Source: Chlamydiota bacterium (GTDB taxonomy: Bacteria; Chlamydiota; Chlamydiia; Chlamydiales; JAAKFR01). Taken from it: DNA of 64,000 nt. Shown here one piece after another: positions 1-64,000 of the stretch. The DNA lies in assembly GCA_021772455.1 (NCBI GenBank), contig JAJFLY010000006.1:19641-83640 (forward strand), read 5' to 3'. Below the pieces are notes generated by a model, which did no database searches, had not been told where the DNA came from, and saw only the letters and a list, made by a program, of their open reading frames with translations. Positions within the stretch are counted from its first letter, which is position 1; each line of letters begins with the position of its first letter. The position numbers were made by a program, and so were the translations under genes.

Positions 1-1
1 A

Positions 2-265
2 AAAACGCTTTACTGCTTTTCAGAAGAAGAGAAGAAAAAGGCTGAAAAAGAGCTAAAGAAAAACATAGAAATCACACGTTTTAAAGGACTGGGAGAAATT
101 TCTCCCAAGGAATTTAAACAGTTTATCGGCCAGGAAATGCGCCTAAAGCCGGTAGAAGTGCACGCTTTTTCAGACATCAAGCCAACACTTGAGTTTTATA
201 TGGGCAAAAACACCCCTAAGCGCAGACAGTTTATTATGGAAAACCTTATTCACGAAGAGTTGTAA
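2..265 (+). CDS. 3' end of a type IIA topoisomerase B subunit (ParE/GyrB-like), partial at the window edge
   Basis: The frame is open from position 2 to TAA at 263-265. It translates to ...ITRFKGLGEISPKEFKQFIGQEMRLKPVEVHAFSDIKPTLEFYMGKNTPKRRQFIMENLIHEEL, the conserved C-terminal tail of GyrB/ParE. It lies immediately upstream of the A-subunit gene. Confidence 0.8.
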   Translation, partial: KTLYCFSEEEKKKAEKELKKNIEITRFKGLGEISPKEFKQFIGQEMRLKPVEVHAFSDIKPTLEFYMGKNTPKRRQFIMENLIHEEL

Positions 266-271
266 GCAATT

Positions 272-2182
272 TTGGACGATATCAAACACGTATACAAGGA
301 CAATTATCTTCGCTATGCCTCCTATGTCATTTTGGACAGGGCGATCCCCCATGTGATTGACGGGTTGAAGCCCGTGCAGCGTCGCATTTTGTGGATGCTT
401 TTCAAGATGGATGACGGGAAGCTGCATAAAGTAGCAAACGTCGCCGGACAAACGATGGCCCTCCACCCACATGGCGATGCACCAATCATCGATGCTCTTG
501 TCAATCTCGCAAATAAGGGCTATCTCCTCGATATGCAAGGGAATTTCGGTAATCCCCATACTGGTGATCCTGCAGCTGCTGCGAGATATATCGAAACGCG
601 TCTGGGCGAGATGGCAAGAGAAACACTCTTTAACCCTGCGCTTACCGAATTTACCCCCTCCTACGATGGACGGGCCCAAGAGCCTGTTACCCTGCCAGCA
701 AAAATCCCTCTCTTGCTCATGCAAGGAGCTGAAGGGATTGCTGTTGGGATGTCCACAAAGATCCTACCCCACAACTTCCAAGAACTCCTAAAAGCTGAAA
801 TTGCCATTCTGGAAAACAAACCTTTTAAGGTTTACCCCGACTTCCCCTCGGGTGGGACGATGGACCCAACAGAATACGATCAGGGACGAGGCAAGGTTAA
901 GCTCCGAGCTAAAATGACATCTCCTGACGAAAAAACGCTCGTGATCACTGAAATTTGTCACGGAACCACAACAGAATCGGTGATCCGCTCCATTGACGAG
1001 GCGGCCAAAAGGGGAAAAATCAAAATCGATTCGATCAACGATTACACCGCAGAAAAGATTGAGATCGAGATCAAACTCCCCCGCGGACAGTATGCAGACA
1101 AAATCATTGATCAGCTCTATGCTTTCACCGATTGTGAAGTTTCAATCAGCACACAGCTGCTAAGTATCCGAGACCAAATGCCTTGGGAAGGAACCGTTGA
1201 TGGGATTTTAAAACTCCATGTTGAACTTCTACAAGGCTATCTGAAAAAAGAGCTCGAAATTGAGCGCGATCGACTCCTTGAAAAAATCTTCGAGAAAACT
1301 CTCGAACAGATCTTTATCGAAAACCGTCTCTACAAACAAATCGAGAATGTAGCAAGCTTCGACAAACTCCACTCCACCATTGAAACGAGTTTAAAGCCAT
1401 ACCATAAGCAACTTGCGCGTATCCCTAACCGTGAGGATCAAGATAGGCTTCTTGCCATTCCAATCCGCCGCATTTCACGCTTTGACATCGAGAAAAACCA
1501 GGACGATATCTCTGCGCTCGACAAGAAATTGATGGAGGCCGAAAAAGATCTCAAAAACATCAAAAAATTCACAATCAACTACCTCCAAAGTCTTCTCAAA
1601 AAATACGGCGATCTTTTTCCACGCCGCACAAAAATTAAAGAGATCGAGGTGATCGACAAGCGAGAAATTGCAAAGAAAATTGTGAAAGTTGGCTACGACT
1701 CTGAATCGGGGTATATTGGGACAAAAGTTTCTAGCCCTCAAACTGTTGAGTGCAGCTCCCTCGACAAACTTTTGATCCTTTTCAAAGATGGCTCCTATCA
1801 GGTCATGAATATCCCCGATAAGCAATATATCCACACAAAAAAAGTGCCAGCCATCTGGATAGGACCTGCCGATAAAGAGACGATTTTCCGAGTCCTTTAC
1901 AAGGATAAGAAGACAAATTATCCCTACGTGAAACGCTTTATCGTGAAACAGTTTATCCTTGAAAAAGAGTACTCCTTTTTGGATGATGAGAGCAAACTTG
2001 AGTTTATCAGCACCCACAAGGGCCTCGTTTTGCTCCTGACATTCAAGCCCAAGGCACGGCAGAAAGTGAATAAGCTGGAATGTACCCTAGATGAAGTGGC
2101 GATCAAAGGAGTGAGTGCCAAGGGAGTGCGCATTGCAAATAGGGAACTGAAAACAATTAAGATTTACAAAAGTGAGGGATAG
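272..2182 (+). CDS. parC: DNA topoisomerase IV subunit A (short GyrA/ParC-family protein)
   Basis: The N-terminus YASYVILDRAIPHVIDGLKPVQRRILW and HPHGD are GyrA/ParC hallmarks. The 636-aa length fits the short ParC-like form. The start is TTG, 7 nt after the B-subunit stop. Confidence 0.8.
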   Translation: MDDIKHVYKDNYLRYASYVILDRAIPHVIDGLKPVQRRILWMLFKMDDGKLHKVANVAGQTMALHPHGDAPIIDALVNLANKGYLLDMQGNFGNPHTGDPAAAARYIETRLGEMARETLFNPALTEFTPSYDGRAQEPVTLPAKIPLLLMQGAEGIAVGMSTKILPHNFQELLKAEIAILENKPFKVYPDFPSGGTMDPTEYDQGRGKVKLRAKMTSPDEKTLVITEICHGTTTESVIRSIDEAAKRGKIKIDSINDYTAEKIEIEIKLPRGQYADKIIDQLYAFTDCEVSISTQLLSIRDQMPWEGTVDGILKLHVELLQGYLKKELEIERDRLLEKIFEKTLEQIFIENRLYKQIENVASFDKLHSTIETSLKPYHKQLARIPNREDQDRLLAIPIRRISRFDIEKNQDDISALDKKLMEAEKDLKNIKKFTINYLQSLLKKYGDLFPRRTKIKEIEVIDKREIAKKIVKVGYDSESGYIGTKVSSPQTVECSSLDKLLILFKDGSYQVMNIPDKQYIHTKKVPAIWIGPADKETIFRVLYKDKKTNYPYVKRFIVKQFILEKEYSFLDDESKLEFISTHKGLVLLLTFKPKARQKVNKLECTLDEVAIKGVSAKGVRIANRELKTIKIYKSEG

Positions 2183-2488
2183 ATGGGGGAATCAAGCGGT
2201 ATTGGTGGCGGCGGGAGCTTGCCGATTAAACCTAATGAGCCTGAAAAGCTTGGTGATGTCACCGGCCAACCTAGTGGTGGCTCCATCGAAAATGCCCTGC
2301 ACACACCGGTCAAGAACTTAAACCAGCTCAAACAAGTTTTGATCGAAAACCTCGGCAAAAAAGAAGGAACCAAAATGTACAATGGCTTTGTCAAATCATT
2401 TGCCATGCAGATGCTCAGCCAAATGCAGCAATCGGCAGCTCAAGCAAAAAAAGCCGCGCAACAAATGCGGCAAGGCCCTCAAGGTTAA
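2183..2488 (+). CDS. hypothetical small Gly/Gln-rich protein
   Basis: ATG is preceded by GAGGGA. It is tightly packed between parC and the next ORF. I recognise no family. Confidence 0.45.
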   Translation: MGESSGIGGGGSLPIKPNEPEKLGDVTGQPSGGSIENALHTPVKNLNQLKQVLIENLGKKEGTKMYNGFVKSFAMQMLSQMQQSAAQAKKAAQQMRQGPQG

Positions 2489-2490
2489 TT

Positions 2491-2781
2491 ATGTACGATT
2501 TAAAGCTCTTTTTAGGCATTGCTGCTGACGTTGAACTTGAAAAGGCTCTTTCCAAAATTAATCCTCACTTGCTCTCCCTTTATATGAGCGGAGGAAATTA
2601 CCTAAGTGCTGTTTCCCTCAAGGAGCAACGTTATTTCGGGAAGCCTGCCCCCCTCTCATCATCTGTAAATCAGCTCGAAAACCTCGAAACACATCTTCTT
2701 AGCCTTTTAAGAAAGCTCGTTCCTGAATATCCTCTCTCTAAACCTGTCTTAGTGACGCATATCGATGACCATCAACGTTAG
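2491..2781 (+). CDS. hypothetical protein
   Basis: 96-aa ORF placed 2 nt after the previous stop and overlapping the rluD start. I recognise no family. Confidence 0.4.
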   Translation: MYDLKLFLGIAADVELEKALSKINPHLLSLYMSGGNYLSAVSLKEQRYFGKPAPLSSSVNQLENLETHLLSLLRKLVPEYPLSKPVLVTHIDDHQR

Positions 2782-3688
2782 TGAGGAGGAGGCAGAGCTC
2801 AGGCTCGATAAGTTACTTGCGCTGCGTTTCCCAGAATATTCACGCCAATACTTTCAGTCTCTTATCCGAGACAAGCTTGTCCTTGTTAATGGAAGCCTTG
2901 TCAAAAAAGCGGCTAAACTCGAAATAGGCGACGAGATCGAGATCGAGTTTGCTGTCACTCCCGAAATCTCACTTGAACCTGAAAACATTGAACTCGATAT
3001 CCTCTTTGAAGATGACGATTTAATTGCCGTCAATAAACCTGCTGGGATGGTCGTCCACCCAGCTGTTGGAAATTGGTCGGGCACATTTGTCAATGCCCTC
3101 ATCTACCACTGTAAAAACCTTCCCACAGCTGGAACACTCCGCCCCGGCATTGTACACCGCCTTGACAAGGAGACCTCAGGAGTTCTTATTGCAGCTAAAA
3201 ATAAGCGTGCTCAACAACTTATGGTCGAAAAATTCGCAAATCGTCAAATTGAAAAAGTCTATCTCGCCATTTGCATCGGCAACCCCGGAAATAGAGTAAT
3301 CGAAGGGAATATCGGCCGTCACCCAGTTCGTCGCAAGGAGATGGCTATACTGGAAGGTAAGGGGCGCGCAGCACGCACGCGGTGTGAAAGCCTGGGACAC
3401 ACAGATATTTTAAGCCTCGTCCGTCTCTTTCCCGAAACAGGGCGCACCCACCAGCTGCGCGTCCACTTAAAAGGTGCCGGCACCCCTATTTTAGGCGATC
3501 GCATTTATGGAAGCTCTCCTATCAACACAAAACTAGGTGCGAATCGACAAATGCTCCACGCCTACTCTTTGCGATTTGAGCACCCTTTACGCAAAGAAGA
3601 GATTGAGCTTAAAGCCCCTATCCCTCAAGATATGGAAAAATTTATTAAACAAGTCACGAATCATGCGCCTTTTAGTTCAGAGAGTTAA
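2765..3688 (+). CDS. rluD: RluA/RluD-family 23S rRNA pseudouridine synthase
   Basis: N-terminal S4-like region, then LIAVNKPAGMVVHP and the catalytic HRLDKETSGVLIAAK motif. Length is 307 aa. Confidence 0.85.
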   Translation: MTINVSEEEAELRLDKLLALRFPEYSRQYFQSLIRDKLVLVNGSLVKKAAKLEIGDEIEIEFAVTPEISLEPENIELDILFEDDDLIAVNKPAGMVVHPAVGNWSGTFVNALIYHCKNLPTAGTLRPGIVHRLDKETSGVLIAAKNKRAQQLMVEKFANRQIEKVYLAICIGNPGNRVIEGNIGRHPVRRKEMAILEGKGRAARTRCESLGHTDILSLVRLFPETGRTHQLRVHLKGAGTPILGDRIYGSSPINTKLGANRQMLHAYSLRFEHPLRKEEIELKAPIPQDMEKFIKQVTNHAPFSSES

Positions 3689-4103
3689 AGAAGCCCACGT
3701 CTCGGTGAATGAAAAAGTCTGCGGAAAAATCAACCACGGACTTCTTCTCTACTTGGGCATCCATAAAGACGACACCCCTACAAAAACCGACTGGTTGATC
3801 AACAAACTTATCGGTTTACGTATCTTTTGCGATGAAGAAGGTCAAATGAACCACGATATTCAGCAAGCACAAGGCGATGTCTTACTGATCAGCCAATTTA
3901 CCCTTTATGGTGACGTCCAGAGTGGAAGGCGCCCTGGATTTACCGAAGCTGCCCTCCCGGAGCCCGCCTTTCTACTCTATGAACAGTTTATCAGTGAACT
4001 GAAAGAGGCGCTGGGACGCCCAGTGCAAACTGGTGTCTTCGGCGCACTTATGGAAGTCTCCTCAATAAATGATGGCCCTGTTACATTTCTCTTAGAGCGT
4101 TAG
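3663..4103 (+). CDS. dtd: D-aminoacyl-tRNA deacylase
   Basis: MRLLVQRVKEAHVSV... and SQFTLYGD...GRRPGF are the Dtd signature. The track ORF (3537) is over-extended. ATG at 3663 gives the expected ~146 aa. Confidence 0.85.
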   Translation: MRLLVQRVKEAHVSVNEKVCGKINHGLLLYLGIHKDDTPTKTDWLINKLIGLRIFCDEEGQMNHDIQQAQGDVLLISQFTLYGDVQSGRRPGFTEAALPEPAFLLYEQFISELKEALGRPVQTGVFGALMEVSSINDGPVTFLLER

Positions 4104-4210
4104 ATTTATTAAAAAAATATTATGACGTTTCTGTAGCCTAATAAAATACCCTTATAGTAATATCACAATTACGAACGGAAATATCGAATTGTATTTATAG
4201 GTCCAGAAAC

Positions 4211-4471
4211 ATGAAAGACTTTGTAGCTTATATTGTTAAGAATTTGGTTGATAATCCAGACCAGGTCAAGATTACTGAAATTGGCGGCACCCACACTGTG
4301 ATTTTAGAGCTGTCTGTCGAAAAATCTGATATTGGAAAGATTATTGGGAAGCGCGGAAAAACAATTAACGCCATCCGAACACTTTTGATGTCAGTCGCAA
4401 GCCGCAACGGCCTGCGGGTCAATCTAGAGATCCTAGAAGAAGAGGAAGCGGCAGAAGCAGAAGAGAAGTAA
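4211..4471 (+). CDS. KH-domain RNA-binding protein (UPF0109/KhpA-like)
   Basis: The GKIIGKRGKTINAIRTL GxxG KH motif in an 86-aa protein with an acidic tail. Confidence 0.75.
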   Translation: MKDFVAYIVKNLVDNPDQVKITEIGGTHTVILELSVEKSDIGKIIGKRGKTINAIRTLLMSVASRNGLRVNLEILEEEEAAEAEEK

Positions 4472-4522
4472 TCTGCTTTTTTCGTGAATTTTACTTTGAG
4501 ATCCGCTACTATCGTCCCCCTT

Positions 4523-4595
4523 GGACCGATAGCTCAGCGGATAGAGCCCCCGCCTTCTAAGCGGGTGGTCGCAGGTTCGAATCCTGCTCGGTCCG
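4523..4595 (+). tRNA. tRNA-Arg (anticodon UCU)
   Basis: GGACCGA/TCGGTCC acceptor stem, AGCTCAGCGGATAGAGC D-arm, CCCGC-CTTCTAA-GCGGG anticodon arm (TCT) and GCAGGTTCGAATCCTGC T-arm. Length is 73 nt with no encoded CCA. Confidence 0.9.
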
Positions 4596-4600
4596 TACTT

Positions 4601-5092
4601 ATGACAGAATGCTATATTGGAATTGGGGGCAACTTCCCCCAAACTCTCACGGCCATGCGCGATGCCGTTCAAAAAATTAAGTGCATAGAGGGAATCTCAC
4701 ACCTTAAATCCTCCTCTCTCTATCGCACAACACCCGTCTCAGATATTCCACAGCCCCCCTTTTTAAACGCCGTCTGTCGGTTTGCCTGCCACCTCCCCTT
4801 GGAAGATCTTTGGAAAAAAATGCAGGAAATAGAGTCGGAGCTGGAAAAAGTGCCGAAATCTAAAAATGCCCCCCGCCTAATCGATCTCGATCTTCTTTTT
4901 TTTGGCGATACAGTGTATGATTCTCCTGAGTTGATTCTCCCACATCCTAAATGGCATGAAAGGCTTTTTGTCCTTGTACCATTAGCAGATGTGACCGATA
5001 CTCTCCCTCTGGGGATCGACATGGGCGAGTTGCTTAAAAAATTTTTAAATCCTCATAATGAACAGGTTATAAAATGCGGAACCTTAACTTAA
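4601..5092 (+). CDS. folK: 2-amino-4-hydroxy-6-hydroxymethyldihydropteridine pyrophosphokinase
   Basis: YIGIGGN..., FLNAV, PRLIDLDLLFFGD and LPHP are HPPK motifs. ATG at 4601 comes directly after the tRNA. The track ORF start (4484) runs through the tRNA. Confidence 0.8.
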   Translation: MTECYIGIGGNFPQTLTAMRDAVQKIKCIEGISHLKSSSLYRTTPVSDIPQPPFLNAVCRFACHLPLEDLWKKMQEIESELEKVPKSKNAPRLIDLDLLFFGDTVYDSPELILPHPKWHERLFVLVPLADVTDTLPLGIDMGELLKKFLNPHNEQVIKCGTLT

Positions 5093-5859
5093 AAAATTTT
5101 TTCGTAGTTTCTGGTCCTTGTGTAATCGAGAGCGAGGCGCACGCAATGCAGTGCGCAGAATTTTTGGTCCCCCTTTTTGAAAAGAAGGGTGTTCCATTCA
5201 TTTTCAAGGCGAGCTACGACAAAGCCAACCGCTCCTCGCTTAACTCTTTTAGAGGTCCAGGCATCGAAGAGGGATTGAAAATTCTAGAGAAAATCCGCGA
5301 TACATTCTCCATTCCTGTCTTTACCGATATCCACTCTCCTGAAGAGGCACGCCAGGCCGCCGATGTATGTGATGTGATTCAAATTCCTGCATTTTTGTGT
5401 CGCCAAACCGATCTTCTCATCGCTGCTGGAAATACAGGGGCAATTGTCAACGTGAAAAAAGGGCAATTTATGGCCCCTTGGGACATGAAAAACGTGATCG
5501 ACAAGCTTGAATCGACTGGAAACAATAATATCGTCATCACAGAGCGCGGTACGAGTTTTGGGTACAACAATCTGGTGAGCGACATGCGCGCCATTCCGAT
5601 CATGGAAAAGCTTGGTCACCCCATCCTTTATGATGCTACCCACTCGGTCCAGCTGCCGGGCGGTAACGGAGAGTACTCCGGTGGACAGCGCGAATTTATT
5701 CCAGCCCTATCGCGCGCGGCCCTCGCTGCAGGAGCGACAGGAATTTACGCGGAGGCCCACCCCGACCCGGACAATGCAATGAGCGACGCAGCCTCGGTAA
5801 TCCCCTTTAGCGAGCTTCCCGATCTTATCGACAGCTGGCTGCGCATCGCACATGTATAA
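5074..5859 (+). CDS. kdsA: 2-dehydro-3-deoxyphosphooctonate (KDO-8-P) aldolase
   Basis: VSGPCVIES, FKASYDKANRSS, IQIPAFLCRQTDL and ERG..FGYNNLV are typical KdsA blocks. Length is 261 aa. Confidence 0.9.
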   Translation: MRNLNLKNFFVVSGPCVIESEAHAMQCAEFLVPLFEKKGVPFIFKASYDKANRSSLNSFRGPGIEEGLKILEKIRDTFSIPVFTDIHSPEEARQAADVCDVIQIPAFLCRQTDLLIAAGNTGAIVNVKKGQFMAPWDMKNVIDKLESTGNNNIVITERGTSFGYNNLVSDMRAIPIMEKLGHPILYDATHSVQLPGGNGEYSGGQREFIPALSRAALAAGATGIYAEAHPDPDNAMSDAASVIPFSELPDLIDSWLRIAHV

Positions 5860-6577
5860 ACTCACGCTTCTATTTGTTTTAGCAGCTTTTTTTGTTGGGT
5901 TTTCGATAGGGCGCGTGACAGATCGCGATTACAAAACCTACCAAGAGCTGCTTGTAAGTAGCGCTCCGATCAAAAATCCTCTCGTCTCCAAGCAGGCGCG
6001 CGAGGGAGTGCTTAAAGAGATCTGGACTCAAAATCACCATATCCGTATCGAAAGCGCCACCTCCGAGCTCCATTTTTCTCAAAAAGATGGACAAATGAAA
6101 GTGAGTGAGCAGCTTGGAATCGCCTCCTTAAAAATGGAAGATGGAAGCCAGCTCGAATGCGATAAGGCTTTGCTCGACTACGCCAATATGACGAGCCATT
6201 TTACGGGCGCACCTCAAGTCTCCTACTGTGATGAGCGGGGGGAAGTATGGGCCGATGAGGCCTATGTCGACTACACGCAAACCGAAGGGTCGATCAAGCC
6301 CTCCAAAATCCGTCTTATCGACAATGTCCAACTGATCTACCTAGAGAGCGATCAATATGCCCTGGCAGATCTTGTCACTTACTACCCCGAAGAAAAGCTC
6401 ACAATTCTCGAAGCCAAGGAGGGCAACCGCGTCCTTTTCTTCGACAAAGGGCGTAATATGCAACTGTCGGCCCCCTGTGTACATGCAACCCGCAAGAAGA
6501 TCCAAGGGATTGGCGATGTGCGCTTTGTCTTTGGCCAAGACGAACTCTCTAAACTAAAAGGACATTTCAAATGGTAA
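5852..6577 (+). CDS. putative LptC/LptA-like (OstA-fold) LPS transport protein
   Basis: N-terminal membrane anchor followed by a beta-rich body. It sits between kdsA and lptB, as in the chlamydial kdsA-hyp-yhbG arrangement I recall. The call is by context only. Confidence 0.45.
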   Translation: MYKLTLLFVLAAFFVGFSIGRVTDRDYKTYQELLVSSAPIKNPLVSKQAREGVLKEIWTQNHHIRIESATSELHFSQKDGQMKVSEQLGIASLKMEDGSQLECDKALLDYANMTSHFTGAPQVSYCDERGEVWADEAYVDYTQTEGSIKPSKIRLIDNVQLIYLESDQYALADLVTYYPEEKLTILEAKEGNRVLFFDKGRNMQLSAPCVHATRKKIQGIGDVRFVFGQDELSKLKGHFKW

Positions 6578-7305
6578 TGAAGCCGCCGATTTTAGAGGTT
6601 CAAAATCTAGAAAAAAGTTATGGAGATCGCAAGGTAGTTTCGGGCCTTTCATTTACCATCCAAGAGGGTGAAATTGTAGGCCTGCTAGGTCCAAATGGCG
6701 CTGGAAAAACAACAGCTTTTTATATGACAATGGGGCTAATCCGCCCCGATAAAGGGACGATTCTTTTCAAACAAACCGATGTCACAAAAATGCCGATCGA
6801 CAAACGGGCAAAAATGGGAATGGGCTATCTTGCTCAAGAGCCCTCTATCTTCCGTAGTTTGACTGTCGAAGAAAACATTCTATGCATTCTAGAAACGCTG
6901 CCCATCACCAAAAAAGAGCGGCTCCACCGTCTGGAGAAACTGCTACATGAGTTGAACCTCGAAAAGCTCGCGAAAAAAAGAGCAGCAGGTCTTTCCGGTG
7001 GGGAAAGGCGTCGTTTAGAAATTACTCGCGCACTTGTTACAAATCCCTCGTTCCTCTTGCTTGATGAGCCCTTTGCTAACATCGATCCAATCGCAATCAA
7101 CGATGTGCAACACATGATCCGCCTGCTTGCCAAAAAGAAAATCAGCGTCCTCATTACCGACCACAATGCGCGCGAAATTTTCTCGATTGTAGACCGGAGC
7201 TACTTAATTCGTGATGGAAAAGTCTTTCTTTCTGGTACTGTTGATGCATTAATTCACAACGAAGAAGCGCGCCACACATACCTCGGCGCAGATTTTAAGA
7301 TATAA
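6571..7305 (+). CDS. lptB: LPS export ABC transporter ATP-binding protein
   Basis: Walker A GPNGAGKTT, signature LSGGERRRLEI, Walker B LLLDEPF and a C-terminal ...ARHTYLGADFKI typical of LptB. Confidence 0.85.
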   Translation: MVMKPPILEVQNLEKSYGDRKVVSGLSFTIQEGEIVGLLGPNGAGKTTAFYMTMGLIRPDKGTILFKQTDVTKMPIDKRAKMGMGYLAQEPSIFRSLTVEENILCILETLPITKKERLHRLEKLLHELNLEKLAKKRAAGLSGGERRRLEITRALVTNPSFLLLDEPFANIDPIAINDVQHMIRLLAKKKISVLITDHNAREIFSIVDRSYLIRDGKVFLSGTVDALIHNEEARHTYLGADFKI

Positions 7306-7317
7306 GGAAATTCAGCT

Positions 7318-7875
7318 ATGACGAACGTATTAATTGTTTATGCCTCTCAGTATGGAAGCACCAAAAAAATGGCCAAGACAATCGCCTTAGGTGCAAAAGA
7401 AGAAGGAGCAGAGGTCACACTCAAAATGGCTCCTGAAACGACCACCGAAGATCTTATCAAAGCTGATGGCATCATCTTTGGAAGTCCCGTCCATATGGGA
7501 AGCATGGATTGGCAGATGAAAAAATTCATCGATGAGGTGTGTAGCAAATTGTGGATGGAGAACAAGCTCAACGGCAAGGTGGGCGCTGTTTTTGCAACAG
7601 GGAGCGGATTTGGGAATGCTGGTGGAGGGTGTGAGCTCACTATGCTCTCGATGCTAAATAACCTTGTCGAGCTTGGCCTTTTGTTCATTCCCCTCCCAAA
7701 AAACACCCCTGGCTATGCCGATGCAGGCCTTCAATGGGGACCTTATGGGAGAAGCATGGGACCTAACATGGAACAGACTGGATTAACTGACGAGCAACTC
7801 GAAGCGGCGCGCCACCACGGCAAACATGTTGCCAGAGCTGCCAAGCTTATAAAAGGGCAGCCCCTCTTCTCATGA
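7318..7875 (+). CDS. wrbA: flavodoxin-like NAD(P)H:quinone oxidoreductase (WrbA type)
   Basis: VLIVYASQYGSTKKMA flavodoxin start, GSPVHMGSM and a length of about 185 aa. Confidence 0.7.
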   Translation: MTNVLIVYASQYGSTKKMAKTIALGAKEEGAEVTLKMAPETTTEDLIKADGIIFGSPVHMGSMDWQMKKFIDEVCSKLWMENKLNGKVGAVFATGSGFGNAGGGCELTMLSMLNNLVELGLLFIPLPKNTPGYADAGLQWGPYGRSMGPNMEQTGLTDEQLEAARHHGKHVARAAKLIKGQPLFS

Positions 7876-8762
7876 AGGAAAAGATGCGTTCCTTTGCCCA
7901 CGGCACCATTTACATGGTGCTGTCTGCGGCAAGCTTGTCACTCGCCTATCTCTTTGTAAAGATCAGCACCGCTGAGGTTCCCTACTTCCTACTCGTCTTT
8001 TTACGTTTCATCATCCCCTTCCTCTTTCTCGCCACTGTTTTTGCAATCGGGCGAAGATCGATTAAAACCCAGTCGCTGCGGGCCCATATGCTCCGCATCC
8101 TGTTTGTCTTAATCGCCCAATACAGCATCTTCTATTACATCTCAAAAGACTCGCTCCTAAACGCAACCGTATTGCTCAATACCTCCCCCCTCTTTATCCC
8201 TCTGATCGAGTGGTTTTTCTTAAAATACCGCATCCCCAAATCGACCTGGATCAGCATGGTGATTTCGGCCGTGGGGGTTGTCTGTATTCTACAACCAGGC
8301 ACAGGCCTTTTCTCTAAATTAAGCCTTATCGGCCTCCTTGCAGGAATTTGCCAAGCCGGCTCACAGGTCGTTTTTGGCCTGAGCGCAAAAAAAGAAGCCC
8401 CAGAGATTTCTCTCTTCTACCTCTTTGGCTTTGGGAGTATCCTCTCGTTTTTTCCGTTAATTGGGCAAAGGACTGCGCTCGAGGTTTCGTGGACACCCAG
8501 TCTTATCGTTTTTATCTTGCTTCTTTCATCTGCAGGCCTGATGAACCAGTACTTTCGAGGAAAAGCCTATGCTCACCGCAAACCCTCAACACTCTCAACC
8601 TTTCTCTATCTTTCGGTCCCGATTTCAGGTTTTTTTGACTGGTTTGTCTTTTATGATGTTCCAAATACCCTTTCGATTATCGGGGCTATTCTAGTAATTG
8701 TGGGGGGTGGTTCAAAGATTGCGCTCAGGTACTACTTCCTCAAGCGCAAGCAGACTTTATAA
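7872..8762 (+). CDS. EamA/DMT-family transporter
   Basis: About 10 hydrophobic segments in 296 aa with a duplicated EamA-like architecture. Confidence 0.65.
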   Translation: MKEKMRSFAHGTIYMVLSAASLSLAYLFVKISTAEVPYFLLVFLRFIIPFLFLATVFAIGRRSIKTQSLRAHMLRILFVLIAQYSIFYYISKDSLLNATVLLNTSPLFIPLIEWFFLKYRIPKSTWISMVISAVGVVCILQPGTGLFSKLSLIGLLAGICQAGSQVVFGLSAKKEAPEISLFYLFGFGSILSFFPLIGQRTALEVSWTPSLIVFILLLSSAGLMNQYFRGKAYAHRKPSTLSTFLYLSVPISGFFDWFVFYDVPNTLSIIGAILVIVGGGSKIALRYYFLKRKQTL

Positions 8763-10916
8763 GAATTGCTTTTCGACAAAGCGCATGAAAATCCCCTCTT
8801 GTTTCGCAAGATCGCGAAATTTTCCAGAAGCAATTATCTTCTTATCATCCATCACGAAGATTTGATCGGCCATCTCCAAAACATTTAGGCGATGGCTCGT
8901 TAAGATAATTGTTTTGCCAAGCGCTTTCATGTTGTTCAGCACCCTCTCCTGGGTCTGATTATCCAAGGTATTTAACCCCTCATCGATAATCAAGATCGAA
9001 GGATCGGCAAGTAAAGCTCTGGCAAGTAAGATTTTCTGCTTTTGCCCCCCCGACAAGAGCCCTCCAATACTCGAAAGCATGGTGTCAAGTCCCATAGGAA
9101 GCTCAGGGAGGATCTCATCAAATGTAGTAGCCGCGAGCGCCTCCTCAATCATCTCAGAAGAGCATCTACGCCCACATGTCAGATTATCATAGATATTTCC
9201 GTTAAAAATCTTGTTCTCTTGGTGGACAAAACCTATTTGCTTTCGCAACTTAAAGACATCTATCTCAGTCATATCTTGGTCATCAAAGAAGAGTGTATTG
9301 GGCTCGCACGCTTCGAAGCCAAAGAGGATGCGGCAAAGGGTAGACTTCCCACACCCTGTTTTTCCAACAAGCCCCACAAACTCCCCTTGGCGAATGCTTA
9401 AGTTTAAGTCCTTCAAAATAAGAGGTGTTTCGGATCCATAGCGAAAATGAAGATTTCTTACGGTAATCTGCCCCTTGAGCCTTCCGGGATCGGCTTTTTC
9501 TTCTGTTTTCTCCGGAGGGGTCGTAAGCAGAGGCCCTACCCTTTTCCAAAATGGATAGAGCTCTGTTATGGAGGAGAGTGTTCCAATTAACCCTAGCAAT
9601 GACTGAGAGAAAGGGGTAAATGCTGCCAAAAATCCTAGAAAAGTACCGATTGAGATCGCTGTAATGGAAGGATCGGTCTGCCCTTGGCTTTTTTTATAAA
9701 TCACAAAGCCATAGATCGAAAGTGGCAGCAATACCTTCATAAAGGCGGCTGTTGCCTTCACGACATTTTCAAGATTGATAATTTTAAATGTCAGAGACTG
9801 GTTATAAGAAAAGGAGCGCGCCCACTTGGAAAAAATGCGCTTTTCTAATGCGGCTGAACGCACCTTGTTAATGCCGTTAATCACTTGAACAAGAAAAGAT
9901 TGAATCTCAGCTGTCGAAGCTAAAAGTTTCTTTTCTAGACGAATTTTGTAGATTGCAATGGCAATTACAAACACGCTCCAAATGAGGGCCAAGCTAAGTC
10001 CAAGTAGGGTTAATTGCCAGCTAAAGTAAAATGTCAACACCAGGTAGAAGAGGCCAAAAAAGCTGTTTAATAAGACAGTCAATGTACCAGAGGAAATAAT
10101 ATCTTTGATTTGCTCGAAAATCATCGTCCGCTCTAATAAATCACCACTCGTGATGGTGCGAAAAAAATTGAGGGGTAAGCGGAGAAGACGATCCCAAAGG
10201 GTGATTTGGATCTTATTTGTTAGAAGTCCCCTGATACGCAAAGTGATGACGGCGCGGAAAAATGAAAAGACAGCACTACTTAAAAGAATGACAAAAAGAC
10301 CAATAAATAGCTGCGTGTAGACAGTGAAGTTATAGTTCGGGATCACATAGTCAAATAAGACTTTGTTCACAAAAGGCAAAGCAAAGCCCAGCACAAGCGC
10401 TGCGAGCCCTATTAAGAAAAGGGAGGTGTATTCCCACTGCATTTTTGAGACAACAGCCGAAAAAATCCCTCGAAATTTCCCCACATCCTTGGGAAGAGAT
10501 GGGTAGAGCATGATGGCTTCATCTACAAGAAGGTGGGCCGTCTTTTCATCAACAACTGTGTGCTCTTGTGTTTCAGGATCAACAAAGTGATACTCTTTGT
10601 GGTCATAAAAAATGACCGAAACGGGTCTTTTCTCTTTCTTGTAAAAACCAACAAAGTGGCCATGGTCTTCCTTCCACCACTCAGCCTGAAGAGTGATCTC
10701 GCGGTGACGGAGGACCCCTGGACTGCAAATCTCCTCAATATCTGTACTCTCCTGCACCGAAATAAGAAGAGAGACCCCTATTTTATCCGCGACGCAAGCG
10801 CACGCTTTAAATAGTAAGCTCCCCTCTCCTGCAGGAACCGTTTCCAATTCACGAGTCGCGATCACCTTCTTCAAATGCTTTAACGACTGCTCGACGAGAT
10901 TATCATCACTTTCCAT
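8757..10916 (-). CDS. ABC exporter (TMD+NBD) with an N-terminal degenerate C39-like domain
   Basis: Walker A GKTGCGKST, LSGGQKQKI, ILIIDEG and a six-helix TMD. The N-terminal ~140 aa aligns by eye to the C39 domain of the 13849 gene (HGHFVGF, FVDP) but lacks the Gln placed 6 residues before the Cys. The track start at 10952 is TTG, so I prefer ATG at 10916 (MESDDN...). Confidence 0.8.
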   Translation of the reverse strand: MESDDNLVEQSLKHLKKVIATRELETVPAGEGSLLFKACACVADKIGVSLLISVQESTDIEEICSPGVLRHREITLQAEWWKEDHGHFVGFYKKEKRPVSVIFYDHKEYHFVDPETQEHTVVDEKTAHLLVDEAIMLYPSLPKDVGKFRGIFSAVVSKMQWEYTSLFLIGLAALVLGFALPFVNKVLFDYVIPNYNFTVYTQLFIGLFVILLSSAVFSFFRAVITLRIRGLLTNKIQITLWDRLLRLPLNFFRTITSGDLLERTMIFEQIKDIISSGTLTVLLNSFFGLFYLVLTFYFSWQLTLLGLSLALIWSVFVIAIAIYKIRLEKKLLASTAEIQSFLVQVINGINKVRSAALEKRIFSKWARSFSYNQSLTFKIINLENVVKATAAFMKVLLPLSIYGFVIYKKSQGQTDPSITAISIGTFLGFLAAFTPFSQSLLGLIGTLSSITELYPFWKRVGPLLTTPPEKTEEKADPGRLKGQITVRNLHFRYGSETPLILKDLNLSIRQGEFVGLVGKTGCGKSTLCRILFGFEACEPNTLFFDDQDMTEIDVFKLRKQIGFVHQENKIFNGNIYDNLTCGRRCSSEMIEEALAATTFDEILPELPMGLDTMLSSIGGLLSGGQKQKILLARALLADPSILIIDEGLNTLDNQTQERVLNNMKALGKTIILTSHRLNVLEMADQIFVMDDKKIIASGKFRDLAKQEGIFMRFVEKQFL

Positions 10917-10995
10917 ATGTTTTTCTTTAATCCATCGAGGAAATATTGCCAATCATTGAAAAAAACATTAGTGTCGGTTTGGGAGGGATATTCTT

Positions 10996-12684
10996 ATGCG
11001 AGCAATGATTGCTCTTGCTGCTGTAACTTTGCTAAATTTGTCTGTTTTTGCCGAATTCTCTTCAACAAAGGAAGAGGAGCTGGAAGAAGCGCGCACTCTT
11101 TTAGAAGGTACACCTACTCAGCCTCCGGAAGAGATCTTACAATGGCTTAGGTCGAAGAAAATCTTAGAAGAGACACCCATTGAAGAGTTTGGAAGCAAAG
11201 AGATTCCCCCTTCAGAAATCTCTTTATCCAATGCAATCTCAACGACATTACGCAACCAGTGGAAAATTGAGATCAGTGAAAGTGAGGTCGTCCGCAGGTA
11301 TGGGGAGTGGCAAGAGTCTGCAGGTCCGTTTGATCCTGTTTTAACCTCTACGTTTGGAAATACATGGCTGCTTGACCCCCAACAACTTGGAAACAAAACC
11401 AATGAAACAGGTTCTATCACAACCCTAGAAGTTGCTGTAGAAAAGCTGACCCGTCCTGGAACGCAGTTTAGTCTTGGATCTAGAGTTAAACGCACTCACA
11501 ACCCCTCACTGATTGTCACAGTTCCAGACTTCACCCGTTTTAACGGCTCTTCTCTTGTGTTTGAGGTCGTTCAACCTCTTTTGCGTGGATTTCTCTACAA
11601 TGAAGCTGCTGTAGAAGAAAGAATCTCCTCTATGGAATTTGATGCTTCCAAGTATCTTCTTGTCCAAACAATGTCTGAAGAGGTCTTGAATTCCATTACA
11701 GCGTATTGGGAGCTTGTCGCTGCCGAAAAAATCGTTGAAATCAATGTAGATGCACAACACATTTTAGACGGCTTAACTCAAGCAACCTACAGACTCGTTG
11801 AAAAAGAGCAGTTGGCAGCCTCCGAGTTAAATGAACAAATCGCTGAAATTGCTAGAAACCGGCGCGACCTTGTCGCATCGAGACAAGCTGTCTATGAGGC
11901 CTATAACGCCTTCCTTTTTCAGATCGGAGAGAGGAAATGCACATTTAGCGAAAATTTACCCCATTTAATCTTGGATAATTTCATCTTGCCCCATGGCGAT
12001 AAAAGAGAGTGGGATCTCGACTGCCTGCTCAATCAAGCCTATGACCACAGAGGAGACTTGATCGCAGCGCGCATTGCCGTGCAAGAGGCCGATTTACTCT
12101 ACCGCTTGGCATGCAAAAATGTCCTCCCATCTCTCGATGCATCTTTTGAGGTTGAGCTCCTAAATAGCTCCATTGAAAGACCTTCGCAGAGGTTGTTCGC
12201 CTCTTATTATCCAAAACAAATGGAGAAGGATATTTCAGCCGAAATCAGGCTCTCCATCCCTTTTTGGAACGATCGTGCACGGGGCGCCCGGACGCAGAGG
12301 CGAGAAGAGCGGATGCAAGCCTTTCTAGAAGAGAATGAACTTTGGTCGAGTATCTACTCCGACATTGCCACAATTTTACGCGAGCAAATTGAGCTCGTTG
12401 ACGAGATATATTATGCCACCAAAGCTGCCGAGTGGTACGAGATTGCGCTCAGAGATGAAATCATGCGAACCAAAGAGGGGTATGGCTCCTTGTTTGTTGT
12501 CATCGACTTTGAGAACAGATTTCGCAGAACATTGCTGGAACGGGTCGACGTCCAAAAGCGCTATTCTCAAAATATTGCGCAGCTCCTTTTTCTAACAGGG
12601 ACGCTTGTGCTTGTTGATACGGTTACCCAAGAAATAGAAATAGACCCTTTTAATTACGATCATTTATTGGTGAGTCATGAGTAA
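10996..12684 (+). CDS. TolC-like outer-membrane efflux factor
   Basis: Signal peptide MRAMIALAAVTLLNLSVFA. The 562-aa protein has two long helical/coiled repeats typical of OEP-family proteins. GGGAGGG SD. It is the first gene of an operon with the HlyD and ABC genes. Confidence 0.7.
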   Translation: MRAMIALAAVTLLNLSVFAEFSSTKEEELEEARTLLEGTPTQPPEEILQWLRSKKILEETPIEEFGSKEIPPSEISLSNAISTTLRNQWKIEISESEVVRRYGEWQESAGPFDPVLTSTFGNTWLLDPQQLGNKTNETGSITTLEVAVEKLTRPGTQFSLGSRVKRTHNPSLIVTVPDFTRFNGSSLVFEVVQPLLRGFLYNEAAVEERISSMEFDASKYLLVQTMSEEVLNSITAYWELVAAEKIVEINVDAQHILDGLTQATYRLVEKEQLAASELNEQIAEIARNRRDLVASRQAVYEAYNAFLFQIGERKCTFSENLPHLILDNFILPHGDKREWDLDCLLNQAYDHRGDLIAARIAVQEADLLYRLACKNVLPSLDASFEVELLNSSIERPSQRLFASYYPKQMEKDISAEIRLSIPFWNDRARGARTQRREERMQAFLEENELWSSIYSDIATILREQIELVDEIYYATKAAEWYEIALRDEIMRTKEGYGSLFVVIDFENRFRRTLLERVDVQKRYSQNIAQLLFLTGTLVLVDTVTQEIEIDPFNYDHLLVSHE

Positions 12685-13852
12685 AACAGATCAAGAAACG
12701 ATAGATAGGCTAAGTCAGAGTGAAGCCACTCGCCAACCTCTGACAATTGAATTCCCCAAAAATTGGCCTATTATGGCTGTATTAATTGTACTCGCTTCCC
12801 TCTTAGTTATATGGGCATTTTGGGGGCGCATCCCCACTCAGATTAATGGACAAGGTGTTTCACTCAACCCTTCAGGAACCTTTTTGGTGGAGGCCAATAC
12901 CGCTGGAAAAATGATCGAATTTTTTGTTCACGAGGGGGAAGAGGTCGAAAAAAGCGCCCCTTTGGGTGTGATTTATAACCCTGATCTTAAATCCCTTTTA
13001 GTTCAAATTGAAACGACAGAGTACAAGATCATCCACCTAAAATCCGAACTTGCTCTTTTAGACAAAGCCCTCGAAATTAATGAAGAGCTGTTTGAGGAAG
13101 GGCTCGTTGCAAAACTGATAGTCGATGGAGCAAAGGCTAAAGTCTATGACAAACAAATTTCGATCGAAGAGGCAAAATCCGAACTTAAGACGTTATTTTC
13201 GAAACTAGAAAATTCCTCTCCCGCATCAGGAGAAATTGTCCAGTGGGCTAAGGGTCAGCTACTTGACAGCAAACCCACTCTCGACCTTCAAAGTATTGAA
13301 GATGAACTTTCAATTATTCGCTCGCCAGAGAAAGGAACAGTGCTTGAAATTCTCGTCGGTGAAGGAGATCACATCGACCGGAAAGAGCCGATCATCTGGG
13401 TTGAGCATCCCTTAGACGCTGATGAACAAGAGGTTTTCTACAGCACGGTAAATGCAAATGTGATTGGACGGGTCGAGCCCGGTATGCGCGTGTTGATCGA
13501 ACCACTGATTGTCAACCCACGCGAATATGGAGCCATTATTGGAGAGGTGAAAGACGTTTATCCCTATCCAGTTTCACAAGAAGAGCTCGTTCAAACGATT
13601 GGAAACAAGCAAATCGTCAAATTTCTGCTCGGCGAATCGCCCGTTGTCACCCTTCTAGTGGTGAATCCCAAATCCGACCCAGAAACGGTGAGCGGTTTTG
13701 AGTGGACCTCTGAGCAAGGTCCTCCATTTACGATCCCAACAGGAACCGTGTGCAACCTAAAGCTCGTCATCGAAGAGCAACCACCCATTTCGTATCTGAT
13801 TCCTCTTTGGAGAATTAAAGAGCCATTCACCAACCAGGAGCCTGAAAAGTGA
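12677..13852 (+). CDS. HlyD-family membrane-fusion (periplasmic adaptor) protein
   Basis: Single N-terminal TM (WPIMAVLIVLASLLVIWAFWG), a central coiled coil and a beta-barrel C-terminus. Its start overlaps the TolC-like stop. Confidence 0.8.
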   Translation: MSKTDQETIDRLSQSEATRQPLTIEFPKNWPIMAVLIVLASLLVIWAFWGRIPTQINGQGVSLNPSGTFLVEANTAGKMIEFFVHEGEEVEKSAPLGVIYNPDLKSLLVQIETTEYKIIHLKSELALLDKALEINEELFEEGLVAKLIVDGAKAKVYDKQISIEEAKSELKTLFSKLENSSPASGEIVQWAKGQLLDSKPTLDLQSIEDELSIIRSPEKGTVLEILVGEGDHIDRKEPIIWVEHPLDADEQEVFYSTVNANVIGRVEPGMRVLIEPLIVNPREYGAIIGEVKDVYPYPVSQEELVQTIGNKQIVKFLLGESPVVTLLVVNPKSDPETVSGFEWTSEQGPPFTIPTGTVCNLKLVIEEQPPISYLIPLWRIKEPFTNQEPEK

Positions 13853-15990
13853 TCCGAACGCCGCGTCTTATTCAAATGGAAGCCGTGGAGTGTGGGGCTG
13901 CTGCCCTCGGAATCGTGCTGGGGTATTACAAACGGTTCGTTTCTCTTGAGGAGCTCCGCCTCACGTGTGGAGTTTCGCGCGACGGAGTAAACGCCTTTGG
14001 AATGATTCAAGCCGCAAGATATTATGGTTTAGAAGGAGATGGCTACCACGCAACAGCTGAAGATTTAGCTAAAGTAGACACGCCGGCCATTCTACATTGG
14101 GGGAAAAATCACTTCGTTGTTCTAGAAGGGATTCGCGGCACGTCCGTTTCGATCAACGACCCCGCAACAGGCCCCCGAAAGGTCCACATCGAGGAGCTTC
14201 AGCAACAATTCTCAGGAATTGTGATCGTTTTAAAGCCGTCAGAATCCTTTGAAAAAAAAGGGAAAGATATCTCCTTGGCTTCCCAGCTAAAAGAGCGGTT
14301 TTTCGCCTTTACTCCTGAAATTGCCTATCTGTTTGCATTCGCGGTTGTCGCCCTCGTCTTCTCGCTTGCCCTGCCAGCCATCTCTAAAATCTTTGTCGAC
14401 ACCTTCTTGCAAGGCACTCTCCCCTCCTGGAAAAAGGAATATTTGTTGTTTATGGGCTTCATCATGGTTGCTGTTACCACCATCGCATGGTTTCAAGGCC
14501 TCTTTACAAATCGTATGTTGGTGGGACTCACGATACGATTTAATACCCAATTTCTTCGCCACCTTCTCTCTCTGCCCATCTCATTTTTCTCTCAACGTTT
14601 TCCTGGAGAGATTTTGGATCGTATCGAGTTAAATACCAGACTAGCCTCTGTCTTTATTGGGGGAATTGTCAGCAGCGTTTTAAGTCTTATTTTGGTCTGC
14701 GTCTACGGCTTTATCCTCTTTTACTACAACAGGCTCATTGCCCTGATCGGCATCTCTGCTGGTTTCTTTAATATCTTTTTGCTCTGGTGGATCAACAGAA
14801 CACGGGTCCACGCCTACGCGCGCTTGCAACAAGAAGAGGCAAAAACCGTTGGGATCTCCTACGACATCCTCGACAACATCGACACGATGAAGAGCGTCTC
14901 GGGCGACTCCTTCTTCTTCTCAAGAATTGCCGGCCACTACACCAGTGCAATCAATGCCATGCAAGCAATTGGACGAAAAGATGTCTTTTTAGGGGCTTTT
15001 TCTTCCCTCTCAATCGGAGTGACAAACCTCCTCTTATTAGCTGTAGGAGCGTGGCTTGTGATGAAAGGAGAAATGACAATCGGGATGCTTTTTGCCTTCC
15101 AAATGATCATGGGAAGCTTCCTTGCCCCTTTCAGCAAACTCCTTCAGTTTGGAGCCGCTCTTCAGACGCTCAAGGTTGATATTGCGCGGGTCGATGATGT
15201 TCTACAACACAAAATCGATGTCTTATTAGAGCCCAAAGAGAATGAAGAGGAGACCACTAAACTTGAAGGGAGGGTGGAATTTCATCAGATCAGTTTTGGG
15301 TACGCCCTCTTAGAAGAGCCCTTTATTTCAGATTTAAGCCTGACCATTCCAAAAGGGGAAATGGTAGGCGTTGTCGGTCCTATTGGCTCGGGCAAAACAA
15401 CCCTCATCAAATTAGGCTCAGGGCTTTATCAACCCTGGAAGGGATCGATCTTGCTCGATGACAAGTCCCTCCTCGAACACTCAAGAGAGACGCTCAAATA
15501 CTCACTTGCAAGCGTCGATCAAGAAATCAAGTTATTTGCTGCCACCATCTATGAAAATATCGCCCTTTGGGATAGTAGCGTGACCGAAAAAATGGTTGAA
15601 GAGGCTGCCAAAAAAGCGCTGTTGCACGATGAGATCATGCGCCTTCCCTTTGGCTACCATACCAAGCTGCAAGAGAGAGGGGCAAATATTAGCCAAGGGC
15701 AAAAACAACGCTTAGAGCTCGCCCGGGCGCTCTTGTATGACCCTTCCATTCTGATCTTAGATGAGTCTCTCAACTCGGTTGATTCCGAAACAGAGTCCAA
15801 AATTTTAGCCCAGCTTCAAGAGCTTGGATGTACAACCCTCCTTGTCTCTCACCGTTTAAGCACGGTCAGACACTGCAATCGGATTCTGGTGATGGAAAAA
15901 GGAAAGATCGTGGCCGCTGGAAAGCATGAGGAGCTCATGAAGAGCTCAGAGCTTTACCAAAATTTATGCACATTTGAATTGAATCGCTAA
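13849..15990 (+). CDS. peptidase-containing ABC transporter (PCAT): C39 cysteine peptidase + TMD + NBD
   Basis: The N-terminal LIQMEAVECGAAALGIV has Gln9/Cys15. NHFVVLEG supplies His88 and SINDP supplies Asp104, giving an intact C39 triad by eye. Walker A GPIGSGKTT, ISQGQKQRL and ILILDES. GTG start overlaps the HlyD stop. Confidence 0.85.
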   Translation: MIRTPRLIQMEAVECGAAALGIVLGYYKRFVSLEELRLTCGVSRDGVNAFGMIQAARYYGLEGDGYHATAEDLAKVDTPAILHWGKNHFVVLEGIRGTSVSINDPATGPRKVHIEELQQQFSGIVIVLKPSESFEKKGKDISLASQLKERFFAFTPEIAYLFAFAVVALVFSLALPAISKIFVDTFLQGTLPSWKKEYLLFMGFIMVAVTTIAWFQGLFTNRMLVGLTIRFNTQFLRHLLSLPISFFSQRFPGEILDRIELNTRLASVFIGGIVSSVLSLILVCVYGFILFYYNRLIALIGISAGFFNIFLLWWINRTRVHAYARLQQEEAKTVGISYDILDNIDTMKSVSGDSFFFSRIAGHYTSAINAMQAIGRKDVFLGAFSSLSIGVTNLLLLAVGAWLVMKGEMTIGMLFAFQMIMGSFLAPFSKLLQFGAALQTLKVDIARVDDVLQHKIDVLLEPKENEEETTKLEGRVEFHQISFGYALLEEPFISDLSLTIPKGEMVGVVGPIGSGKTTLIKLGSGLYQPWKGSILLDDKSLLEHSRETLKYSLASVDQEIKLFAATIYENIALWDSSVTEKMVEEAAKKALLHDEIMRLPFGYHTKLQERGANISQGQKQRLELARALLYDPSILILDESLNSVDSETESKILAQLQELGCTTLLVSHRLSTVRHCNRILVMEKGKIVAAGKHEELMKSSELYQNLCTFELNR

Positions 15991-16019
15991 AAAAATAAAG
16001 CCCTCCGCTGGGAGGGCTT
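15991..16019 (-). terminator. intrinsic terminator hairpin between convergent genes
   Basis: AAGCCCTCC (15998-16006) pairs with GGAGGGCTT (16011-16019) around a GCTG loop. On the minus strand it is followed by TTATTTTTT, so it best serves the peptide gene. It also sits 8 nt after the PCAT stop. Confidence 0.65.
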
Positions 16020-16055
16020 ACCTCAACTCTAAAGAACCTTGAACCACAGGCAATG

Positions 16056-16373
16056 CTACAGCAAAATAACAGGTACTTGTGGCTGTGGGTTGCTGGGATT
16101 AAGCGGTGGTAGTGTAGTGTTATCGTCTATAACACCCCCATCATCACCCCCACCATCTGGAATGGTACCGTTTCCGCCCCCATCAACTGGGCCAGGTACT
16201 GGCTCTGGTTCAGGTGTAGGCTCAGGTTCACTATGGTGACCGAAGATTCTTGCTAGCCAGCCCATAATAAGACTGCGCAATCTCATTCTGAAACCACTGT
16301 ATCTACGGAACCCAAAGCCCCCTCGCACCTCTCTTAGAGTCTCTTCCGAGGCTTTTTTAAGTTCAATGCCCAT
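16056..16373 (-). CDS. double-glycine-leader secreted peptide precursor (bacteriocin-like), 19-aa leader + 86-aa core
   Basis: MGIELKKASEETLREVRGG matches the GG-leader pattern: hydrophobic at -4 (V), -7 (L) and -15 (L), Ser at -11, and GG at -2/-1. AGGAG SD lies 7 nt upstream of ATG. It has its own terminator and is adjacent and convergent to the C39 exporter. Confidence 0.7.
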   Translation of the reverse strand: MGIELKKASEETLREVRGGFGFRRYSGFRMRLRSLIMGWLARIFGHHSEPEPTPEPEPVPGPVDGGGNGTIPDGGGDDGGVIDDNTTLPPLNPSNPQPQVPVILL

Positions 16374-16403
16374 AAAAAATCTCCTCTCTCATATAAGAGA
16401 ATA

Positions 16404-16422
16404 GGGGGATTTATTGTCCCCC
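16404..16422 (-). terminator. hairpin downstream of pabA (candidate terminator/attenuator ahead of the peptide gene)
   Basis: GGGGGA...TCCCCC is a 6-bp stem. On the minus strand it is followed by TATTCTCTTATAT. It lies between the pabA stop (16459) and the peptide ATG (16373). Confidence 0.4.
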
Positions 16423-16458
16423 TCGTTAACTCTATTGTACACAATATTTTATAAAAAA

Positions 16459-17007
16459 TCAAACCTTAAGGAAGTTGTTAAGAAGCACTAAGCCATCTGC
16501 CGTCGCCACAGACTCAGGATGGAATTGAACACCGAAAATCGGCTTAGTTTTATGGCGCAACCCCATTACCTCTCCTTGATCAGTCCAGGCAGTCACTTCA
16601 AGCACATCGGGTAAATTTTCTAGGATAAGAGAGTGGTAGCGGGTCGCCTCAAAAGGGAGAGGAAGACCTTTAAAAAGCCCCTCAGAGCGATGATGGATCA
16701 AAGAGGTCTTACCATGCATCACGCGCAGTGCGTGGCTCAAAATGGCTCCAAACACCTCTCCTATCGCTTGGTGCCCGAGGCAAATTCCAAGAATGGGAAC
16801 GCTTGCCTTCTCGATTAACTCTTTGGAAATCCCCGCTCCTGATGGATTGCCCGGACCTGGCCCGATAACCAAAAGGGAGGGGTCTTTATCTAATATCTCT
16901 TGGGCAGAAAGTGCATCATTACGCACAACTTCCACCTTCTGCCCAAGAATTTGAAACGCCTGCACAATGTTGTACGTAAACGAATCGTAGTTATCTACCA
17001 AAATCAA
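16459..17007 (-). CDS. glutamine amidotransferase component II of anthranilate/aminodeoxychorismate synthase (TrpG/PabA)
   Basis: [25 protein letters not shown] (catalytic Cys) and FGVQFHPES are class-I GATase TrpG/PabA motifs. Confidence 0.85.
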
Positions 17008-17429
17008 CGGCTGAAGATCTCATCAGGCTTAAAGAAAAAGGCGATTTCATCGCGCGCTGTCTCAGGAGCGTCAGAACCGTGAACAGCGTTGTGGTCGATC
17101 GAATCGGCAAAGTCTGCGCGAATCGTACCAGGAGCTGCATCTTTAGGGTTAGTTGCCCCCATGATCTCACGGTTTTTCAGAATAGCGTTATCCCCTTCCA
17201 GAACAGAAACAACAACAGGACCTGAACTGATGAACTCAACAAGGTCGTTGTAAAAAGGGCGCTCTTTATGCACCGCGTAAAACTCTTGCCCCTGCGCTTT
17301 GCTCATATGAAGCATGCGCGCGGTCGCTACTTTCAGACCAGCTTTCTCAAATCTAGATAGGATTTCTCCAACCAGATTCTTGCTCACAGCGTCCGGCTTG
17401 ATAATCGATAAGGTTTGTTCTTGTGTCAT
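17004..17429 (-). CDS. ndk: nucleoside diphosphate kinase
   Basis: [10 protein letters not shown]..., [15 protein letters not shown] and NAVHGSD (active-site His). Length is 141 aa. Confidence 0.9.
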
Positions 17430-17472
17430 CGGTTTTCTCCAAATGGGTTGTAAAAGCGGAAATTTTAAATTT

Positions 17473-17497
17473 TTTAAAAATTAAGTTCAATTGATTT
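17473..17497 (+). repeat. 25-nt AT-rich motif TTTAAAAATTAAGTTCAATTGATTT (copy 1)
   Basis: 24/25 identical to 18264-18288. It lies 88 nt upstream of the 17586 ATG. Confidence 0.8.
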
Positions 17498-17585
17498 CTT
17501 TTTTGTTAATTACTTATAATTAATTCATTAAAACATTATTTAAATTAAAAAATAAACAACCCAATTTAATTCGATTTAAAAATTT

Positions 17586-36983: not shown

Positions 36984-38045
36984 CTAAAGCTGATAATCTA
37001 AGCGAATAGAGCTGCCAAAGCGGTGGACCCCTTCGAGATTCCAGCGAGGCGCCTCTTCCATCGTTGCAATTGGCAGGTCTGGAATCAAAGGCTTCCCCTC
37101 CGGGCCCAGCACGCAATCTCCGATGTAGAGGCAAAAACGTTGGGCACGCTTCTCTTTGAGAAAAGCAGCATGGAGCATCGCTCCTCCCTCGACAAGCAGC
37201 TGCATCACATCGCGCCTTCCAAGCTCCTCAAGAACGGCTTGTAGGGTCACTTTCGGTAAGCGAATCACCTCTATCCCTTCTTTTTTCCACGTTTGGCTCG
37301 TTGTAAAGACGAGGGTGGGAGCGAGCGTTGGATCAAAGAGCGGTCCTTCAGGGGCAACTTTTCCCTCGGAGTCAATGACGACACGCAAAGGTTGTTTGGT
37401 CTCAAAAGCGCGGACGGTTAATTGAGGTTTATCGAGACGGGCTGTTTCGGAGCCGACGAGGATCGCTTGAGACTGGGCACGCAGCAGCTGAACATCTTGA
37501 CGCGCCTCTTCGGAGGTGATCCATTTGGAAGTGCCATCAACAGCTGCGGTTCTGCCATCAATACTCATTGCCGATTTGAGAACGCAGTAGGGAAAGTTTG
37601 TACGGCGGTGGTGGAGGTAGGGCAAAAGCGAGTGTTCAGCCTCGGCCTCGGCGATGCCGGTAACCACTTCGATGCCTGCTTTTTGAAGGGCTTCGATTCC
37701 AATTCCGGAGACGCGTGGATCAGGGTCGGGAAAGGGTATAACAACTTTTTTGATGCCGGCTTCGATTAAAATTTGTGTGCAAGGGGGTGTTCTTCCTTGG
37801 TGAGCGCACGGCTCTAAACTGACGTAGGCGGTTGCTCCCTTAGCAAGTGGGCCTGCCTGTTTTAAGGCAACAGCTTCTGCGTGGGGATGCCCCGGGGCGA
37901 TATGATACCCTTCGCCTAGTATTTCGCCGTCTTTCACAAGGACACACCCAACCCAAGGATTTGGGGGCGCGGTTAACCGCCCCTTTTCACCCAATTGGAT
38001 CGCCCACCTCATAAAAAACAGTTGTTGCTCTTTGGTCTCTGTCAT
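36984..38045 (-). CDS. ribD: bifunctional diaminohydroxyphosphoribosylaminopyrimidine deaminase / 5-amino-6-(5-phosphoribosylamino)uracil reductase
   Basis: The HAEAVAL and PCAHQGRTPPC zinc-deaminase motifs plus a C-terminal reductase domain. Length is 353 aa. Confidence 0.9.
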   Translation of the reverse strand: MTETKEQQLFFMRWAIQLGEKGRLTAPPNPWVGCVLVKDGEILGEGYHIAPGHPHAEAVALKQAGPLAKGATAYVSLEPCAHQGRTPPCTQILIEAGIKKVVIPFPDPDPRVSGIGIEALQKAGIEVVTGIAEAEAEHSLLPYLHHRRTNFPYCVLKSAMSIDGRTAAVDGTSKWITSEEARQDVQLLRAQSQAILVGSETARLDKPQLTVRAFETKQPLRVVIDSEGKVAPEGPLFDPTLAPTLVFTTSQTWKKEGIEVIRLPKVTLQAVLEELGRRDVMQLLVEGGAMLHAAFLKEKRAQRFCLYIGDCVLGPEGKPLIPDLPIATMEEAPRWNLEGVHRFGSSIRLDYQL

Positions 38046-38074
38046 ATACTCCCAGGAAAATATTAAGGTGATAA

Positions 38075-39343
38075 ATGCTCGATATCAAGTTAATTCGAAA
38101 AGACAAAGAAAATATAGAAGCTAAACTCAAGAAAAAAGAGCCCTCTGTTGAGCTGGGACCGGTTCTTGAGCTCGATGACCACTTACGCCATACCATCACC
38201 GAATCTGAACACCTCAAGGCTGAGCGGAATGAAAAATCGAAGCTGATCGGGGAAAAGAAGAAAAAAGGGGAATCTGCCGATGCCTTGATGGAAGAAGTGC
38301 GCAAAATCGGAGAGAAGGCGTCTGCTCTCGATCACAAACGTACTGAGCTGGAGAGGGCGTTTACCCATGCTTTGTCACAAATTCCAAATATCCCTATGGA
38401 TGACGTGAGGGATTCTCAAGATAAGGAAGAGAATGAGGTGATCAAAATGGTGGGGGAAAAGCCCGAGTTTGGGTTTGAGCCTAAAAACCATTTAGAACTC
38501 AACGACACGCTTAAGCTTTTTGAATTCCAACGGACAGCAAAGACAAGTGGCTCAGGATGGCCTGCCTACCGGGGAAATGGAGCACGTCTCGAATGGTCTT
38601 TGCTCAACTATATGATCGATATGCAACAGATCAATGGTTTTGAGTTTTGGCTCCCTCCTATCATGGTGCGCCCCCCGATGATGTTTGGCTCAGGCCAACT
38701 CCCCAAATTCGAAGGGCAATTTTACGAGGTGTCGGACAAAGAAGATCCTCTCTACTTGGTTCCAACGGCCGAGGTCTTCCTCAACGGACTCCATTATGAT
38801 GAAATTATTTCAGAAGAGGACCTTCCGATTCAGTATGCGGCCTATACTCCTTGTTTCCGACGTGAAGCGGGTGCCGCTGGGTCTCAAGAGCGGGGTTTGA
38901 TCCGAGTCCACCAGTTCAATAAGGTCGAAATGTTCTGTTTTACCAAACCTGAGCAGAGTGAAGAGATGATGGAGAAGATGGTTACTGTTGCTGAAGAAAT
39001 TTTGCAGGGACTAGGGCTTCATTACCGCATCACGAAACTGGTGACAGGTGACATGGCCTTTACTGCCGCAAAAACACTCGATATCGAGGTGTGGCTCCCG
39101 GGGCAAAATCGCTATTATGAGGTCTCCTCAATCTCCAATTGTACCGATTATCAAGCGCGTAGATCACAAATTCGCTACCGTCCGAAGGGAGAAAAACCTG
39201 AACTTGTCCACACCTTAAATGGATCGGGCCTAGCCACGTCACGCTTAATGGTGGCCCTGCTTGAAAATAACCAAAACGCAGATGGAACTGTCTCGATCCC
39301 ACCTGTGCTAGCCGAGAAGCTCGGCATGCATGTCTTGGGTTGA
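38075..39343 (+). CDS. serS: seryl-tRNA synthetase
   Basis: N-terminal coiled-coil arm and class II motifs (FRREAG..., GSGLATSR). Length is 422 aa. Confidence 0.9.
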   Translation: MLDIKLIRKDKENIEAKLKKKEPSVELGPVLELDDHLRHTITESEHLKAERNEKSKLIGEKKKKGESADALMEEVRKIGEKASALDHKRTELERAFTHALSQIPNIPMDDVRDSQDKEENEVIKMVGEKPEFGFEPKNHLELNDTLKLFEFQRTAKTSGSGWPAYRGNGARLEWSLLNYMIDMQQINGFEFWLPPIMVRPPMMFGSGQLPKFEGQFYEVSDKEDPLYLVPTAEVFLNGLHYDEIISEEDLPIQYAAYTPCFRREAGAAGSQERGLIRVHQFNKVEMFCFTKPEQSEEMMEKMVTVAEEILQGLGLHYRITKLVTGDMAFTAAKTLDIEVWLPGQNRYYEVSSISNCTDYQARRSQIRYRPKGEKPELVHTLNGSGLATSRLMVALLENNQNADGTVSIPPVLAEKLGMHVLG

Positions 39344-40205
39344 TGTACGAAGCCCGGGTGAATATGCCCACGCGCATATCCCCGGCGCCTCCAACCTCCC
39401 CTTGCTCTCCGATTCCGAGAGAGCCGAGGTGGGAACTCTTTACAAACAAGTCTCCCCCGAAAAAGCCTATGAAACAGCCTTTAAATTTGTTAAGCCGAAA
39501 CTAGCAGAATTTGTTTCGCAAGCTGCCAGGTTTGAGCAGCCGCTGACGCTCTATTGTTGGCGAGGAGGGATGCGCAGCCAGTCGCTCAACAAACTTTTTC
39601 AAGAGGCCGGCATCGAATCGAGAATTCTACAGGGAGGCTATAAAGCGTACCGCCGATCGGTTCTAGATTTTCTCGAAACCCCTTTTCCCTTTCATGTGCT
39701 AACAGGGCTAACAGGCTCTGGAAAAACAGAACAACTCCACACACTCAAAAGAGAGGGCAAAAATGTTTTGGATTTAGAGGAGCTTGCAAATCACCGTGGG
39801 AGCGTTTTTGGGGCGCTCGGCGCTCAGCCTTCTAACGAACACTTTGAAAATACTATCGCAGCCGTCTTAAAAACATTTCCCCTTGAATGCCCTATATGGG
39901 TAGAAGATGAAAGCCGTTTGATCGGTTCATGCAAAATCCCTGACACTATTTATACGCGCATGCGCCACGCCCCTCTAACGGAAGTGCGTTGCAGCGAAGA
40001 AGAGAGGCAGGAGCGGCTACTTCGTGAATATGGTGCTATTCCCCAGGATGATCTGATCGCAGCAATTGAGAAACTGCAAAAACGGTTGGGGAAAGAGCGC
40101 ACCAAAAAGGCAATTGAGGCGATTGAGCAAGGGGATCGAGTCCAGGCAATGAAGTCCCTTCTCTCCTACTACGATCGTGCTTACACCTTCAAAAACTTGC
40201 ATTGA
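39330..40205 (+). CDS. selU: tRNA 2-selenouridine synthase-like protein (rhodanese + P-loop)
   Basis: VDVRSPGEYAHAHIPGASNLPLL, the YCWRGGMRSQS active-site Cys loop and the GLTGSGKT P-loop, as in E. coli SelU/MnmH. At 291 aa it is shorter than the E. coli protein. Confidence 0.7.
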   Translation: MSWVDVRSPGEYAHAHIPGASNLPLLSDSERAEVGTLYKQVSPEKAYETAFKFVKPKLAEFVSQAARFEQPLTLYCWRGGMRSQSLNKLFQEAGIESRILQGGYKAYRRSVLDFLETPFPFHVLTGLTGSGKTEQLHTLKREGKNVLDLEELANHRGSVFGALGAQPSNEHFENTIAAVLKTFPLECPIWVEDESRLIGSCKIPDTIYTRMRHAPLTEVRCSEEERQERLLREYGAIPQDDLIAAIEKLQKRLGKERTKKAIEAIEQGDRVQAMKSLLSYYDRAYTFKNLH

Positions 40206-40257
40206 TCTTTGCAAATCTTTAACTTAAAATAAGCTTAATTTAAATTTTGGAGAAAAG

Positions 40258-40662
40258 ATGGCCCTAACACAAGCAGGAATTAAAAAAACTAATGATTCGA
40301 TTGATATAAAATGCTTAACAACTTGCAGTTTATGGTACGCGGCCAAAATAACGCTTTTTGCCGTTGCCCTTCTTGGGATTACCGGATTGGCTCCCGACTT
40401 TGTTATTGCATTGAGCGTAGTCGGTTTAGCAGTGGGTGGGATTGCTCTTTCCTGCTGCTCAAGTAACTTAAAAGGCCGTGGTGTTCAATTATTTATGGGC
40501 ACCTTAACAGCCTTTATGTTAGTAGGTATAGGTGCCTTAGGCGGTGTTGGACTCCTATCAGGAACCTCTATCGGATTAGGTGTTTTGGGCACTTTAACCC
40601 TAAGTAGTGCTTTACATTGTGCAGAACGCGAAAAATCCTGTTTCAATCAAACATTTCTATAA
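40258..40662 (+). CDS. small membrane protein with two bilobed hydrophobic domains (Inc-like)
   Basis: Two pairs of closely spaced hydrophobic segments (ITLFAVALLGITGL-APD-FVIALSVVGLAVGGIAL, and a second Gly-rich pair). Length is 134 aa. Confidence 0.5.
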   Translation: MALTQAGIKKTNDSIDIKCLTTCSLWYAAKITLFAVALLGITGLAPDFVIALSVVGLAVGGIALSCCSSNLKGRGVQLFMGTLTAFMLVGIGALGGVGLLSGTSIGLGVLGTLTLSSALHCAEREKSCFNQTFL

Positions 40663-40720
40663 TCTTAAGCAGCCTTGCGCCACCTCTGCCCTTGCATCTC
40701 CAAACGCAAAAGAGTAATAT

Positions 40721-41443
40721 TTGAATGTGGATACACATTTTCAAAATAAAGATCCCCTTTCACATGTGATGGAGAAGAGAGCTGAAGGGATGCTCTCTAT
40801 TTCAGAAAGTCATGGTACAGAGATGCCGGGACATCTTGCAGCAGCTGCAGATGCCGCGCGCGAAATGGCTATGGTCCTCCTGCTTGTCTGGCTTTTTTCT
40901 CCCTCAGCTTCGGTATTAATCTCTATAGGTTTTGCGTGGTTTGCCTGGAAAACAGGGAGAAGCGGGTGGCTTGGCTGGGCAAGGCTAGAACGCCTTCACA
41001 GCGTCATCGAACAAGAAAAATACGAAATCGAACACCACCGCCCTCAAGAGCGAGAAGAGCTTGTTGCTCTCTATCAAGCTAAAGGGTTTGAAGGAAAACT
41101 TCTCGATGATGTCGTTGATGTGCTGATGGCCGATCAAGACCGCCTATTGAAAGTGATGTTGGAAGAGGAAATGGGGCTCACCCTGCAAGCTTACGAGCAC
41201 CCTCTCAAGCAATCCCTTGGGGCCGCAATCGGCTCTTTTATTTCTTTTGTTATCATGGCGCTTTTCTTTTTCCTTTCCCCCTCTTATGGCATGATACTTG
41301 CATTCTTTTTACTGCTAGCCACAAGTGCAACCGTTTCAGCTCTCCAAGAAAAAAATCGGGTTATCCCCGCTGTGATCTGGAATGTGAGCATCGGGGCACT
41401 TGGATTTGGTGTGGCCTACTTTTTATTTCAAATACTTGCATGA
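40721..41443 (+). CDS. VIT1/CCC1-family (iron/manganese) membrane transporter-like protein
   Basis: EHHRPQEREELVALYQAKGF...LLKVMLEEEMGL is the cytoplasmic helical bundle typical of the VIT family, flanked by TM helices. The start is uncertain (TTG at 40721, or Met17). Confidence 0.55.
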   Translation: MNVDTHFQNKDPLSHVMEKRAEGMLSISESHGTEMPGHLAAAADAAREMAMVLLLVWLFSPSASVLISIGFAWFAWKTGRSGWLGWARLERLHSVIEQEKYEIEHHRPQEREELVALYQAKGFEGKLLDDVVDVLMADQDRLLKVMLEEEMGLTLQAYEHPLKQSLGAAIGSFISFVIMALFFFLSPSYGMILAFFLLLATSATVSALQEKNRVIPAVIWNVSIGALGFGVAYFLFQILA

Positions 41444-43398
41444 CGATGAATGTGCGTAATTTATTTCCTTCGGCGACAGGTGGCGTAGAACTCTTCGATG
41501 AGTTCTTCGAATCAGGTTTGGAGGAGAGTGTCAGCCCTTTTTTGACGCCCGAATCACGCGGGTGGGGGAAAAATATTGGGCTCAAAAGCTCATTAGTTTC
41601 AGCATTCCTACTACTTTTCGCCTTTGTCTTCTCCTTTGTTCCCGGTCAAGAATCTCTTTCAAACCTCTTACTCTTATTAACCTATTTTCTTGCAGGCATT
41701 CCGGCATTAATCTCTTCGATTGAAGATATTTTCGATTTAGAGATCAATATCGATGTATTGATGACCTTGGCAGCTTTTCTCTCGGTTTTGATCGGAAGCG
41801 GAAAGGAGGGGGCTTTATTACTTGTCCTCTTTTCTTTTTCGGGTGCCATGGAAACGGCGGTGCGGACCAAAGCAAAGGGGGCGATCAGTTCACTGAAAAA
41901 ACTCGCTCCACAAAAGGCATATGTCGTTCAACCCGATGGCACTCTGGTTCCCCGTTCGGTTAAAGATATTGCGGCGGGCACACAGATTCATGTGAAAGCG
42001 GGTGAAGTTGTCCCTCTCGATGGCACCGTGACTGCAGGAGCCTCGTCGGTCAATTTGGTTCATCTAACAGGAGAAAACCTTCCTCTTACGCGTGATGTGG
42101 GAGATACGGTTCCAGCTGGTGGGCGTAATTTGGAAGGAGCTTTGACTCTCACCGTCACCCACACAAGCTCTGATTCGACACTGGCGCGCATTATCCAGTT
42201 GGTGACACAAGCGCAAGAGTCTAAGCCCAAGCTGCAAAGATGGTTTGATACGCTCAGCAATCGCTACGCCATGACCATTATTGGACTCGCCTGCCTTTTT
42301 GCCCTTGCACTCCCCTGGTTTTTTAATATTTCCTATTTAGGCAATGAGGGCTCGATCTACCGCTCTCTCGCTTTTTTGATCGCCGCCTCTCCCTGCGCTC
42401 TGATTATTGCAATCCCCATCGCCTACTTAAGCGCGGTCAGCTGCTGCGCAAAGCAGGGCATCTTGCTTAAAGGGGGGATGATTTTAGACTCTCTGGCCAA
42501 ATGTCAAACGATTGCGATGGATAAAACGGGAACATTAACAACCGGCGAGCTCACCTGTTTGGAAATGCTTACTGAAGGTAATCAAGAGACCTTTCTCTCC
42601 ATCGCCTATGCCTTAGAGCGTTCGGCTGTCCATCCTATTGCCCAAGCGATTACAAATTTTGCACAAACAAAAGGGATTCTCCCTGCCTCCATCACCGATT
42701 TTCACTCCATTCCAGGTTATGGACTAGAAGGGAAGTTTGAGGGTAAGGAAGTGCGTATCGGCAATGCCGACTGGCTCTTACCCGACACAGATCAGGTGAG
42801 AGAGATTAAAGAGCGCGGCGAGATCGTCACCGTGCTGCGAGTGGGTGAGGAATACGCCCTTTTTCGTTTTCGCGATCTACTACGAGCTAACATTGTCCCA
42901 ACTCTTGAGAAACTCAAAAATAAGTGGGGCATGCGCCTTTTGATGTTAACGGGCGACCACGAGGCGAGCGCTCGGAGAATTGCCGAAGAAGCGGGATTAA
43001 CCGAATATTATGCAGATTTGCGCCCTGAGAACAAGCTCGCGTATATCTCCAAGGAAGAGAACCTGGCGATGGTGGGTGATGGGATCAACGACGCGCCGGC
43101 ACTTGCCAGAGCGTCCGTAGGAATTTCTATGGGAAAGGTCGGAAGCACCTCAGCAATAGATGCTTCCGATATTGTATTTTTGCAAGACAACATTGAATTG
43201 CTCGAGTGGCTCGTAAAAAAATCCCATCAAGTGGTACGTATTGTAAAACAAAACGTGACGATTGCCGCTGCGGCGATTCTTGTTGCGACGCTGCCTGCAC
43301 TTCTGGGGTGGATTCCACTCTGGATGGCGGTTGTATTACATGAGGGAGGGACGGTGATTGTCGGTTTGAATGCATTAAGATTATTAGGGAAAAAATGA
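41440..43398 (+). CDS. P1B-type heavy-metal-translocating ATPase (SPC motif, no N-terminal HMA domain)
   Basis: AASPCAL (SPC), DKTGTLT, HPIA, TGD and GDGINDAPAL. ATGA overlap with the upstream VIT-like gene. Confidence 0.85.
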   Translation: MTMNVRNLFPSATGGVELFDEFFESGLEESVSPFLTPESRGWGKNIGLKSSLVSAFLLLFAFVFSFVPGQESLSNLLLLLTYFLAGIPALISSIEDIFDLEINIDVLMTLAAFLSVLIGSGKEGALLLVLFSFSGAMETAVRTKAKGAISSLKKLAPQKAYVVQPDGTLVPRSVKDIAAGTQIHVKAGEVVPLDGTVTAGASSVNLVHLTGENLPLTRDVGDTVPAGGRNLEGALTLTVTHTSSDSTLARIIQLVTQAQESKPKLQRWFDTLSNRYAMTIIGLACLFALALPWFFNISYLGNEGSIYRSLAFLIAASPCALIIAIPIAYLSAVSCCAKQGILLKGGMILDSLAKCQTIAMDKTGTLTTGELTCLEMLTEGNQETFLSIAYALERSAVHPIAQAITNFAQTKGILPASITDFHSIPGYGLEGKFEGKEVRIGNADWLLPDTDQVREIKERGEIVTVLRVGEEYALFRFRDLLRANIVPTLEKLKNKWGMRLLMLTGDHEASARRIAEEAGLTEYYADLRPENKLAYISKEENLAMVGDGINDAPALARASVGISMGKVGSTSAIDASDIVFLQDNIELLEWLVKKSHQVVRIVKQNVTIAAAAILVATLPALLGWIPLWMAVVLHEGGTVIVGLNALRLLGKK

Positions 43399-46300
43399 CC
43401 GAAGATCCCAAAATACCACCCGAGCAGATGAAAGAAGCGATCAAAGAGGAGAGGGAGCGCTTCGAGCGCTTTTATCTTTGGCTGGAAAATAGCATGCCTC
43501 GTGTGTTTTTTCAAGAGGTTGGAAAAGAGTGGATCTCCTTAATCGTTCACAGTTTGATGGGCTTTGAAGAACAAGATTTATTCTCAGAAATTCATCTCAA
43601 AAATGGGGCTATCTCTTTGTGCGTAGATAGCCCAGAGGCCGATGTCAAGATCCTCGAGAGCTACCCCATGTTCGGAATCAAAAACTACACCACATACGTT
43701 TCGCGCGAACCGGTCCCCTTCTCGAGTGTTAAAGGAAACTTGCGCATCGCAACCATCTATTTTACAGAAGTTCTTGTCGGTGCGGTCGAGATCCCCTTGA
43801 GCAGTGAAATCCGCTCGGAACTGAAGGGCTTCTTAAAGGCGCGTAATCCAGAATGGTCAGTGGAAAAAAATGACGCATTGATCGCTCAAATGGAACCGCG
43901 TTTTTTGCGGAAAATTCCAAATGAGAGTCGCATCCTTGCCCTGGAGATGTTCGAACGAGCCCAAACGCGCGATCATTGTCAGTATGAAGTGCAATATGAA
44001 GAGGATTGGAAAGAGAAAGGCTCCCCTTCGATGTTCGTTGTCTTGGCGTGGAAAAATGTCCCTAAACACAATTTCCTCTATCGCCTTGCGCGTATTGTCA
44101 ATCAACACGGCCTTGTGATGCGCCGAGTCAATGCCGCCTACCTCAATCCCCATACGACAGAAAGTATTTTTATGCTCTCTTTTGGCCTTCACGGCAGGAA
44201 CGAAGAGGCTGCTTGGGAAGCAGCTGACATCGCCGATTTCCTTCAAGAAGTGGTGACGCTTAAATATTTTGGTTCACTTGACGCATACGACACAACTTTT
44301 GTCAGCACAGGGTTATTACGCGGCAACCTTGCAAATCTTTTGCGTTCGGCGATGCATTTTATTAACCAAGTACTACTCAATGTTGACCCCAATCTCTACA
44401 ACTTAGAAAATATCGTAGAAGGGCTTTGTCGCCATCCAGAGTTGACTATAAAGCTATGCGAGGCTTTTGAATATAAATTCCATCCCACAAAACATGATCT
44501 AACAAAATTCGAGGTCGCGCGCGAAGAGTTTTTAACCCTCATCGATCAACTCGATACCGGCCATGAATTTCATGACACACGCAGAAAAAATATCCTGCTC
44601 CAGGGAATGAACTTTGTCACACATACCCTCAAGACCAACTTCTATAAAAATAATAAAACTGCCCACGCCTTTCGTCTAAATCCCGAGTACCTCGATCACG
44701 CCCCCTTTGATCGGAAAAAAAATTTTCCAGAGCTCCCTTTCGGCGTCTTTTTCTTTAAAGGGATGCATTTCCTGGGATTTCATATCCGCTTCAGAGACCT
44801 TTCTAGAGGGGGATTGCGTACAATTTTTCCCGAGCGCAAGGAACGGATGCTTGCCGAACGCAACACCGTCTTTATGGAGTGCTATAACCTCGCCTACACC
44901 CAGCAAAAGAAAAACAAAGATATTCCTGAAGGGGGTGCTAAGGGCGTTATCTTCTTAAAGCCCTATGAGCGCCTCGCCTCCGAAATGGAGATCTTATCCC
45001 GAGAAATGAGTGATGCAGGGATGGACTTAAGTGAAATTGAATCCCGTTTAGAGGCCTTTAAAGCCGAGCAAAAGCTTGAATACCTCTATCAAACGCAGCG
45101 CTCCTTTATCAAATGCTTTCTCTCACTTATTAATTGCGATCCAGACGGCACTCTCAAAGCTAAACACGTGATTGATTATTGGAATAAGCCCGAGTATATT
45201 TATCTAGGTCCAGACGAGAATATGCACGACACAATGATCGAATGGATTGCCAAAGAAAGTGAGCACGCACGTTACAAGCCTGGCGGTGCTTTTATAAGCG
45301 GAAAGCCTCGAATTGGAATTAATCACAAAGAATACGGCGTGACCTCTCTCGGAGTTAACGTCAACATGCACGAAATGCTCCATTACTTAGGGATAGATCC
45401 CTACACCCAAACATTTACTGTCAAAATTTCTGGAGGTCCTGATGGAGATGTCGCAGGAAATCAAATCAAAAATCTTTTTACCTACTACAAAGAGACAGCA
45501 AAACTCGTCGCCCTTACAGATGTCTCTGGAACGATTCATGATCCAAATGGCCTTGATTTAAGAATACTTGTAGAGCTCTTTAACGAAAGAAAACCAATTC
45601 GCTTTTATCCTCCTGACAGTCTTACTCCAGGGGGTTTTTTGCTCGACCGGGAAAACAGACGCGAGCAAACTCCATACGTTCAGCAAACTCTTTGCTGGCG
45701 CAATAAAGATGGTTCTGTCGTTTCAGATTGGCTCTCAGGAAACGAAATGAACGCACTCTACCGCCATAATGTTCATCAAACACCTGCCGATATTTTCATC
45801 CCTTGTGGTGGACGTCCCAGAACATTACAAAATACCAACTACAAAGACTTCCTAGATCAAAATGGAAAACCGACCGCACAAGCCATTGTAGAGGGAGCCA
45901 ATCTTTACATCTCCCCCTGGGCGCGCCACTTCCTTGAAGAGCAAGGCGCCCTGATTATCAAAGACAGCTCCGCAAATAAAGGAGGAGTGATCTGCTCCTC
46001 TTTTGAAATTTTGTGTGGATTGACCCTCACCGACGCCGAATTTTTAGAATACAAACCAATGCTCGTTGAAGAGATCCTTGAAAGGGTGCAAAAATGCGCC
46101 CTTGATGAAGTAACTCTAATGCTTAATGAACACAGGAAAGGGGAAAACCCCCTCTCCGATATTTCCGACGACATTTCCAAGCGGATCAACTATTTCACCG
46201 ACCAGCTCCGCAGTTATCTCGAAACAATTGAGCTACCCGATAACGCAAAAGATCCTCTTATCCAGTGCTTCTTATCATACTGCCCCAAAACCTTGCGTGA

Positions 46301-46466
46301 AAAATTCCACGACCACCTCATAAGGGAAATTCCGGAGAATCACAAAAAGGCTGTAATCGCCACCCACATCGCTTCCAGACTCGTCTACAAACGTGGGATG
46401 GAGTGGTTCCCCACTCTTATCGATATTTTACCAATTCTTATTCACGATAAGGATCTTATTGACTAG
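43395..46466 (+). CDS. large (~115 kDa class) NAD-dependent glutamate dehydrogenase-like protein
   Basis: The 1023-aa protein has the central DIPEGGAKGVIFLK and GPDENM...GINHKEYGVTS...GGPDGDVAGN blocks characteristic of large NAD-GDHs. Confidence 0.6.
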   Translation: MTEDPKIPPEQMKEAIKEERERFERFYLWLENSMPRVFFQEVGKEWISLIVHSLMGFEEQDLFSEIHLKNGAISLCVDSPEADVKILESYPMFGIKNYTTYVSREPVPFSSVKGNLRIATIYFTEVLVGAVEIPLSSEIRSELKGFLKARNPEWSVEKNDALIAQMEPRFLRKIPNESRILALEMFERAQTRDHCQYEVQYEEDWKEKGSPSMFVVLAWKNVPKHNFLYRLARIVNQHGLVMRRVNAAYLNPHTTESIFMLSFGLHGRNEEAAWEAADIADFLQEVVTLKYFGSLDAYDTTFVSTGLLRGNLANLLRSAMHFINQVLLNVDPNLYNLENIVEGLCRHPELTIKLCEAFEYKFHPTKHDLTKFEVAREEFLTLIDQLDTGHEFHDTRRKNILLQGMNFVTHTLKTNFYKNNKTAHAFRLNPEYLDHAPFDRKKNFPELPFGVFFFKGMHFLGFHIRFRDLSRGGLRTIFPERKERMLAERNTVFMECYNLAYTQQKKNKDIPEGGAKGVIFLKPYERLASEMEILSREMSDAGMDLSEIESRLEAFKAEQKLEYLYQTQRSFIKCFLSLINCDPDGTLKAKHVIDYWNKPEYIYLGPDENMHDTMIEWIAKESEHARYKPGGAFISGKPRIGINHKEYGVTSLGVNVNMHEMLHYLGIDPYTQTFTVKISGGPDGDVAGNQIKNLFTYYKETAKLVALTDVSGTIHDPNGLDLRILVELFNERKPIRFYPPDSLTPGGFLLDRENRREQTPYVQQTLCWRNKDGSVVSDWLSGNEMNALYRHNVHQTPADIFIPCGGRPRTLQNTNYKDFLDQNGKPTAQAIVEGANLYISPWARHFLEEQGALIIKDSSANKGGVICSSFEILCGLTLTDAEFLEYKPMLVEEILERVQKCALDEVTLMLNEHRKGENPLSDISDDISKRINYFTDQLRSYLETIELPDNAKDPLIQCFLSYCPKTLREKFHDHLIREIPENHKKAVIATHIASRLVYKRGMEWFPTLIDILPILIHDKDLID

Positions 46467-46471
46467 CCCAA

Positions 46472-47062
46472 CTACAATCCCAGCTTCTTAACAGCACTTC
46501 TATCATCACGATACTTTGAGTTATGAGGCAATGTCAGATTTACTACTAAATCCTGAGGTTCTCTTTGGTTCGCATAGATTCCCCTTGTAAGCAAAATATT
46601 CTGACCAACTTCCCACCGCTCAAAATAATGATCTATTGCTTCCATTTCCAATTCCGCACCATCACTTAGCGTAATAGAATGGCAATCCGGAAAAAACCAA
46701 TTATGCGTTTGAAAATCTGTTTTCGTGATCTGCTTAAGCACAAGCTTTGAATTTGGATCGATGGAGCTATAGACAAAGGAATTTTGAACGACGTTTTCAA
46801 GCTTAATTCCACTATGATCATCAGTATAAATATAGATCTCATCGTTCTTTTTCCATTTTCTTAGCTTAGCTTCGTCACTGTTGAAACACTGAGATTTCCA
46901 CTCAGTTCCATTGGAAAGTTTGATATGCGCAAATACTTGAAAACGGTATTTTGTAGAAAATGTAACTTTCTCAAAATAAGTTGGGGGAGTCGTCATTTCC
47001 CCACTCAAAGGGGCAGAGATGCTGGAGATAAACACGGCTAATAACAGGAACACTTTATTCAT
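46472..47062 (-). CDS. hypothetical secreted protein
   Basis: MNKVFLLLAVFISSISAPLSG signal peptide from ATG at 47062. I recognise no family. Confidence 0.5.
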   Translation of the reverse strand: MNKVFLLLAVFISSISAPLSGEMTTPPTYFEKVTFSTKYRFQVFAHIKLSNGTEWKSQCFNSDEAKLRKWKKNDEIYIYTDDHSGIKLENVVQNSFVYSSIDPNSKLVLKQITKTDFQTHNWFFPDCHSITLSDGAELEMEAIDHYFERWEVGQNILLTRGIYANQREPQDLVVNLTLPHNSKYRDDRSAVKKLGL

Positions 47063-47228
47063 TCTAAACCTCTTAAATTGATTAATCAGCGTCATTTTCC
47101 GACAAAAAAACGCCTTTATTCAAAAAATTTTAGTTGAATTTCACTTTTTCCGCCATCCCATATTGATATTATCTTAATATTTCGCAGGCCTCAGATTTTA
47201 ACATTGCTGCAATGCGAAGACAGAGATC

Positions 47229-64000: not shown

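Follow-up and report, generated by a model that had tools for sequence, protein, structure and literature searches.

Chlamydiae are usually seen as secreting proteins via type III systems, so what is a set of peptide-export genes doing in a chlamydial genome, and is the small ORF beside it the cargo? Profile searches identified positions 8757-16373 of a 64-kb stretch of DNA, hereafter the window, as an NHLM/NHLP-type bacteriocin export cassette with a small double-glycine (GG) peptide ORF. The five ORFs of the original prediction were all recovered at the positions given in Table 1, and we conclude that the locus very probably encodes both a type I peptide-secretion system of four components, belonging to the NHLM/NHLP family, and the gene of its substrate. 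Ribosomal peptide export in chlamydiae is uncharacterised to date, the chlamydial literature on such loci holding only generic 'RiPP-like' antiSMASH clusters (PMC9666466). The window was compared with seven related loci (L002-L008), whose ABC1 proteins are 74-44% identical to that of the window; together these eight loci contain ten GG-leader peptides.

Table 1. Coordinates of the features of the export locus within the window
Feature	Position	Strand	Remarks
ABC2: ABC permease/ATPase half-transporter without peptidase domain, NHLM_micro_ABC2 type	8757..10916	-	TIGR03797
Divergent intergenic region, ABC2 / OMP-HlyD-ABC1 operon	10917..10995	.	position only
TolC-like outer-membrane factor (OMP), N-terminal signal peptide	10996..12684	+	Pfam OEP 4.4e-15, two stretches
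HlyD-type membrane-fusion (periplasmic adaptor) protein	12677..13852	+	TIGR03794 NHLM_micro_HlyD
ABC1: C39-peptidase ABC transporter (PCAT)	13849..15990	+	GTG start; PF03412, TIGR03796
Terminator hairpin between convergent ABC1 and peptide genes	15998..16019	-	9-bp stem, 6 GC pairs, then T-run
Peptide ORF, 105 aa, convergent to ABC1	16056-16373	-	leader, RBS, promoter-like site, terminator
Core (predicted mature) peptide, 86 aa	16059..16316	-	9.2 kDa, pI 4.8, no Cys
Double-glycine leader, 19 aa, MGIELKKASEETLREVRGG	16317..16373	-	Val -4, Leu -7, Ala -12, Leu -15
Promoter-like site, 5'-UTR and RBS	16374..16462	-	-35 16462-16457, -10 16439-16434, RBS 16390-16381

Genomic setting

To judge from ParC, whose named relatives all belong to Chlamydiales (Waddlia being 66% identical), the host is chlamydial, as had been proposed, and is an uncultured member of Chlamydiales. 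The export system is flanked on one side by genes for an LptB-type ATPase, a flavodoxin and EamA, and on the other by genes for a PabA-type GATase, NDK and RuvA. Its description as an insertion between conserved blocks held in part: the left flank is syntenic with relatives, but an empty site was not observed. One relative, obtained from the same sample as L004 and 85% identical in ParC, keeps the ParC-to-KdsA stretch of this flank in synteny, that locus stopping before lptB; it carries the export system on another contig, among other genes. Inspection of the 64-kb window revealed no regulator close to the export system and, in agreement with the original prediction, no modification enzyme or immunity gene within ~7 kb of it.

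The exporter is a divergent member of the NHLM family

The HlyD protein scored 172.5 bits against TIGR03794, above the cut-off of 156.2. ABC1 matched TIGR03796 with 805.6 bits over positions 1-708 of 710, under the cut-off of 853.3, and this is its best family by more than 440 bits; likewise, ABC2 is best described by TIGR03797, by more than 300 bits, with 632.6 bits over positions 3-685 of 686, the cut-off of 709.4 not being reached. These matches bear out the original assignment of two ABC proteins plus HlyD to an NHLM-type set. ABC_membrane and ABC_tran domains are present in both ABC proteins, and the ATPase motifs of both are canonical (Walker A, LSGGQ, Walker B-Glu and H-loop in ABC2). 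The signature motif of ABC1 reads ISQGQ; its third position is Q, S or E in the clade (non-Gly in 8/8 members), whereas it is Gly in 79/79 outgroup sequences. By function, ABC1 would belong to the NHLM exporter family, of which its scores make it a divergent branch.

The peptidase domain of ABC1 matched Peptidase_C39 (PF03412) at 7.4e-34 over profile positions 6-132 of 133. No variation occurs at Cys15, His88 or Asp104 in the clade alignment, and Gln9 is present in 8/8 loci after upstream extension of truncated gene calls, so that all four residues first picked out by eye are conserved throughout the eight loci. Both the Cys and the His occupy their catalytic columns, in the PF03412 match as well as in the clade alignment.

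The ABC2 ORF extends upstream to a TTG at 10952, and its homologues start at the ATG at 10916. The N-terminal domain of ABC2 (~165 aa) had no match in Pfam or PDB profile searches. A C39-like domain of the HlyB type, degenerate and without the catalytic Cys, was considered; hhalign of the N-terminal domain against C39 gave a probability of 3%, in a plausible register, and its AlphaFold2 model had a pLDDT of 44. Most outgroup ABC2 proteins have an N-terminal extension of 160-300 aa, which is lacking here.

The genes of the plus-strand operon overlap at their stop and start codons, as had been noted, by 8 nt (OMP/HlyD) and 4 nt (HlyD/ABC1), and are translationally coupled. The region between ABC2 and this operon presumably carries the divergent promoters of both, judging from its position; a consensus promoter scan scored none within it. 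The HlyD, ABC1 and ABC2 genes all lie within 7.3 kb of the window, and their co-location is conserved in L003, L004, L006-L008 and also L002, where ABC2 is cut by the contig end; the L005 contig ends before any ABC2 gene. The OMP gene has homologues at the same place in the operon in L002-L004, L006 and L007 and after ABC2 in L008; 15 of 80 outgroup loci also have one.

The peptide gene and its core

A ribosome-binding site, GAGAGAGGAG, lies 7 nt upstream of the ATG of the 105-aa ORF, and a terminator hairpin with a T-run follows the ORF, both as originally described. Upstream are a promoter-like TTGATT-17-TACAAT (16462-16434) and, in the 5'-UTR, a G-rich/C-rich hairpin (16423-16403). The leader carries the expected hydrophobic residues at -4, -7, -12 and -15 (Table 1). 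A leader regex, partly derived from the same sequences on which it was tested, hit exactly one ORF in the 64-kb window, compared with a mean of 0.02 in 100 Markov simulations.

The core is acidic overall, with a Pro/Gly-rich, low-complexity composition. It runs from a cationic hydrophobic head (+6 in the first 28 residues) through a Pro/Glu spacer and a Gly/Asp-rich segment to a Pro-rich tail ending in ILL; the hydrophobic moment of the head is at most 0.29, which is not strongly amphipathic. No homologue of the core was found among the 5.8 billion or the 1.84 billion proteins searched, and sequence searches showed no likeness to known bacteriocins or microcins.

Related loci keep the leader and exchange the core

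Each of the seven related loci has one to three small ORFs with a strong RBS adjoining the exporter, and in all eight loci GG-leader ORFs with a GGAGG-type RBS, ten in total, lie beside it. A GG-leader ORF is thus kept at 7/7 related loci that retain the exporter; this and the intact C39 catalytic residues support the original view of a PCAT/type I secretion system that handles a double-glycine substrate. Leader length is 15-21 aa, Leu stands at -7 in 10/10, and hydrophobic residues occupy -4 and -12 in every leader (10/10) and -15 in 9/10. Some of these peptides gave weak, sub-threshold matches, confined to the leader, to ComC and EntF induction factor and also to bacteriocins.

The window leader is identical to that of L002 at 13 of 15 residues. 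Its differences from L002 and L003 fall largely at codon wobble positions, indicating selection on the protein. BLASTP of the window peptide against that of its closest relative aligned only the leader: homology ends at the GG, and the cores beyond it are unrelated and 32-86 aa long, with Cys absent from 8/10. L002 and L003 share the -10 element, hairpin and RBS, which are found again in each of the three L004 cassettes, and an equivalent GC hairpin with T-run also follows the peptide genes in L002, L003 and L004. In L004, the promoter, leader, core and terminator are repeated as three tandem cassettes, each with a different core.

Comparison with known systems

The three families of the NHLM/NHLP cassette, TIGR03794 (HlyD), TIGR03796 (C39-ABC) and TIGR03797 (ABC), co-occur with GG precursors (Haft et al. 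2010, PMC2887384); in cyanobacteria, the cassette corresponds to the clusters that Wang et al. 2011 (PMC3140520) called 'group V'. The locus resembles this cassette in having the same families as full-length best hits, a C39-ABC accompanied by a peptidase-less second ABC protein, and GG precursors with hypervariable cores beside the transporter. Short-leader precursors (19-26 aa) also lie beside the cassette in the outgroups, and the gene order of L007, OMP-HlyD-ABC1-ABC2, is common to Acidobacteriota, Kiritimatiellae and others. In contrast to the cassette, ABC2 is inverted to a divergent position in the subclade of the window, both ABC proteins fall just under the equivalog cut-offs, and basic leaders (KKxxEExLRxVxGG) take the place of acidic ones (ELSxEELDxVAGG). 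The ABC1 sequences group in a separate clade, 40-42% identical to outgroups. NHLP- and Nif11-type precursors have a long leader of ~70-83 aa homologous to nitrile hydratase alpha or Nif11; neither model (TIGR03793, TIGR03798) matched any of the ten clade peptides at E values up to 10, and the leaders of these peptides are much shorter.

The combination of PCAT, membrane-fusion protein and TolC-type channel is that of CvaA-CvaB-TolC, the microcin V exporter, except that two ABC proteins replace the CvaB homodimer and the OMP has its gene in the locus instead of being borrowed. Like that of class II microcins, the precursor would be unmodified, with a 15-19 aa GG leader and a mature peptide below 10 kDa, and the Gly/Ala/Ser/Thr-rich cores of L004 are also similar to microcins in composition. 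Unlike class II microcins, the peptides have no sequence similarity to known microcins and no immunity gene, no conserved small membrane-protein ORF being found beside the peptide in the window or its relatives. ABC1 also aligned over its full length with PCAT1 of Clostridium thermocellum (4ry2, 3.8e-96) and ComA of Streptococcus (8hf4, 6e-77), with the same C39-transmembrane-nucleotide-binding architecture and the catalytic Cys and His present. Those transporters are homodimers of monoderm bacteria without adaptor or OMP, whereas a heterodimer with one peptidase domain in a diderm tripartite assembly is inferred here.

Proposed mechanism and role of the peptides

We put at roughly 60% the probability that the locus is a functional type I peptide-secretion system with its cognate substrate and that the cores are, most likely, antagonistic. 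Cleavage and export probably follow the known behaviour of the families, and no PCAT function other than the export of GG-signal peptides has been reported (PMC12219008). The precursor would be transcribed from its own promoter, and its leader would dock in the C39 domain of ABC1 via the hydrophobic -4/-7/-12/-15 positions and be cut after Gly19. ABC1 and ABC2 would form a heterodimeric exporter with a single peptidase domain, as supported by natural ABC1-ABC2 fusions in cyanobacterial group VII clusters (PMC3140520). Through the HlyD adaptor and the dedicated TolC-like channel, the 86-aa core would then cross both membranes in one step, presumably unmodified because no tailoring enzyme is linked.

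Because close relatives share the leader but have replaced or duplicated the core, we regard the peptides as most likely antagonistic, class II microcin-like and under diversifying selection, directed against bacteria sharing the host cell or habitat. For an antibacterial role as such, the sequences suggest somewhat less than even odds. Counting against it are the absence of an adjacent immunity gene, unusual for self-toxic class II microcins; the acidic, Pro/Gly-rich core of the window peptide, unlike known bacteriocins, with its weakly amphipathic head; and obligate intracellular life, which limits the opportunity for classical bacteriocin warfare. It would be more speculative, and is rather unlikely, that an environmental chlamydial clade maintains a fast-diversifying arsenal of unmodified peptides that leave the bacterium for the inclusion or host cell and act there against chlamydial competitors or co-infecting bacteria. 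If true, such an arsenal could explain, at the molecular level, symbiont-mediated interference or protection within protist hosts, the mechanism of which is currently unknown (PMC6520448, PMC9666466).

We considered other roles for the peptide. That it is an effector aimed at the host or the inclusion, reaching the vacuole or host cytosol through type I secretion to manipulate the eukaryotic host, appears unlikely: chlamydiae have a type III system for host effectors, no core contains a eukaryote-like motif or domain, and free-living bacteria commonly have this exporter family, with short-leader peptides of a similar kind. Such an effector would nevertheless fit a lineage whose known members are obligate intracellular, rapid diversification of secreted peptides without an immunity gene suits host-interaction factors, and Dharamshi et al. 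proposed that chlamydial BGCs may have a part in host interaction (PMC9666466).

A signal, either pheromone or developmental cue, is a distinctly unlikely function. Streptococcal GG peptides such as ComC and BlpC act as signals, and the lack of an immunity gene and the presence of ComC and EntF induction factor among the leader-only matches agree with this role. PCATs export both toxins and signals (PMC7018657, PMC7595303). However, no histidine kinase, response regulator or Rgg-type regulator adjoins any of the eight loci, and pheromone cores usually co-evolve with their receptor and stay homologous in close relatives, whereas those found here are unrelated and differ widely in length. The three different cores of L004 also point to an arsenal rather than a signal.

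Less likely still is a RiPP precursor modified by enzymes encoded elsewhere, as for many NHLP/Nif11 precursors, in which case a modified natural product would be exported. The exporter family was defined via modified-peptide precursors, and tailoring genes can be distant (PMC2887384); with 64 kb of this genome inspected, unlinked modification, immunity and further precursor genes may exist. Against this, the NHLP and Nif11 models match none of the peptides, tailoring enzymes are absent within 10 kb at all eight loci, and the mostly Cys-free cores lack the Cys/Ser/Thr enrichment typical of lanthipeptide or TOMM (thiazole/oxazole-modified) precursors. Finally, that the ORF arose by chance and the exporter serves substrates encoded elsewhere might be read from the low-complexity core without homologues, but is effectively refuted by the comparative data, namely the conservation of leader, RBS, promoter and terminator at the same position in relatives, the wobble changes in the leader and the expectation of 0.02 per 64 kb.

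On the preferred reading of antagonistic peptides, any antibacterial cargo would make the locus a candidate mechanism of competition between intracellular bacteria in one host; were none antibacterial, it would be nothing more than one lineage's branch of a very widespread transporter family. Bacterial toxin or signal peptides typically show this combination of a constant pump and export tag with swapped cargoes, which is so far undescribed in this intracellular group. A bacteriocin-like system, of a kind not known to have been characterised in chlamydiae, is present in this genome but is not unique to it: the clade of this exporter comprises at least 33 ABC1 clusters, and NCBI automatic annotation already names such exporter proteins in Parachlamydiales MAGs. 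The exporter therefore belongs to a known family; the peptide family and its diversification appear to be undescribed so far. With the leader consensus, chlamydial genomes can be searched for cargo genes that annotation has missed, and the ten natural cargoes, of 3-9 kDa, are open to synthesis or expression.

An exporter of the NHLM family

Analysis of the locus recovered all five ORFs of the original prediction and supported its overall interpretation. The three plus-strand genes, encoding the TolC-like outer-membrane protein (OMP), the HlyD adaptor and the C39-peptidase ABC transporter (ABC1), overlap by 8 and 4 nt, and Pfam identified ABC_membrane and ABC_tran domains in both ABC1 and the second, peptidase-less ABC protein (ABC2). 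The NHLM-type bacteriocin export arrangement named in that prediction was borne out by NCBIfam, with TIGR03794 for HlyD and, by far the best families and aligned full length, TIGR03796 for ABC1 (805.6; cut-off 853.3) and TIGR03797 for ABC2 (632.6; cut-off 709.4), the latter two slightly under equivalog level. An exact-sequence look-up of ABC1 returned no record. The locus thus represents a lineage-specific member of an export family that is already known and very widespread.

Features of the export locus, its relatives and the surrounding DNA
Feature	Locus	Coordinates	Strand	Remarks
ParC, short form	window	272-2182		
ABC2	window	8757-10916	-	frame open up to TTG at 10952, yet homologues start at ATG
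OMP	window	10996-12684	+	562 aa; Pfam OEP
HlyD	window	12677-13852	+	TIGR03794 score above cut-off
ABC1	window	13849-15990	+	Pfam Peptidase_C39, 7.4e-34, almost entire profile covered
ABC1 signature motif	window	15685-15699		residues 613-617
Peptide ORF	window	16056-16373	-	105 aa; leader MGIELKKASEETLREVRGG
Peptide-gene 5'-UTR	window	16374-16428	-	
ORFs beyond ndk	window	17586-18236; 18369-18813; 19866-21611	+; +; -	216, 50, 87 and 581 aa
Collagen-like repeat protein	window	57642-59195	-	517 aa, Gly-rich
Region upstream of mis-started ABC1	L002	4304-4330		
Peptide-gene 5'-UTR	L002	6707-6757		leader MDKFLKKASEKTLREVWGG
AbiEi/AbiEii pair	L002	7048-8920		
Region upstream of mis-started ABC1	L003	6190-6270		
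Peptide-gene 5'-UTR	L003	8626-8676		leader MDKFLKKASEEELKRITGG
Region upstream of mis-started ABC1	L004	9953-10000		
Tandem peptide cassettes	L004	11979-13660		leaders, three copies: MFNKDIKKVPEEDLRKIVGG
Peptide-gene 5'-UTRs	L004	12380-12432; 12956-13004; 13536-13590		
ABC1 C-terminal fragment	L006	11393-11731		112 aa
Conflict-related protein	L007	1-5191		more than 2,226 aa
Second NHLM system	L091	7119-15101		on a 2,399,326-bp contig

The locus would work like class II microcin secretion by CvaAB-TolC, and also like the three-gene NHLM cassette (PMC2887384), the equivalent of cyanobacterial group V (PMC3140520), supplemented here by an OMP. By analogy with established PCATs, the precursor leader would dock in the single C39 domain and be cut after Gly19, and an ABC1/ABC2 heterodimer with the HlyD adaptor and the OMP would carry the 86-aa core over both membranes in one step, as in PCATs and tripartite type I systems. 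Natural ABC1-ABC2 fusions exist (PMC3140520), which supports the heterodimer.

The C39 residues that had been picked out by eye (Gln9, Cys15, His88 and Asp104) are all in place. Alignment of the clade, comprising the window and seven related loci, showed Cys15, His88 and Asp104 to be invariant, and Gln9, within a conserved TPRxIQMEAVECG motif, was present in all eight loci after upstream extension of the gene calls starting at Met10. As publicly annotated in this way, the closest ABC1 homologues (P0005-P0007) lack the TPRxIQ segment with the oxyanion-hole Gln; the true starts in L002-L004 are likely upstream non-ATG codons, comparable to the GTG start in the window. ABC1 aligned full length with the solved PCAT1 and ComA structures, and Walker A, Walker B-Glu and the H-loop are canonical in the nucleotide-binding domains of both ABC proteins. 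The clade ABC1 signature reads ISQGQ, LSQGQ, FSSGQ, FSEGQ or LSQGE, with Q, S or E at the third position in 8/8; in the outgroup ABC1 proteins it is of LSGGQ type, with Gly at that position in 79/79, and clade ABC2 keeps LSGGQ. This deviation may mean that one ATP site of the presumed heterodimer is asymmetric.

ABC2 has a conserved N-terminal domain of ~165 aa and lacks the N-terminal extension of 160-300 aa found in most non-chlamydial ABC2 proteins. This domain is at most a tentative candidate for a degenerate C39-like domain: Pfam gave no match at E up to 1, a profile search of PDB returned nothing beyond chance matches to chalcone synthases, hhalign against C39 gave 3%, and a single-sequence AlphaFold2 model reached a pLDDT of 44. 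A CAP_ED/cNMP domain has been reported in cyanobacterial ABC2 homologues (PMC3140520); Pfam found none in the window domain or in the outgroup extensions tested.

An OMP homologue is a cassette member in the chlamydial clade and in 15/80 outgroup loci, in the order OMP-HlyD-ABC1-ABC2, and in the window's subclade ABC2 has been relocated to a divergent position. In a neighbour-joining tree, ABC1 proteins from chlamydial contexts formed a clade of 33 clusters, with all 80 named outgroup loci outside. Scanning a genome collection with the ABC1 alignment returned homologues at ~40% identity in Cyanobacteria, Acidobacteriota and other groups, with no chlamydial genome among the matches listed (at least 600). 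A more typical second NHLM system, with OMP, HlyD, ABC1 and a 985-aa ABC2 bearing the N-terminal extension, was found in L091, whose contig appears to belong to a 2.4-Mb chlamydial genome. Transposases (IS481-type and DDE) adjoin this system, and no GG-peptide ORF occurs within 10 kb of it; its ABC1 is not part of the window's clade, suggesting separate acquisition.

Predicted cargo peptides with conserved leaders and unrelated cores

The seven closest ABC1 relatives showed graded identities of 74, 69, 64, 56, 51, 48 and 44%, with L002, L003 and L004 as the three nearest loci. Genomic context revealed exporter genes in all seven loci, each directly adjoined by one to three small ORFs starting with a double-glycine (GG) leader, so that these exporter-bearing relatives show neither loss nor disruption of the peptide ORF. 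All ten GG-leader ORFs of the eight loci have GGAGG-type ribosome-binding sites. Conservation in the leaders covers the positions that C39 domains are known to recognise: all ten have Leu at -7 and a hydrophobic residue or Ala at both -4 and -12, and nine of the ten have a hydrophobic residue at -15.

Conservation ends with the leader. BLASTP of the window peptide against that of L002 aligned residues 5-19 alone (13/15 identical), and the DNA alignment showed conservation of the -10 element, 5'-UTR, ribosome-binding site and leader, with numerous differences at wobble positions, up to the GG codons, where homology stops. The cores of the ten peptides (32-86 aa) are mutually unrelated. In L004 the whole cassette, comprising promoter, UTR, leader plus core, and terminator, occurs three times in tandem with different cores, each copy separated or accompanied by a duplicated fragment of the ABC1 3' end; two of these cores end in His-rich, then Asp/Glu-rich tails (HHKHHKHHKHHERDDDDGERDD). 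An ABC1 C-terminal fragment also lies between the peptide gene and ABC2 in L006.

We interpret this cargo diversity as the mark of diversifying selection acting on secreted peptides, a pattern that is most typical of bacteriocins. A host-directed role of the exported peptide seems unlikely, and a signalling role slightly less probable still; none of the eight loci has a linked regulator of the two-component or Rgg type. The absence of a modification enzyme and of an obvious immunity gene, noted for the window in the original prediction, extends to the seven relatives, with no tailoring enzyme or immunity gene linked at any of the eight loci.

Short-leader GG peptides accompany the cassette in many outgroups, so a short leader alone is no novelty. 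Models of the NHLP and Nif11 precursor families matched none of the ten clade peptides, and a few peptides aligned below threshold, through the leader alone, with class II bacteriocin or ComC models. The searchable literature yielded no account of PCAT or GG-peptide systems in chlamydiae; antiSMASH 'RiPP-like' clusters have been listed for some chlamydial families, with no detail given (Dharamshi et al. 2022, PMC9666466), and an ABC1 homologue in a Parachlamydiales MAG had already been named by the NCBI pipeline. Within the searchable literature, the previously undescribed part is the conserved-leader, hypervariable-core cargo peptide family of environmental chlamydiae.

Predicted expression signals of the peptide gene

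The window peptide ORF is preceded by the ribosome-binding site GAGAGAGGAG, 7 nt upstream, and a promoter-like TTGATT-17-TACAAT, and is followed, 37 nt past its stop codon, by a GC hairpin and T-run. A leader regex, built partly from these very sequences, matched one ORF in the 64 kb against 0.02 expected. The predicted core has 86 aa, 9.2 kDa, a pI of 4.8 and no Cys; an amphipathic antimicrobial-peptide-like helix in its cationic head is not claimed, the hydrophobic moment being at most 0.29. A word-indexed search of 5.8 billion clustered proteins returned only the peptide itself, and exhaustive phmmer against 1.84 billion representatives added one low-complexity repeat protein. Sequence searches cannot find this family because its conserved part is only ~15 leader residues; it was found by synteny. 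A leader-DNA pattern scan of metagenome contigs gave no new members, its sole return being the L003 locus under another accession.

The 5'-UTRs share an order of elements: a G-rich, ribosome-binding-site-like arm (GAGGGGGA or GAAGGGGA), a complementary C-rich arm (UCCCCC or UUCCCUCUUC) and the true ribosome-binding site. In predicted folds the C-rich arm pairs alternately with the upstream arm or with the true site. The element could serve to switch translation or to form a stabilising 5' hairpin; a structured regulatory 5'-UTR was not adopted, since the motif recurs but folding z-scores are weak (-2.4 to +0.2).

Host and flanking genes

The host is inferred to be chlamydial from ParC, whose named relatives are exclusively so: Chlamydiales and Chlamydiae MAGs (up to 86% identity), Waddlia chondrophila (66%) and Parachlamydiaceae. 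Housekeeping genes flank the locus: one side holds KdsA, an LptB-type ATPase, flavodoxin and EamA, the other a PabA-type GATase, NDK and RuvA. In the closest relative, the flanking context covered extends as far as the flavodoxin gene. The window belongs to a 270,676-bp NCBI contig, and assembly of run SRR15505518 yielded the same organism. Pfam and NCBIfam gave no match for the four ORFs beyond ndk, the small ones of which were also called in an independent assembly (L001).

Among the relatives, the L007 conflict-related protein, with an Ntox28 toxin domain and ankyrin repeats, lies ~2 kb upstream of the exporter OMP gene, and the AbiEi/AbiEii toxin-antitoxin pair of L002 lies directly beside the peptide gene. 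Finally, the window's collagen-like repeat protein, which matched the SclB and Lcl collagen-like adhesin models sub-threshold, coincides with the most GC-rich kilobase of the 64 kb (0.575).

Follow-up and report, generated by a model that had tools for sequence, protein, structure and literature searches.

An open reading frame (ORF) that adjoins the gene of a C39-peptidase ABC transporter (PCAT) raises the question of whether it is a gene at all, and, if so, what kind of cargo it encodes. One such ORF lies at 16056..16373 on the minus strand of the 64,000-nucleotide stretch of Chlamydiota DNA analysed here (the window). A first-pass annotation took it for a double-glycine-leader peptide in which a cationic amphipathic head is fused to an acidic tail, and proposed that it represents a new architectural class of PCAT cargo. 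We examined the gene and its signals, the export cassette, the corresponding loci of related bacteria and the core of the peptide. The 105-aa ORF is a real gene, whose product is almost certainly a double-glycine-leader cargo of the adjoining NHLP/NHLM-type export cassette.

The peptide gene and its expression signals

The ORF starts with ATG, encodes 105 aa and reads exactly as quoted in the first-pass annotation. It is convergent with the C39 transporter gene, from whose stop codon it is separated by 66 nt, and within the 64-kb window it is the sole intergenic ORF that carries a double-glycine leader pattern. A promoter scan placed a sigma-70-type promoter at 16434..16462 (minus strand), consisting of TTGATT, a 17 nt spacer and TACAAT. 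Downstream of it the 5'UTR holds a hairpin at 16403..16423 (minus strand; GAGGGGGA...TCCCCCT) and then a second, small one, formed between TTCTCTT and the GAGAGAG of the Shine-Dalgarno region. The Shine-Dalgarno site itself, AGAGAGGAG at 16381..16389 (minus strand), is located 7 nt before the ATG as judged by direct reading of the sequence. An intrinsic terminator with a 9-bp GC-rich stem followed by a T-run (15998..16019, minus strand) stands between the convergent peptide and transporter genes. With regard to base composition, the ORF has a GC3 of 0.39 versus 0.44-0.53 in the neighbouring genes. A comparison of the conserved 5'UTR with Rfam gave a single match, which was at chance level (E = 0.16, 14 bits against a cut-off of 103 bits).

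No immunity gene is recognisable beside it, there being no small membrane-protein gene between the transporter gene and pabA, and the neighbours are housekeeping genes. Neither a modification enzyme nor a sensor kinase nor a response regulator is encoded within ~8 kb of the peptide gene, and its flanks contain no lanthionine synthetase, cyclodehydratase or radical SAM gene. The nearest named homologues of the TypA protein (80-86% identity) all derive from Chlamydiales MAGs, and judged by TypA the closest relatives reach 85-88% identity. An identical contig of 4.5 kb is present in the sample behind SRR15505518. An antisense ORF at 16039..16239 (plus strand, TTG start, 66 aa) was rejected, since it mirrors the low-complexity tail and runs into the terminator region.

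The export cassette and the leader

Four genes make up the cassette next to the peptide gene. The C39 transporter (13849..15990, plus strand) contains the Pfam domains Peptidase_C39, ABC_membrane and ABC_tran and matches the NHLP/NHLM-type model TIGR03796 (E = 3.6e-242). It is accompanied by an HlyD-like periplasmic adaptor of the NHLP bacteriocin system (12677..13852, plus strand; TIGR03794, E = 1.4e-50), a TolC-like outer-membrane efflux protein (10996..12684, plus strand; Pfam OEP, E = 4.4e-15) and, on the opposite strand, a second ABC permease/ATPase without a peptidase domain (8757..10952, minus strand; TIGR03797, E = 8.5e-190). The co-location of TIGR03796, TIGR03797 and TIGR03794 as best matches identifies an NHLP/NHLM cassette, with the two ABC proteins scoring 5-11% under the curated cut-offs (805.6 bits against 853.3 for the transporter, 632.6 against 709.4 for the second ABC protein) and only the TIGR03794 match exceeding its own. 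For the N-terminal 180 aa of the second ABC protein we found no match to a Pfam family or a solved structure, and no C39-like domain by sequence.

The C39 domain of the transporter (Pfam E = 7.4e-34) is closest to that of LahT, residues 3-134 matching the LahT protease domain (LahT150, 6MPZ) with E = 1e-41. Cys15, His88 and Asp104 are shared without exception by 14 chlamydial homologues, so the peptide gene adjoins a transporter in which the catalytic Cys, His and Asp of the C39 domain are intact. From these matches the transporter is predicted to be both the leader protease and the exporter of the peptide.

Double-glycine leaders comprise the N-terminal ~15-30 aa and end in GG, GA or GS; here residues 1-19 (MGIELKKASEETLREVRGG, 16317..16373, minus strand) end in a GG at residues 18-19, as the first-pass annotation had it. 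Substrates of C39 domains show hydrophobic residues at -4, -7 and -12 and an acidic residue near -8, as seen in the ComA consensus and the LahT complex (PMC6363468). The peptide follows this pattern with Val at -4 and Leu at -7, which are contacts of the LahT complex (PMC6363468), with Ala at -12 and Leu at -15, and with Glu at -9 and -10; its weaker points are the Ala (not Leu) at -12 and the Thr (not Glu) at -8. A single-sequence AlphaFold2 model of low overall confidence places a helix at leader residues 10-19.

Association with modified NHLP and Nif11 precursors served to define this cassette type (PMC2887384), whose three transport genes (TIGR03794/03796/03797; Haft et al. 2010) are also present in the window. 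The peptide, in contrast, does not have the long leader of the NHLP (TIGR03793) or Nif11-type (TIGR03798) precursors: its leader is 19 aa, and neither of these NCBIfam models matched even at E <= 10. The window also differs from those systems in that no modification enzymes lie nearby, the core lacks Cys and the ABC proteins fall under the equivalog cut-offs.

Cargo genes in related Chlamydiales

Protein database and contig look-ups provided related chlamydial loci for comparison. Across eight of them we found 11 distinct small genes with a leader of 17-21 aa ending in GG, at an equivalent leader position in all 11; loci with such genes include L082, L083, L084 (three genes), L085, L086, L168 and L169 (two genes). 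In six loci the cargo gene comes after the last transporter gene, which is the C39 transporter gene or, in L168, the second ABC gene; in L169 both cargo genes are upstream of the cassette. Four metagenome loci with transporters 45-49% identical (L089-L092) yielded no convincing adjoining cargo gene in a pattern scan, and a scan of genome representatives with the transporter gave a best match of 38% identity and no close relatives.

The expression signals are conserved together with the leader. The elements TTGATT, AT-rich spacer and TATAAT align in the upstream regions of seven cargo genes in five chlamydial genomes, a 5'UTR hairpin of differing sequence occupies the same position in L082, L083, L084 (three genes) and L085, the Shine-Dalgarno site is kept in the alignment, and equivalent terminators follow the cargo genes. 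At the DNA level the alignment covers promoter, 5'UTR hairpin, ribosome-binding site and leader codons, whereas the core region is unalignable. The window leader is homologous to those of L082 and L083. Of its 19 codons, 8 are identical to those of L082, 6 differ synonymously only and 5 nonsynonymously; this pattern indicates selection in the peptide reading frame. The first-pass annotation had assigned the peptide to the neighbouring C39 transporter, and the retention of leader, GG position, promoter and ribosome-binding site beside orthologous chlamydial cassettes supports this.

After the GG, the cores are unrelated to one another among the related loci. The core at the closest cassette, whose transporter is 74% identical, gave no BLASTP alignment with that of the window at E <= 100. 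A word-indexed search of 5.8 billion proteins returned the peptide itself alone, and a full HMMER search of 1.84 billion representative proteins found the peptide itself and no homologue of the core; its one further match, to a repeat protein (P0122), was rejected as a low-complexity compositional match. Neither Pfam nor NCBIfam yielded a significant match to the peptide, even at E <= 10. The peptide is known from one genome only, and by these searches its core is a lineage-specific orphan. Conservation of the leader GG and of the head/tail organisation in homologues had been named as the points on which the first-pass proposal would stand or fall: the GG is conserved, and the head/tail organisation recurs in no relative, so that on this second point the proposal falls.

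Some further features of these loci may be mentioned. L084 carries three divergent cargo paralogues in tandem, and in two non-homologous ones among them the acidic C-terminus is preceded by a basic His/Lys patch. The cassette of L168 adjoins a large ankyrin-repeat toxin-domain protein. In one relative the leader bears a weak likeness to the ComC and EntF induction-factor models (E = 0.04-0.2).

Properties of the core and the role of the peptide

The core following the GG comprises 86 aa (9185 Da, or 9.2 kDa), with 14 Gly (16%) and, as first reported, no Cys. Its four segments were found as originally quoted, at residues 20-47, 48-63, 64-87 and 88-105, all on the minus strand. Segment 1 (16233..16316) is the head, Arg-rich and then hydrophobic, without acidic residues or Pro; it holds the 2 His that had been listed and 6 Arg, not 5. 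It is followed by the Pro-Glu stretch SEPEPTPEPEPVPGPV (segment 2, 16185..16232), the Gly/Asp-rich stretch DGGGNGTIPDGGGDDGGVIDDNTT (segment 3, 16113..16184) and LPPLNPSNPQPQVPVILL, which together with the stop codon occupies 16056..16112 (segment 4). The opposition of a cationic head to an acidic tail is genuine: the head has a net charge of +6 and a pI of 12, the core beyond it has -10 and a pI of 4.05, and the whole core has -4 and a pI of 4.8. Segregation is complete, all basic residues preceding the acidic ones in only 1.2e-4 of shuffles (p = 1.2e-4), and all 14 of the 14 Pro fall within the last 58 residues of the core (p = 0.002, shuffles).

The supposed amphipathicity of the head, on the other hand, did not hold up. 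The Eisenberg hydrophobic moment of the 28-mer at 100 degrees is 0.19, a value reached by 62% of shuffles, and the best 18-mer on a HeliQuest-type scale scores 0.41, reached by 27% of shuffles, as compared to 0.52-0.78 for classical amphipathic peptides. Only one periodicity comes near significance, an alternation with a period of two residues within GFRMRLRS... (moment 0.57 at 170 degrees, p ~0.03). The head begins Arg-rich and then turns hydrophobic, and it is predicted to be helical; alpha-helical amphipathicity is not supported. In the single-sequence AlphaFold2 model, which is of low overall confidence (mean pLDDT 63.7), a helix spans residues 22-45 with pLDDT up to 91 and the rest of the core is coil.

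The acidic Pro/Gly/Asp tail is predicted to be disordered. It was built partly by short DNA tandem duplications, as segment 2 contains an 18-nt repeat (2.1 copies, 16193-16230) and segment 3 a 12-nt repeat (2.1 copies, 16133-16157). Its Pro-Glu spacer had been called TonB-like, which is appropriate as a description of composition but not of descent: no TonB homology was found beyond the spacer, the NCBIfam match being a compositional one over 16 residues (E = 0.68, 9.7 bits against a cut-off of 265 bits). A regular-expression search of the core detected no calcium-binding RTX nonapeptide GGxGxDxUx, the Gly/Asp segment shows no EF-hand or dockerin-like calcium-loop pattern, and no second processing site or protease for removal of the tail is evident.

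Among known systems, the peptide most invites comparison with class II microcins (MccV/colicin V, MccL, MccE492, MccH47; PCAT-MFP-TolC), which likewise have a leader of ~15-19 aa ending in GG; a C39 ABC transporter cleaves it on export, in concert with an adaptor and a TolC-like channel. These are glycine-rich modular peptides of ~5-10 kDa, unmodified or bearing no more than a disulfide or siderophore, in which activity resides in the N-terminal part and uptake in the C-terminal one (PMC10233263), and the peptide shares their size, glycine content, predicted lack of modification and N/C layout. The statement that PCAT cargo is usually 30-60 aa and lacks an anionic extension was therefore too narrow. 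There are also differences: the peptide has no sequence similarity to class II microcins, it is chlamydial and not enterobacterial, its NHLP/NHLM-type exporter includes two ABC proteins, an immunity gene is not evident beside it, and its tail is rich in Pro/Glu and Gly/Asp in place of the Ser/Gly siderophore-attachment motif. Bacteroidetocins are likewise Gram-negative small proteins (<100 aa) with a 15-aa double-glycine signal, encoded near a PCAT and reported without an immunity protein (PMC12219008; PMC10233263), but they belong to another phylum, have a different core composition and show no sequence relationship to the peptide. RTX type I substrates resemble it in their ABC/HlyD/TolC-type export and Gly/Asp-rich segments; they differ in having a C-terminal uncleaved signal and not an N-terminal cleaved leader, and with only ~24 Gly/Asp-rich residues and no nonapeptide the core does not belong among them. 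In eukaryotic antimicrobial-peptide precursors a dedicated protease removes an anionic piece. They too combine cationic and anionic segments of roughly balancing charge in one precursor, though this is an analogy only: in the peptide the cationic part comes first and the anionic part last, the export route is another, and a second cleavage site or protease is not evident.

Several functions may be considered for this molecule. The one put forward originally makes the tail either a dedicated pro-region that neutralises a lytic cationic amphipathic head within the same molecule, or a receptor-binding module serving that head. It agrees with the non-random charge segregation, the opposite pI values of the two parts and the basic-then-acidic arrangement of the two L084 paralogues. 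It is nevertheless unlikely, given a core that is a singleton with a layout shared by no relative, a head without helical amphipathicity and the lack of a recognisable second processing step; moreover, low complexity, recent tandem duplications and predicted disorder are easier to reconcile with a labile region than with a folded binding domain. Nor is a new architectural class of cargo supported, because size, glycine richness, net negative charge and N/C modularity all fall within class II microcins, where anionic Gly-rich cargo of 5-10 kDa (here ~9 kDa) has already been described. PCATs also export double-glycine pheromones (PMC6363468), and a signalling pheromone of the ComC/BlpC kind, cleaved on export and sensed by a two-component system, would account for cores that are hypervariable between strains, as pherotypes are, and for the weak ComC/EntF likeness of one relative's leader. 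The absence of a histidine kinase or response regulator within ~8 kb on either side makes this quite improbable. Known double-glycine pheromones are in addition much shorter than an 86-aa core, and three divergent tandem paralogues, as in L084, are more typical of toxin arsenals. We give similarly little credence to a host-directed effector acting on eukaryotic membranes or organelles, for which the Arg-rich, acid-free N-terminus would be the targeting element. The producer's membership of an intracellular group, the 6 Arg within 28 predicted helical residues and the ankyrin-repeat neighbour in L168 are in its favour. Type I secretion, however, releases cargo outside the bacterium and not across the host vacuole membrane, the hydrophobic moment is weak, and Pfam, NCBIfam and protein searches revealed no similarity to known effectors.

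The remaining two readings concern the nature of the ORF itself. As many NHLP/NHLM cargoes are modified, it could be a RiPP precursor whose core is processed by enzymes encoded elsewhere, and the definition of the cassette type through modified precursors (PMC2887384) speaks for this. A core devoid of Cys, a leader that matches neither the NHLP nor the Nif11 model and lacks the length of the recognition leaders in those families, and flanks free of modification genes make it highly improbable. That the ORF is untranslated and arose by chance is scarcely credible: its orphan, low-complexity sequence and atypical GC3 would fit, but promoter, hairpin, Shine-Dalgarno site, ATG and leader are kept across genomes with synonymous substitutions in frame, its position beside the transporter is that of most related loci, and it is followed by a terminator of its own.

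We consider it probable that the ORF is an expressed gene for an unmodified double-glycine precursor, the cargo of the adjoining four-gene type I cassette of an uncultured Chlamydiales bacterium, and a bacteriocin-like secreted peptide is the most likely reading of its function. The gene would act as a self-contained unit with its own promoter, 5'UTR hairpin, strong ribosome-binding site and terminator. The 19-residue leader may form a short helix whose Val-4, Leu-7 and Ala-12 dock in the hydrophobic groove of the C39 domain, upon which the Cys15/His88/Asp104 peptidase would cut after Gly19 and the 9.2-kDa core would leave the cell by way of the two ABC proteins, the HlyD adaptor and the TolC-like channel. 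We infer this cleavage and export, and likewise the biological activity of the peptide. The mature molecule would present an N-terminal helix (22-45), Arg-rich at its start and hydrophobic at its end, and then a disordered acidic tail of Pro/Glu and Gly/Asp character that probably grew in part through the tandem duplications. It may serve as a class-II-microcin-like antagonistic peptide with the helix as the membrane-engaging part, although the head is not amphipathic like typical membrane-lytic peptides; the tail would serve to maintain solubility and a net negative charge after export, or aid targeting. That Chlamydiales are a group of intracellular bacteria speaks against such a role, as the peptide would have no obvious competitor or membrane to meet. 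The literature searched contained no description of double-glycine secreted peptides in Chlamydiales, and if our reading is right, the Chlamydiales join the bacteria that make them.

A more far-reaching proposal, which we regard as rather unlikely, is a dedicated secretion module of environmental chlamydiae in which an NHLP/NHLM-type type I exporter and a constant cargo frame (promoter, structured 5'UTR and leader) deliver cores that are replaced wholesale from lineage to lineage, the Arg-rich helical warhead of the window's peptide being held inactive by the charge-matching acidic disordered tail until it is outside the cell. If true, such a charge-masked warhead would parallel, in bacteria, the anionic pro-piece known from defence peptides of animals, and would be directed against co-resident microbes or host membranes. 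The basic-head/acidic-tail design is so far a one-off, and to speak of a class would take a second example or an experimentally demonstrated function of the tail. The family pattern may matter more than the single peptide: in five genomes the frame for expression and export is constant and the payload is swapped, and this constancy means that such genes lend themselves to mining and to tests in the microcin secretion chassis already available.

Expression signals and relatives of the peptide gene

The ORF at 16056..16373 (-) starts with ATG and comprises 105 codons plus a stop; our translation was identical to the peptide quoted in the first-pass annotation, whose coordinates proved exact. Its set of expression signals is complete and lies entirely on its own strand: a promoter-like site TTGATT-17-TACAAT (16462..16434), a GC-rich hairpin in the 5'UTR (16423..16403), a Shine-Dalgarno site AGAGAGGAG 7 nt before the ATG, and a strong intrinsic terminator (16019..15998) that separates it from the convergent transporter gene. 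It is also the sole intergenic ORF in the 64-kb window having a double-glycine leader pattern.

At the sequence level, the decisive evidence for a real gene comes from related loci. The closest homologues of the transporter (74, 69, 64, 56 and 51% identity) are found on contigs L082-L086, each with a small gene directly after the transporter, mostly convergent like that of the window. All these small genes encode a leader of 17-21 aa with a terminal GG, as seen when the window leader (MGIELKKASEETLREVRGG) is compared with those of L082 (MDKFLKKASEKTLREVWGG), L083 (MDKFLKKASEEELKRITGG), the three genes of L084 (MFNKD(I/V)KKVPEE(D/A)LRKIVGG) and L085 (MKWEKVSDKELQKVRGG); the leader GG, on whose conservation the first-pass annotation had made its reading depend, is retained in these related cargo genes. 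DNA alignment of seven genes, drawn from five genomes, matches up four elements (promoter, 5'UTR hairpin position, ribosome-binding site, leader codons) and breaks down immediately 3' of the GG codons. Between the window and L082, 8 of the 19 leader codons are identical, 6 differ only synonymously and 5 nonsynonymously, a pattern that bears the mark of a leader translated and under constraint. A chance ORF is effectively excluded by the conserved signals and the synonymous leader changes in related chlamydial loci, and we find a spurious ORF scarcely credible. These results show that the peptide gene is a self-contained, conserved expression unit with a conserved double-glycine leader.

The cargo 5'UTRs share a GC-rich hairpin just 3' of the -10 box (window 16381..16425 (-); L082 6707..6770; L083 8626..8690; L084 upstream of 12379, 12955 and 13535; L085 upstream of 4056). 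The hairpin is followed by a pyrimidine run (TTCTCTT or CCCTCTT) able to pair with the purine-rich Shine-Dalgarno region, and in L084 the C-rich strand could have alternative partners, either upstream sequence or the Shine-Dalgarno site. The structure might switch translation or stabilise the mRNA; Rfam gave no matching family (best E = 0.16).

The export cassette and its surroundings

The neighbours of the peptide gene are an ABC protein without peptidase (8757..10952 (-), best match TIGR03797), a TolC-like outer-membrane protein (10996..12684 (+), Pfam OEP), an HlyD-like adaptor (12677..13852 (+), TIGR03794) and a C39-peptidase ABC transporter (13849..15990 (+), TIGR03796). Judged by these best matches, they constitute an NHLP/NHLM bacteriocin export cassette of the kind described by Haft et al. 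2010 (PMC2887384). The nearest match to the peptidase domain is the crystallised protease domain of LahT (6MPZ, E = 1e-41); the window domain retains Cys15, His88 and Asp104, which are invariant across 14 chlamydial homologues. The window leader carries Val-4, Leu-7, Ala-12 and Leu-15. The C39 transporter is intact, with adaptor, channel and second ABC protein alongside. In the latter, the N-terminal ~180 residues (10413..10952 (-)) ahead of the membrane domain matched no Pfam family and, by sequence search, no solved structure.

The outer genes are housekeeping genes on both sides, with a topoisomerase subunit, a pseudouridine synthase, dtd, folK, kdsA, an ABC ATPase, a flavodoxin and EamA on one, and a pabA-like amidotransferase, ndk, ruvA and ruvC on the other. 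TypA of the window shows 80–86% identity to proteins named as Chlamydiales MAGs, indicating that the organism is an uncultured member of the Chlamydiales. Between ndk and ruvA, on the strand opposite both, lie a 216-aa ORF (17586..18236 (+)), whose only match, to GIY-YIG nucleases, is weak (E = 0.004, below cut-off), and a pair of small ORFs (18369..18813 (+)); together they may be a mobile-element remnant. Directly upstream of ruvC, a 581-aa protein (19866..21611 (-)), extremely Glu/Lys/Leu-rich and of coiled-coil-like composition, matched no Pfam family. In relatives the cassette tends toward variable, conflict-related neighbourhoods, whereas the window context is housekeeping: near the L168 cassette lies a protein (1..3191 (-)) that exceeds 2200 aa and carries both ankyrin repeats and an Ntox28 toxin domain, and an AbiEi/AbiEii toxin-antitoxin pair follows the cargo gene in L082.

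Structure and proposed function of the core

The core (9185 Da, pI 4.8) contains no Cys, as previously noted, and consists of a basic head (residues 20-47), acidic Pro-Glu (48-63) and Gly/Asp (64-87) stretches and an uncharged Pro-rich end (88-105). The head has a pI of 12 versus 4.05 for the remaining 58 residues, which hold all 14 core prolines (p = 0.002), and the six basic residues all precede the ten acidic ones, an order seen in 1.2e-4 of shuffles. Composition and charge segregation are therefore genuine features of the sequence. The head holds six arginines rather than the five first counted, and its proposed amphipathic alpha-helix did not hold up: the hydrophobic moment at 100 degrees was 0.19, equalled by 62% of shuffles, and arginines are distributed all around the helical wheel. 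The best 18-mer reached 0.41 on a HeliQuest-type scale, a value attained in 27% of shuffles, against 0.52–0.78 for magainin, melittin, cecropin and LL-37. The head is better described as Arg-rich residues 20-33 leading into hydrophobic residues 34-45. An AlphaFold2 model made without alignment, of low overall confidence (mean pLDDT 63.7), predicted helices in the leader (10-19) and head (22-45, block pLDDT up to 91) and coil for the entire tail (pLDDT 54–69). The core is thus predicted to join a helical, basic-then-hydrophobic N-terminus to a disordered acidic tail.

The leader helix would be taken up by the C39 groove and the precursor cut after Gly19, and the 86-aa peptide would then be exported over both membranes. 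Its N-terminal helix might engage a target membrane, while the acidic tail could maintain solubility and net negative charge or add to targeting. That the peptide is a cleaved, exported cargo we consider probable; the specific role that we favour, that of a class-II-microcin-like secreted antagonistic peptide, is tentative, at well under half that likelihood. Class II microcins are glycine-rich peptides of about 5–10 kDa (mean 23.8% Gly) with a signal of 15–18 aa ending in GG or GA, are exported by PCAT, MFP and TolC, and are modular, the N-terminus setting activity and the C-terminus uptake (PMC10233263). The window peptide falls within this envelope and would work like such a microcin or a class II bacteriocin precursor, but it has neither an adjacent immunity gene nor sequence similarity to them. 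Its export genes are of the NHLP/NHLM cassette type. The precursor is not of the NHLP or Nif11 kind, and it lacks the RTX motif of RTX substrates.

The first-pass annotation had suggested that the acidic tail could be a defined architecture that neutralises the head or binds a receptor; we regard this reading as improbable. The likeness to eukaryotic anionic pro-pieces is analogy only, and that of the Pro-Glu spacer to TonB compositional only. The genes around the cassette in the window include neither enzymes for RiPP modification nor a two-component system, and no immunity gene is obvious among them. A pheromone and a host-directed effector are each somewhat less probable still, and a RiPP precursor, which would have to be modified by enzymes encoded elsewhere, is very unlikely. 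Export as a cleaved cargo remains the preferred reading.

Cargo variation among chlamydial loci

Among 5.8 billion proteins a word-indexed search recovered the core's own peptide alone, and exhaustive HMMER searching across 1.84 billion representatives added one match to a repeat protein, rejected as a homologue since the similarity was compositional. BLASTP of the window core against that of the closest cassette gave no alignment even at E <= 100. With three further loci (L167-L169) there were 11 distinct chlamydial cargo peptides, the related cores being 32–68 aa long, mutually unrelated between loci, frequently Gly-, Pro-, Ala-, Ser- or Thr-rich, and in some ending in acidic runs. By these comparisons the core is an orphan, and cargo cores appear interchangeable among chlamydial loci. 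The window tail DNA contains an 18-nt tandem repeat (2.1 copies, coding the PEPEPT/PEPEPV unit) and a 12-nt one (2.1 copies, a DGGGD-type unit), and the L169 paralogues differ mainly by a Gly/Pro/Ser-rich insert that, in one, immediately follows the cleavage site. Together with the compositional bias of the cores, this makes the low-complexity segments look like fast-evolving additions rather than conserved domains. The proposed new architectural class of PCAT cargo, for which one sequence with a low-complexity tail is the whole basis, is not supported.

For Chlamydiales proper, our literature search found no description of either double-glycine peptides or exporters of the NHLP type; Victivallis, from the wider "chlamydia group", is the sole case in Haft et al. 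(PMC2887384). The swapping of payloads within a conserved promoter/5'UTR/leader frame in environmental chlamydiae is a tidy, unsurprising extension of bacteriocin/microcin biology.

In ~4.9 million six-frame residues from all loci retrieved, only two distinct places carry the motif GG-x(1-3)-TIP-x(1-3)-GG: residues 65-76 of the window peptide (GGGNGTIPDGGG, about 16146..16181) and one of the cargo paralogues at a distant chlamydial cassette (GGGGTTIPSSGG, L169 3440..3694 (-)). Shared origin might have left the motif as a relic, or Gly-rich segments might have converged on it. L084 carries three tandem cargo paralogues (12188..13535 (-)) with near-identical leaders, promoters and terminators and differing cores; two have C-terminal ends ...HFKHRERDDDDEEGDD and ...HHKHHKHHKHHERDDDDGERDD, and in two of the three a patch rich in His and Lys (HHKHHKHHKHH) is paired with an acidic C-terminus (ERDDDDGERDD), which points to metal binding or to some other charge-paired design. 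In L086 (11393..11977), a 112-aa ABC ATPase fragment adjoins the cargo gene, together with a second cargo-leader copy running into a stretch of N, an arrangement that resembles either a gap in the assembly or a part of the cassette that was duplicated and has decayed.
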